A DNA stretch of 42,639 bases, taken from IMG/VR virus record IMGVR_UViG_3300045988_020191, positions 1 through 42,639 of that record. The stretch is one strand, 5' to 3'. The translations under genes were made by a program, and so were the position numbers. Shown piece after piece: positions 1 through 42,639 of the stretch; position 1 is the first letter of the stretch, and each line of letters starts with the position of its first letter. The DNA comes from a virus. The notes under the pieces were generated by a model. That model did not search any database, had not been told where the DNA came from, and worked only from the letters and a program-made list of their open reading frames with translations.

Positions 1-119
1 CGGTCTCACATTGTCCGGGCGCTACCCGGCCTCTGGCAGGGACGGTTGGGAATCGAACCCACCCAAGCGGTTTTGGAGACCGCCTCGCCAGCCTTGGAAC
101 ATTCGCCCCTAAATGCCCC
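1..119. repeat. 119-bp direct terminal repeat, copy 1 (identical to 42521..42639)
   Basis: Read directly: bases 1-119 recur base-for-base at 42521-42639, exactly at the two window ends. This fits a circular or terminally redundant phage genome assembled with an end overlap. Confidence 0.95.
34..110 (-). tRNA. tRNA-Trp(CCA)-like element, 77 nt, non-canonical
   Basis: Minus-strand read: AGGGGCG AA UGUU CCAAGGCU GGCG AG GCGGU CUCCAAA ACCGC UUGG GUGGG UUCGAUU CCCAA C CGUCCCU G CCA. It has a 7-bp acceptor stem (one G-U), T-loop UUCGAUU, GG in the D-loop, anticodon CCA and an encoded CCA end. However, the D-stem is mostly G-U, the T-stem has a G-A mismatch, and there are two extra unpaired nucleotides. 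Confidence 0.6.
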
Positions 120-361
120 CGCTGGGCCACATCGTTGAGAGGTGCGCGGGGTCCTGTGCCGCATGAGAGGTGCGACCTCTCGGCCCTGATCGCGGGCTGC
201 ATCGTGCGTGCGGCATATCGCGGGGGCGGTGTGAGAAGATGAAAAGCACCGCGCCCCGCTATGGCGCAGGAGGTAAACGCCATAAATGAGAGAACCGCAA
301 AGGCTTTTACACCTCTGCGATTCTATTATCTCATAAGCAAATGGCTTTTTAAGGCCAACTT
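111..361 (-). ncRNA. candidate structured non-coding RNA, 5' part (continues across the circular junction into 42169..42553)
   Basis: No credible ORF on either strand. Nested helices: 286-291/329-334, 292-303/312-323, 260-266/278-284, 220-231/247-259, 157-163/209-215, 165-171/175-181, 117-122/146-151. The 12-bp helix 292-303/312-323 closes with two G-U pairs only on the minus-strand transcript. Confidence 0.4.
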
Positions 362-673
362 TTAGTCATCGAGCAGCCCATAGTTCCGTGCTACGCACTT
401 GATAAAATCGGTATGCCATCGTCTCGCCGTTCGGTCGGAACAGCTGACCGCCATCGCCGCCCCTTCGAGCGTGTGTGTCTTGTCCCAAAACACAAGGCGG
501 ATAAATCTCAAGCGCTCTTCGCCGTCTTGCATTGCCCTTGTTTCGCTCACCGCTTTTCGCACAGCGTTGTTTTCTAACAAAGCCACTCCATGCAGCTCCT
601 GCTCTCGGTTGGTGGCATAGCGGCGGATAATGGCTTTTACATAGCCCCACCAACTGTAGCGCGGCTTACTCAT
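362..673 (-). CDS. RinA/ArpU-like late transcriptional activator (sigma-70 region-4-like HTH)
   Basis: ORF track, 103 aa. The C-terminal CSDRTARRWHTDFIKCVARNYGL looks like a region-4-type HTH. It is the last gene of the early operon, immediately upstream of the packaging region. Confidence 0.55.
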   Translation of the reverse strand: MSKPRYSWWGYVKAIIRRYATNREQELHGVALLENNAVRKAVSETRAMQDGEERLRFIRLVFWDKTHTLEGAAMAVSCSDRTARRWHTDFIKCVARNYGLLDD

Positions 674-1145
674 GGCGCGCTACCTTTCTCTTGAACCACG
701 CCCACAGGTTGCGCCACGGATGGGCTTCTGCGTAGGTAGCGCGCCCAATCTCCAAAGCGGCTCTATCCGTCATTTTAGTTACGTCATTCCGCAGCGCGTT
801 CTTTTCAGCGGCAGAATACGTCAACTCTGCATTCGCCCGCCCAAGCGCCGCCTCAGTGTCAGCGAGCTTATTTCGCAGCGAATCCGCGTCCGCTTTCAGG
901 TTTGCGATCTCGTTCTCGCGGGTGATGGCCTCGCCGTTCATTTGGTCAAGCTTCTCAGTCAGCACGGCGTTCGAATGCATCTTTGCCATCAAATTATTTC
1001 GCAGCGCAATCGTTTTTGCCGTTTGGGATTTCAGTTTTTCAGCCAGCTCTTCATTTTCTTTTTCCTGCGATTTAAGCCTTTCGGCGGCTTCCTCCACCAT
1101 CTTTGCCATCTGGTCTTTGGTGTACTTCTTCACATTGATGCTCAT
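666..1145 (-). CDS. coiled-coil protein, unknown function
   Basis: 159 aa with a K/E/A/L-rich heptad-like sequence. It overlaps the next gene by 8 nt (operon packing). Confidence 0.6.
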   Translation of the reverse strand: MSINVKKYTKDQMAKMVEEAAERLKSQEKENEELAEKLKSQTAKTIALRNNLMAKMHSNAVLTEKLDQMNGEAITRENEIANLKADADSLRNKLADTEAALGRANAELTYSAAEKNALRNDVTKMTDRAALEIGRATYAEAHPWRNLWAWFKRKVARHE

Positions 1146-1306
1146 AATTTGGCTCCTTTCATTCGTAGCTGTTCTTCCCGCCCCCGGTCGCTCACGATGC
1201 TTACGACCTTGCAGTCGCCGTATCGCTCGATATCCATGGCGATGCGCTCCTTGATGCCCTGCGCATCAGCGGCGGGGACGTTGGCTTTAATCGTGATCGT
1301 CAGCAT
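1142..1306 (-). CDS. hypothetical small protein (54 aa)
   Basis: Internal ATG at 1306 (MLTITIKANV...) preceded by GAGGAAAAG. The longer track ORF would overlap the upstream gene. Confidence 0.45.
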   Translation of the reverse strand: MLTITIKANVPAADAQGIKERIAMDIERYGDCKVVSIVSDRGREEQLRMKGAKL

Positions 1307-1505
1307 GGTTGTTCTTTTCCTCAAGCTTTTCGCGCAATTCCAGTACCATGTCCGCATAGCATTTTTGGCACAAGATAGCTTGCTCATTTCTTCCGTTGAA
1401 GCGAATCCTCGTATAGTCGTAATACGTCTTGAAGAACAGCCTTTTTTTTACTGCAACTCTGGCGCCACACACATCGCACGTTCTTTCTGCAAAATACTCA
1501 GCCAT
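1287..1505 (-). CDS. hypothetical zinc-ribbon-like small protein (72 aa)
   Basis: ATG at 1505 (MAEYFAERTCDVCG...) preceded by GGAGGGAGG. It has CxxC ... CxxC spacing. Confidence 0.55.
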   Translation of the reverse strand: MAEYFAERTCDVCGARVAVKKRLFFKTYYDYTRIRFNGRNEQAILCQKCYADMVLELREKLEEKNNHADDHD

Positions 1506-1507
1506 AA

Positions 1508-1774
1508 TTATTCCTCCCTCCGCTCGCCGTAGCTGCAAAAATCGTCTGGCTCTACACACACCGCATCGCCGGAATACCCGCGGGCATTTGCCTTTGACTC
1601 CGTATGTAGGTAACACAAACCGTTTGGGTGGTTGCGATAGTGCTTGCAGTCCTTGCACCGCGTCACTACCACAGCATCAACGGTGGGAGCGTGTCGAATT
1701 TCGTCAAGTGCAAGAAGGTCTTCATCGGATATTCCAAACTGGTCTTCCAATAAATCAGCGTCAATCAAGCGCAT
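1508..1774 (-). CDS. hypothetical Cys-rich protein (88 aa)
   Basis: ATG at 1774 (MRLIDADLLEDQF...) preceded by GGAGGTGA. The product has a CKDCKH motif. Confidence 0.55.
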   Translation of the reverse strand: MRLIDADLLEDQFGISDEDLLALDEIRHAPTVDAVVVTRCKDCKHYRNHPNGLCYLHTESKANARGYSGDAVCVEPDDFCSYGERREE

Positions 1775-2114
1775 CGTTGTCACCTCCGTCCATCTTCGCG
1801 CCACAGTTGGGACAGTATAGCTTGCGATAAGTCCGTTCTCTACCACTTTCGCAAATAGCAACAACTTCATCGCAGTTTGTACAATACCAATCGCCGTCCG
1901 CATCTTGTTCCCACCGCCCATGCACCACCGGCGCAACGTCGGTAAGTATCTTAACTATTTTATATTCAGCTCTTCGCTTCATTCCAATTTCTGCTGCGTG
2001 TGGAAATAACTTCGTTATTTTCCCTCTCTCTAAGTCTGCGGATGTTCTATTGTAATTTAAAAAAATTACATCATCTCCGATATTAAGGGTTTGCCCCAGA
2101 AAGTCAGTTGCCAT
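1761..2114 (-). CDS. hypothetical protein with C-terminal zinc ribbon (117 aa)
   Basis: ATG at 2114 (MATDFLGQ...) preceded by AGGAGGGC. The C-terminus has CTNC ... CPNCG. Confidence 0.55.
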   Translation of the reverse strand: MATDFLGQTLNIGDDVIFLNYNRTSADLERGKITKLFPHAAEIGMKRRAEYKIVKILTDVAPVVHGRWEQDADGDWYCTNCDEVVAICESGRERTYRKLYCPNCGAKMDGGDNDALD

Positions 2115-2283
2115 TGTTAGCCCTCCTGTTCCACTTTTCGACGATAAATTTGGGTTCGCTATATACGCCACTTTCAAAATCACACTCTGGGCAGTATATA
2201 TAGCACTCTTTCGGGCTGTTGCCATCTACTGTTTCAAGTATTGCTTCTCCGCCGCAGAACGGGCAAGGTTTCAGGTCAAACAT
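2104..2283 (-). CDS. lar: Lar-family restriction alleviation-like protein (59 aa; below the ORF-track cutoff)
   Basis: Hand translation: MFDLKPCPFCGGEAILETVDGNSPKECYIYCPECDFESGVYSEPKFIVEKWNRRANNGN. The KPCPFCGG ... C..C ... WNRRA pattern is typical of Lar-like proteins. The ORF overlaps both neighbouring genes by 8-11 nt. Confidence 0.6.
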   Translation of the reverse strand: MFDLKPCPFCGGEAILETVDGNSPKECYIYCPECDFESGVYSEPKFIVEKWNRRANNGN

Positions 2284-2803
2284 TCTTCATCGCCTCCAAT
2301 GCTTTCCCCGCCTCTTCGCGGGTAAGAAACACAGTCTTGCCGATTTCATCAACCGGTACGCCGAAAATGGATTTATCAACAAACCCGGCTACAATATCCC
2401 ATTCAATGAATGTACAAAACAATTCCACGCGAATTGCCTTTACTCGGTATTCGCTTATGGTTTTTCGACTTGTAACCTCATACACCGTATCTCCCGCCTT
2501 GCACGGCGGCACCACCAGCCGCCCGTCCCTGTCGGCTTCAGCCAGTTTCTCCAACCGGTCAAGATCGCAGTTTCGGCACAGTTGGCGAAGCGTCTCTGCG
2601 GCTTCGTGATCCATGTCGATTTCCTCCGGTTCCCGTTCCGTATCCTCATATTTCACCAGCCGGTCTAACAAACGATTGCGGCAATACAGTGCAGTGCAGT
2701 CAACCATCGGCTTACCATGCTTACCCGTCCAATCCGCTTTGCACTTCTCGCAGTCCATCATTGCCTGTCCATCGTTGTCGCGCTTCGTCAGTCGTTCCAT
2801 CAC
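2276..2803 (-). CDS. hypothetical protein (175 aa)
   Basis: ORF track. ATGA-type overlaps with both neighbours. Cys-rich N-terminus. Confidence 0.6.
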   Translation of the reverse strand: MMERLTKRDNDGQAMMDCEKCKADWTGKHGKPMVDCTALYCRNRLLDRLVKYEDTEREPEEIDMDHEAAETLRQLCRNCDLDRLEKLAEADRDGRLVVPPCKAGDTVYEVTSRKTISEYRVKAIRVELFCTFIEWDIVAGFVDKSIFGVPVDEIGKTVFLTREEAGKALEAMKNV

Positions 2804-3159
2804 TCCGCCTCCTGCATCCAGAACTCACGGCGGCAATCTTCACATTTACGGTCTGGGTCTGCGCACAATCCGTTACTGTCTCTATCTCTATAAGCAGCAG
2901 AAATAGACGTTGGGCAAAACTGCATTAAACCATTCACATCAAGGCTTGCCTCCGGATAATGCTCCAGGAACACGCTTTGCCGTGTCTTGCGCGGATGTTC
3001 CTTGGACCACTTCTCGACGGTAGCGACAATTCTTTCGCACTCTTCATTGGACGTGCTGGTATTGAGGCCACAATTACCTCTCTCAAGCGGGCATCCGCCA
3101 CAACCCTTGTAGCTGTTACACATTCTTTTGCGTTCTTTCAAAAATTCAAAAGCGTCCAT
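2800..3159 (-). CDS. hypothetical Cys-rich protein (119 aa)
   Basis: ORF track. Contains CGGCPLERGNCG and CEDC motifs. The ATG at 3159 abuts the upstream stop. Confidence 0.6.
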   Translation of the reverse strand: MDAFEFLKERKRMCNSYKGCGGCPLERGNCGLNTSTSNEECERIVATVEKWSKEHPRKTRQSVFLEHYPEASLDVNGLMQFCPTSISAAYRDRDSNGLCADPDRKCEDCRREFWMQEAE

Positions 3160-3939
3160 TTATGCCTCCATTCTGTCGATCACTTTTCGAATCACATCGC
3201 CGCCGTAAGCGTCTTTCGTCAACTCCAAAAACTCCGTAAGCGTCATCATGCCATGCTCGAGGTCAACACCGTGGTCACGGGTGAACTGCTTTCGTCCCAT
3301 GTCACACGATCCGGTCAAGCGGTGGTGCCAGTCGTAAAAGTACTGCGTCGGATACGTTTTTTCGCGGTCTGTCTCACTCAAGAACATCTCAATGCGATCA
3401 TCTTCCGGCATATCATCAAATAGTTTGTCTCGCAACGCCTCCATTGCTTCGCGCAGCGTTTCGCCGTGTGCGAAAATGTCGCCCTGCTTGACGATGTAGC
3501 ACGGTGTGGTCGTCAAATCATTGTTCACGATCGCTCCGTGCGCAATGTTGCCGCACACGGAACGAATCAGCGTATTCACACCGTCAATTCGATAGACCGG
3601 CTTTCGGTTGAAGCGTTTAATGCCGGAGCCGTAGCCGGAGCCGTCGCCGGAGCCGTAGCCGTAGCCGTAGCCGTAGCCGTAGCCGGAGCCGTAGCCGTCG
3701 CCGTAGCCGTAGCCGGAGCCGTAGCCGGAGCCGTCGCCGTAGCCGGAGCCGGAGCCGTAGCCGTCGCCGTAGCCGTCGCCGTAGCCGTAGCCGGAGCCGG
3801 AGCCGTAGCCGTCGCCGTAGCCGTCGCCGTAGCCGTAGCCGGAGCCGTAGCCGGAGCCGTCGCCGTAGCCGGAGCCGGAGCCGTAGCCGTCGCCGTAGCC
3901 TACAAGCAAAAAGTCTTTAATACTCTCAGCAAGCGTCAT
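3160..3939 (-). CDS. protein with ~93-aa Gly-Tyr-Gly-(Asp/Ser) low-complexity N-terminal region and a globular C-terminal domain
   Basis: ATG at 3939 (MTLAESIKDF...) preceded by AAGGAG and overlapping the upstream stop (ATGA). It is followed by (GYG[DS])n, then IKRFNRKPVYRIDG... Confidence 0.65.
   Translation of the reverse strand: MTLAESIKDFLLVGYGDGYGSGSGYGDGSGYGSGYGYGDGYGDGYGSGSGYGYGDGYGDGYGSGSGYGDGSGYGSGYGYGDGYGSGYGYGYGYGYGSGDGSGYGSGIKRFNRKPVYRIDGVNTLIRSVCGNIAHGAIVNNDLTTTPCYIVKQGDIFAHGETLREAMEALRDKLFDDMPEDDRIEMFLSETDREKTYPTQYFYDWHHRLTGSCDMGRKQFTRDHGVDLEHGMMTLTEFLELTKDAYGGDVIRKVIDRMEA
3622..3900. repeat. in-frame hexanucleotide tandem array (GCC-GTA / GCC-GGA / GCC-GTC), ~46 units
   Basis: Read directly. 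The array encodes the GY-rich tract. A 60-nt block (3715-3774) recurs exactly at 3841-3900. Confidence 0.9.
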
Positions 3940-4226
3940 CTCTTCCACTCCTTTACGCCGCGGAGAGATACCGATGCCGCATCCGTGCACGGAATGATCT
4001 GGATTGCCCCCAGCACGGTCATTTCCGGGATCGTCACGGTAAAACGGCAGTTGCCCGGTGCTTTTGTACCGTCCTGCGCCAACTGCTCCACGGCACACGC
4101 GCCGTCCCAACTCCACAGCTTACGCACCTCAGTCATAGTGACCTCGGATCCGTTTCTCTCCTTGATCTTGCCGAAAAACACGCCTGCGCGGTCGCAGCGA
4201 ACGATATAGTCCTGATTGTTGTTCAT
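3936..4226 (-). CDS. hypothetical protein (96 aa)
   Basis: ORF track. Operon packing. Confidence 0.6.
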   Translation of the reverse strand: MNNNQDYIVRCDRAGVFFGKIKERNGSEVTMTEVRKLWSWDGACAVEQLAQDGTKAPGNCRFTVTIPEMTVLGAIQIIPCTDAASVSLRGVKEWKR

Positions 4227-4250
4227 GATAAAAATTCCTCCTGATTTTTG

Positions 4251-4436
4251 TTAAAATTTAAAGCTCTCTCTGGGCGTCTTCCCGTTGATATCTGCCTCCG
4301 CTGTAAAGTAGCGGTGGCGCTCGTTGATGTAGACGACGCGCCCGTGCGCAGTCGTCTCTTTCGTGGTCACGCTCATAATGCCGCTCGCGCCCTCAAAGGC
4401 TGCGGGTGTCCAGCTGTATGTGTCTCCGATGTTCAT
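4251..4436 (-). CDS. hypothetical small protein (61 aa)
   Basis: ATG at 4436 (MNIGDTYSW...) preceded by GGAGG. Confidence 0.5.
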   Translation of the reverse strand: MNIGDTYSWTPAAFEGASGIMSVTTKETTAHGRVVYINERHRYFTAEADINGKTPRESFKF

Positions 4437-4449
4437 GCGTCCTCCAATT

Positions 4450-4680
4450 TCATAAAGCAGCCCCAAAAGGTTTGTGACTTCTTTCCGCTATGATGCCCGA
4501 AAAGGGGGCGCTCACCGATTGCTGCCCACCCTCGATAGCCTTGAGCGCATCGCCAAGGATATGCCACTCAGGGTGGTCGCCGGACGGCTCCTGAATGTCG
4601 CACGAGTAGGCTTCATGCCCCAATGCGCGAAACGCCTTGCATACTTCCTGCGATTCCTCGCAAGCAACCAGAACTTTCAT
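4450..4680 (-). CDS. short ORF (76 aa) resembling only the N-terminus of a phage MTase-like family; possibly a truncated remnant
   Basis: ATG at 4680 with an ATGA overlap. MKVLVACEESQEVCKAFRALGHEAYSCDIQEPSGDHPEWHILGD matches from memory the start of longer phage proteins, but no downstream PPC-type motif is present. Confidence 0.35.
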   Translation of the reverse strand: MKVLVACEESQEVCKAFRALGHEAYSCDIQEPSGDHPEWHILGDALKAIEGGQQSVSAPFSGIIAERSHKPFGAAL

Positions 4681-4922
4681 ATCCTCCCCTCGCATTCCCC
4701 GAACATCTCCCGGAACGGCTTCCCGGTGATCTCTTCCAGTTTGAGCAGGAATTTCACCGTGCACTCGCAGTCACCGAACGTCCACCGAATGATGGTCGAT
4801 TGTGCTACGCCGCACTCTTTCGCAAGCTGGATCTGCGACAAGTCCGTCTTTTCCAGCGCTTCTTTCAGGGCCGGATAGACGCATCGCTCGAACGGGGTCT
4901 TTGCCCGATGCACTCTCAACAT
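4677..4922 (-). CDS. HTH domain protein (81 aa)
   Basis: ATG at 4922 (MLRVHRAKTPF...). The segment LSQIQLAKECGVAQSTIIRW is HTH-like. Confidence 0.55.
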   Translation of the reverse strand: MLRVHRAKTPFERCVYPALKEALEKTDLSQIQLAKECGVAQSTIIRWTFGDCECTVKFLLKLEEITGKPFREMFGECEGRI

Positions 4923-5152
4923 GTTGACACCTCCCCAAAGTATTTCGCATATTCCCTGTCGCTCCACGTTGTCCAGACACTCGCGAATCTGCGCTTTTTC
5001 TGTGGATTCTGCCGCATGGCATAAATAGCATGTGATACCGCGCTGAGGTCAACGCCACACTTTTTGGCAAGCTCTGTCGGCGAGTCTGCCACGCAGGTAA
5101 CAACGCCTGCATGCTTGTGGTCAAGCGCCACATACAGCTGTCTGTATTTCAT
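4916..5152 (-). CDS. hypothetical HTH-like protein (78 aa)
   Basis: ORF track. The segment SPTELAKKCGVDLSAVSHAI is HTH-like. Confidence 0.5.
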   Translation of the reverse strand: MKYRQLYVALDHKHAGVVTCVADSPTELAKKCGVDLSAVSHAIYAMRQNPQKKRRFASVWTTWSDREYAKYFGEVSTC

Positions 5153-5164
5153 CTTTTCGCTCCC

Positions 5165-5359
5165 TCATTTCGTTCGTTGGTAGCGCCTCGTCTTAAACTG
5201 CCGCGCGCCCCAATAGGCGCCGCGTTCCTGCGTTTGGCGCGCTTCCGCTTCCTTCGCCTCGTTGTACTTGGCGATATCCGCCTGATAGTACGGGCAATCG
5301 CTGTGGCAGCCTACGTGCCGCGTTGGCGGCTTGCAGCTGTGGCAGTGCTCAAAACTCAT
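5165..5359 (-). CDS. hypothetical Cys/His-rich small protein (64 aa)
   Basis: ORF track. Contains HCHSCKPPTRHVGCHSDC. Confidence 0.5.
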   Translation of the reverse strand: MSFEHCHSCKPPTRHVGCHSDCPYYQADIAKYNEAKEAEARQTQERGAYWGARQFKTRRYQRTK

Positions 5360-5360
5360 C

Positions 5361-5798
5361 TCACACCTCGCGGATCGTGATGCCGTATTTGTCCTGCATC
5401 AGCTTCTTTTTGAGCAGGTAGTCTTTCGTTTTCACGCCCTTCGCGTCCTCGACCTCGCGCAGCCAATACACCGTGCCGTTGCAGTCCGGATCGGTCGCCC
5501 GCTCGTAGGTGAAATCCGCACGATAGACCATCGGCTTGATCCTCTCGCCCTCGATGGTCGTGTAGCCCTCCACGAGGGTAAAATTTGCTTGCAGCCTCAG
5601 ATTGCGGATCTTGCCCATTGCTCGCAGCACTTTCAGCTCACCGAACCGCGCCGCCTCGTGCTCGGAATCGAACTTGATACCGTCGCGCACGACCTTGCGG
5701 TTCCCGTACTTGTTGCGTTTCTTGACTTCCTGCACGGCCATCTTTGCCATGACCTGTGCTTGAGCGTCTTTGCCAAGCTGAGAAATATCAATTCCCAT
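5361..5798 (-). CDS. DUF1064-like protein (RecU/resolvase-like fold family)
   Basis: ATG at 5798 (MGIDISQLGK...) preceded by GGAGGG. The segment NKYGNRKVVRDGIKFDSEHEAARFGEL is typical of DUF1064 phage proteins. The gene lies after the loader gene. Confidence 0.6.
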   Translation of the reverse strand: MGIDISQLGKDAQAQVMAKMAVQEVKKRNKYGNRKVVRDGIKFDSEHEAARFGELKVLRAMGKIRNLRLQANFTLVEGYTTIEGERIKPMVYRADFTYERATDPDCNGTVYWLREVEDAKGVKTKDYLLKKKLMQDKYGITIREV

Positions 5799-6615
5799 TG
5801 CTACCCTCCAACACCGACTTGACATGCCGCAGGCGCTTATTCGCCTTATCCCGCCGCAGGTTGTCGCCCTTGAATACCAACGGCGTGCACATCTCGATTA
5901 CGCGGTCATAAATGCGCTGATAGTCCATGTTCTTCGGCTTGCACAGCTCGTCCAGCGTCAGGTTCGTGGTGACAATCAGCGGCTTTTTGGACTTGTAGCG
6001 CTCGTCGATGACCGTGTAGACCGTCTCCATCGCGTACTCGCTGCTTCGCTCTGCGCCGAGATCGTCGATCACCAACAGCGGGTAGTATCGCACCTGCTCG
6101 ATGATTTCCTGCTTATCGTATCCCGCATTGAGGATTCGCGGGAAGCTCGTAATCATCGCCGGGATACTGCGGTCAATCAGCTCGTTGGCGATGCACGCCG
6201 CCGCGAATGTCTTTCCGTTTCCGGTGTTGCCCCAAAGCAGCAAGCCGCTGTTCTCGCGCCGCACATCGTCCCATGCGTCGGCATAGCGCTTGCACTTGAC
6301 GATTTCCTCGCTCATCGTTGCCGTGTCAAACCGGCACGCCGTCAGGCTCTTGTCGCGGATTCCGTCAGCACGCAGCGTTTCGATGCGCAGTCGCTTTTCG
6401 CGGTCAGCGCGAGCTTTTTTCTCGGCCTCGTATTCTCGCGCCGCGCAAGCGCACTGGCACCCGACAAGGCGGACGCTCCCGCCGATGGGGATCCGGCACT
6501 GCTTCGGCGTGTTGCAATGGCCGCAGTACAGCAGCCCGTCTTTCTCGTAGTCGACCAGATCGCGCACAGGCTCGGCCTTTTCCGCGATGCTGTCAATCAA
6601 TGCGTCAACGTTCAT
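5788..6615 (-). CDS. DnaC/IstB-like AAA+ helicase loader
   Basis: 275 aa. Walker A GNTGNGKTF, Walker B LLVIDDLG. The gene is adjacent to the replisome organiser. Confidence 0.85.
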   Translation of the reverse strand: MNVDALIDSIAEKAEPVRDLVDYEKDGLLYCGHCNTPKQCRIPIGGSVRLVGCQCACAAREYEAEKKARADREKRLRIETLRADGIRDKSLTACRFDTATMSEEIVKCKRYADAWDDVRRENSGLLLWGNTGNGKTFAAACIANELIDRSIPAMITSFPRILNAGYDKQEIIEQVRYYPLLVIDDLGAERSSEYAMETVYTVIDERYKSKKPLIVTTNLTLDELCKPKNMDYQRIYDRVIEMCTPLVFKGDNLRRDKANKRLRHVKSVLEGSNGN

Positions 6616-7265
6616 AGGCTCCCCTCCGTATTGCCGTAGTCGTAGTGATACCCTCTGCCGCTCTCGGGCAGTTCATCGTCCCACCGGCCTTGATTCAGCC
6701 ATGTGGCGGGGTGTGGAATAAACTGCCCGTTGTTCTGCGTCCATTGGTCGCTGCACTTCTGCCGCTCCACTGCGGTCACAAGTGTTTCGAGTGGGACTTT
6801 GACCCGCTCAAAAGCTCTCTTAGCAGACTGTTTCCCGATTTTTCGCGGGTAAACTGACCAAAAACGCTCGAATGCGTCCCCCGTAGAGGGGGATTTAGGG
6901 GGTATATCGTCTTCTGTCTTATGTCCTTCGTCTTCTGTCTTATGTCTTATGTTATTAGTAGGCTTGCATTTGCTTACGTTTGCTTGCGTTTGCTTACATT
7001 TGCTTACATTTGCTTTTGGCATTCTTCCACCCGTTGCGCCGTTTCGCGCAAGAACGTCGGATTTTTGCGCGTCGCGGTCGATGACCGACTTGAATACCGG
7101 GAATAAAATAGATTCTCTTCCAAGGTTGTCTGGGACTTCTCCCGACCTGGCATATTCTAAAATCGCAACAAACAGACGGCCTTTTTCGTCATCTTCCAGT
7201 GCTGCTGTTTGCTCGATCCAATCGTAATATGCCTTTATATAGCACCTTGCCGATGCAGTTCCCAT
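6612..7265 (-). CDS. phage replisome organiser / replication initiation protein (DnaD-like)
   Basis: 217 aa. The N-terminus is YYDWIEQTAALEDDEKGRLFVAILEY and the C-terminus FERFWSVYPRKIGKQSAKRAFERV. Iteron-like DNA repeats lie inside the gene. Confidence 0.7.
   Translation of the reverse strand: MGTASARCYIKAYYDWIEQTAALEDDEKGRLFVAILEYARSGEVPDNLGRESILFPVFKSVIDRDAQKSDVLARNGATGGRMPKANVSKCKQTQANVSKCKPTNNIRHKTEDEGHKTEDDIPPKSPSTGDAFERFWSVYPRKIGKQSAKRAFERVKVPLETLVTAVERQKCSDQWTQNNGQFIPHPATWLNQGRWDDELPESGRGYHYDYGNTEGSL
6908..6946. repeat. 18-nt direct repeat x2 (CGTCTTCTGTCTTATGTC), 21-bp period
   Basis: Read directly: copies at 6908-6925 and 6929-6946. Confidence 0.9.
6962..7016. repeat. 10-bp phased iteron-like array GCTTRCRTTT x5.5; probable replication origin inside the organiser gene
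   Basis: Read directly: units start at 6962, 6972, 6982, 6992, 7002 and (partial) 7012. The period is exactly 10 bp. Confidence 0.7.
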
Positions 7266-7277
7266 GCCGTCACCGCC

Positions 7278-7679
7278 TTAAAACGGCAGCTCGGATTCGT
7301 CCTCGCAAACCTCCGCGAAACCATCTGCTGAATCCTGCGGCGCGGTTACATCGGTGCGCTTGCTATCGCCAAAATAGATGTTGTCGGCGATGATCTCCGT
7401 GTTGCGGCGCTTATTGCCGTCCTTGTCCGTCCAGTCGCGGACGGTGAGTTTACCCTCAACCACGACCATGCGTCCCTTGCTCAAATACTGGCAAGCAAAC
7501 TCGGCGTTCTGCCGCCATGCAACCACATCGAGGAAATAGGTTCTCTTCTCGCCGGTTGCCTTGCTCTTGAAATCGTCATCGACGGCAACGGTGAAACTCG
7601 TGACCGCCGTACCGTCCTGCGTGCGGCGCAGTTCCAGATCGCGCGTAATGCGCCCCATGATGCAAATTCTGTTCAGCAT
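7278..7679 (-). CDS. ssb: single-stranded DNA-binding protein
   Basis: 133 aa. OB-fold start MLNRICIMGRITRDLELRRTQDG and an acidic tail ending DESELPF. Confidence 0.9.
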   Translation of the reverse strand: MLNRICIMGRITRDLELRRTQDGTAVTSFTVAVDDDFKSKATGEKRTYFLDVVAWRQNAEFACQYLSKGRMVVVEGKLTVRDWTDKDGNKRRNTEIIADNIYFGDSKRTDVTAPQDSADGFAEVCEDESELPF

Positions 7680-7981
7680 GATTCTTCCTCCAAATAGTTT
7701 TTCTTGAATACAGCCATAAAAGTATCGTGGCCGTAAAGCTCTTCAAAGCGCTTCTGACACTCGCGTTTCAGCCGCATATCCAGCTCGTGACCGTTCTTGC
7801 CGTGCACGCCGTAGTCGGCCATATTGTGCCAGTCGGCACGCAGCCACACCCAGCAGCCCCAAATATCGGATAGCTGCCGACGGCCACCACCGTAAATGTG
7901 ATGCCGCGCGAGGTTCGTCGAGAATCCTGAGATATAGCATTCTCGCTTGTCCTGCATGATGCTTTTCGTCATCTGCCCCAC
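7673..7981 (-). CDS. hypothetical protein, possibly His-Me finger/HNH-like
   Basis: 102 aa. The His-rich pattern CYISG...RHHIYGGGRRQLSD...WHNMADYGVHGKNGH is only a weak assignment. Confidence 0.35.
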   Translation of the reverse strand: MGQMTKSIMQDKRECYISGFSTNLARHHIYGGGRRQLSDIWGCWVWLRADWHNMADYGVHGKNGHELDMRLKRECQKRFEELYGHDTFMAVFKKNYLEEESC

Positions 7982-8490
7982 TCCTCCTTCAATGCATCAA
8001 GCTGCTGCGGGGTCAATGTCTCAATGCCAAGCGCCTTGCAATCCTGCACGATGTTGTCGATCAGGCGCGCCATTTGCTTTGTGTCAAAGGTGGACGAGCC
8101 GTAATACAAGACCACATTCTTGCAGCCCTCTATTTTGCTGTCCATCACTTCCGTCTGCCAGCCGATACCGTTTTTGTTCCAGCCATCGCACAGCTTCTGC
8201 ACGGCCTTCTCACGCACGCAGACGGTTTCTGTGTTTCCGCCAACGTCCCGCACCTCTCCCCGGTAAATCTCGCTTTTTGGCGTTCCTGTGGCTTCTGCAA
8301 GCTTGTCCAGCAGCACCCATGAATAAGCGTTTGCATCAAGGCTCCGCTTCTCGCGGTGCTTTTTAATGGTCACATCAACGTCAACCTCATGCAGCTCGTC
8401 AAACAGCGCACCGACATTCTCCCGCGTGGCGATGGTGAGTAAATACCCACCATCTCGCGCAAGGGATAGATCATACAGTCGGGCTTTCAT
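7969..8490 (-). CDS. ninB: NinB/Orf-like recombination mediator
   Basis: 173 aa. The segment VTIKKHREKRSLDANAYSWVLLDKL parallels the lambda Orf RSLDQNRKLWACLGDV region. The gene sits between the annealase and SSB. Confidence 0.55.
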   Translation of the reverse strand: MKARLYDLSLARDGGYLLTIATRENVGALFDELHEVDVDVTIKKHREKRSLDANAYSWVLLDKLAEATGTPKSEIYRGEVRDVGGNTETVCVREKAVQKLCDGWNKNGIGWQTEVMDSKIEGCKNVVLYYGSSTFDTKQMARLIDNIVQDCKALGIETLTPQQLDALKEEWGR

Positions 8491-9109
8491 TGGCTTTTCT
8501 CCTTGCCGTCATGCACGCCCAGCAGAGCGGCGCTTTATAGGTATTTATCGCGTTCTCCGCAATCTCGGCAACGGAATATTTCTTGCCTCCGTGCGTCACA
8601 GGGTAGATGGGCTTGCCGCAGTCCTTGCAAACCGGTTTTCCAGCCGCCTCGTTTGGTTGCTGTCTCTCCGGTCTTGGTGTGTACTTGGTCGAGTCCTTTG
8701 CCCAATACACATCGGCGCCAAAACCGAGCGCCTTGCAGGCAACAGAGATCGCGTCTGTCAAAGCCATCTTGAAGCACTCGTCAGAGGTGTAAAGGCCGTT
8801 TCGTTCACTGGCAACAAACGCGCTGCCGCCTGTGCCGGGAATCGCGTCCGACCACTCCCCGTCGACTTTGATGTAAAGGTCAATGTCTACAAATGCGGAA
8901 ACCTCGTTGTTCGCGCCATTTTCAAGGCGCTTATCAGTGATGGTATATTTCCAACCGATACCGCAAGGGCCGAACTGCTCCGTCAGCGCCTTAATGCGCC
9001 ACATTGGGTTAATGTCGGTCTTGCCTTTCAGCCTCCCCGCTTGAATTTCGCGCTGTGCGGACTGCGGGACTTGCCGAACGCGCTCATAAATTTCAAGGTT
9101 CTCCATCAC
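8471..9109 (-). CDS. Rad52/Sak-type (DUF1071-like) single-strand annealing protein with C-terminal zinc ribbon
   Basis: 212 aa. Contains INPMWRIKALTEQFGPCGIGWKY...ALGFGADVY, with CKDCG...CWAC at the C-terminus. Confidence 0.65.
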   Translation of the reverse strand: MMENLEIYERVRQVPQSAQREIQAGRLKGKTDINPMWRIKALTEQFGPCGIGWKYTITDKRLENGANNEVSAFVDIDLYIKVDGEWSDAIPGTGGSAFVASERNGLYTSDECFKMALTDAISVACKALGFGADVYWAKDSTKYTPRPERQQPNEAAGKPVCKDCGKPIYPVTHGGKKYSVAEIAENAINTYKAPLCWACMTARRKANESPTV

Positions 9110-9591
9110 TTCACCCCCATGCTCATGCCCTGTACAAGCATCGCACCGTCGATTTCAGCACCGTTTTTCAGCAACGGGGCAAGGTCAGTCTTGCTCACCG
9201 TGGGGGCGTTGTAAGTAACCTCGCCGTCGTGACCGTTGGCGAGCATCCACGCCACCACCGCGCCCATGTCGGAGACCTCCACGCTGGTGGTCTTGCGGTA
9301 GCTGATGGAGCATCGCGGGGTTGAAAACTTCTCGCCGTTCAGAACAGAATCGAGATATTTTTTCTTGCTCTCTGCCGCGCGTTCTAAAGCCTGTCTGCGC
9401 GCCGCAAGGGTCTTCTCTTCTTCGCGGATCGCCTTTGCTTCGGCAACATCGTTTTTAATCCAAAGCGCGATGTTCTCGATCTTCTGATCTCGTTCCATAC
9501 TCAGCGCCATGAGCTTCTCAACGTCAAGGATTTCGCCGGTCTCGGCGTCTACACATTCCGCAAGCGCGGAATCAATCTGATAAAGGTTCAT
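9106..9591 (-). CDS. Siphovirus Gp157-like protein
   Basis: 161 aa. The start MNLYQIDSALAECVDAETGEILD...IENIALWIKN is typical of the Gp157 family. The gene is upstream of the recombinase. Confidence 0.7.
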   Translation of the reverse strand: MNLYQIDSALAECVDAETGEILDVEKLMALSMERDQKIENIALWIKNDVAEAKAIREEEKTLAARRQALERAAESKKKYLDSVLNGEKFSTPRCSISYRKTTSVEVSDMGAVVAWMLANGHDGEVTYNAPTVSKTDLAPLLKNGAEIDGAMLVQGMSMGVK

Positions 9592-9733
9592 CTTTTACCT
9601 CCGTAATATTGTCTGTGCCACAGTAAGGGCACACGGTTTGAGTGGTAATCGTCCAGTTTTCAGCGTCCAAATTTTCCCGGTACGCATAAAGCGCAGGCTC
9701 CCGGAAATCCGCACCGCAAGCAAAGCAGTGCAT
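9572..9733 (-). CDS. small zinc-ribbon protein (53 aa; below ORF-track cutoff)
   Basis: Hand translation: MHCFACGADFREPALYAYRENLDAENWTITTQTVCPYCGTDNITEVKDEPLSD. CxxC ... CxxC. The ATG overlaps the upstream TGA. Confidence 0.45.
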   Translation of the reverse strand: MHCFACGADFREPALYAYRENLDAENWTITTQTVCPYCGTDNITEVKDEPLSD

Positions 9734-10263
9734 CATTCCGCCGCCTCCAAATACGCCATCGCGCTCTGCACGCCGAACATGCGCGCTGCCTGATGATCGT
9801 CAAAAAACACGTCGATGTGATTGCCGTTCACTCCGCCGCCGCAATCCTCCGCAATATAGCTGCGCTGAGTGCCGTCCGGCCAGATCAGCAGGACGCGCGT
9901 CCCGTAGGGAATCACCTTCTGGTCGACCGCGATCGTGCGCCCCTCGGTCGCCAGCGTGCCGGTCGCGGTGTAGCCGCTTGCCCACTTGCCGCAGCAGCAG
10001 CGCCCGGGGCAGTAGGCCGTCAGCGTAAACTCGCCGAGAAACACGTCCTCGCACACCGCGCTTTCCGTAGCGGGAATGTCCCGCGCGGGGTCATACTCCT
10101 CTACGATGGGTGCTTCTTCCGGTTCCGCATCGACCGCCTGCGCGCTGGTGGCTAAGATGGCGACCACGATCAAGAGAATCGCCGCGCCCAGGCACGCCGC
10201 CGCAATCAGCGCCGATTCATCGGCTTTGCGCTGCTCCCTCGTGCGCTTGTCGTGCGTTCTCAT
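9733..10263 (-). CDS. membrane-anchored 3D-domain (RlpA/MltA-like) protein
   Basis: 176 aa. One N-terminal TM segment (LIAAACLGAAILLIVVAILA). The C-terminus FTLTAYC...TATGT...GRTIAVD...IPYGT...YIAEDCGGGVNGNHIDVFF is 3D-domain-like. Confidence 0.65.
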   Translation of the reverse strand: MRTHDKRTREQRKADESALIAAACLGAAILLIVVAILATSAQAVDAEPEEAPIVEEYDPARDIPATESAVCEDVFLGEFTLTAYCPGRCCCGKWASGYTATGTLATEGRTIAVDQKVIPYGTRVLLIWPDGTQRSYIAEDCGGGVNGNHIDVFFDDHQAARMFGVQSAMAYLEAAE

Positions 10264-11087
10264 CGCGTCACCTCTTCCATCGTGATTTGTGTGGGCTTTT
10301 CAAACAGCGGGGCAAGCATTTGTTCCTGCGCTGCCCTGTAGAAATTCTTGTCGATCTCAAATCCGTAAGCATTGCGGCCCAGCTCATACGCCGCGCGAAG
10401 TGTGGTCGCGCTTCCCGCACATGGGTCGATTACAACATCGCCGGGGTCGGTAAAAACCTCAATCAATCGTTTCAACACGTTCACCGGCTTCTGCGTAGGG
10501 TGGATTTTGGGAATGTCCTTCCCGTCGCGCTCCCACTTCTGCCAGTCAAAAACCATCTTTCCCGTGCCGCGAATCGGTTTCCCATCTTCGCCGATCTCTC
10601 GACCGTTGTTGAATTTTGGCAGCTTATCGCGATACAAAACTACCGCAAACTCCGTCGCGCCTACCACTCGCATATTGGCTTTAAGCACCTGCGCGGAATA
10701 GTTCTTGCAGAAAAACATCGGGTAGCTGTTCTTAAATCCGTACTGCTTCCCGTACTCCACGACGGTCTGCATCTGGTCGAACGCGCAGAAAACAAGCATT
10801 GCCGGGGCTTGCCCTTTCTCCTTCGGCTCTTTCTTCAAAAGGCGGTTGCAGAAGTGCATATATTCAGCGATTTTGAAATAGCCGTCGGAGTTAAAAAAGC
10901 TGCTCTTTGCCTTTTTGCTCTCGCCGTTTTTGCTGTCGCCACCGATGTACCACGTTGGGTTGCTCCCGTAAGCGTCAGCGCCGATATTGTAGGGAATGTC
11001 CGCGATCACGAGCTGCGCCTTTGGGATTCCGTATTTCTTAAAATTCTGGAAGTTGTCATGGTACAGCTCGCATTTCACCCCCTGCAC
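10260..11087 (-). CDS. orphan DNA methyltransferase (N6-A/N4-C, beta-class motif order)
   Basis: 275 aa. Motif IV-like ADIPYNIG comes before motif I-like VIDPCAGSATT. The start is GTG, at 11087 or 11078 (GTGA overlap with the upstream peptide gene). No cognate nuclease gene is present. Confidence 0.85.
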   Translation of the reverse strand: MQGVKCELYHDNFQNFKKYGIPKAQLVIADIPYNIGADAYGSNPTWYIGGDSKNGESKKAKSSFFNSDGYFKIAEYMHFCNRLLKKEPKEKGQAPAMLVFCAFDQMQTVVEYGKQYGFKNSYPMFFCKNYSAQVLKANMRVVGATEFAVVLYRDKLPKFNNGREIGEDGKPIRGTGKMVFDWQKWERDGKDIPKIHPTQKPVNVLKRLIEVFTDPGDVVIDPCAGSATTLRAAYELGRNAYGFEIDKNFYRAAQEQMLAPLFEKPTQITMEEVTR

Positions 11088-11230
11088 CCCCTGTCGATGT
11101 AGGGAAGCAGCTCATACAGCCACTTGCCGACCGCGCACGCGCCAATGACGGCGAGGGAGGTTGCAAAGTCGCAGCCGTTGAGCGCGATCACCGCAGCGGC
11201 GATGCCGCCGAAAAACAGCGTATCGATCAT
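11075..11230 (-). CDS. hydrophobic membrane peptide (51 aa; below ORF-track cutoff)
   Basis: Hand translation: MIDTLFFGGIAAAVIALNGCDFATSLAVIGACAVGKWLYELLPYIDRGCRG. ATGA overlap with the upstream gene. Confidence 0.4.
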   Translation of the reverse strand: MIDTLFFGGIAAAVIALNGCDFATSLAVIGACAVGKWLYELLPYIDRGCRG

Positions 11231-11472
11231 TTCGCGCCTCCGATCAGCATGAGCTTTTCCGCGTCCGTAAATTGCAAAACTCGGTCAAGCTCCCAAATTT
11301 CCTCTAAAGTCCAGCGGGAACGCCCCGCCATTCTGTTACAGATTTGCGTTTCCGATAGGCCGATTTCCTCGCCCAGCTCCTTGCCGGTGCGAATCAACGC
11401 CCGTCCCATCGCGCCGCGCACGGCTCGCTCAAGGTCGTTTCGCCGTCGCGTTAACTGTTGTGGCTTTAGCAT
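11227..11472 (-). CDS. HTH domain protein (81 aa)
   Basis: ATG at 11472 (MLKPQQLTRRRNDL...). The segment LGEEIGLSETQICNRMAG is HTH-like. Confidence 0.5.
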   Translation of the reverse strand: MLKPQQLTRRRNDLERAVRGAMGRALIRTGKELGEEIGLSETQICNRMAGRSRWTLEEIWELDRVLQFTDAEKLMLIGGAK

Positions 11473-11579
11473 CTTGCCTTTTCCTTTCTCGCGTGCTACA
11501 ATAAGCACGGACACAATATCTTGTGGTGAGATTCGTCCCACCCGCCCCGCTCGATGCTGCAACATTGGGCGGGGCATTT

Positions 11580-12215
11580 TTATTCGATGCCGACAATGTG
11601 GTATCTACCGTATCCACTTGAACGCCCAGAACCGATGCCAAGTCCAAAGCCGGCCATATTGATGATGTTCACGATCTGGTCGAGAGAGTAAACATTCTCG
11701 GTGTATGTGATTGGGATTTTCGCACTCCATCCGGAAAAGCGGTTGATGTAAACAAGGACGGGTGCTCCGCGCTTCGGGGACATGAGCTTCTGGTCAACGT
11801 TGTGTTCCGCAAACTTGATTGGAATAAGTGCGTTTGTCACATTCATGGCGTTGTCAAACTTCGTCGAGTAAGTATCGATCTCGTTTCGGACAACTGCCTG
11901 ACAAAAGGACTTTTTCAACCCAAAGCCTGTGATGCACGGGGCGTTGTTGGCCAGCATCTCATGCAAAACCTCTGCGTTCATATCGCGGTAAGTGTCCTCG
12001 ACCGGATAGCCGTTCAGCCAGTGCATGGCGGTAATGATGTCCTCCCAGTTGTTGGGGATTTCTTTCGTGGTTCTTTTGCTCTCGCGGGCGCGGGTCAATT
12101 CTCGGATGGTGCGGGCGTTCATCTTGTTTAAAACAAGGTCGCCGTCGCCCTCGATACAGATGGTTGCCGATTCGATTTTCACCGGCTGAATTTCAATGAT
12201 GCGTTCCTTTTTCAT
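11580..12215 (-). CDS. hypothetical protein (211 aa) with Cas6/RAMP-like C-terminal glycine-rich loop
   Basis: ATG at 12215 (MKKERIIEIQPVKIE...) preceded by AAGGAG. The C-terminus GFGLGIGSGRSSGYGRYHIVGIE fits G-h-G-x5-G-h-G followed by a terminal beta-strand. Confidence 0.6.
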   Translation of the reverse strand: MKKERIIEIQPVKIESATICIEGDGDLVLNKMNARTIRELTRARESKRTTKEIPNNWEDIITAMHWLNGYPVEDTYRDMNAEVLHEMLANNAPCITGFGLKKSFCQAVVRNEIDTYSTKFDNAMNVTNALIPIKFAEHNVDQKLMSPKRGAPVLVYINRFSGWSAKIPITYTENVYSLDQIVNIINMAGFGLGIGSGRSSGYGRYHIVGIE

Positions 12216-12612
12216 GGTATCTTTCTCCTTCGTTTTGTTCGTGCGCTTGCTGTGACTTATGGTGGAGGTAGCAGTATTCACAAAGTCATGTTGTGTTTTG
12301 TTTTTTTTCTAAATTGAGTTGTTCTATAATTTGCAGTTTTTTTATATAGTAGGCCATAAGCCACAGCAAGCGCACGATGTTTTGTTGTTCTGCGGTATAC
12401 GATAGTGTGTTGAGGTGTTTTGTCCTCGTGTAAGGTGTTTGTTTGCGGTAAGCAGAAATAGAAGCGTGTAGTATTATTTCTATTGTTTTCTGTCGTGTAA
12501 TATCATTTGTTGTTTGGAAGGGTTCTGTTCTCTCGTGCTGTGAAGTGTTCTAAGCTACGCTATACTATCTGCGGGGAGCTACGCGCCCCTGTTTCCGCTT
12601 ACCGCCGTTTTG
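12216..12612 (-). promoter_or_regulatory. ~400-nt untranslated, C/A-rich (on the transcribed strand) inter-cistronic leader with a 23-bp stem
   Basis: No ORF longer than 10 codons. The plus strand is G/T-rich with very few C. The inverted repeat 12240-12262 / 12354-12376 matches at 22 of 23 positions, and the single mismatch is a G-U only in minus-strand RNA. Confidence 0.6.
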
Positions 12613-13056
12613 CTATCCGGTTACCTTGTCGATGGCGTCAAATACGCCGTCAAGCTCTACCAGTGTTTTGTACTTCGCCTTGAAACTGTTCAGCTCTGCA
12701 AAAGCGCGGTCGAGCAGCTTTCGGTATTCGTCCTTGTCCTGCATGATCAGGACGGTCGGCTTATAGCCGCTGTCCGCGTCCGTCTTGAAGAACACGCGAA
12801 CCTCCGGGCGAGGCGTTTCGTTTTTCTCCTTGATGACCAGATTGCAGACGATGTGCCGCGCCTGCTGCAACCGCCACTTCTCGGCGGCTTCGGCATCGTT
12901 CCAATCAAAGCACTTGTGCAGCTCCGTCTTCTCGTCCCTCGCCTTGTCGAGGATTTGAGCGGTCGTTGCAGAACTGCCGATTGCTAAGATTTCGTTAGCG
13001 ACCTTCTGCGCGTCAGCGGAAATGCGGCAGCCGCTTTTCCATGCTGCGAAAATCAT
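12613..13056 (-). CDS. hypothetical early protein (147 aa)
   Basis: ATG at 13056 (MIFAAWKSG...) preceded by AAAGGAGGAAGGG. Confidence 0.55.
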   Translation of the reverse strand: MIFAAWKSGCRISADAQKVANEILAIGSSATTAQILDKARDEKTELHKCFDWNDAEAAEKWRLQQARHIVCNLVIKEKNETPRPEVRVFFKTDADSGYKPTVLIMQDKDEYRKLLDRAFAELNSFKAKYKTLVELDGVFDAIDKVTG

Positions 13057-13072
13057 GTGGTCCCTTCCTCCT

Positions 13073-13264
13073 TTACTTTTCATCGGGCTTTAACAGCTCG
13101 TCCACCGTGCAACCGTATAGCGCTGCGATTTCCGGCAATCTGCTTGCCCTCGGGGCCTGCTGACCGGTCTCCCAGTAATACACGGCCACGTCGGAGATTT
13201 TCAGCGCGTCTGCTACCTGCTGGACGCTGAATCCAGCTTTATGACGAGCGCTTCGAAAACTCAT
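13073..13264 (-). CDS. Cro-like XRE-family HTH regulator
   Basis: 63 aa. FSVQQVADALKISDVAVYYWETGQ is an XRE HTH. The gene is divergent from the CI-like gene. Confidence 0.8.
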   Translation of the reverse strand: MSFRSARHKAGFSVQQVADALKISDVAVYYWETGQQAPRASRLPEIAALYGCTVDELLKPDEK

Positions 13265-13292
13265 CTTTTCACCTCCAAATACTAAGTTTTGC

Positions 13293-13320
13293 TTGACAAC
13301 TTAGCGAACCGTGATATTAT
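13293..13320 (+). promoter_or_regulatory. sigma-70-type promoter toward the CI-like gene (TTGACA-16-TATTAT)
   Basis: Read directly. The -35 is flanked and overlapped by the inverted repeat CTAAGTT(13282-13288)/AACTTAG(13298-13304). Confidence 0.6.
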
Positions 13321-13399
13321 AAGAAGTGCCAACAAACTAATAATTTCGACAGTCCGCTAAGTATCAAGGGGGGCTTGCTTTTTATTGCCCTATGCTTAC

Positions 13400-13428
13400 A
13401 TTATACTAAGTTCAGCTTAATATGTCAA
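13400..13428 (-). promoter_or_regulatory. consensus sigma-70 promoter toward cro (TTGACA-17-TATAAT on the minus strand)
   Basis: The reverse complement of 13400-13428 reads TTGACAtattaagctgaacttagTATAAT. A CTAAGT half-site at 13406-13411 abuts the -10. Confidence 0.65.
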
Positions 13429-13485
13429 GTTGAACTTTGCATTTTGTGCGACTTCGGCGGTTTGTACAAAGGGAGGCTTAATATT

Positions 13486-13851
13486 TTGGACGGTCCTACG
13501 CTTGTTGATATCGTCGAACGCGAGCTCGTTTCTCGACATATAAAAAAGGCGGAATTTTATGCCGCAACAAAAATATCAAGCGCAACATTTTCACAGTGGA
13601 GAAATAACATCTATTTCCCATCTGCTGCTAATATCAAAACTATTGAAGAATATTTGGGGATTTCAATTTCTTATTCTGTAGCCGATAAAACCGCAAAAAA
13701 AGAGCGCCCCACCGATGGTGAAGCGCTCATTTCTGAATTGCCCAAAGATATTCAAAAGCTCATTCGGATTTGCGAATCAAATCCTGACCTTGCTGCTGCT
13801 CTACTATCTGTTGCGCAGCAGATCGAAAAAGGTCAAGTTGCTGGGGAGTAA
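13486..13851 (+). CDS. CI-like repressor (HTH, 121 aa)
   Basis: TTG start at 13486, 8 nt after AGGGAGG. The segment IKKAEFYAATKISSATFSQWRNNIYFPSAANIKTIEEYLGISI is HTH-like. Divergent from cro. Confidence 0.65.
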   Translation: MDGPTLVDIVERELVSRHIKKAEFYAATKISSATFSQWRNNIYFPSAANIKTIEEYLGISISYSVADKTAKKERPTDGEALISELPKDIQKLIRICESNPDLAAALLSVAQQIEKGQVAGE

Positions 13852-14009
13852 ATCTCGAAATTGTAATAATCAATTCCTCTACCGTCGTCATCCTCTCTGC
13901 CCTCCGTTCGCTCTCATATAATAAAACAAGTGTTCTATCGCGGATTAGTATAGCACTAATTTTTAATTGATTCAATATAATTTAAAATATAAAATTAGGT
14001 GAATTTGAT

Positions 14010-15020
14010 ATGCCAATTACCGTATATTTTGAGCACGGCCGCGTTGCGGAGTTGTTTCCAGAACCAAATCAATCGTATTACGACGTGCGCGATAAGATCA
14101 ACGCGGCGACTGATATAGTGTCTGATGGAATAAAATACGATTTGACCGATAAGCAATCGATTTATTCTATCGCCATTCCTGACTATACAAAAGTACGCAA
14201 TGTACTCCCTTCAAAAGAATTAGGCCCAACAGGGTATCTTGAATATGTGTTGAGAATGCACGCTGGTTTTCTGTGGAATGCCGGAGATTACCAGCTATCA
14301 ATGGCTTGCCTTGAAAAATCTTGCCAGTTGATGACATATTCCACACTTGGGTGGGAGCGAAAAGACTTTTATAGGGTTGTCAATTCTTATATTGAACTTG
14401 GTCGATTTAAAAAAGCAAAAGAGTGGAAAGACTGGATAGATAACCACACAGAATCTCCGGAAGACTATGCAAAAGACGCATTTGCAAGAACGCTTGAATC
14501 GTGTAAAAGACTTAAAACTGATTTAGTAGAGGTTGGCGATTCAAGCGCGTGCTGTGAAATTTGCGCGAAGTACCGGAGGCGGATATATAGCTTATCTGGA
14601 AAAAGTTGGAAGTTCCCAAAGTTTCCAGATGATTTCCATTTTCAATGTGCTCTTGGGATATTTGCCTATATTGATGGTGTTTCCGAGCCGTCTTTCAAAT
14701 GCATTAGTCCATCTCTGTATAGCAAACGACCATTTCGCGATGATCGAACAGAAGAAGAAAAGGAAAATTATAGACTTTGGTTAGAACGTGTTGAAAAGTC
14801 TTACAATCCGATCAATGAGCCGAATCTAAATCATATTATTTATTATTGGTTCAAGCCTAAATTCCCCGACGACTTCCCAAAATCTCTTTCTGGCTTTTCT
14901 CGCATGCGAAACGGTAACACAGCAAATTATCAAAAGCTGGCACAGAAGATTGAGGATGCGGGGTATACCATACCTAAATCATTAGATGAAGTCGCAGAAT
15001 GGGAAGAGCGGGAGAATTGA
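14010..15020 (+). CDS. AT-rich cargo gene: 336-aa protein with a Cys/His cluster, unknown function
   Basis: ORF track. AGGTGA lies 7 nt upstream of the ATG. Contains DSSACCEICAKYRRRIYSLSGKSWKFPKFPDDFHFQC. The gene is visibly AT-richer than the rest of the genome and has its own terminator. Confidence 0.7.
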   Translation: MPITVYFEHGRVAELFPEPNQSYYDVRDKINAATDIVSDGIKYDLTDKQSIYSIAIPDYTKVRNVLPSKELGPTGYLEYVLRMHAGFLWNAGDYQLSMACLEKSCQLMTYSTLGWERKDFYRVVNSYIELGRFKKAKEWKDWIDNHTESPEDYAKDAFARTLESCKRLKTDLVEVGDSSACCEICAKYRRRIYSLSGKSWKFPKFPDDFHFQCALGIFAYIDGVSEPSFKCISPSLYSKRPFRDDRTEEEKENYRLWLERVEKSYNPINEPNLNHIIYYWFKPKFPDDFPKSLSGFSRMRNGNTANYQKLAQKIEDAGYTIPKSLDEVAEWEEREN

Positions 15021-15048
15021 AAAGTTGCAAGGCGGTATAGCTTAGATT

Positions 15049-15086
15049 GGCCCCGCCGCCCTCTGCAACAAACGGCGGGGCCTTTT
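15049..15086 (+). terminator. rho-independent terminator
   Basis: Perfect 10-bp stem GGCCCCGCCG (15049-15058) / CGGCGGGGCC (15073-15082) followed by TTTT. Confidence 0.8.
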
Positions 15087-15252
15087 CGCAGCCAGCGGGA
15101 AGCGGTCGCCGCTGCATGTTTTGACCATACTCCGCTTTACCTTGGCAATTCAACACCGAAACATTGCAATAAGACAGCGCTCGACGTAATTCGACAAGCC
15201 ATCATCTTGCGACTCCGCGGCGCGAAAATCGAAAAAAATTAAGGTGGCGTAA

Positions 15253-15645
15253 ATGAACATTCAAGAAGTGTGTAAATCCCGTAAAGAAGAACTGAAACTA
15301 ACCTATCAAGACATTTCCGATGCTTCCGGCGTACCGCTGTCCACCGTGCAAAATTTCTTTTCTAAGTTTTCCAAAGCCCCGTCTATATACACCGTCGCGC
15401 CCATCTGTAAGGCACTGGGAATATCCATTGACGAAATATTCGGAATTTCCGAACACTTGACACCAACCGAGGAAACCTTGCAAGCGCGGAATGATGAGCT
15501 GGAGCGTCACGTTGACGCCAAAGCGGATATGATCGAGATCATGCGGCGTGGAGTGCGTATCCGCAACGGTGTGATTGCTATAATGTTTGTCATTATCGTC
15601 TTTCTGGCCGCGTGGTGCTTGTACATTGATTGGAGGGGGATTTGA
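15253..15645 (+). CDS. membrane-anchored XRE-family HTH protein
   Basis: 130 aa. N-terminal HTH (LTYQDISDASGVPLSTVQNFF) and C-terminal TM segment (VIAIMFVIIVFLAAWCLYI). Its stop overlaps the integrase ATG (TGATG). Confidence 0.7.
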   Translation: MNIQEVCKSRKEELKLTYQDISDASGVPLSTVQNFFSKFSKAPSIYTVAPICKALGISIDEIFGISEHLTPTEETLQARNDELERHVDAKADMIEIMRRGVRIRNGVIAIMFVIIVFLAAWCLYIDWRGI

Positions 15646-16658
15646 TGAAAATACCAAAAGCAAAACTACTACCGTCCGGAAACTGGAATGTCAGCGTCAT
15701 GGTAGACGGAAAGCGGGTGTCCGTCACAGCGCCTACCAAAAGGCAGGCGGAAAACGAAGCCGCCGCATTGAAGTCCGGCGCGAAGTCTGCCGCTCGTGCG
15801 TCTGAGCGAACGGTTGGCGATGCTATCGACCGATATATTGACAGCAAGGACGCGATACTCTCCCCCTCCACCGTCAACGGGTACAGAAAACTGCGCAAGG
15901 TGGTTTTCCCCGAGCTGATGAGCGTTAAGTGCTCCGCGTTGATGCAGGATCGCGTGCAGCGTGCCGTAAATAAGATGGCACGGGAAAAGTCCCCGAAGTA
16001 CGTCCGCAACGCTTACGGCCTATTCACGGCGGCAATGTCGGAGGAATGTCCCGATAAGGTGTTCCGCATATCACTCCCGCAGAAGGAAGCGCCTAAAATT
16101 AAAATCCCTACCATGGACGAGATCAGAATTCTGCACGAAGACTGCAAAGGCACAGATTTTGAATTGCCTTTCCTGCTGGCTGTCTGGCTCGGCCTCCGTA
16201 CATCGGAGATCAGAGGTCTGACATGGGATTGTCTTGACGGCGATATATTAACGATCAGGCAAGCAATGGTAGACGGTGAGGACGGTCCGCAGCTCAAGCA
16301 GCCAAAAACTTACAGCGGCAACAGAAAGCTGAAAGTGCCGCCGTATATTATGGGGCTGATTGAAGCAACACCGCGCACAGATGAGTATATTGTCCATGCA
16401 ACCAGAAATGTCCTGTATAAGCATCTGCAACGCGCGTGTGCCCGCTGCGGAGTTCAGCTGTTCCGCTTCCACGACCTTCGACATGTAAATGCGTCGGTCA
16501 TGCTCAGGCTCAACGTCCCCGATAAATACGCAATGGAGCGTATGGGGCACTCCACAAACAACATGCTTAAAAACGTATATCAGCACACCATGGATGATAA
16601 AGCCGTAGCAGTGGCAGATGCCGTTGACGGCTTTTTTGAATCCGAATTTCATCTGTAA
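15645..16658 (+). CDS. int: tyrosine recombinase / phage integrase
   Basis: ATG at 15645 after GGAGGGGG. Catalytic-type motifs GLRTSEIRGL, HDLRH and GHSTNNMLKNVYQH. Confidence 0.9.
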   Translation: MKIPKAKLLPSGNWNVSVMVDGKRVSVTAPTKRQAENEAAALKSGAKSAARASERTVGDAIDRYIDSKDAILSPSTVNGYRKLRKVVFPELMSVKCSALMQDRVQRAVNKMAREKSPKYVRNAYGLFTAAMSEECPDKVFRISLPQKEAPKIKIPTMDEIRILHEDCKGTDFELPFLLAVWLGLRTSEIRGLTWDCLDGDILTIRQAMVDGEDGPQLKQPKTYSGNRKLKVPPYIMGLIEATPRTDEYIVHATRNVLYKHLQRACARCGVQLFRFHDLRHVNASVMLRLNVPDKYAMERMGHSTNNMLKNVYQHTMDDKAVAVADAVDGFFESEFHL

Positions 16659-16683
16659 TTCCATCTGCAATTCATCTGCAAAA
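16650..16683 (+). repeat. three tandem CATCTG(C/T)AA(T/A)T repeats (candidate integrase arm-type sites)
   Basis: Read directly: copies at 16650-16660, 16662-16672 and 16673-16683. Confidence 0.7.
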
Positions 16684-16770
16684 TACGTGCTTTGATGGGA
16701 AATAACTTGCGAATATCGCAAGTAATGCGCAAATAGATAAGCCCGAAAACCCTTGCAAATACAAGAAAAA

Positions 16771-16801
16771 CCCCGCAGTCGTTGAAACTGCGAGGTTTTT
16801 T
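16771..16801. terminator. bidirectional hairpin terminator between int and the tRNA fragment
   Basis: CCCCGCAGT (16771-16779) / ACTGCGAGG (16787-16795) with one mismatch. There is an A-run upstream and a T-run downstream. Confidence 0.65.
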
Positions 16802-16804
16802 CTT

Positions 16805-16838
16805 TGGTGGAGGCGGCGGGAGTCGAACCCGCAACCAA
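16805..16838 (-). other. attP core: 3' fragment of a tRNA gene (T-arm + acceptor strand + CCA)
   Basis: The minus strand reads GCGGG TTCGACT CCCGC CGCCTCC A CCA, with no matching 5' half upstream. The acceptor strand GGAGGCG and discriminator A suggest a Tyr-like class II tRNA. The inner boundary is uncertain. Confidence 0.7.
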
Positions 16839-16877
16839 ATCCGCAAAAGCATTGATATTACAAGTGTTTTTGTAACT

Positions 16878-16900
16878 CATCTGCAATTCCATCTGCAATT
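16878..16900 (+). repeat. two further CATCTGCAATT repeats on the other side of the attP core
   Basis: Read directly: copies at 16878-16888 and 16890-16900, in the same orientation as the left cluster. Confidence 0.7.
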
Positions 16901-17220
16901 TACTTTTCCAGTTTCCGCATGACGCTATTATAGACGCGCTCGTTTACAATTTTCAAGCTGTCCATCAGCTCATCCATGATCTCCCATGCCTTGTCCGGCG
17001 GAACATCTGCCACTGCGCGCAGAAAATCGCTGTCGCCGTATGTTTCGACGCTAACCGGCGCGGGCGCTGCGGAGTATGCCATTGGCAAAACCCTCTCTCT
17101 GCTACCGCTTTGCTGGTCACGGATGGCATACAGCACGGCAAGGCGCTCATAGTTTGTCCAGCTTGATTCTTCCGTCTCAAGGCGGGCTATCCAGCGATTG
17201 ACCTCATTTTCGTCGACCAT
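16900..17220 (-). CDS. hypothetical protein (106 aa)
   Basis: ORF track. Last gene of the att-proximal operon. Confidence 0.55.
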   Translation of the reverse strand: MVDENEVNRWIARLETEESSWTNYERLAVLYAIRDQQSGSRERVLPMAYSAAPAPVSVETYGDSDFLRAVADVPPDKAWEIMDELMDSLKIVNERVYNSVMRKLEK

Positions 17221-17235
17221 AGGGGTGCACCCCCT

Positions 17236-17589
17236 TTAGCCCTCAATCGTGTCCATGCAGCGCTGGATAGCTCTGCGGATGCTTTCATCGTCGGCGTTGT
17301 CCAGCATTTCCTGCAACTGGCGTTTCATGTTGTCGATGCCGCCGTCGCGGGAATAGTGGCCGCGCACATAATGCGTGCCGCGTCTGCCTCTGCCGCGCAT
17401 ATCGTACTCGTCGCGGCGGCTGGAATAGCCGTCATCTTCCATCGCTTCGATTTTGTCGATGTTTTTGATGGTATCAGTCAGCTTATGCACGATGTCAAGA
17501 TCACCCGCGCCAAGCTCGCCCTTGCGAGTGATTTCTTCCAGCTCCTTGCAAAGCATGTCGCGCAGATCATACATAGATTTCATACCCAT
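17236..17589 (-). CDS. hypothetical charged protein (117 aa)
   Basis: ATG at 17589 (MGMKSMYDLRDML...) preceded by AAAGGAG. Contains an R/G/Y-rich central tract. Confidence 0.55.
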   Translation of the reverse strand: MGMKSMYDLRDMLCKELEEITRKGELGAGDLDIVHKLTDTIKNIDKIEAMEDDGYSSRRDEYDMRGRGRRGTHYVRGHYSRDGGIDNMKRQLQEMLDNADDESIRRAIQRCMDTIEG

Positions 17590-17603
17590 TGTGTTCTCCT
17601 TTC

Positions 17604-18026
17604 TCAGCTCACGCGGTCGATTGTCAGGTTGCTGTTGGCAAAGTTGACCGCCTCCGCACTGGTGTTCTTCGCCGCAACGGTCACGCAACAGCCGCGCGGC
17701 ACCTCCACGATGGCGCTGACGTAGACGTTAAAATAGTTCTCCACCGCAGCGGGTGTGACGGTCGCCGTGGCTCCGTTGAGTGCTTCGCCGTTGACAGCGA
17801 GCGCCGTGGTGATCGCGCCTACCGTTCCACCCGTGGGGACAGCGATGTTTGCGCCAAAGCTCACCTTGAAGCGCGCCTTGCACTGCTGCGTCAGCCCGCG
17901 CAGGGTGACAAGCCCGCTGCCCTCGCGGTGGACGATGCAGGGCTTGCCGCAAGCCGCCGTGGAGACCATCGGAACATTCTGTCCAGCAGGAACAGTAACA
18001 ATGCCAGCGGTAACGTATTCAGCCAT
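17604..18026 (-). CDS. beta-rich protein (140 aa), possibly a BclA-CTD/C1q-like jelly roll
   Basis: ATG at 18026 (MAEYVTAGIVTVPAGQNVP...) preceded by AAAAGGAGGAG. The pattern FGANIAVPTGGTVGAI...VEVPRGCC...NLTIDRV is reminiscent of small exosporium-type proteins; this is from memory only. Confidence 0.45.
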   Translation of the reverse strand: MAEYVTAGIVTVPAGQNVPMVSTAACGKPCIVHREGSGLVTLRGLTQQCKARFKVSFGANIAVPTGGTVGAITTALAVNGEALNGATATVTPAAVENYFNVYVSAIVEVPRGCCVTVAAKNTSAEAVNFANSNLTIDRVS

Positions 18027-18234
18027 TTTTCTTCTCCTCCTTTTTCCAAGCAGTTGCTGCAAAAGGGGGAATGAAGCCGGATGCAAGTACATCTGTATAG
18101 CTTGGCTTGAAGAGAGCGTCCGCCTTATGCAGCAGATCGGCATAGTTTGTGAGTTCGAACATGCTCATTTCGGACTTATCCATAGCGGCAAGATGGTCTA
18201 CAAATTCTTGCTTCAGATCGTCAATCGTTTTCAT
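18019..18234 (-). CDS. hypothetical protein (71 aa)
   Basis: ORF track. AGAAAGGA upstream. Follows an internal terminator. Confidence 0.5.
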   Translation of the reverse strand: MKTIDDLKQEFVDHLAAMDKSEMSMFELTNYADLLHKADALFKPSYTDVLASGFIPPFAATAWKKEEKKNG

Positions 18235-18250
18235 AAGTTCAGTCCTTTCT

Positions 18251-18283
18251 AAAAATACAGCGGCGGAGCTATTGCCCCGCCGC
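18251..18283 (-). terminator. rho-independent terminator inside the att-proximal operon
   Basis: On the minus strand: GCGGCGG (18283-18277) loop CCGCCGC (18266-18260), then UGUAUUUUU. Confidence 0.65.
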
Positions 18284-18313
18284 GTTGTCGTAGTATCGGC
18301 ACGGGGCCGAACA

Positions 18314-18333
18314 TTTTGTTGACGTCAACAAAA
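18314..18333. promoter_or_regulatory. perfect 20-bp palindrome TTTTGTTGAC/GTCAACAAAA
   Basis: Read directly. It lies in the 131-bp gap between two genes of the operon and contains TTGACG/TTGAC -35-like hexamers on both strands. Confidence 0.5.
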
Positions 18334-18365
18334 CATTGCCAACAAAAAGCTATGCTATGCAGTTG

Positions 18366-19097
18366 TCAGCAGCCGCAACCGGAACCACAGCCGCCGTAGC
18401 CGCTACCCGCCCACGGGTTACAAGTAATGTAGGCGGGGGAAGGACACGGACGAAGCTGCGAAATGAGGTAGTTATTCTGTGCAGCCTGAGACGCAGCCAG
18501 CTTGAGATTCTGGTTCTCGGCCTGGAGGTCAGACAGCTTGCTCTGCGTCAGGAAGTCGAGGATTGCGCGGCTGTTGCTGTTGGCGTTGTCGATGATGTCA
18601 CGTGTGGCGTTCTGTACGGTGTTGCGCGTGTCGCACGCCTGCGCCGCCATGTCATAGCGCACCTGCGCGATAGCCGCGCGATTCTCGCAGCAGCAATTTG
18701 CGGCCTGCATCTGCATGGCGTTGAGCTGCTGCATAAGCGCCGCCTGCTGGTTGCTGCGGGAAAGCTCGGCCTGTGCAAAGCCGTTTGCCATCGCCATGTT
18801 GGTGCCGTTGACAAGCTGCGCCTGCTGGTAAAATCCGTCGCAAAGGCCCTGATTTACGCTGTCGATCTTGCGCTCGACATTGGCAAAATCAGAGGTCAGC
18901 ACATAGCCGTCAACCACGCCGCCGGAATTGCCGGCGTTGTTTCCCCAGCCGTTGCCGCCCCAGCCGCAGAACACAAACAGGAAAAGAATGATGATCCACC
19001 ACGCGCCATCGCCGCCGAAGCCGCCAAAGCCGCTGTTCATCATGCCGGTAGGCGCAACAGGCATAGTGGCCTGAACGCCGCCGTCAGAAAGAGACAT
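18366..19097 (-). CDS. membrane protein with Gly-rich N-terminus, Q/A/N-rich coiled coil and Gly/Cys-rich C-terminus (243 aa)
   Basis: ORF track. The N-terminal region GFGGFGGDGAWWIIILFLFVFCGWGGNGWG includes a TM segment. The C-terminus is NPWAGSGYGGCGSGCGC. Confidence 0.6.
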   Translation of the reverse strand: MSLSDGGVQATMPVAPTGMMNSGFGGFGGDGAWWIIILFLFVFCGWGGNGWGNNAGNSGGVVDGYVLTSDFANVERKIDSVNQGLCDGFYQQAQLVNGTNMAMANGFAQAELSRSNQQAALMQQLNAMQMQAANCCCENRAAIAQVRYDMAAQACDTRNTVQNATRDIIDNANSNSRAILDFLTQSKLSDLQAENQNLKLAASQAAQNNYLISQLRPCPSPAYITCNPWAGSGYGGCGSGCGC

Positions 19098-19163
19098 AGT
19101 ATCACTCCTTTGAAAAATTTTTATTCATCAAATCGTGGCCACGATGTTGATTTATGTTGATGA

Positions 19164-19376
19164 TTACTGCATCAGGCTTTGAAACTGCTTCGCCATCTGC
19201 TGTAGCTGATTAAGCTGCTGCTGGTTTAGCTTACCACTCTGCAAGAGCTTTTCGACCTCGGCTTTGGGGTCGCCCTTGAAATTTGCTTTGAACTGGTTGA
19301 ACTGCTGAACCATCTGGGCAAAGTTCCCCATAGGCCCCTGCCCGCCGCCCAGCGCGGCCATAAACGGGTTACTCAT
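19164..19376 (-). CDS. Q-rich small protein (70 aa)
   Basis: ORF track. Contains NQQQLNQLQQMAKQFQSLMQ. Confidence 0.5.
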   Translation of the reverse strand: MSNPFMAALGGGQGPMGNFAQMVQQFNQFKANFKGDPKAEVEKLLQSGKLNQQQLNQLQQMAKQFQSLMQ

Positions 19377-19812
19377 CGTCTTCGTCCTCCTCGACCTTGC
19401 GTTTCTTCTTACCCTTTATTTCGCCCACAAGCGCCGCCAGACGGTCGAACTCTTCGCGGGTGACAAATTCCACGCCCGGCTTTTGTGGCGCGTTAGGGGT
19501 CGTTTCTGTGCGTTCTACGAGGTCATAAATCTTGAGCGTCGGTTTCCCGCTTGCGTCTGCCTGCTTGAGGTAAACGGTGGGGGCGGTGGAATCCCACAGT
19601 GCTACGGCAGAGTTGGGCGCGATGAGATAACCTCTTGCCTCCTGCTCGCCATTGACCCACTGCACGCCGCCCTGCGCGATGGGGTTCTGCTGCATTGGCT
19701 GCGACATAGGCTGCTGCATGGGCGGCATCTGTGGCTGCTGCATCTGCCGCATCTGCATGAGGTTGTCCGGCATTGGCTGCGGATAATAGGGGTTAAAATA
19801 GGGATATGCCAT
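19369..19812 (-). CDS. protein with P/Q/M/Y-rich N-terminus and acidic-basic tail (147 aa)
   Basis: ATG at 19812 (MAYPYFNPYYPQPMPDNLMQMRQMQQPQMPPMQQ...), 7 nt after GGAGG. Confidence 0.55.
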   Translation of the reverse strand: MAYPYFNPYYPQPMPDNLMQMRQMQQPQMPPMQQPMSQPMQQNPIAQGGVQWVNGEQEARGYLIAPNSAVALWDSTAPTVYLKQADASGKPTLKIYDLVERTETTPNAPQKPGVEFVTREEFDRLAALVGEIKGKKKRKVEEDEDDE

Positions 19813-19814
19813 GT

Positions 19815-20198
19815 TCATTCCTCCGTTTCTTTGACCCAGTAATAAAGCGGGATTTCGTTCTCGCTGTTCCAACTATCGTAAATAACGCCGTCTTGCACGC
19901 ACACGACATGACCGGAGAGCGCGAGAATATACGTCCCGCGCGGGTGCTCATCGGCGAACCTACCGACCGTGTAGCAGTCGGGGCAGGTGTCCGGCATGAT
20001 ATAGCGCCGATACCCAAGCGATCGCAGATACGCGCCCCAGCATGCATTTGCATTGGGTAAGTCGCCGTCAAGGTAGCCCTGTATGCAGAGGGACAAGTAC
20101 ACCTCGCCCCAGTCCTTCCCCGTTGCCTTGCAGATCGCGCGCACGGTGCAGTCGGACACGTTGCGTCCGTTTGGATTCGGGTTGAAATAGCTATACAT
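19815..20198 (-). CDS. putative papain-like cysteine peptidase fold protein (127 aa)
   Basis: ORF track. It has an ordered Cys (NVSDCTVRAI), His (LSGHVVCV) and Asp (YDSWN) arrangement. Weak assignment. Confidence 0.4.
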   Translation of the reverse strand: MYSYFNPNPNGRNVSDCTVRAICKATGKDWGEVYLSLCIQGYLDGDLPNANACWGAYLRSLGYRRYIMPDTCPDCYTVGRFADEHPRGTYILALSGHVVCVQDGVIYDSWNSENEIPLYYWVKETEE

Positions 20199-20313
20199 GG
20201 AAAAGCTCCGCGAAATAGACGTAAGTGCGCAGCTCGTCAGGGTCGGGGAACAGCGTCAAAATGTCCATTGCCATCTGCTCCGTAAAGCCCAAAGCTAAAA
20301 GTCGGTCGTACAT
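20197..20313 (-). CDS. small ORF (38 aa; below ORF-track cutoff), first gene of the att-proximal operon
   Basis: Hand translation: MYDRLLALGFTEQMAMDILTLFPDPDELRTYVYFAELFHV. AAGGAG lies 8 nt upstream. The stop overlaps the next ATG. Confidence 0.45.
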
Positions 20314-20365
20314 CGTTGCATCTCCTTTTGTTGCCTCTATCGTACCGTGGATCGCGCCTTACAAA

Positions 20366-20393
20366 TGGTCATCGTTTGGTCATTGTTTGGTCA
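20366..20393. repeat. three TGGTCA repeats phased at 11 bp (candidate operator array)
   Basis: Read directly: copies at 20366-20371, 20377-20382 and 20388-20393 within TTTGGTCAT(C/T)G units, in the divergent intergenic region. Confidence 0.6.
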
Positions 20394-20414
20394 AAAAAAT
20401 ATTTCAAAAAGCTC

Positions 20415-20443
20415 TTGACATTACGCTAATATTAGCGTATAAT
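20415..20443 (+). promoter_or_regulatory. perfect consensus sigma-70 promoter (TTGACA-17-TATAAT) with a 16-bp palindrome in the spacer
   Basis: TTGACA at 20415-20420 and TATAAT at 20438-20443. The spacer holds ACGCTAATATTAGCGT (20423-20438), a perfect palindrome. Confidence 0.75.
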
Positions 20444-20486
20444 AAGCATGTAAACAAGAGAGGGGAAACCCAAGGAGGATAAAAAG

Positions 20487-20699
20487 ATGGAGAACAGTAG
20501 AAATTGGTACGCGGTTCTAAGAGACAACGAGGACGGCGATTGTGACACAGGTAGCTTTGATTGGGACGAGGCGGTTGAGATGGCAAAGAACATGGGATAT
20601 GAGCGAATCGCCGAAATCAACGGTAACTACGACGAGAACGGCGATCCCACCACTGATACGCTTTGTGTCGCCATGTATATTGCCGGCGAAGACTTCTGA
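20487..20699 (+). CDS. highly acidic small protein (70 aa; 18 D/E vs 4 K/R)
   Basis: ORF track. AAGGAGG lies 8 nt upstream. Residues were counted by hand. Confidence 0.7.
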   Translation: MENSRNWYAVLRDNEDGDCDTGSFDWDEAVEMAKNMGYERIAEINGNYDENGDPTTDTLCVAMYIAGEDF

Positions 20700-20721
20700 G
20701 ACTAAAAAGGAGGAGCGAATC

Positions 20722-21279
20722 ATGACCGTTCAGGAACTCATTCAGAAGTACAACATCACCCTGCAGACCAAGTTGACCGACAAGGGCTGGGAGCTTACCG
20801 GCATGCTGGCGATCCGCGAGGTAGCAGCCTGCAAGCGCGATGGGAAATTAGACGAGATTAAAGCTAAAAAGTCCGATATCCTTGCCGTCCTGATGGAGGA
20901 GCGCAAGGCTGAGAAAAGCGCCCGCACCGAGCGCGAGGCGAAGATCAACGCTATCCCCGGCCTGCGTGAGATTAAGGCCGCGCAGGAAGACATGAAGCGC
21001 TGGCGCGAGGAATTTACCGCAAGCTTTGAGAGTGAGGCTGGCGGCAGCGTTGGCGTCCGCACCAAGCCCAAGTACGATATGGCCGGTCTCTATGCCAAGT
21101 ATCCCCGCGCGAAGGCATACCTCGAGGCGAGCGACTACTCCAACGCAGAACACTACGTCAAGGCCGCCGCCGGGAAGAAAGCGCTGGAAGCCATCATCAA
21201 CGGTGAGGACTACGAGCAGGCCATCAATGCCATGAAGGCCGAATGGGCTGAATACACGGCGGAGCATATGTGGGGTTAA
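20722..21279 (+). CDS. hypothetical protein (185 aa)
   Basis: ATG at 20722 after AAAGGAGGAG (MTVQELIQKYNITL...). Confidence 0.65.
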   Translation: MTVQELIQKYNITLQTKLTDKGWELTGMLAIREVAACKRDGKLDEIKAKKSDILAVLMEERKAEKSARTEREAKINAIPGLREIKAAQEDMKRWREEFTASFESEAGGSVGVRTKPKYDMAGLYAKYPRAKAYLEASDYSNAEHYVKAAAGKKALEAIINGEDYEQAINAMKAEWAEYTAEHMWG

Positions 21280-21282
21280 ATT

Positions 21283-21564
21283 ATGAGACGAAAATACAGC
21301 GACTGCCAGCGGGCGGACGGTGACTGCACCGTCTGCTCTCTGGTCAACTACGGACGCGACTGCCACAACCGCGCGATATCAAAAATAGAATGGTCGCGCC
21401 GCATGGCAGACATGACGCAGACCGAGCTGGCCCAAAAGTCCGGCGTCAATATCCGCCAGATCCAGCGCGTGGAACTGGGGGAGGCCGAGGCGGCCAATCT
21501 GACCGCCAAAAACCTGATTGCCATTGCCGACGTGCTCGGCGTGAATCCAAAAGACCTTATATAA
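21283..21564 (+). CDS. XRE-family HTH protein with N-terminal Cys cluster (93 aa)
   Basis: ORF track. The N-terminus has CQRADGDCTVCSLVNYGRDCH, followed by MTQTELAQKSGVNIRQIQRVELGE. Confidence 0.7.
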   Translation: MRRKYSDCQRADGDCTVCSLVNYGRDCHNRAISKIEWSRRMADMTQTELAQKSGVNIRQIQRVELGEAEAANLTAKNLIAIADVLGVNPKDLI

Positions 21565-21571
21565 ACACGAA

Positions 21572-21603
21572 AAGAGAGCGCCGATTAACCTCGGTGCTCT
21601 CTT
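21572..21603. terminator. convergent (bidirectional) terminator hairpin
   Basis: 12-bp stem AAGAGAGCGCCG (21572-21583) / CGGTGCTCTCTT (21592-21603) with one G-U pair. The U-run is better on the minus strand (UUUUCGUGUUU). Confidence 0.7.
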
Positions 21604-21830
21604 TGTCCGTCTGCTATTTTTTGGTATGCCCGCCTGCGACAGCGGTTGACTGCCTCCGGAGACAGGTGCAGTGCCTCGCACACTTGCGCGTAGCTCTTGC
21701 GCCGCACGTCGCACTCAATGATGCACGCCGCCTCGTCAGGCGGTAGCTCAAAAGATAAGATATATTCGACGGCTCGCCGTGGAGCCATCGCGGATAACTC
21801 CGCCCGGATACGCTTGTGCTGACCGTCCAT
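21585..21830 (-). CDS. small sigma-70 region-4-like HTH protein (81 aa)
   Basis: ATG at 21830 (MDGQHKRIRAEL...). The segment PPDEAACIIECDVRRKSYAQVCEALHLSPEAVNRCRRRAYQKI is region-4-like. The start is uncertain because the SD is weak. Confidence 0.45.
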   Translation of the reverse strand: MDGQHKRIRAELSAMAPRRAVEYILSFELPPDEAACIIECDVRRKSYAQVCEALHLSPEAVNRCRRRAYQKIADGQREHRG

Positions 21831-21907
21831 GCCCCGTGTAGGACGTTGCAGAGCGCTTGCGCGTGGCTTTCGCCGTCCGCTCCTTCCTGTGCCCGAATCG
21901 GGCACCG

Positions 21908-22516
21908 TTATTTTGTCGCTCTCTGGATCATCGCCACGGCTTCCTGCCGCGTGATAAGCCGCTGTGGCGCGCTGCCGTCCGTGATGCCCGCCGCTTTGGC
22001 CGCCGCCCAGTCCTTTGCCGCCCACGAAGAGACGGGCTTTGTGCCGAGCTGTGCCAAATAGCTGTCTATCATCTTGTTAAACGTTGCCTGATCCATGTAC
22101 TCCTCCATTTCCGGCGGGTAGTGCCCCGTCAAGATCGAACTGCCTCCGTATCTCCCGTGATCGTCCCACTGGAAGTGCGGCTTGTCCGGGAATTTCTTCC
22201 AGTCCCCGCCCCACGAAAAGCCGACCTGCTTGCCGATCTGCCCGCAGCGGGCGAAGAACGACGCATCGTCGTACTCGTGTCCCTTGACGTTTTTGCAGAT
22301 GTCGAACGCCAGTCCCGCCTTGACGGAGTGGAACGTCGGGCGCGTCGCGGTCTTTGCCGCGTAGCCCATGCGCGCAAGATAGCGTTGATACTCGTCGTCT
22401 CGTACTGTCTCGGTCACAAGCACCGGCAAGCCCGCCTCCTTGCAGAGGTCGAGGAAGATGACGCAGTTTGCCCGCACGTCCGCCCGCAGGTCGGCAATGT
22501 CCCTACTGTGATACAT
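21908..22516 (-). CDS. endolysin: M15-family (VanY-like) peptidase with C-terminal SLH-like segment
   Basis: 202 aa. The catalytic region reads LVTETVRDDEYQ...HSVKAGLAFDI...GGDW...DKPHFQW. The C-terminus reads GITDGSAPQRLITRQEAVAMI. Confidence 0.75.
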   Translation of the reverse strand: MYHSRDIADLRADVRANCVIFLDLCKEAGLPVLVTETVRDDEYQRYLARMGYAAKTATRPTFHSVKAGLAFDICKNVKGHEYDDASFFARCGQIGKQVGFSWGGDWKKFPDKPHFQWDDHGRYGGSSILTGHYPPEMEEYMDQATFNKMIDSYLAQLGTKPVSSWAAKDWAAAKAAGITDGSAPQRLITRQEAVAMIQRATK

Positions 22517-22727
22517 CGCCGTGCTCCTTTTTGTAATTGGCGCTAGACACGCCGATGAGCGCGCCGATAAACAGTGCCACGGCGCTTATGGTGGTCGTGA
22601 CCTGCTCTACATACCCCCAGCCCCAAACGCCCGCCAGCGCGGCGTACAGGCCAGAACACGCGGGCAGTACGATGAGCACGAGCCACTTGAGCACATCGTA
22701 CACCTTGTTACTCATTTCAAATTTCAT
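22503..22727 (-). CDS. holin (Dp-1-like family)
   Basis: ATG at 22727 after AAAGGAG. MKFEMSNKVYDVLKWLVLIVLPACSGLYAALAGVWGW. Two TM segments. Confidence 0.65.
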   Translation of the reverse strand: MKFEMSNKVYDVLKWLVLIVLPACSGLYAALAGVWGWGYVEQVTTTISAVALFIGALIGVSSANYKKEHGDVSQ

Positions 22728-22962
22728 TTTTCTTCTCCTTTCGTTTTCCAACGATAATTTCCACCAGTGTCAGAAGCCCGGTAAAGGCCTCAATGATGCC
22801 GCCCGTACCCAGCAGGTACGGGAAAATGTTGTCCCACTGCCACCCCTTGATGCTGTAAAAGATGACCGTGTAGATCACAAAAGCGGCGATGAAAATGCCA
22901 ACGATAATCAAAATGATGTTCCTCGTTCGCAATTTTGACGCCTTTTTGATAAGGCGCTTCAT
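22717..22962 (-). CDS. second holin-like membrane protein (81 aa, 2-3 TM)
   Basis: ATG at 22962 (ATGA overlap with the xhlA-like stop). MKRLIKKASKLRTRNIILIIVGIFIAAFVIYTVIFY... Confidence 0.55.
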   Translation of the reverse strand: MKRLIKKASKLRTRNIILIIVGIFIAAFVIYTVIFYSIKGWQWDNIFPYLLGTGGIIEAFTGLLTLVEIIVGKRKEKKNEI

Positions 22963-23261
22963 CCGACCGCCCCACTCAGCAGCCACGCGATAAACGCGCC
23001 CGCCAGCGCCGCGAGAGCCTTGTCGACCAGCCCGTCCCACCGTTTCCCCGCCTTGCTCGTGATGGCCTTTACATCCTCTTTGATCTCTTTGACGTCGCCC
23101 TCGACGGTCTCTTGCTTGGTCGCCAGCACCTCGACCGAAGTTGCCAGCCTGTCAAGCGCCGTTTGGTGCTCCTGCAACTCGTTAATGCGGTGCGTGTTGC
23201 TCTTGCACCTCGATTCGATCAGTGCGATCGCCGCGTCGTCGTAGTGTTTTGCATTATCCAT
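22959..23261 (-). CDS. xhlA: XhlA-like hemolysin/lysis accessory protein
   Basis: 100 aa. Coiled coil plus a C-terminal TM segment (ALAALAGAFIAWLLSGAV). First gene of the lysis cassette. Confidence 0.55.
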   Translation of the reverse strand: MDNAKHYDDAAIALIESRCKSNTHRINELQEHQTALDRLATSVEVLATKQETVEGDVKEIKEDVKAITSKAGKRWDGLVDKALAALAGAFIAWLLSGAVG

Positions 23262-23285
23262 ATCCCACTCCCTTTCTGCGGCGTA

Positions 23286-24071
23286 TTACACCGCCTTAAA
23301 ATAATTCCCCACCAGCTCATGCGGCAAATACTGCAAGACGATCTTCCCGCCCGCGGCCTCTCCCGTGCGCTCGCAGAGGTACGTCTTGCCGTCCTCGCCG
23401 TCGAGGTAATACTTGCCGTATTCGTACTCCATACCGCGCGCTGCGGGAATGGGGTCTGCCTGCGTACCCGCGTGCTCGGCGTCAATGACCGCCCAGAGGG
23501 CCGGGGTCTTGTCCGGCGTCCAGTCGGCCTGCGAGGTGTGCGCCTGACGGCACTTGTGCACCTTACCGCCGTAGCTTCTGCGGTCACCCTCGGCGTAAGC
23601 CACGGGGTACGCCCATGCTGTGATGAGTTCCGGCACGCTTGCCGCCTCGCCGTCGCTCAGGCTGACCGCTGCCCGTTCGATAGTGGGGCGCAGCTTCACC
23701 GCGCGGGCGTATGTGACCGGCTCACCCGCAAGGGCGGTGACGGTCGCTTTGGCGCTTTCGGTTTCCGTGGGCTTGCCCATCTTGATACTGACCGTGCCGT
23801 CGCGGTGGTCGGTGATGTCGCCGCTGAGACTGTACTCGCTCATGTCGCGCTCGTGGTCAACGGTCTGCCCCGTGGGCATGCCGCTCTCGTCCAGCACGTC
23901 CTCGCGCTCGATGAGCGACCACGCCGCGCCGTTTGGCAGCAGGGCGGCGATGTCTGCCGCGCTGCCCTTGATTGTCACAGTGCAGGTGGAGCGTCCCCAC
24001 GCGCTGTCGCGGTAGTGTTCCGCCGCCTCGCACGGCGTTTCGGTGTTATTTGCTTTCAGAACAGTGCTCAT
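23286..24071 (-). CDS. tail-associated protein with C-terminal CBM5/12-like carbohydrate-binding motif
   Basis: ATG at 24071 after AAAGGAG. Contains YAEGDRRSYGGKVHKCRQAHTSQADWTPDKTPALW. Confidence 0.55.
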   Translation of the reverse strand: MSTVLKANNTETPCEAAEHYRDSAWGRSTCTVTIKGSAADIAALLPNGAAWSLIEREDVLDESGMPTGQTVDHERDMSEYSLSGDITDHRDGTVSIKMGKPTETESAKATVTALAGEPVTYARAVKLRPTIERAAVSLSDGEAASVPELITAWAYPVAYAEGDRRSYGGKVHKCRQAHTSQADWTPDKTPALWAVIDAEHAGTQADPIPAARGMEYEYGKYYLDGEDGKTYLCERTGEAAGGKIVLQYLPHELVGNYFKAV

Positions 24072-24084
24072 GTGTGCTCCTTTC

Positions 24085-24417
24085 TCATAGCGGCGTGGCG
24101 TTCTGCTGTAAGAACGCCAGCAGCTCGCCGGTTGGTTCTTCTTCAAAAATGATTGTTCGGTGTTCTCTATTCTCGAAACCTTTGGTTATTGTGTAAACAG
24201 ATACTCGCGCCAAATAAGGGTTACCGGAATTGACGAGGTACCACATTTGAGTCACCCCGTCTCTTTCATTTGCACTTATTTTGATCCCTACCCATGCTCT
24301 CCCTGCGGATTCAAAGTTCGCGCTGAATGTTTGGGGTTTCCCATAACTTATTCTGCTATAAAATTGCCACGTCAGCTGTCTCGGTTTCTTCTTCCGCCGT
24401 CTCATGTTCCAGATCAT
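24085..24417 (-). CDS. hypothetical protein (110 aa), AT-richer than flanks
   Basis: ORF track. Lies between the fibre gene and the CBM-like gene. Confidence 0.5.
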   Translation of the reverse strand: MIWNMRRRKKKPRQLTWQFYSRISYGKPQTFSANFESAGRAWVGIKISANERDGVTQMWYLVNSGNPYLARVSVYTITKGFENREHRTIIFEEEPTGELLAFLQQNATPL

Positions 24418-24429
24418 GTCCTTGCCCCC

Positions 24430-26331
24430 TTACCCGAGATAGTTGATGGGGTAAATCGTCACATAGACGTCAATGCTCACCGTCGGCACGGTGTCGGCGT
24501 AGAATGTCACGCTGTTCGCACCCTGCGCGACCATCTGAATGCTCGCCTCGTCGTAAGGATTGCCCGCCGCCGTGTTCACGGGCGTGGGGATCAGCAGCTG
24601 CTTTGTTGCGTCCGAGAGCACGCCGCTGCATGTCACCGTCTGCTGCTTGGTGCTGCTGTTCCAGCCCGAGGCGGTCAGCGTCACCTTGCGCGTGGTCGGC
24701 CGCAGCGCGTAGTCCGTGCCCGCCGTCGCCGCCGCCAGTCCTCCCGAGCCGTTGCCCTTGATGAGGGAGGTGGTGGCGGGGACGTTGACGGACGAGACAG
24801 TTACATCGCCCGTCTTGCCGTTGACCGATGTCACAGGGTAAGGTGGCGGATTCGCGGAAGAATACTGCCTCTCATTTGCAACATTGCCAAGACCGACGTC
24901 GCTCTTGCTTACGCTTTGCAATGCGCTGTCTGCCTTGCTGAGGCTCGCCTTGATGCCCGCTGATACGTCGTTGGTCGTCACGGTATCCTTAAAGGCCAGC
25001 CAGCCGAGGTCATTGAACCACTTGGCGATCTTGCCCATCAGGATCGCAAGTTTCGTGCCGGATTCCAGCGCCGTGCGCGTACTCGCGGGAGTGAATGTTA
25101 CCTTGATGTCGCTTCCGTTGACCTTCCCCGTCGCTTCCTGTGCGATCTCGTTGACGTCCGCCGCCGTGAAGTAGTCCACGCCCTTCACGGGCGTTTTCCC
25201 GTCTGCGCCCTTCGCACCGTCCTTGCCGGGAGCGCCGTCCGCGCCCTTCTCACCGGGTTCGCCCTTCTCACCGGGGGCACCGTCTTTCCCCGGGTCTCCT
25301 TTAAGCGCGCCGCTGTCCAACTTCTGCTGAAACGTTGTGCCGTCGGAAAATTTAACGTTGCCGGCGGGAACGTTGGAAAACGCGTCATCGACGTATTTGT
25401 AGATGTCCAACTGCTTGCCCTGCGGGTCATACACAGCCGCCAGCATATCTCCCGAGCCAGCACCGGCAGCGCCACGGCAATAGCCCGCATCATACGTTGT
25501 GCCATCGGAGAGGGACACAATCATGTGATAGTCTGTCTGCCGGATCGTGATGCCTGTGATAGTAGGCGCGTCTGCACCGGGATTGCCGCGCGGAATGCCA
25601 AACACAAGCTTAAATACGTTGTCGACAACGCTCTTGCTTACCGTCGCGTCGGAACCGCTTGCCAGCGTGACCGCCTCGACGATCATGTTGACGATGGAGT
25701 CTCTCGCCGCTTGTGCGTCGGTCTTTGCTGTTTCCGCGCCCGTCTTTGCGCTTTGTGCATTCAGCTCGTGCTCAAGGGCTTTTGCCGATTCCTGCCTTGC
25801 GCTGTCTGCGCTGGCGGACGCATCGAGCTTTGCGCGTTCTGCGTCTTCCCACGCCTTTTGCGCATCGATTTTTGCCTTTTGCGCATCGGTCTTTGCCGCC
25901 TCTGCCGCGTTCTGGGCGTTGGTGGCAGCGGTCTGTGCAGCCTTTGCCGCCGTTTCAGACTTTGCGGCATTGGTTGCCGCCGTTTGTGCGGCCTGTACCT
26001 TCTCATCAACGCCGGTCGCAGATGCAGCAGCCGCCGCCGCAGAAGATGCCGCCGCCTTTGCGGAAGCGTCAGCCGCAGCAACCTTGTTGTCAATGCCCTG
26101 TGCAGCGGCCTCTGCTCTGGTTGCGTCCTTCGCCGCCGCGTCAGCCGATGCCTTGGCGCTGTCGGCGTATTCCTTGACGCCCTGCACCTCTGCCGCAACA
26201 GAATCTTTGGCGTACTGCACGACCTGCGAGCCTTTCAGCTTTTTTGCTTCGCCGTTCTGCTGCAAGACAAACAGGTCTTCACCCGTGATCTGTAACGCTT
26301 GGGTAAGGTCGGAAATTGCTTTATCAGCCAT
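24430..26331 (-). CDS. tail fibre with Ala-rich coiled coil and collagen-like G-X-Y tract
   Basis: 633 aa. The G-X-Y tract GDPGKDGAPGEKGEPGEKGADGAPGKDGAKGADGK maps to about 25207-25299. A long A/K/T/Q-rich helical region is also present. Confidence 0.75.
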   Translation of the reverse strand: MADKAISDLTQALQITGEDLFVLQQNGEAKKLKGSQVVQYAKDSVAAEVQGVKEYADSAKASADAAAKDATRAEAAAQGIDNKVAAADASAKAAASSAAAAAASATGVDEKVQAAQTAATNAAKSETAAKAAQTAATNAQNAAEAAKTDAQKAKIDAQKAWEDAERAKLDASASADSARQESAKALEHELNAQSAKTGAETAKTDAQAARDSIVNMIVEAVTLASGSDATVSKSVVDNVFKLVFGIPRGNPGADAPTITGITIRQTDYHMIVSLSDGTTYDAGYCRGAAGAGSGDMLAAVYDPQGKQLDIYKYVDDAFSNVPAGNVKFSDGTTFQQKLDSGALKGDPGKDGAPGEKGEPGEKGADGAPGKDGAKGADGKTPVKGVDYFTAADVNEIAQEATGKVNGSDIKVTFTPASTRTALESGTKLAILMGKIAKWFNDLGWLAFKDTVTTNDVSAGIKASLSKADSALQSVSKSDVGLGNVANERQYSSANPPPYPVTSVNGKTGDVTVSSVNVPATTSLIKGNGSGGLAAATAGTDYALRPTTRKVTLTASGWNSSTKQQTVTCSGVLSDATKQLLIPTPVNTAAGNPYDEASIQMVAQGANSVTFYADTVPTVSIDVYVTIYPINYLG

Positions 26332-26533
26332 CGGTTACCTCGCTTTCCTTCTCGAGCTTCGTCTTGCCCTCTTTGGCGGGCGGCTCGTCCGGCTTGTCCA
26401 ACTCGGCAAAGGCGTTTTCAAGGTGCTGCATTGCCATTGCCACGCGCTTGGTGTCCGCGCCCTTGACATAGATTCCAGTAATCATGCTGTAAGCACCATC
26501 GATCTGCTTTCTGAGTTTTTCCTTATCCATCAA
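26324..26533 (-). CDS. hypothetical small protein (69 aa)
   Basis: ORF track. Lies between the two fibre genes. Confidence 0.5.
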   Translation of the reverse strand: MMDKEKLRKQIDGAYSMITGIYVKGADTKRVAMAMQHLENAFAELDKPDEPPAKEGKTKLEKESEVTDG

Positions 26534-26535
26534 AA

Positions 26536-27984
26536 TCAGCTCCTTTTCTCCAAGGCTTCCACTCTTTTCACAAGCTCCTGAATCATCAACGTGTTTAGGG
26601 GGATCAGGCTATCGTAGCGAATACCATAGGTGTACCCCGTAATGTTATGGTTTTCATCTCGAATAGGCATTTTGCACCAACCGGAAAACTCGGAAGCGGC
26701 AATGCCGTTGTCGGCAAGGCTTTGCTCCATATCCTGCGCAATCATACCGATATGGTATCGTCCGCTCTGCCCCTCGTTGTATTTAAAGCGGCAAGGCTTG
26801 AGGTCGAGCAGGAATTGACGATAACGGGACAAGTCATATTCGATACTGTTTTTTACGTTTTTGTCGGAGCTGTAAATGACTGTTCCGTCGGTTGCCCATA
26901 CAGTTGGGCCAATTTTGGCTGCATCATCGTCCAATTGGAGTCTTGTTCTATATGCACTCGTAATGTATACATTGCCGCCAGAATCGAGCTGAATCCCGCC
27001 GTCATACGTACTGATGCTGATTCCGTAGCCAGTAGTGGTATCTACCAGCTCGATAGTCCCGATTTCAGTTCTGCGGTTCGCCATAAGAGAGACTGTTCGC
27101 CCGCGCAACGTTTCAGCGGTGATAGATGTGCTATCGATATAGGTATCGATACGATCATCAACTTCACTTGAGCTCAGACCCGCGTTGTCGTTCACATACG
27201 TCTTAGTTGCGTATTTCGATCCATCTGCAAGGTCACCAACGTAAATGCTGCCCGTCTGGATTTGGCTTGCCTTGAGCGTGCCGTCAATGTTGACCGCATT
27301 GACGTGTAAATCAAGCGTCTTTGTGCTCAGTGTGGTGCTTCCTGCCTTGAGGGTAAACGTGCTGCCATCGCTGCCGCTGGACACGCTTAGCTCAATTTTG
27401 TCGATGCTCTGATTGATAAGGCTCTGTGCCGTACTGCCGTCAATTTTCCCGCTGACCTCAGATTGCACGTTGCCAAGGGACACGTGCAGGGACGATACGT
27501 CACCGCTGATGCCCTCCACGCGGAGGTTGATCTCTTCGCTGGTCTTGGTGATGAGCGACCGCGTTTGAGCGAGTTTCCGGTCAAACTCCTGCTTGATGTA
27601 GCCGCCAGACGGGTATTCGTCGTCCATCTCCAACTCGCCGGGGGAAGAAATGTCTGCGTACCCTCTCCCATCATCAGCGATGCGAGAGAGTGGAGAATAG
27701 ACCCCACCGACATTCACACCGTCGCCAAGCTCCGCGGCGGGGTCGATGTTAGCCGCGCCAGCTTCGTATGCCTGATATCGATACCCTTTCATTCGTTGTA
27801 GCAGGGCGTTTACCATCGCTTGTGTTGCATGAGGGCAGCTTGCAGTGATCTCCATGCCGGTATCATCGCCAGCGGTTAAACTCTTCTCATCGTCGAGCAA
27901 AAGCGTCACGCGGGAAATGGGCTTGTATTGGCCATTGTCGGAAAAGCTGGTCATGTCCTGACCAACAAAATACTTATCAGACAA
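26536..27984 (-). CDS. tail fibre/spike with C-terminal S74-type intramolecular chaperone domain
   Basis: 482 aa. The C-terminus SSDKNVKNSIEYDLS...RYHIGMIAQDMEQ...YDSLIPLNTLMIQEL is typical of the endosialidase chaperone domain. Confidence 0.7.
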   Translation of the reverse strand: MSDKYFVGQDMTSFSDNGQYKPISRVTLLLDDEKSLTAGDDTGMEITASCPHATQAMVNALLQRMKGYRYQAYEAGAANIDPAAELGDGVNVGGVYSPLSRIADDGRGYADISSPGELEMDDEYPSGGYIKQEFDRKLAQTRSLITKTSEEINLRVEGISGDVSSLHVSLGNVQSEVSGKIDGSTAQSLINQSIDKIELSVSSGSDGSTFTLKAGSTTLSTKTLDLHVNAVNIDGTLKASQIQTGSIYVGDLADGSKYATKTYVNDNAGLSSSEVDDRIDTYIDSTSITAETLRGRTVSLMANRRTEIGTIELVDTTTGYGISISTYDGGIQLDSGGNVYITSAYRTRLQLDDDAAKIGPTVWATDGTVIYSSDKNVKNSIEYDLSRYRQFLLDLKPCRFKYNEGQSGRYHIGMIAQDMEQSLADNGIAASEFSGWCKMPIRDENHNITGYTYGIRYDSLIPLNTLMIQELVKRVEALEKRS

Positions 27985-28654
27985 GGGTTCTCACCCCCCC
28001 GAATGTAATTGCATCGCCGTACTCGGTGATAAGGTAATTGGTTTCAGCAGGCATGGATAAAAGCGGGACAAGCAAAAGATCCCCTGCGTCTGTAATAATC
28101 CAGTTGCCGCCGTGTGCCGCAGCGATAAAGCAAAGCTCATTACGCACCGTGTAATCATTGGCGGGGTAGTCAATGGTATACGCGCTATTCAATGCAGTCC
28201 GCTTATCCAGCTTTACCCCCATCATTTGGCAAAACAGATTCACGGCAGTAGGCATAGGCATTGGGAACGTCAGAGAGTTAGACGGTTCCCATACAACGTC
28301 TGCTTTGCGCATTGCGTCGTATGCTTCGACTTCCCAATAATCCCCATCGCGAGAGCGCTTATTGGTAAAAAACACGCCCTTTGGAATCCATGCGGTCGCC
28401 TGAGTTCCATTTACCAGTCTGAGATAGCGCTTGATCGTCGCGGCGCGCGGGATATTGTCTGCAATGACTGCAAGTCTTAACGTCGCGCAACAGGCATTGC
28501 CAATCCCGAACTCCTCAAACAACTGCGATTCAACGGAGTGGGAAACCTCTGCGTCTTTTCCGTACTCTACGTCGTTGATGACAAATTTGAATTCGCGCTC
28601 CGTCCCTGGCTTGTGGAGCAAATCATGCCACAGCGCACTTGTTGTCTGCCCCAT
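27977..28654 (-). CDS. tail tip/baseplate protein (225 aa)
   Basis: ORF track. Assigned by its position downstream of the tape measure and distal tail genes. Confidence 0.5.
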   Translation of the reverse strand: MGQTTSALWHDLLHKPGTEREFKFVINDVEYGKDAEVSHSVESQLFEEFGIGNACCATLRLAVIADNIPRAATIKRYLRLVNGTQATAWIPKGVFFTNKRSRDGDYWEVEAYDAMRKADVVWEPSNSLTFPMPMPTAVNLFCQMMGVKLDKRTALNSAYTIDYPANDYTVRNELCFIAAAHGGNWIITDAGDLLLVPLLSMPAETNYLITEYGDAITFGGVRTLV

Positions 28655-28655
28655 G

Positions 28656-29015
28656 TTACACCTCGATCAAGTTAAACGTCGCGCCGCCCCACACCTCGTT
28701 ATCGTCTGCCGCTTCTTCAAGCGTGCATTCCATCGACGAGCAATAAAACGTGCTGGTTCTCACGCCATGCAGGTCGAGGTATTGCACGGTGCAGGTGGTC
28801 TTATTGAGATCATCGTCAAGCTTTGCCAGCACATCACGTTTGACAGAGCGTGTCGTATAGCTCAGCTTCCGTTTTGTGGTGATCTTGTCGCGCCGCATCT
28901 TGCCATCTTTGGTACGGGTGGTCTTGTCGCTGTCAAGGTCGTTTCTGCTCCACCCGTACCCTTTCGTTGCGATTGCGGACGAATAATCCGTGCCGTTGAT
29001 AATAAGGACTTCCAT
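28656..29015 (-). CDS. short distal-tail-like protein (119 aa)
   Basis: ORF track. Lies immediately downstream of the tape measure gene. The assignment is positional only. Confidence 0.4.
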   Translation of the reverse strand: MEVLIINGTDYSSAIATKGYGWSRNDLDSDKTTRTKDGKMRRDKITTKRKLSYTTRSVKRDVLAKLDDDLNKTTCTVQYLDLHGVRTSTFYCSSMECTLEEAADDNEVWGGATFNLIEV

Positions 29016-29027
29016 GTTTGCCCCTCC

Positions 29028-31001
29028 TTAGTACAGCAGCACGGGCTTACCCGCTGCGCGTGTCATGTTGTTAATATTCTTAACGGTGCTGCGTGCGATT
29101 TCCTTACCGTCGAGCTGGATAACGACCGTTGTTGCACCGCCGCCCGATCCCGCCATAGCCTGCTTAAATGCGTCAACCATCGTTGCAAGCGGCGTTTCGA
29201 TGTTCGTCCCGCTTTTCTGGTCGCCCAGCACGGCAAGAAATTCTTTGTTCGGGGGAATAACCGCGCCGGTCGCCAAACGAGGCAAACGAACCTCAGAGAG
29301 CGAAGAAATATGCCCGCCGATGCTTTTGCCGCCGACGCCGGGAACCCAACTCGGAACAGTAAACTTGATCGTATTGATTTTACTAATCAGCCAGTTCAAG
29401 CCTTTAATGACGGCATTGATGGCACTCTCGGCAATAATAACGATGCTGTTCCAGATGCCAGAGAAAACTTTTTTGACACCTTCCCACGCAGATTTCCAGT
29501 TGCCCGTGAACACGCCCTTGATAAATTGGATAATTCCACCGAGGATATTATCTTTCAAGTTTCTGGCAAACTCTGTCAGATTACCAGTTAAGGCAAGAAT
29601 CGCAACGACAATTCCAGCAATACTGGCAACCACCAAAGGAATAACGCTTCCGGTCAAGAAAAAGAAGCCAAGTCCAGTGGCTACAATTCCGGCAATCAGC
29701 ATCAGAGTGTTTTGCAAATTTGCGCCGTTGGTAACGATGTCCTTGAATGCCGTGATAATTAGCGCAGCTCCGCTTACGACGAGCCCGATTCCCGCGCCAA
29801 CCTTGCCAAATGCGATTGCAAGTCCGCCTGCAAGGGCAACAACGCCTGCGAGGGATTCAAGCAAATTCTTCCAGTTCACGCCGTTGTTCCACGCATCTGA
29901 TAAGCCATCCCACAGGAGGACAAGTCCGCCAACAGCAATGAGGATTCCGCTGAGCTTTGTTAGGATAGAGCCGAGCGCACCGGGAAGCCCGCTTGCTACT
30001 TTCCACAAAGCAAGGCCCGCAGCGATCAGCAAGACCGCATCAGCAATCTTTTTGAGCCTGTCACTAATATCATCCATGTAGCTAAAATCTGGGGTGATAT
30101 CATCTGCGCTTACGCCACCGCCGCCCGCACTGTCAGCGGTATCACCGGATAACTGGTTGATCTCATCGAAGGCCGCAAGGTCGCTTGCTGCCTTTTTTGC
30201 AGCGCCGCCAGTCCCTTTCAGGGCTTTGGTCTCCTTGTTTAAGGACTTTGCAGCGTTCGCAGATGCCTTGACGCTTTTACCGGAGATAAGCGCCACAAGG
30301 CGGGAGATTTGATTGATGACCGCCGTGATTACGCGCACAAGCATTGTAAATGCAGGAACAACAACACTTACAAGCGGCTGCGCCAATGTCAGCAACGCGC
30401 CTTTCAGCTGTGCAATAGATTCTCTCGCTTCCGAGTTGGTCATCACAACGCTTTTCACCCACTCGCGCACTTTGGCAAGCGCCTGAGTGATAGCAGTAAA
30501 TACAAGAGCGCTGCGAACAACTGAGCTAATGCGTTTTCCAAAGTTGTCCATGCTTTTTGATGCTGCTTCTGTCGCTGCACGGATGCCAGCGCCTTTATTG
30601 CGGCCCTCAATCTGCTGCGCGAGGTCTGCTGCCTGCGTCTTTGCATCTGAGATTTTTTCACTTGTGTTGGTGAGCTTACTATTCAGCTTTTCAACCTCAC
30701 TTGCGGTCTTGTTGAATTCACTTTGGAGCAGCCTCATGCGCTCTGCCTGTTCGGATACGTCCGTTTTTTCGTATGTGCCTTTGGGGGCGCTGCGCATTTC
30801 CGCAAGGATTGCTTTTGCGTTGTCAAGCTCCGCGCCAATGGTGCGAAGTTGCTCTTCCATCGGCGTTTTTTGACTTCCGAGCTTGTTGAACTCCTTCTGC
30901 AAAGATGCAATATTTGACTTAACCTTGTTCAGGTCAGAGTGTAGTTTTTTGTCGCTGATTGTAGCGTCAATTACGATTTCACCATCTGCCAAAGCTATCA
31001 C
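29028..31001 (-). CDS. tail tape measure protein
   Basis: 657 aa. Coiled-coil N-terminus and a central block of hydrophobic G/A/L/I-rich segments. Assigned also by size and position. Confidence 0.85.
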   Translation of the reverse strand: MIALADGEIVIDATISDKKLHSDLNKVKSNIASLQKEFNKLGSQKTPMEEQLRTIGAELDNAKAILAEMRSAPKGTYEKTDVSEQAERMRLLQSEFNKTASEVEKLNSKLTNTSEKISDAKTQAADLAQQIEGRNKGAGIRAATEAASKSMDNFGKRISSVVRSALVFTAITQALAKVREWVKSVVMTNSEARESIAQLKGALLTLAQPLVSVVVPAFTMLVRVITAVINQISRLVALISGKSVKASANAAKSLNKETKALKGTGGAAKKAASDLAAFDEINQLSGDTADSAGGGGVSADDITPDFSYMDDISDRLKKIADAVLLIAAGLALWKVASGLPGALGSILTKLSGILIAVGGLVLLWDGLSDAWNNGVNWKNLLESLAGVVALAGGLAIAFGKVGAGIGLVVSGAALIITAFKDIVTNGANLQNTLMLIAGIVATGLGFFFLTGSVIPLVVASIAGIVVAILALTGNLTEFARNLKDNILGGIIQFIKGVFTGNWKSAWEGVKKVFSGIWNSIVIIAESAINAVIKGLNWLISKINTIKFTVPSWVPGVGGKSIGGHISSLSEVRLPRLATGAVIPPNKEFLAVLGDQKSGTNIETPLATMVDAFKQAMAGSGGGATTVVIQLDGKEIARSTVKNINNMTRAAGKPVLLY

Positions 31002-31005
31002 CTAC

Positions 31006-31034
31006 TTGCTATTTGTTTTTTTGCATGGTATCAT
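31006..31034 (+). promoter_or_regulatory. sigma-70-type promoter for the plus-strand moron (TTGCTA-17-TATCAT, TG-extended)
   Basis: Read directly: TTGCTA at 31006-31011 and TATCAT at 31029-31034, preceded by TGG. Confidence 0.6.
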
Positions 31035-31072
31035 CAATATATCCACAAAACGTGGCTATAGGAGGAATGAAT

Positions 31073-31651
31073 ATGGATAAGATGACTACTTGTAAAGTGT
31101 GCGGCGCGTCTATTGCAAAATCAGCGTCAACGTGCCCTCAATGCGGAGCAAAGCAAAAAAAGCGCCCCCCAGTGTTGGGGATCATCATTGCTATTTTCGG
31201 CATTTGTCTGATTGCCGCCGCATTAAACGGCATGGGCGATGATTCTGGCTCAGATAGCCAAACGTTTGGCGTTGGAGAAACCGCTGAGTTGAATGGGATC
31301 AGCGTAAAGTTTGATTTCTGCACCGAAAGCAATGGATCGCAGTTCAACACGCCTGATGATGGAAATGTGTTTCTGCTTTGCGAATTCTCCATTGATAACC
31401 AGTCGGATAAAGATATTGCCGTTAGTTCTATCGCATCGTTCAACGCCTATGTTGATGACTACTCGACAAATCTGAGCATTTCAGCCACCATCGCAACCGA
31501 TAAAACTCAGTTAGACGGAGCTATTGCTGCCGGTAAGAAAATGACCGGCGTTGTCGGATACGAAGTCCCCAAAGACTGGAAAGAAATTGAAATTCGCTTC
31601 ACTCCCGACTTTTGGTCTGGAAACGAAATTACATTCATTGCAGACAAGTAA
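31073..31651 (+). CDS. membrane-anchored DUF4352-like protein with N-terminal zinc ribbon (moron)
   Basis: ATG at 31073 after GGAGGAA. It has CKVCG...CPQCG, a TM segment (VLGIIIAIFGICLIAAAL), then GISVKFDF...VFLLCEFSIDNQSDKDI...GVVGYEVPKDW. Confidence 0.7.
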   Translation: MDKMTTCKVCGASIAKSASTCPQCGAKQKKRPPVLGIIIAIFGICLIAAALNGMGDDSGSDSQTFGVGETAELNGISVKFDFCTESNGSQFNTPDDGNVFLLCEFSIDNQSDKDIAVSSIASFNAYVDDYSTNLSISATIATDKTQLDGAIAAGKKMTGVVGYEVPKDWKEIEIRFTPDFWSGNEITFIADK

Positions 31652-31658
31652 CCCACCT

Positions 31659-31691
31659 CGCCCGATGCTATTTTGCGTCGGGCGTTTTTTT
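31659..31691 (+). terminator. rho-independent terminator of the moron (overlaps the 3' end of the convergent Gp15-like gene)
   Basis: CGCCCGA (31659-31665) / TCGGGCG (31678-31684) followed by TTTTTTT. Confidence 0.75.
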
Positions 31692-32237
31692 GCCCAACCA
31701 CGCATTGATCGTGTCGTTTTCTTCTTCCGTCATCGGCTTTTTCAGATCAACGAGCCGTCTGTTTTCGCGGTAAAATTCTCGATCCGATTTGTCAAGCGTT
31801 TTCCCCTTTGCTTTCAAGCTGCGAATCCGCACGATGTTTGCAAACAGGCAATCCCCGATTTCGTAGTACGCAGATACAAATGACCACCAGTGAAAATAAG
31901 GCATTGCGCGCACTTCCTGTCCCACAACGCGGTTGATGGGAGCCACAATGTATTGAAAGTCTTGTTCCCAATCCATCAGTTTAGGGCGCTTCCTGTTGTC
32001 GCCGTAGTCGCCGCAGTCGAGAAACCACGTCATTTGCTTTACAGCATCTGGAATATACTCGTCCGGCATTTGTAAAAAATCAGGATAGAAAATATCCAGT
32101 GCAGCCAGAACCTTTTGACTGTTGTCCAGATCGACCGCAGCAAACACCGAAAGCACGTCCAGTGCTGCGCGATAGTCCGAGCGGATAGCATACTCAACGC
32201 CGCAAATGGTCAGCGATGTCGGAAGTTCGTACATCAT
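31668..32237 (-). CDS. Gp15-family tail assembly protein (A118-like)
   Basis: 189 aa. ICGVEYAIRSDYRAALDVL...FYPDF... Lies in the -1 frame relative to the upstream chaperone, with an ATGA overlap. Confidence 0.6.
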   Translation of the reverse strand: MMYELPTSLTICGVEYAIRSDYRAALDVLSVFAAVDLDNSQKVLAALDIFYPDFLQMPDEYIPDAVKQMTWFLDCGDYGDNRKRPKLMDWEQDFQYIVAPINRVVGQEVRAMPYFHWWSFVSAYYEIGDCLFANIVRIRSLKAKGKTLDKSDREFYRENRRLVDLKKPMTEEENDTINAWLGKKTPDAK

Positions 32238-32659
32238 TTTTTGTACTTCTGCGTATACTTGCGGATTTTTTCATCTGCAAGCGCCTGCTCACGCTTGGTT
32301 GCTTCGTCGAACTGGTCAATAATGGCATTCATAAAGTTCTGCCATACCGGAGCGCCGTTTGCTGCGGAATAAGCATTTACCGACCCAAAAAGCATATCCG
32401 CAATATCCTGCTCGAACAAATCGTTGATGATGTCGCGCATCTCCCTGTCGATGGAATCCACCATGTCAAAGAGCTCGTCGCCCGGCTCGGTTGTATCGAG
32501 CTTTGCCACTCTCTCTTCCTGCTTTTTTCGCAAATCATTGAATACGCGGTACGCTTTCTTTGCGAAATTTACGTCCGCAGGGTTGAAATGCACGGTCACA
32601 ATACCGTTTACACCTCGAATGGTGTATTCTTTTACGCCAGAATCAAAGCTGAGTTCCAT
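32234..32659 (-). CDS. tail assembly chaperone
   Basis: ATG at 32659 (MELSFDSGVKEYTI...) after GGAGGTAAGT. Lies between the major tail and tape measure genes, and ends in ACAAAAAATGA. Confidence 0.6.
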   Translation of the reverse strand: MELSFDSGVKEYTIRGVNGIVTVHFNPADVNFAKKAYRVFNDLRKKQEERVAKLDTTEPGDELFDMVDSIDREMRDIINDLFEQDIADMLFGSVNAYSAANGAPVWQNFMNAIIDQFDEATKREQALADEKIRKYTQKYKK

Positions 32660-32674
32660 ACTTACCTCCGAAAT

Positions 32675-32698
32675 GAGGGCTGACAAACGCCAGCCCTC
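32675..32698 (-). terminator. hairpin after the major tail gene (partial terminator/attenuator)
   Basis: Perfect 8-bp stem GAGGGCTG (32675-32682) / CAGCCCTC (32691-32698). Only a short U tract follows on the minus strand. Confidence 0.45.
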
Positions 32699-32704
32699 TT
32701 TGAT

Positions 32705-33226
32705 TTAGTCCTCTGTAAACGTAACAGTGCCGCCGGAAATGGACGCAGTGCCCGTTTTGCGCGTGCCGCCAAGCGTCACGTCGATAGGCATACCGATAAA
32801 GCCGCCGCCCTCGCCGCCGAGGGAAGAAGGTTTGACCATGCAGGACGAATAGCGCTCCGCAAAGACTGCCGTATTCGCCGTGCCTGCATAAGCGTGGACG
32901 ATCAGCACGTCCTGATTTGCCAGCGCCGCCGCGTTCTGCTCCTTGACTGCAAGATTCCACACCTTGACGATGGCGGGGTCGCCCGCATCGAGATTGGACG
33001 GGTCAAAGGTCTGCGTGATAATGGGTTTCTTCATGGTCGTGCGCGTCGTGCCGAGAATGTCTTTCGAAGAATCCTCCTGCCAGTCATATTCCATGCTGGA
33101 ATCCGTGACGCGCGTACCGAGGGGAGACCACGTGGGAGTTCCGGTTTCGCCCGTGTTGAGATACGCGATCAGAAGTTCGCGGTCTACGGTCTGCCCCGCC
33201 GTGGTGTTAAAGGTCGTATCAGCCAT
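32705..33226 (-). CDS. major tail protein
   Basis: 173 aa. MADTTFNTTAGQTV...LIAYLNTGETGTPTWSPLG... Assigned also by position before the chaperones. Confidence 0.75.
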   Translation of the reverse strand: MADTTFNTTAGQTVDRELLIAYLNTGETGTPTWSPLGTRVTDSSMEYDWQEDSSKDILGTTRTTMKKPIITQTFDPSNLDAGDPAIVKVWNLAVKEQNAAALANQDVLIVHAYAGTANTAVFAERYSSCMVKPSSLGGEGGGFIGMPIDVTLGGTRKTGTASISGGTVTFTED

Positions 33227-33536
33227 TTTTAATCACCTCGTAGTTCATTTTCATAAGGATTTGATGATCCTCGTCGCCGTTTTCATACACGGCAAAAAGA
33301 GAGGATCGCGTTGTCGGCTCGATGCGAATGACGCGGCGGCCGTCGCCAATGTCAGGTGGCGTTTTGCTTGCTGCCCAATCGCCAAGGGCATTAAGCGTTT
33401 CATCTGCCTTGAGCCGTTTGTCGTTGCTATTTCCCGGCTTCATGCGGTAGATAACCTTAAATTGGTATTCCGCCTGATACCCGCCGAGAATGTATTTCTT
33501 GACGATATACGCCGCCTGAATTGTGGACAGTGCCAT
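33219..33536 (-). CDS. head-tail joining / minor capsid protein 2-like (true start probably upstream)
   Basis: Track ORF of 105 aa starting at an ATG with no SD. The same frame stays open and protein-like (KKTVSAAEEDQVSRKLLAWLNTFPDKPVDLIRFEFLPADTPA) up to 33665, with no ATG/GTG/TTG. Confidence 0.55.
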   Translation of the reverse strand: MALSTIQAAYIVKKYILGGYQAEYQFKVIYRMKPGNSNDKRLKADETLNALGDWAASKTPPDIGDGRRVIRIEPTTRSSLFAVYENGDEDHQILMKMNYEVIKNG

Positions 33537-33660
33537 CGCCGGAGTATCGGCGGGGAGAAATTCGAATCGAATTAAATCAACCGGCTTATCCGGGAACGTG
33601 TTTAACCACGCAAGCAGCTTTCGGGAGACTTGATCCTCTTCCGCTGCCGATACCGTTTTT

Positions 33661-34080
33661 TTAATCTGTTCCGTACTTCTTCACCGCCTTTTCTGCTACG
33701 CGCAGCCACTTGTCAAGATTTTGTGCCTTAGATGCTTCAAACCAATGCGCCTGCGCCTGCGGATGCATCGCCTTGTTAAATACCAAGTTGCGATCTGTAA
33801 CCACTTTTGTTCCGCCCTTTGGGGCGTATGTGCTGCCGGTGTTTGGGTCGACCATTACTTTCCCGTAATACAGGAAACGGGCATACGGGCCGGGGTAAAT
33901 AACGGCGCTTCCGTCTACTCTTGTGCGCTGCGTTAGCGAGCCTGTGAGCATCGGAACAAACGGCTGAGTGTCTTTCTCAATCTGTTCCGCTAAAACGTGC
34001 TCAGCGCGCGTGCAGGCTTTGGCAATGGCTTCTTTTACAGCGTCAAAGCCGTCGGTATGCACGGAAATCTTGATGCCCAT
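33661..34080 (-). CDS. HK97 gp10-like / minor capsid protein (tail completion)
   Basis: 139 aa. Contains DTQPFVPMLTGSLTQRT...PYARFLYYGKVMVD. Confidence 0.6.
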   Translation of the reverse strand: MGIKISVHTDGFDAVKEAIAKACTRAEHVLAEQIEKDTQPFVPMLTGSLTQRTRVDGSAVIYPGPYARFLYYGKVMVDPNTGSTYAPKGGTKVVTDRNLVFNKAMHPQAQAHWFEASKAQNLDKWLRVAEKAVKKYGTD

Positions 34081-34529
34081 TACGCACCTCCGACTTCCCA
34101 GTGCTGCATATCGGTGCTACCGTAGTCCATTGCATCGACTTTCGTCACGTTGTAGCAATCGTCATGGCTCAGAACGACGGTCATGTTGTCCGACACGAAT
34201 TCGCCCTTCACAAAGCACGTCATGCCACCGTTACCCTTGTATGAGAGCGTCCATAGGTTAGACTTATCCGCCGCTTTGAAAAACGATTGTGGACCGATGT
34301 AGGATTTCGGCTTGCCTGTTACCCCGTCCACCGCTTCCACGGAGAACGGGATATACAGGTTTACAGCGTCAGCACCTTCAAGGCCGCTTTCACGCACGTT
34401 CACGCCTTTAGACGCTTGGAGCATTACACCGCGCAATATCGTGGTGTAGACCTTTTCGACCTCATCAAGGGTTGCCGGGTCGATCTCCTGCACAATGTTG
34501 TAAATCGTTACAGTGTGGGGAGCGTACAT
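34080..34529 (-). CDS. head closure / head-tail joining protein
   Basis: 149 aa. The assignment is positional, within the connector gene block. Confidence 0.5.
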   Translation of the reverse strand: MYAPHTVTIYNIVQEIDPATLDEVEKVYTTILRGVMLQASKGVNVRESGLEGADAVNLYIPFSVEAVDGVTGKPKSYIGPQSFFKAADKSNLWTLSYKGNGGMTCFVKGEFVSDNMTVVLSHDDCYNVTKVDAMDYGSTDMQHWEVGGA

Positions 34530-34945
34530 CTACAACCACCTCCGCGATACAGCAGCCCAGTATGGGCAAGATATTCCCTGCACGTTTCCGCAAGCAGTTT
34601 CTTTGCCCCGTCCGTCGCGTTGAGGGCAGACAGGGCGGACTCACCGCCAGTTGCAAGGGTGCGGGAGTAGCCGCCTACCGTCTCGCTCTTGACTTCCGCA
34701 TCACCAACGGCAGCGTTGGCGAGATTCTTTTGCGCCAGCGCCTGTGCCGCCTCAATGACTGCGTATTTGTCCACAAGTGCGCAGCAGCACATTTTGACCG
34801 CATCAAGAGTGGCGTTATCCGCCGCCTTGTTGCGGGTGTAATAGTCGAGAAAGGAGCTGGCGCGGACAACAAGACGCGGAAAGTCGTTTTCGCTCACAGC
34901 GCCCATATAAGTGCCAGAGTAGTATTCAAAGTCTGCGTAAGTCAT
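34508..34945 (-). CDS. gp6-like head-tail connector (adaptor)
   Basis: 145 aa. MTYADFEYYSGTYMG...FPRLVVRASSFLDYYT. Lies directly after the capsid gene. Confidence 0.55.
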   Translation of the reverse strand: MTYADFEYYSGTYMGAVSENDFPRLVVRASSFLDYYTRNKAADNATLDAVKMCCCALVDKYAVIEAAQALAQKNLANAAVGDAEVKSETVGGYSRTLATGGESALSALNATDGAKKLLAETCREYLAHTGLLYRGGGCRCTLPTL

Positions 34946-34965
34946 ACGGGTCAGCTCCTTTCAGA

Positions 34966-36180
34966 TTAAGAAACGGTAACAGTGGCAGTGCCGGTCTTCG
35001 TGCTGTCCTGCTTGGACTTGGCCGTAACGGTGATACTGGTCTTAGTCTCAGCGGAGTCGATAGTCAGCAAGCCGTCTTCGCTGATCTTGGACTTCGTGCC
35101 ATTCTGGCTCCACTCGACCTCGCCGTTGATAATGCCCTCGCCGGTAACAGCAGCAGTAAACGACTTGCTGTCGCCCTTTGCCATCGTCGCGGTAGCGGGC
35201 GAGACGGTAACAGTAGAGATGTCGCCGCCCTTGCCGTAAACAGAGAACGGGAACGGATTTGCCTTTTCCGCGTTGTAGGCGTTGATGGGGTTCGCGATCT
35301 CCCAGCCGAGACGCATGACTGCGCGCAGCGCCACCATATCGTTCTGCATGAGGTTGTAGGTGATAGCCTTCGTGGTGGGGTCCTGAATAACGCCCTCGGT
35401 GAAGATCTTGAAGGTCATGTCCTGACGAATGGCATAGACAAGCTGGCTCCAATCGCCGACGATCATCTGAGCCTGGGCGGGGTCAAACGCACCGTTCATG
35501 GGGAAGTACATATCCATGCCGTCAAGGCCGTAGCGGGTAGCGCCCTGCATATCGGTCTTGAAAAGCGGCTGACCGGAAGTGTCGCGGAGACCGCGCAGCT
35601 TGCCGCGCATCTGAATTGCGGACATGACACCATTGGGATTGAAGCCGTCTAGCTCGACCTTAGAGATCAGGCCCCCATCGCCCATCACATCGGCGTAGAT
35701 GTCAGAACTGATAGGGACGCCATTACCGGCAGAAATAGCGGATGGGACAACGCCTTCGCGCCAAGTGCCCGGCTTGTTCGTGCCAAACAGAATAGCGGCG
35801 TCAATGACCTTGCCGAAAGCCTCGGTCAAACGGGGCTTGACCTCGCCCCAGATGTCATAGTCTGCATCGTCGAGTGCCGCCTCGGGGATAGGCACGATGA
35901 CTGCGATCTCCTCGGCATACAGCTTCTTCTTGTCCCACGCCATCTTGGTGGTCTGCTTGAAAGCCTCACCAGCGCCGCTGTCGGTAGCCTCGCCGTTCAC
36001 GAAGTACGCGGAGGGCAGGGCGTCCAGCACGTTGATGGTCTGTGTCTTGCTGGACATATTTGCCAGTCTACGGCCCATGCGCAGGACAGCAGATTCGGCG
36101 ATAGCGCCCTGCATGATTTCGCGGGTTACGGGTTCCGGGATAAGACCGGAAAGTGCGCTTCTGTCGATGATGTTTGCCAT
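34966..36180 (-). CDS. HK97-fold major capsid protein with C-terminal Ig-like (Big_2-type) domain
   Basis: 404 aa. The start is MANIIDRSALSGLIPEPVTREIMQG..., and the C-terminus is VTVSPATATMAKGDSKSFTAAVTGEG...TVTVS. Confidence 0.85.
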   Translation of the reverse strand: MANIIDRSALSGLIPEPVTREIMQGAIAESAVLRMGRRLANMSSKTQTINVLDALPSAYFVNGEATDSGAGEAFKQTTKMAWDKKKLYAEEIAVIVPIPEAALDDADYDIWGEVKPRLTEAFGKVIDAAILFGTNKPGTWREGVVPSAISAGNGVPISSDIYADVMGDGGLISKVELDGFNPNGVMSAIQMRGKLRGLRDTSGQPLFKTDMQGATRYGLDGMDMYFPMNGAFDPAQAQMIVGDWSQLVYAIRQDMTFKIFTEGVIQDPTTKAITYNLMQNDMVALRAVMRLGWEIANPINAYNAEKANPFPFSVYGKGGDISTVTVSPATATMAKGDSKSFTAAVTGEGIINGEVEWSQNGTKSKISEDGLLTIDSAETKTSITVTAKSKQDSTKTGTATVTVS

Positions 36181-36198
36181 GTGTTAAATCTTCCTTTC

Positions 36199-36696
36199 TT
36201 ACTTAAGTGCGCCGCGAATAAGAGAGTTCATCGCAGCATTGACGTTGTTTTTCTCGCTGCCGCCACCAGCGGGGGCAGTCCAATCAAATTTGACCTTCTG
36301 CCGGTTTTCGGTGAGTTTATCCACGGCCTGTTCAAAGGTGGTTTTGTCATCCACCATCTTTTCAGCCTTGAAGGAGATAAACTCCGCTTCCTCGCCGGTT
36401 AGCCCCTTGGAAAGCACATACTTCTCGCGCTTGAGCTGCTGAACTTCGGCATGCGCTGCGGTCAGGGCGGACTTGTTATCCGCAAACTCCTTTTCGCGCT
36501 TTGCCTGCCGCTCCTGCTCTGTCTGCTGACTGTCTTTCCATGTGCGATACGCGGTCATCTCGTCCTCGCTGGGGTACTTCTTCCGTTCTCTGTCAAGCCT
36601 CGCCTGAATCATTTTGTCAACGTCAGCCTGAGTGAACGTCTTTTCCTGCTCTTGCGCAGTTGTTCCCGTGCTCTGCACGGTGGTTTCTTCTGCCAT
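36199..36696 (-). CDS. capsid scaffolding protein
   Basis: 165 aa. Charged and helical: FTQADVDKMIQARLDRERKKY. Lies directly upstream of the capsid gene. Confidence 0.75.
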   Translation of the reverse strand: MAEETTVQSTGTTAQEQEKTFTQADVDKMIQARLDRERKKYPSEDEMTAYRTWKDSQQTEQERQAKREKEFADNKSALTAAHAEVQQLKREKYVLSKGLTGEEAEFISFKAEKMVDDKTTFEQAVDKLTENRQKVKFDWTAPAGGGSEKNNVNAAMNSLIRGALK

Positions 36697-36734
36697 AAAA
36701 ATCTCCTTGTTTAACGACCTGTCGGTCAGTGTTG

Positions 36735-36780
36735 ATAAAACAAAAGAGCCAACCTGTAAGCGTTCCTTACAAGTTGGCTC
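36735..36780 (-). terminator. strong rho-independent terminator after the RHH gene, inside the structural operon
   Basis: On the minus strand: 15-bp stem GAGCCAACUUGUAAG / CUUACAGGUUGGCUC (one G-U), loop GAACG, then UUUUGUUUUAUC. Confidence 0.8.
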
Positions 36781-36821
36781 CTATTGCCCTTTCCCGCGCC
36801 CTATTGCGCGGGAGTTGTTAT

Positions 36822-36998
36822 TTACTTATCGTTGATGTGCGGCATTACCGCCGCAAGAATAAACTCTTTTACGCTTACGCCTTGCCGTTCTGCGGCATCG
36901 CGTATCTTTTTGCCGGTTTCTTTATCCACCCTCACCGTTATGGTGTCCTGTTTCCGGTTGTACTTCGTGCTTGCTCTTATCTGCGCCTCTGTTGCCAT
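36822..36998 (-). CDS. ribbon-helix-helix (CopG/Arc-like) regulator (58 aa)
   Basis: ATG at 36998, 8 nt after AAGGAGG. The segment DTITVRVDKETGKKIRDAAERQGVSVKEFILAAV fits an RHH pattern. Confidence 0.65.
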   Translation of the reverse strand: MATEAQIRASTKYNRKQDTITVRVDKETGKKIRDAAERQGVSVKEFILAAVMPHINDK

Positions 36999-37020
36999 GC
37001 TGCAAACCTCCTTTTGCAAC

Positions 37021-37054
37021 ATAGTATCACATTCTCTGTAATAAGTCAACTTAT
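37021..37054 (-). promoter_or_regulatory. promoter of the RHH gene (TTGACT-17-TACTAT) with overlapping palindromic operator ATAAGTCAACTTAT
   Basis: The reverse complement reads TATAAGTTGACTTATtacagagaatgtgaTACTAT. The palindrome occupies 37041-37054. Confidence 0.65.
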
Positions 37055-37100
37055 ACGTTTTCAACAATCCAATCCGCAATTTATTGTGGAATATCCCATC

Positions 37101-37129
37101 TTGAAATATAAGTAAACTTATAGTATCCT
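37101..37129 (+). promoter_or_regulatory. divergent promoter (TTGAAA-17-TATCCT) whose spacer is a second copy of the operator (TATAAGTAAACTTATA)
   Basis: Read directly. The palindrome occupies 37107-37122. Confidence 0.55.
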
Positions 37130-37179
37130 ATACTCACAAGGAACAAATGTGACAGGCGAAAGCCGGAAAGGAATTTGAC

Positions 37180-37377
37180 ATGACCGCCGTTGAAGTAAAA
37201 GCTTATGAAATTGGCATCAAGGAGGCGCACGAGAAAAAGAAAATTGTTCCCGCTTGCAAAAGCGACGCAATGTGGGGCCTCATGGAAGAAGTGAAAAACG
37301 GCTTGTTGCCTATTATCAAGTCTTATGATGCAGGAGTTGCTTACGAGATCAATCGTCAAACGAAACTCGGTTTTTAA
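37180..37377 (+). CDS. hypothetical small protein (65 aa), plus-strand moron
   Basis: ORF track. Weak SD (GAAAGGA). Confidence 0.5.
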   Translation: MTAVEVKAYEIGIKEAHEKKKIVPACKSDAMWGLMEEVKNGLLPIIKSYDAGVAYEINRQTKLGF

Positions 37378-37423
37378 CTCAAAACCCCGCCCCGGAGGTC
37401 ACGAGGGCAGAAAGGGAAACAAA

Positions 37424-37600
37424 ATGATGAATATTAACTTAAAAACAAGGACGATTAAACTGTCCCGTCGTGAAGTAATCGACTTACTCCTTATGCTTGA
37501 TACCAACTACGAAAGTGGAAGGTGGAACGCGTTACACGACAAAATCAAGGAACAGTTGGACATTCAAGACAGTAAAGATAACGATTTCCCCGCCCCTTAA
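37424..37600 (+). CDS. hypothetical small protein (58 aa), plus-strand moron
   Basis: ATG at 37424 (MMNINLKTRTIKLSRREVIDLLLML...), inside track ORF 37325..37600. Confidence 0.45.
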   Translation: MMNINLKTRTIKLSRREVIDLLLMLDTNYESGRWNALHDKIKEQLDIQDSKDNDFPAP

Positions 37601-37618
37601 CCGGGACGGTTTTCTTTT
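37590..37618 (+). terminator. weak terminator of the plus-strand pair
   Basis: CCGCCCC / GGGACGG (one mismatch) followed by TTTTCTTTT. Confidence 0.4.
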
Positions 37619-37748
37619 ACGCGGAAGTGTATTTGATTGTCTTTTTGACCTCCAAGACGATATACCCATCGCCTTTTCGTCGTATCTCTGCGTTGTTGCC
37701 ACGCTTCAAGATGGCTTCGATAGCCTGTATCATTTCATCACGGTTCAT
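37617..37748 (-). CDS. small ORF (43 aa; below ORF-track cutoff)
   Basis: Hand translation: MNRDEMIQAIEAILKRGNNAEIRRKGDGYIVLEVKKTIKYTSA. The ATG overlaps the upstream gene end by 11 nt. Confidence 0.4.
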   Translation of the reverse strand: MNRDEMIQAIEAILKRGNNAEIRRKGDGYIVLEVKKTIKYTSA

Positions 37749-37929
37749 TGACTACCTCAATTTCTTTTGGGTTTACATCCGTAAGCTCAACTTTTGCGCC
37801 ATCATCGCACAGAATTACAACCCGATACTTGATTACGCGTGCAATCTCGCGGGTGTAATCACGCATCACTCGCACTTTTCCGTCAAGTTCAAGCACAATT
37901 CCTTCGTAACTTCTTGCTTTAATTCTCAT
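37738..37929 (-). CDS. hypothetical small protein (63 aa)
   Basis: ORF track. The start overlaps the MuF-like stop. Confidence 0.5.
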   Translation of the reverse strand: MRIKARSYEGIVLELDGKVRVMRDYTREIARVIKYRVVILCDDGAKVELTDVNPKEIEVVNEP

Positions 37930-39127
37930 ACAGCACCTTCATCCTTTCCCGCTGCTCCGGTAGCCCAGCCGCCGCGCTGAACGCCTTGTATTTGGCGTTC
38001 AAGCGTCTTAGGCGTATATTTACCGCCTGCTCCTCTTCCGTCAATCCTGCGGCCTTGTAAGCGGCTTTCTCGCGCTTTAGATTACGGATTGTACGCTCTA
38101 CGCGCCGTTGCATCTGTGTTGCTTCGTATGCGGTGTAAATCTTGCCGTCAAAGGTGCAGCCAAGCCCATCATCGATATGCTCAAGCTGCTCATCGGTATA
38201 GGTGCGCTCCATAACCCCTTCAACAAACGCCGACCAGCTATGCCGACAATTTGCTCCAAGAATACCGGTCACATCTCCAATGCCGCATGTGCTTTCAAAA
38301 TTTGGATATTCCCCTTTTGACGCGTCGGGGTATTTCTTTGTAAATTCAGCCCATCGATACAGTTTGCCTTGCCATTTTTTGTGGTTTTCCCACCCTTTAG
38401 GCCCATCGATATCGCGCGCTCCGGCGTGCGCCTCTACTTGCACAAGGTCGGTTTGCAAAAAGTCCATAGACTGTTCCGAGTATTTACGGTTTAGCTGATT
38501 TACCGCCGTCATAACCGCGCGGCGGGCGGCTACGTCGATCTGGTCACGGTGTCCGCTCTCATAATCTACGACCTTCAAGCCGCTGTCTGCAAGCTGCTTT
38601 ACTGCCGTCTTGATGGCCTGATTGTAGTTGATAGCGCCGCTCTGGATTTGCATTGTAGCGTTATCAAGCGCCCATTGGTACGCTTTGGCAGGGGATAGCA
38701 TTGTGCGCCCAGCGTCCACTAAAAAGCCCATTGAGCGCGTTATGTTGCGCAGCGTTCGCTTTGTTTGCTCGTATATTGCCCAAGTATCTTCTACGCTTAC
38801 CAGCGTTTCCGGCTGCGTGATGTGCGCAAGGTCAATCAACTCGGTGTAATACTTCTGGTTGCGTTCCACAACATCGTCAAGCAGCTTGTTTAACTTCGTT
38901 TCGCTGATGCCTGTTGTCTTACGGACTGCCTTTTTGATGTCCTTTAGGTCGATGCCATGCGACCGCAGCGCTTGAATATCCTGCACCGTTACCTCATTCA
39001 GCTCACCCGCAGCTTTAAGCCGAGAGCAGATTTCTTCCAGCAGCGTAATTTCAAGCGATCGGAACAGTTCTGACAGTTCTTCCGGCAGTGCGTCAAGCAG
39101 GTCTGGGCTAAAAGGGTAAGGCCGCAT
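37919..39127 (-). CDS. head morphogenesis protein (SPP1 gp7 / Mu F-like minor capsid protein)
   Basis: 402 aa. Contains the ...GANCRHSW... motif. Lies directly after the portal gene. Confidence 0.8.
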   Translation of the reverse strand: MRPYPFSPDLLDALPEELSELFRSLEITLLEEICSRLKAAGELNEVTVQDIQALRSHGIDLKDIKKAVRKTTGISETKLNKLLDDVVERNQKYYTELIDLAHITQPETLVSVEDTWAIYEQTKRTLRNITRSMGFLVDAGRTMLSPAKAYQWALDNATMQIQSGAINYNQAIKTAVKQLADSGLKVVDYESGHRDQIDVAARRAVMTAVNQLNRKYSEQSMDFLQTDLVQVEAHAGARDIDGPKGWENHKKWQGKLYRWAEFTKKYPDASKGEYPNFESTCGIGDVTGILGANCRHSWSAFVEGVMERTYTDEQLEHIDDGLGCTFDGKIYTAYEATQMQRRVERTIRNLKREKAAYKAAGLTEEEQAVNIRLRRLNAKYKAFSAAAGLPEQRERMKVLYEN

Positions 39128-39138
39128 ACGCCGTCACC

Positions 39139-40569
39139 TCACTCAATCTCTTCTTCCGGCTCTTTTGTCATGTCCTGCATCTTCGGAAGCGCCGCCTTTG
39201 CGGTCGCCTCGTCTTCGTTCATCCACTTCATGCGGAACTCCCAATCGCTCATGATGCCCGCCTGCAAAAGCTGCATATCGCGGGAAAAGTCAGTCTGCTT
39301 GTCCTCAATAATGGAATCATCAAAATCAATGCTGATTTCAACACCCTCGTTCAGACCAGCGCCCATTGCGGTATTGCCAAGTCGCAGAAGAATGCGGCAC
39401 AGCTCAACCAACGCATCTTCGAGGATAATTTCATGCTTTTTTATCGTGCGGAACATAGTACTATTCTCGCTAATGACCTGCGTAGCCGTTGCTACGCTTC
39501 CGCCGTCAAATCGATAGTAAGTTTCGCCAAAGCCACATTTGCTGGACAGAATATTGAGTTGATCTTGAATGCCCGTGTTGTGCTCCGCTGTCCGCAGGGT
39601 CATATCAATGGGGGTAATGACTGCGCCGTCGCTCACGTCCTCCGGCAGAACATAGAACGCCACATCAGACGGGTCGAATACCGGCTCGCCGTCAAGGTAC
39701 TTCGCCGCAGAGGGCTTGACCATGATACGCTTTTTGCCCAGCCGGAACTCGTTTACATAACTGTCATAAGCAATGTCAACGCCTTGCAGCACATCAATGG
39801 CGTTTGCGTACACCGCAATGCCGGTCGGTAAAAGATAGTTGAAATTGTTGGCGATATTTAACCGGTCAATGACAAACTGCCGCTTGTCGCTACCGGTATG
39901 TACCACAGGTGGAATGTTCTCAAAGCCCTTGACGTTGGCAAGCTGCTCATCAGACAGCATCTCGTTGTCGTAGCGGTAAATGCGGTTGTCAATAATGTAA
40001 CTGCCGGCCTCGTCTTTGTGGTGGATTTGGAGATACAGGTAATCATGCCCGTTGCGCGTCACAACGGAAGAAAATGCGCACTCACTGATAAAGCCGTTCT
40101 GCCATGCCAGCGGGTATATGTTCTCGATGGTCACATAGTCCAGAATGATGCCAGAGGCGTTTCCGGGGACAATCTCGCCTCCCTCGTTGATTTCCTGCCC
40201 GATGACGCGGGGGATATATGCCACCGTGCCGAGCGCGGATTTCATCTCCTGCATCTCGTTTGCCTTGACCGTGAAATTGTTCTCGGTCAGCACACGGTTG
40301 ATGAACTCCTGCTCCTTCTGCCCTTCAAGGGTGATCTGTACTTTCTCGTTCATCAGCAGATTAGCCCAGTCCTCGCACAGTTTCTTTCCCATACCGAGGG
40401 AATACCGCTTGCAGTTGACCATGTTCTCGCCGTTACGCACACGGTAGCTGTGGAAACCTTTCACATTGCCTTGATACCAGCTTTTCCACTCTGCAACCTT
40501 GCTATAGAACGCTTCCGGAATTGTGGAATAGCCCAACTCATTCAGTTTTTGAATAACTGCATTGCTCAT
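39139..40569 (-). CDS. portal protein (SPP1 gp6-like)
   Basis: 476 aa. Assigned by size and position after terL. Acidic C-terminus. Confidence 0.85.
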   Translation of the reverse strand: MSNAVIQKLNELGYSTIPEAFYSKVAEWKSWYQGNVKGFHSYRVRNGENMVNCKRYSLGMGKKLCEDWANLLMNEKVQITLEGQKEQEFINRVLTENNFTVKANEMQEMKSALGTVAYIPRVIGQEINEGGEIVPGNASGIILDYVTIENIYPLAWQNGFISECAFSSVVTRNGHDYLYLQIHHKDEAGSYIIDNRIYRYDNEMLSDEQLANVKGFENIPPVVHTGSDKRQFVIDRLNIANNFNYLLPTGIAVYANAIDVLQGVDIAYDSYVNEFRLGKKRIMVKPSAAKYLDGEPVFDPSDVAFYVLPEDVSDGAVITPIDMTLRTAEHNTGIQDQLNILSSKCGFGETYYRFDGGSVATATQVISENSTMFRTIKKHEIILEDALVELCRILLRLGNTAMGAGLNEGVEISIDFDDSIIEDKQTDFSRDMQLLQAGIMSDWEFRMKWMNEDEATAKAALPKMQDMTKEPEEEIE

Positions 40570-41804
40570 GCGATAACTCCCATTCTTCGGCTGATCGGCT
40601 CGACTGCATAGCGCAATGCGTCGATCAAATGGTTCTTTTCATCAGGATACCCGCTGATAAAGTTTCCATCTTTGTCGCGGTCGTATTCGTAGTTTACAAA
40701 CTCGTCGTAAGCGTGCGGCGTGCGCTTTCGGTCTATAACGATCTTCCTCCGCTGTAGCCACTTCATACCGTATGCGACGCTGTCAGGCCCCTTTACAGCA
40801 GCTTTCGCGGGCAATCCCATAGCCCGTAAGTCCGAAATACTCTTAGGCTCTGCGCTGTCGCAGATGATATATGCGCCAGTGTAGCCTTTTTCCTTAATCA
40901 TGCCAGCGCTCTGCTCGTTGGAAAGCTTGTTTTGATATATTTCGTCTATCAGGTAGATCGTCTCCCGCGTCTTGTCGTAATGCACGCGGATAAAAGCAAA
41001 CGGGTCGGGGAACCATCCGAAGTCCACTCCCTGATAGATGCGATCAAAGCTTTCGGTTTCTTTGTCGGCGATCTCCCGCAGTTCCAGCTTATCGAACACA
41101 TTGCCGCCAGTGCCGACCGGAATGCCGAGATATTCGTGCTGATACGCCCGCTCATCTGTCTCTTTGAGGTGTTCCGCTTCTGCAAGAAACTGTTCGCCCA
41201 ACCATTCAGGCGGTGCTTGCAGATACGTTGACTTGTGGCACAGGCGGTCAGCCCGTTCCTCCAAACTGTCCTTGTTCGCCCAGTTGTCACGCGAGATCGG
41301 CGGGTTATAGCTCTCAAAGTTCCAGAAAACCGAGCCACCGCGCATGGTGGACTGCAAAATGTTTCGGATTTCCGCGCGTCCGGCAAATTGGTCTTTTTCT
41401 TCAAAGTGCGTCACCGCGATATACCCAAATGGCACTTTGATGGATTTAATCTTCATCGGGTCGTCGGCACCGCGGAACATGATTTTCTGTCCGGTAGGCT
41501 TGTAGATCAGCTCCATTGGGGAAACCTTTGCTTCCCAGTATGCCGCCATGCCCAGTTCGCCGATTGCCCAGATATACTGTGCATAGACACTATCGCGGAT
41601 CGTGTTTGCCACCTTGCGCAGAACAAGCGCATGAGTGTTTGGATTGTGGATCAACAGCAGCGGCACAAGCACCGACACTGTCGAGGACTTCAACGAGCCG
41701 CGCCCGCCGCTGAAATCATAATGCGTATGCCCGTGCTGAAATACATCACGCGCCACGCCGTAAAACGCAGGGCCGATTTTCTCTGACAGGTGGATTTCAG
41801 ACAT
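40566..41804 (-). CDS. terL: terminase large subunit (PBSX/Terminase_3-like)
   Basis: ATG at 41804 (MSEIHLSEKIGPAFYG...) overlapping the terS stop. Walker A-like segment GGRGSLKSS. Confidence 0.9.
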   Translation of the reverse strand: MSEIHLSEKIGPAFYGVARDVFQHGHTHYDFSGGRGSLKSSTVSVLVPLLLIHNPNTHALVLRKVANTIRDSVYAQYIWAIGELGMAAYWEAKVSPMELIYKPTGQKIMFRGADDPMKIKSIKVPFGYIAVTHFEEKDQFAGRAEIRNILQSTMRGGSVFWNFESYNPPISRDNWANKDSLEERADRLCHKSTYLQAPPEWLGEQFLAEAEHLKETDERAYQHEYLGIPVGTGGNVFDKLELREIADKETESFDRIYQGVDFGWFPDPFAFIRVHYDKTRETIYLIDEIYQNKLSNEQSAGMIKEKGYTGAYIICDSAEPKSISDLRAMGLPAKAAVKGPDSVAYGMKWLQRRKIVIDRKRTPHAYDEFVNYEYDRDKDGNFISGYPDEKNHLIDALRYAVEPISRRMGVIA

Positions 41805-42168
41805 CGATAACCACCTTAACGACGGAATCAACGCCCGTATTGTCTTGCTTATCGAACACGCCTGTATGCTTTGCCAGCATTTCGAGCGCCTTTAACTTAT
41901 TCGCATATTTCAAATCGCTTTCCGGCAAATCCGACGCCGGTCGGTCGGCGATTTCTTTCAGCTTCTCAATTACGTAGTCCTGCGTGACTTCCGTCCTTTT
42001 CTGCCTTTCTGCCTTTGCTTTTTGGATAGCAGCTGAAACGTTACCATTCGTAACTAACTGCCTACCTTTTTCAGCGTTCTTGTAACCGGCTCTCGCGGCG
42101 GCTTGAGTGGCATTTAAGTCCACAAGATATTCTTGTACAAACCTCTCTTGTTTTGCTGTTAATGGCAC
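41797..42168 (-). CDS. terS: terminase small subunit (P27/Terminase_2-like)
   Basis: GTG start at 42168 after GAGGTGGTGG. MPLTAKQERFVQEYLVDLNATQAAARAGY is the classic terS HTH start. Confidence 0.9.
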   Translation of the reverse strand: MPLTAKQERFVQEYLVDLNATQAAARAGYKNAEKGRQLVTNGNVSAAIQKAKAERQKRTEVTQDYVIEKLKEIADRPASDLPESDLKYANKLKALEMLAKHTGVFDKQDNTGVDSVVKVVIDV

Positions 42169-42553
42169 TCACCACCACCTCTTTTGTCGCATTTTTTTGC
42201 TACCAGCCCCCACCCCTTGGCCTTACATAGCAGACTTTACCCGCCCCGAAGGGCTACAACGCCGCCCACATTGGGCGTTATTCTTTTCACAGGTCCCGGC
42301 ATTGCAGTCCTGCCCTGCTTTAGCGCTTCAGGGAAAGTCCCCGTCACTCGCTGTGGTCTCCCCTTACGTGGCACCTATGCCGCATATTGGCCGTCTTGCC
42401 GCTTAAATTGTCACATCACCGATTGCTGCTTTACATACGCAGCACCATTACGCTGAGGCGGTTCCCTCCCACGGTGCAGTTTTCAGCGACCATTTTCATT
42501 TCCATGTGAGCCGCGACGACCGGTCTCACATTGTCCGGGCGCTACCCGGCCTC
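42169..42553 (-). ncRNA. candidate structured non-coding RNA, 3' part (downstream of the tRNA-like module, upstream of terS)
   Basis: No credible ORF. Helices: 42504-42510/42525-42531, 42535-42539/42545-42549, 42452-42456/42483-42487, 42424-42429/42439-42444, 42313-42317/42329-42333, 42258-42263/42274-42279. A GCCC-UUCG-GGGC tetraloop hairpin lies at 42243-42254. Confidence 0.4.
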
Positions 42554-42639
42554 TGGCAGGGACGGTTGGGAATCGAACCCACCCAAGCGGTTTTGGAGAC
42601 CGCCTCGCCAGCCTTGGAACATTCGCCCCTAAATGCCCC
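42521..42639. repeat. 119-bp direct terminal repeat, copy 2 (identical to 1..119)
   Basis: Read directly. See copy 1. Confidence 0.95.
42554..42630 (-). tRNA. duplicate representation of the tRNA-Trp(CCA)-like element at 34..110
   Basis: It lies inside the terminal repeat, so it is the same physical locus in the circular genome. Confidence 0.6.

Follow-up and report, generated by a model that had tools for sequence, protein, structure and literature searches.

Small RNA cassettes, among them an orphan abiF-type hairpin next to a tRNA gene, form a mosaic ahead of terS in a gut phage genome

The window, by which we mean the whole 42,639-nucleotide stretch of viral DNA analyzed here (IMG/VR record IMGVR_UViG_3300045988_020191), begins and ends with the same 119 nucleotides (1-119 and 42521-42639), and the record is therefore a circular contig with an assembler overlap, as the original prediction had supposed. 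Across the junction, a gap of about 713 nt separates the stop codon of a 103-amino-acid gene (362-673, minus strand) from the GTG start codon of terS (42168, minus strand); this distance was confirmed, and the tight packing claimed for the other genes agrees with the ORF table. The identity of terS was borne out by matches to Terminase_2 (E 5.4e-23, from residue 3) and PHROG 51 (E 3e-32), and the presence of terL and a portal gene nearby was confirmed by Terminase_3 and SPP1_portal matches. The label RinA-like given to the upstream gene survives in weakened form: the gene matches PHROG 36, "transcriptional regulator" (E 1.4e-5), but scores 20.6 bits against TIGR01636 phage_rinA, under the cut-off of 31.9, and a Pfam search returned no match. 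The gap is indeed GC-rich, at 57.5% compared with 53.0% for the genome, and contains no credible ORF; all ORFs of at least 20 amino acids were listed, and these are R/P-rich shadows, overlap the tRNA, or run antisense, while the longest three, either tRNA-overlapping or R/P-rich shadows, have no PHROG or Pfam match, and a hidden protein gene was rejected. The view of the gap as non-coding, oriented in the same direction as its flanking genes, and furnished with conserved structured RNA elements beside a tRNA holds, whereas its interpretation as one giant RNA of the ROOL or GOLLD type does not. The features are as follows, in the order in which they would be transcribed.

362 to 673, minus strand: upstream flanking gene, 103 amino acids, weak RinA-family-like regulator (PHROG 36)
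325 to 352, minus strand: promoter-like site at the start of module A1; TTAAAA, 16-nt spacer, TG-n-GATAAT (extended -10)
220 to 323, minus strand: module A1, three hairpins (292-323, 261-283, and 220-259) in the MFE and centroid folds
157 to 215, minus strand: module A2, predicted three-way junction with closing stem UGCCGCA/UGCGGCA (fold prediction)
116 to 151, minus strand: module A3, orphan abiF-type hairpin, 35 nt (architecture and loop of abiF, RF03085)
34 to 110, repeated at 42554 to 42630 through the terminal overlap, minus strand: tRNA-Trp (anticodon CCA), 77 nt, with encoded CCA end (ARAGORN)
42476 to 42553, minus strand: module B1, directly 3' of the tRNA CCA, hairpins at 42535-42549 and 42504-42531 (20 distinct copies aligned)
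42387 to 42475, minus strand: module B2, variable hairpin followed by conserved GUGACAAUYUAAGCGGSAAGACGG (five distinct full copies)
42292 to 42386, minus strand: module C, 94-nt four-way junction ("cloverleaf") on which MFE and alifold agree
42258 to 42291, minus strand: module D1, hairpin AACGCC-CAAUGUG-GGCGgcGUU with an A-rich stretch before it (sequence and centroid fold)
42169 to 42257, minus strand: module D2, terS-proximal leader with a GCCC-UUCG-GGGC hairpin at 42243-42254 (32 distinct copies)
41797 to 42168, minus strand: terS, small terminase subunit, 123 amino acids, GTG start, downstream flank (Terminase_2 and PHROG 51)

The original prediction took the entire ~0.7 kb to be one large ornate RNA, belonging to the ROOL or GOLLD class or to a new one, and there is something to be said for it: the region is long, ORF-free, GC-rich, full of local helices, and located beside a tRNA in a gut Clostridia phage, and ROOL and GOLLD also occur near phage tRNAs. 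All seven helices listed, together with the C(UUCG)G hairpin, can be read from the sequence exactly where they had been placed, but by energy the region's hairpin density is barely beyond chance; the MFE is slightly better than that of shuffled sequences on the gene strand (z -1.9) and similarly so on the opposite strand (z -2.1; 20 shuffles each), and few long-range pairs are left in the centroid fold beyond the local hairpins. The real support for structure is comparative, not thermodynamic. At gathering thresholds cmscan found no Rfam match in the window, and at E ≤10, with both window ends and an intact copy of the junction (positions 2200-3100 of the related locus L001, located via its terS protein) as queries, there was no match to ROOL, GOLLD, tmRNA, RNase P, or intron models; in E-value mode the intact copy yielded the tRNA and an abiF hairpin below threshold, and nothing else. 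ARAGORN likewise called no tmRNA, and ROOL/GOLLD, tmRNA, RNase P, and group I and II introns were all rejected as candidates, the uninterrupted junction included.

Comparison with 80 IMG/VR loci whose terS products are 68 to 97% identical showed what the stretch is instead. In the 24 loci in which both flanking genes were found, the gap upstream of terS measures 483 to 1,092 nt, and pieces of the region recur among the relatives in varying orders and subsets with sharp breakpoints, the units of this mosaic being some 35 to 170 nt long and kept, dropped, swapped, or reordered independently of one another. MT835513, for example, retains A and D while its tRNA and middle part differ; in MT836871 the order of B and C is changed; and relatives of the L004 type carry about 290 nt inserted between D2 and terS. 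Sub-segments that are swapped and reordered in this way cannot belong to one conserved tertiary fold, and where a ROOL or GOLLD RNA forms a multidomain unit of 500 to 800 nt, the relatives share only sub-modules in variable order. Modules A3, B, and C shift from -180 to -750 nt relative to terS and also precede terS genes of other families (GP3_package, Sf6-type, and P27), and in one prophage an abiF system of the A3 type is found in the same hot spot, between HNH and terS. The giant-RNA reading accordingly fails on the two grounds that the original prediction had itself named, as there is neither a covariance-model match nor covariation for a large fold, and we regard it as scarcely credible. 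What fills the 0.7 kb is a modular mosaic, small RNA cassettes strung together in shuffled order, in which covariation supports two small elements, A3 and module C.

The order of transcription is the promoter-like site with A1, A2, A3, a 6-nt spacer, tRNA-Trp, B, C, and D, the last forming the leader of terS. The site at 325-352 is the sole sigma-70-like site found in the region, where 0.8 would be expected by chance; its TGnGA(T/G/A)AAT element is kept in relatives despite variable neighboring bases, and it is a candidate late promoter. The first hairpin of A1 (292-323) is terminator-like, with 14 pairs and a U-rich tail. A1 recurs as a block in 33 related loci and A2 is present in 32, separated from A3 in two of them (L036 and L091); an arm of A2 (GAGAGGU, 175-181) and the loop of the adjacent A3 hairpin are complementary. 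In B1 the two hairpins are followed by the invariant single-stranded GAAAUGAMAAUG..GCUGAAAACUGC, and its first 33 nt are also window positions 1-33 owing to the terminal overlap. The second B1 hairpin stays paired despite replacement of its apical part; B1 is also carried by L083, a distant terS lineage, and there the stem of this hairpin has changed from UGUGAG/CUCACA to CUGAG/CUCAG. B1 is found in addition 3' of module C in L091. The first B1 hairpin shows one-sided changes only. The structures of A1, A2, and this first B1 hairpin therefore stay predictions, as A1 varies hardly at all and A2 is nearly invariant, so that covariation is uninformative for the one and does not reach the other. 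The 3' part of B2 is the commonest sequence 5' of module C (at least 118 contexts). D1 is represented by four distinct copies only, and its opposite strand scores as terminator-like. D2 comprises, besides a hairpin with a constant stem and a varying tetraloop (UUCG, CUCG, AUCG, UGCG, and AUAC), a G-rich stretch, an A-run, and the Shine-Dalgarno sequence GAGGUGG ahead of the GTG at 42168.

The 77-nt tRNA-like module that had been noticed in the middle of the region is a tRNA-Trp(CCA) according to ARAGORN. It is atypical; at gathering threshold it does not match RF00005, and its best covariance-model match is tRNA-Sec at 36.8 bits, under the threshold of 47. Its identity to tRNAs of Bacillus phage Mater and Phaeobacter phage MD18 is about 83 to 90%, and the same slot in relatives is taken by Gln, Thr, Met, Ser, Ile, Ala, or Gly tRNAs, by tRNA-like elements, or by nothing.

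Six nucleotides before this tRNA ends A3, which has the layout of the abiF motif in the cmscan alignment (6-bp P1, 0- to 1-nt bulge, 3-bp P2, 11-nt loop, and 5- to 6-nt 3' internal loop), consisting as it does of a 6-bp P1, a 1-nt bulge, a 3-bp P2, the 11-nt loop CUCUCAACGAU, and a 5-nt 3' internal loop. Over 13 nt the loop sequence is identical to the RF03085 consensus, and its one exact match in the window is at 130-142 on the minus strand. The hairpin scores 18.1 bits against RF03085, for which the gathering threshold is 37 (cmscan E 2.7 to 3). Orphan hairpins of sister subtypes exceed the cut-off, at 44.9 to 59.8 bits, and an A3-type copy adjoining a genuine Abi_2 gene (L283) goes undetected by RF03085 at E ≤10; the model therefore under-scores the A3 subtype. 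In IMG/VR the loop 13-mer lies in the same hairpin in 108 of the 120 matches listed. Among 23 distinct A3-type sequences the paired positions are 100% paired, a figure inflated because the hairpin sets were collected by exact match to the loop and filtered for pairing, and seven of nine pairs show two-sided changes, a number reached in 0 of 500 shuffles, while controls with a slid register collapse; a MAFFT alignment of all abiF-type hairpins shifted the register of the 3' strand and was set aside in favor of a gap-free subset. As for the sister hairpins, a U-run comes after some of them, and these may be no more than terminators.

The same subtype, with the flanks ACAGGAC...GACAU, lies 20 to 30 nt upstream of Abi_2 genes (PF07751, E 6e-57), preceded there by a TTGCCA/TATAAT promoter and accompanied by a U-run. 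It is directly upstream of Abi_2 in L283, in L414-419, and in 23 of the 102 metagenomic contexts listed, whose AbiF proteins are 39 to 78% identical to each other. A3 thus belongs to the abiF hairpin family and represents a subtype linked to Abi_2 genes. An abiF motif usually lies immediately 5' of an abiF/Abi_2 gene, but in the window it is the tRNA and terS that follow A3, and tblastn with two AbiF proteins found no Abi_2 homologue; A3 is an antitoxin-like RNA in a phage that lacks the cognate toxin gene. A search for promoters belonging to the orphan copies themselves yielded nothing convincing. RNAs of the abiF motif bind and neutralize AbiF in cis and in trans, as demonstrated for RCd22 and PbAbiFr, and it is the structure of the stem that matters and not its sequence (PMC12373285; PMC12737573). 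Full activity of RCd22 of Clostridioides difficile needs two abiF motifs (PMC12373285), whereas the window has one.

The spacing between hairpin and tRNA is fixed and recurs in unrelated phages, cultured ones included. A tRNA begins 4 to 9 nt after the hairpin in 21 of the 101 distinct viral contexts listed, with any tRNA within 500 nt in 26, and in 36 of the 102 metagenomic A3-type contexts listed a tRNA, a tRNA-like element, or an RNA module abuts the hairpin. In every relative defined by terS that carries A3, the hairpin is succeeded some 7 nt downstream by a tRNA or by one of modules C, E, and F. The cultured Mycobacterium phage Bromden has the hairpin before a tRNA-Lys, and in Synechococcus phage S-CREM1 an annotated abiF RNA lies 4 nt before a tRNA-Gly.

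Module C is closed by an 8-bp stem and has three further arms: one carries a GNRA-type tetraloop, one is long and contains an internal loop, and one consists of 4 bp under the 7-nt loop GGCAGGA. The copy in the window scores 106 bits against the covariance model R1 (E 3e-26). We found the module in at least 116 to 118 distinct IMG/VR contexts and two MAGs, these counts, like those for A3-type hairpins, being of matches listed from exact-word scans and hence minimum values; sequence identity is about 90% across more than 110 contexts. Its fold is conserved: 97% of alignment cells are paired, and eight pairs change on both sides, compared with 1.5±1.1 in shuffles (0 of 500). The terminal stem is present in all copies and an NNCCA tail follows in 94 of the 116 contexts listed (81%), whereas the window copy ends in GGGAC without CCA and may be decaying. 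No Rfam family and no member of the tRNA clan matched, ARAGORN made no call, and T-loop and D-loop consensus sequences are lacking. A covariance-model search for divergent copies over 66 loci and 95 genome loci gave close relatives only; of 95 stretches from the scan of the genome collection, two fit the model, the others matching a 16-base pattern by chance. No gene for a partner protein was found beside module C, which lies always within non-coding arrays. It is apparently an undescribed structured RNA family present on more than 100 gut phage contigs and is set apart from the families of Rfam.

We hold with moderate confidence that the gap is a leader of the packaging and late operon that acts as a recombination hot spot collecting exchangeable RNA cassettes, and that the orphan hairpin is a mimic of the AbiF antitoxin, the step of mimicry being one that we infer; the phage may thus employ RNA decoys against host defense. 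The array would be transcribed with terS or just ahead of it. RNase P at the 5' side and 3' processing enzymes would cut the tRNA and tRNA-like cassettes, and since these cuts would release the neighboring RNAs, the tRNA would be both a tRNA and a processing handle that liberates the hairpin along with a short 3' tail. Once released, the hairpin would copy the RNA antitoxin that holds the abortive-infection toxin AbiF (Abi_2, a HEPN RNase) inactive, and would therefore keep the AbiF of the host or of a resident prophage neutralized during infection, much as pseudo-ToxI neutralizes ToxN. For its part, the tRNA would supplement or replace host tRNA, and any role for module C would be a matter of inference. 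Against the reading of A3 as a mimic are its score below the RF03085 cut-off and a promoter call at chance level; moreover, an anti-defense RNA would be expected early in infection, and the position of the array suggests late expression.

That the region serves chiefly as a cis-acting control of the late operon, with a promoter, terminator or antiterminator hairpins regulated by the RinA-like protein, control of terS translation, a pac site, and a tRNA that is a mere passenger, seems unlikely to us. Its position between a regulator-like gene and terS, the promoter-like site followed at once by the 14-bp terminator-like hairpin, the conservation of D2 directly before the terS start in most relatives, and the inverted repeat of B1, which could bind a protein, are what such control would lead one to expect, but at best they account for A1 and D. 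The mobility of A3, B, and C relative to terS and their occurrence ahead of unrelated terS families argue against it, as does the A3 loop, which is common to AbiF antitoxins in phages with unrelated regulators. Equally improbable, in our estimation, is a passive hot spot of relics in which the tRNA alone functions, the hairpin being the remnant of an abiF system that has lost its toxin and module C a decayed tRNA. It is true that abiF systems sit in this HNH/terS hot spot, the mosaicism of the region is pronounced, module C in the window has no CCA tail, and relatives contain tRNA-like elements with defective anticodon arms. A remnant, though, would not be expected to retain perfect pairing through compensatory changes at five of six P1 positions around an invariant loop, as the orphan hairpins do, or a spacing of 4 to 9 nt that recurs in unrelated phage lineages with different tRNAs, and the ~90% identity of module C, with compensatory changes over more than 110 contexts, is unlike that of a pseudogene.

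The strict spacing to the tRNA 5' end and the position of the hairpin as the first element of tRNA arrays in several phages might also mean that the abiF-type hairpin serves the tRNA, either as a 5' leader that stabilizes the precursor or by setting RNase P processing or transcription of the tRNA array, and that AbiF systems borrowed it or the reverse. We consider this quite unlikely. Most tRNAs of the same arrays have no such hairpin, no tRNA lies within 500 nt in 75 of the 101 orphan-hairpin contexts listed, and the invariant 11-nt loop is a feature shared with the protein-bound AbiF antitoxin.

Going a step beyond the preferred reading, that of exchangeable cassettes with an antitoxin mimic, we tentatively suggest that orphan AbiF-antitoxin hairpins a few nucleotides upstream of tRNA genes constitute a widespread RNA counter-defense of phages against AbiF/Abi_2, employed by phages of gut Clostridia, mycobacteriophages, cyanophages, and others, in which the tRNA is an RNase P handle and perhaps a substitute for cleaved host tRNA, and module C and its sister cassettes are further decoys or mimics directed at other tRNA-directed or RNA-guided defenses; we put this forward as possible and not as the probable outcome. 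AbiF is an RNA-neutralized HEPN toxin and the evolutionary ancestor of Cas13 (PMC12373285; PMC12737573). The sole precedent that we found for protection of a phage against AbiF is a DNA region of phage sk1, named in the title of a report from 2000 that is cited in PMC12737573. In the literature searched there is no proposal that orphan abiF RNAs act as phage decoys or are fused to tRNAs, although absence there is not proof. If the hairpin neutralizes AbiF, unannotated "intergenic" hairpins heading phage tRNA arrays would be anti-defense genes, those of cultured mycobacteriophages and cyanophages included, and a partial new answer would be available to the question of why phages carry tRNAs, namely, as handle and companion of a decoy RNA. 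As regards annotation, this example indicates that the long ORF-free gaps ahead of terS in gut phages are arrays of cassettes and not individual RNAs.

Among known systems, A3 most closely resembles the abiF motif RF03085 (AbiFr and RCd22, RNA antitoxins of the AbiF/Abi_2 HEPN protein in a type III-like toxin-antitoxin system), with which it shares the 6-bp P1, the 3-bp P2, the loop CUCUCAACGAU, and the 5- to 6-nt internal loop; it differs in its sub-cut-off score, in the lack of an abiF gene in the genome, in being followed by a tRNA in place of a U-run and toxin gene, and in its single copy, where RCd22 has two motifs. There is precedent for a phage mimic of an RNA antitoxin in the pseudo-ToxI of phage PhiTE, which defeats ToxIN abortive infection (PMC3475682). 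As in that case, the phage carries the RNA half of an RNA-protein system without the toxin, and the action that we propose would be alike, but the putative target is the HEPN protein AbiF and not ToxN, a single hairpin replaces tandem 36-nt repeats, and the function here is putative. Structured RNAs are known from cyanophage tRNA arrays, namely, manA, wcaG, and the abiF RNA of S-CREM1 (PMC9964418), and the array described here similarly interleaves non-coding RNAs with tRNA genes on one strand. The Rfam scan gave no match to the manA and wcaG models, and unlike the cyanophage arrays ours belongs to a small genome of temperate-type, siphovirus-like character, where it occupies the terS leader and has different cassettes (the A3 subtype and module C).

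The closest counterparts of module C are tRNAs and tRNA-like RNAs, among them non-canonical phage tRNAs and the unnamed candidate csRNAs predicted in IMG/VR, of which 10,006 are catalogued (PMC10690425). Module C is like tRNAs in its four-arm cloverleaf, its terminal stem of 7 to 8 bp followed in most copies by N-CCA, and its use of the same array slots as tRNA genes; it is unlike them in lacking an anticodon loop and any T-loop or D-loop consensus, and in a third arm that is a long helix with an internal loop. As for the locus as a whole, the late leader of lambdoid Stx phages comprises Q, PR', tR', tRNA genes, and late genes. The arrangement here is comparable, with a regulator gene, a promoter-like site and terminator-like hairpin, a tRNA, and late genes on one strand, but the regulator is RinA-like and not Q, and RNA cassettes other than tRNAs are also present.

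The noncoding region that spans the circular junction, read on the minus strand from 361 to 1 and then from 42520 to 42169, is very likely a modular array (in gene orientation, pieces A1, A2, A3, a tRNA slot, B1, B2, C, D1, and D2). Its predicted extent was correct, with 713 nt between the stop of the upstream 103-aa gene and the terS GTG at 42168. Because positions 1 to 119 equal 42521 to 42639 on sequence comparison, an exact 119-nt terminal repeat resembling the k-mer overlap that assemblers leave on circular contigs, the ends of the record are to be joined; the join interrupts the tRNA and the B1 hairpin, a placement that is accidental and biologically meaningless. Family searches placed terS (Terminase_2; E value, 5e-23), terL (Terminase_3), and portal (SPP1_portal) firmly; the RinA-like identity proposed for the other neighbor is weak, being favored by PHROG 36 (E value, 1.4e-5) but not by TIGR01636 (20.6 bits against a cutoff of 31.9). 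No credible reading frame was found, as had been claimed: within the gap, every frame of 20 aa or more overlaps the tRNA, is antisense, or is R/P rich, and the longest gave no match in a family search. The local helices proposed can each be read from the sequence at their coordinates, and the 77-nt tRNA-like module in the middle is tRNA-Trp(CCA) by ARAGORN. The claim of an exceptional hairpin density is the weak point, as folding of the 713-nt RNA beats dinucleotide shuffles by only 1.9 standard deviations, and that of the reverse strand by 2.1. The host is a member of the gut Clostridia, placed no finer; related arrays occur in Oscillospiraceae and Clostridiales MAGs. The main features are as follows.

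362-673, minus strand: 103-aa gene, upstream flank, weakly RinA-like
116-151, minus strand: module A3, abiF-type hairpin by Rfam alignment
34-110, also 42554-42630, minus strand: tRNA-Trp, by ARAGORN
42504-42531, minus strand: second hairpin or inverted repeat of B1, AUGUGAG, 13 to 17 nt, CUCACAU
42292-42386, minus strand: module C, a conserved 94-nt four-way junction

The original prediction read the gap as one giant structured RNA, of the ROOL or GOLLD class or a new one. As the window splits the region, we also fetched L001, a metagenomic contig with exactly the window's terS, in which the junction is uninterrupted (2288 to 3000, gene strand). No gathering-level Rfam match was returned by cmscan of the whole window, and scans in E-value mode, run on L001 and on each end of the window, returned only the tRNA, whose best covariance model was tRNA-Sec at 36.8 bits (<47), and a 36-nt abiF match (18.1 bits against a gathering threshold of 37). 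ROOL and GOLLD were absent from these scans, tmRNA, RNase P, and intron models gave no match in them, and a giant RNA of known class was therefore rejected. Nor does the gap behave as one 0.7-kb unit: relatives hold shuffled subsets of its pieces, and a single conserved fold is incompatible with such a mosaic. By blastn, two human-fecal GenBank phages each have different pieces of the region in common, and an IMG/VR scan by terS gave 80 loci; in the 24 with both flanking genes placed, the pre-terS gap measures 483 to 1,092 nt, its tRNA is Trp, Gln, Thr, Met, Ser, Ile, Ala, or none, and the window's pieces reappear, with sharp breakpoints, in subsets and orders that differ between loci. Four loci (L004, L014, L019, and L045) carry ~290 extra nt inserted after the conserved D2 leader and ahead of terS, with a promoter-like start, ...CTTGACAACGCTTATCGGCGTAT.

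Module A3 very probably belongs to the abiF hairpin family. In the Rfam alignment, its architecture is that of the abiF motif and its loop, CCUCUCAACGAUG, is identical, and the loop 13-mer lies in the same hairpin in 108 of 120 cases among the IMG/VR matches listed. The layout comprises a 6-bp P1, a 0- to 1-nt bulge, a 3-bp P2, an 11-nt loop, and a 5- to 6-nt 3' internal loop, with stem sequences that vary widely among the listed hairpins. In 23 distinct hairpins that align without gaps, all cells are standard pairs and seven of nine pairs show changes on both sides, a covariation reached by none of 500 shuffles and collapsing in slid controls; because the sets, collected by exact-word scans, were prefiltered for pairing, weight is placed on the compensatory changes and not on the 100% pairing. 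Sister subtypes score 44.9 to 59.8 bits, over the Rfam cutoff, whereas the A3 subtype escapes detection by cmscan even beside a real toxin gene, so the Rfam model underscores it. GAGAGGU in the A2 three-way junction (175 to 181, minus strand) is complementary to ACCUCUC on the 5' side of the A3 loop (131 to 137), an alternative pairing that could, judged from sequence, mask the loop; the decamer GCACCUCUCA occurs twice ~31 nt apart, once in A2 and once in A3.

The toxin-linked form of the subtype was seen in the viral contig L283 and six others, where a TTGCCA/TATAAT promoter and ACAGGAC-hairpin-GACAUUUUUUU are followed ~20 to 30 nt on by an Abi_2 gene (283 aa; PF07751 E value, 6e-57). Searching metagenomes for the A3-type loop yielded 102 distinct contexts among the matches listed; an Abi_2 homologue starts within 250 nt in 23 of these (39 to 78% identity to L283 AbiF), 22 of them with a U-run, and another 21 listed contexts have a U-run with no Abi_2 match. 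The window contains no Abi_2 homologue by tblastn, and its A3 is therefore an orphan. [quoted passage not shown] Protein genes 3' of orphan hairpins are often terS (three families) or HNH endonucleases, and in one prophage an abiF system lies between HNH and terS genes. This A3-type locus (L417, IMGVR_UViG_648276723_000003, 778 to 3600; P27-type terS) is accompanied by a RelB/DinJ-like and YafQ/RelE-like pair, families judged by eye from translations, and occupies a genomic hot spot that holds orphan cassettes in other phages.

In the window, A3 ends 6 nt from the tRNA, and this coupling is general. Among the viral matches listed, a tRNA gene starts 4 to 9 nt past P1 in 21 of 101 distinct loop contexts (Arg-TCT in 10; also Gln, Thr, Trp, Asp, Ser, and Tyr), and these make up 21 of the 26 with any tRNA within 500 nt. 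In the 102 listed metagenomic contexts, 15 hairpins abut an ARAGORN tRNA, 9 a tRNA-like element that ARAGORN missed, and 12 module C or the other cassettes that fill this slot, modules E and F; in the terS relatives, an element of one of these kinds invariably begins ~7 nt past A3. The arrangement extends to cultured phages: in Mycobacterium phage Bromden (L420, 1501 to 1617), the hairpin precedes tRNA-Lys within a ten-tRNA array, and in Synechococcus phage S-CREM1 (L423, 1505 to 1617), an annotated abiF sRNA lies 4 nt from tRNA-Gly, adjoined by manA and wcaG RNAs. A further hairpin (L184, 35 to 71) heads an array of ~30 tRNAs; these three, each leading a large tRNA array or embedded in one, come from unrelated phages and score above the Rfam cutoff. 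Other carriers are Omegavirus-type mycobacteriophages, Aeromonas T7-like phages, Salicola CGphi29, and Acinetobacter Acj61. The viral contig L235 has both an orphan A3-type hairpin 5' of a Terminase_2 terS and a GP20-b RNA (1065 to 1126, minus strand; RF03003, 52.3 bits against a threshold of 36.2).

The window's tRNA-Trp is itself atypical: it has no RF00005 match at gathering and, by eye, has A8, C14, a G-U-rich D stem, a 6-bp anticodon stem, and one additional nucleotide between T stem and acceptor. Tenants of the slot elsewhere include tRNA-like genes (GCAGAYGURGCUCA...) whose anticodon arm is aberrant or truncated and which ARAGORN mostly misses (L013, L022, L091, L003, and nine listed metagenome contexts), and a tRNA with a ~50-nt insertion (L024), each directly 3' of a hairpin. 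Module E (L010, L020, L055, and L057), ~90 nt after an abiF-type hairpin, reads GCGGCGU...GGCGG-CUCAAUA-CCGYC-UCGCCGY-NCCA, with an acceptor-like stem, a T arm of canonical size (5 bp, 7-nt loop), and a CCA end, without normal D or anticodon arms.

Module C has no Rfam match. Minimum-free-energy folding of 20 variants and RNAalifold gave the same structure: an 8-bp stem closes it, one arm is capped by GUAA/GCAA-type loops, another has 4 bp and a 7-nt loop, and a long one is interrupted by an AGUGAC/GAAG internal loop. Its covariance model found 26 loci (25 terS relatives and the GenBank phage MT836871) and two MAGs, one Clostridiales and one Oscillospiraceae, and a pattern scan added >100 viral contigs among the matches listed. 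In 41 distinct sequences, 97% of cells are paired and eight pairs change on both sides (1.5 ± 1.1 in shuffles; 0/500), with at least one such change in every helix except one; as divergence is low, this covariation is supportive rather than overwhelming. N-CCA follows the closing stem in tRNA fashion in 94 of 116 contexts among the matches listed; the window's copy ends GGGAC. Module C always lies within noncoding arrays, in tRNA-like slots that include the one directly after A3, and no adjoining partner gene was found in the contexts examined.

We suggest that the gap is an array of cassettes within the leader of the late operon, that its RNAs would be freed by tRNA-type processing, and that the orphan A3 hairpin may mimic the AbiF antitoxin, much as pseudo-ToxI does (PMC3475682). 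Such a decoy function is tentative, and we rate it somewhat below an even chance; the late position, the single hairpin copy, and the subthreshold Rfam score speak against it. Cassettes that are relics in a recombination hot spot offer a rival account of the sharp breakpoints and the missing toxin gene, to be set against the compensatory changes in A3. A leader hairpin that serves the tRNA would fit the 4- to 9-nt spacing.

A purely cis-regulatory leader is the remaining rival; A1, A2, B, and D may act in packaging or in control of the late operon. A1 starts with the sole sigma-70-like site of the region, an extended -10 with a TGnGAnAAT core that relatives retain and a 14-bp terminator-like hairpin on its 3' side; the count of such sites is at chance level. 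A2 is a predicted three-way junction, and D2 is the terS leader, with a UUCG hairpin and a ribosome-binding site. B1 starts after the tRNA CCA and has two hairpins and an invariant single-stranded stretch; structure-preserving replacement is confined to the second hairpin, whose outer arms are kept in relatives while the center is replaced, and an invariant GAAAUGACAAUG..GCUGAAAACUGC lies 3' of it. This inverted repeat could be a protein-binding or packaging site and not an RNA hairpin. The cassette-array reading is the one that we prefer.

Structured RNAs within phage tRNA arrays have precedents, and one cyanophage has an annotated abiF RNA to which no role was assigned. As far as the searchable literature shows, what is new is the divergent abiF subtype overlooked by Rfam, the general fusion of hairpin and tRNA across unrelated phages as opposed to toxin-linked copies of the same subtype, and module C, although the unnamed csRNAs of PMC10690425 may already include it and others. 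Pseudo-ToxI, an RNA antitoxin mimic, offers a functional parallel, and the same action is proposed by analogy for the hairpin of the window.
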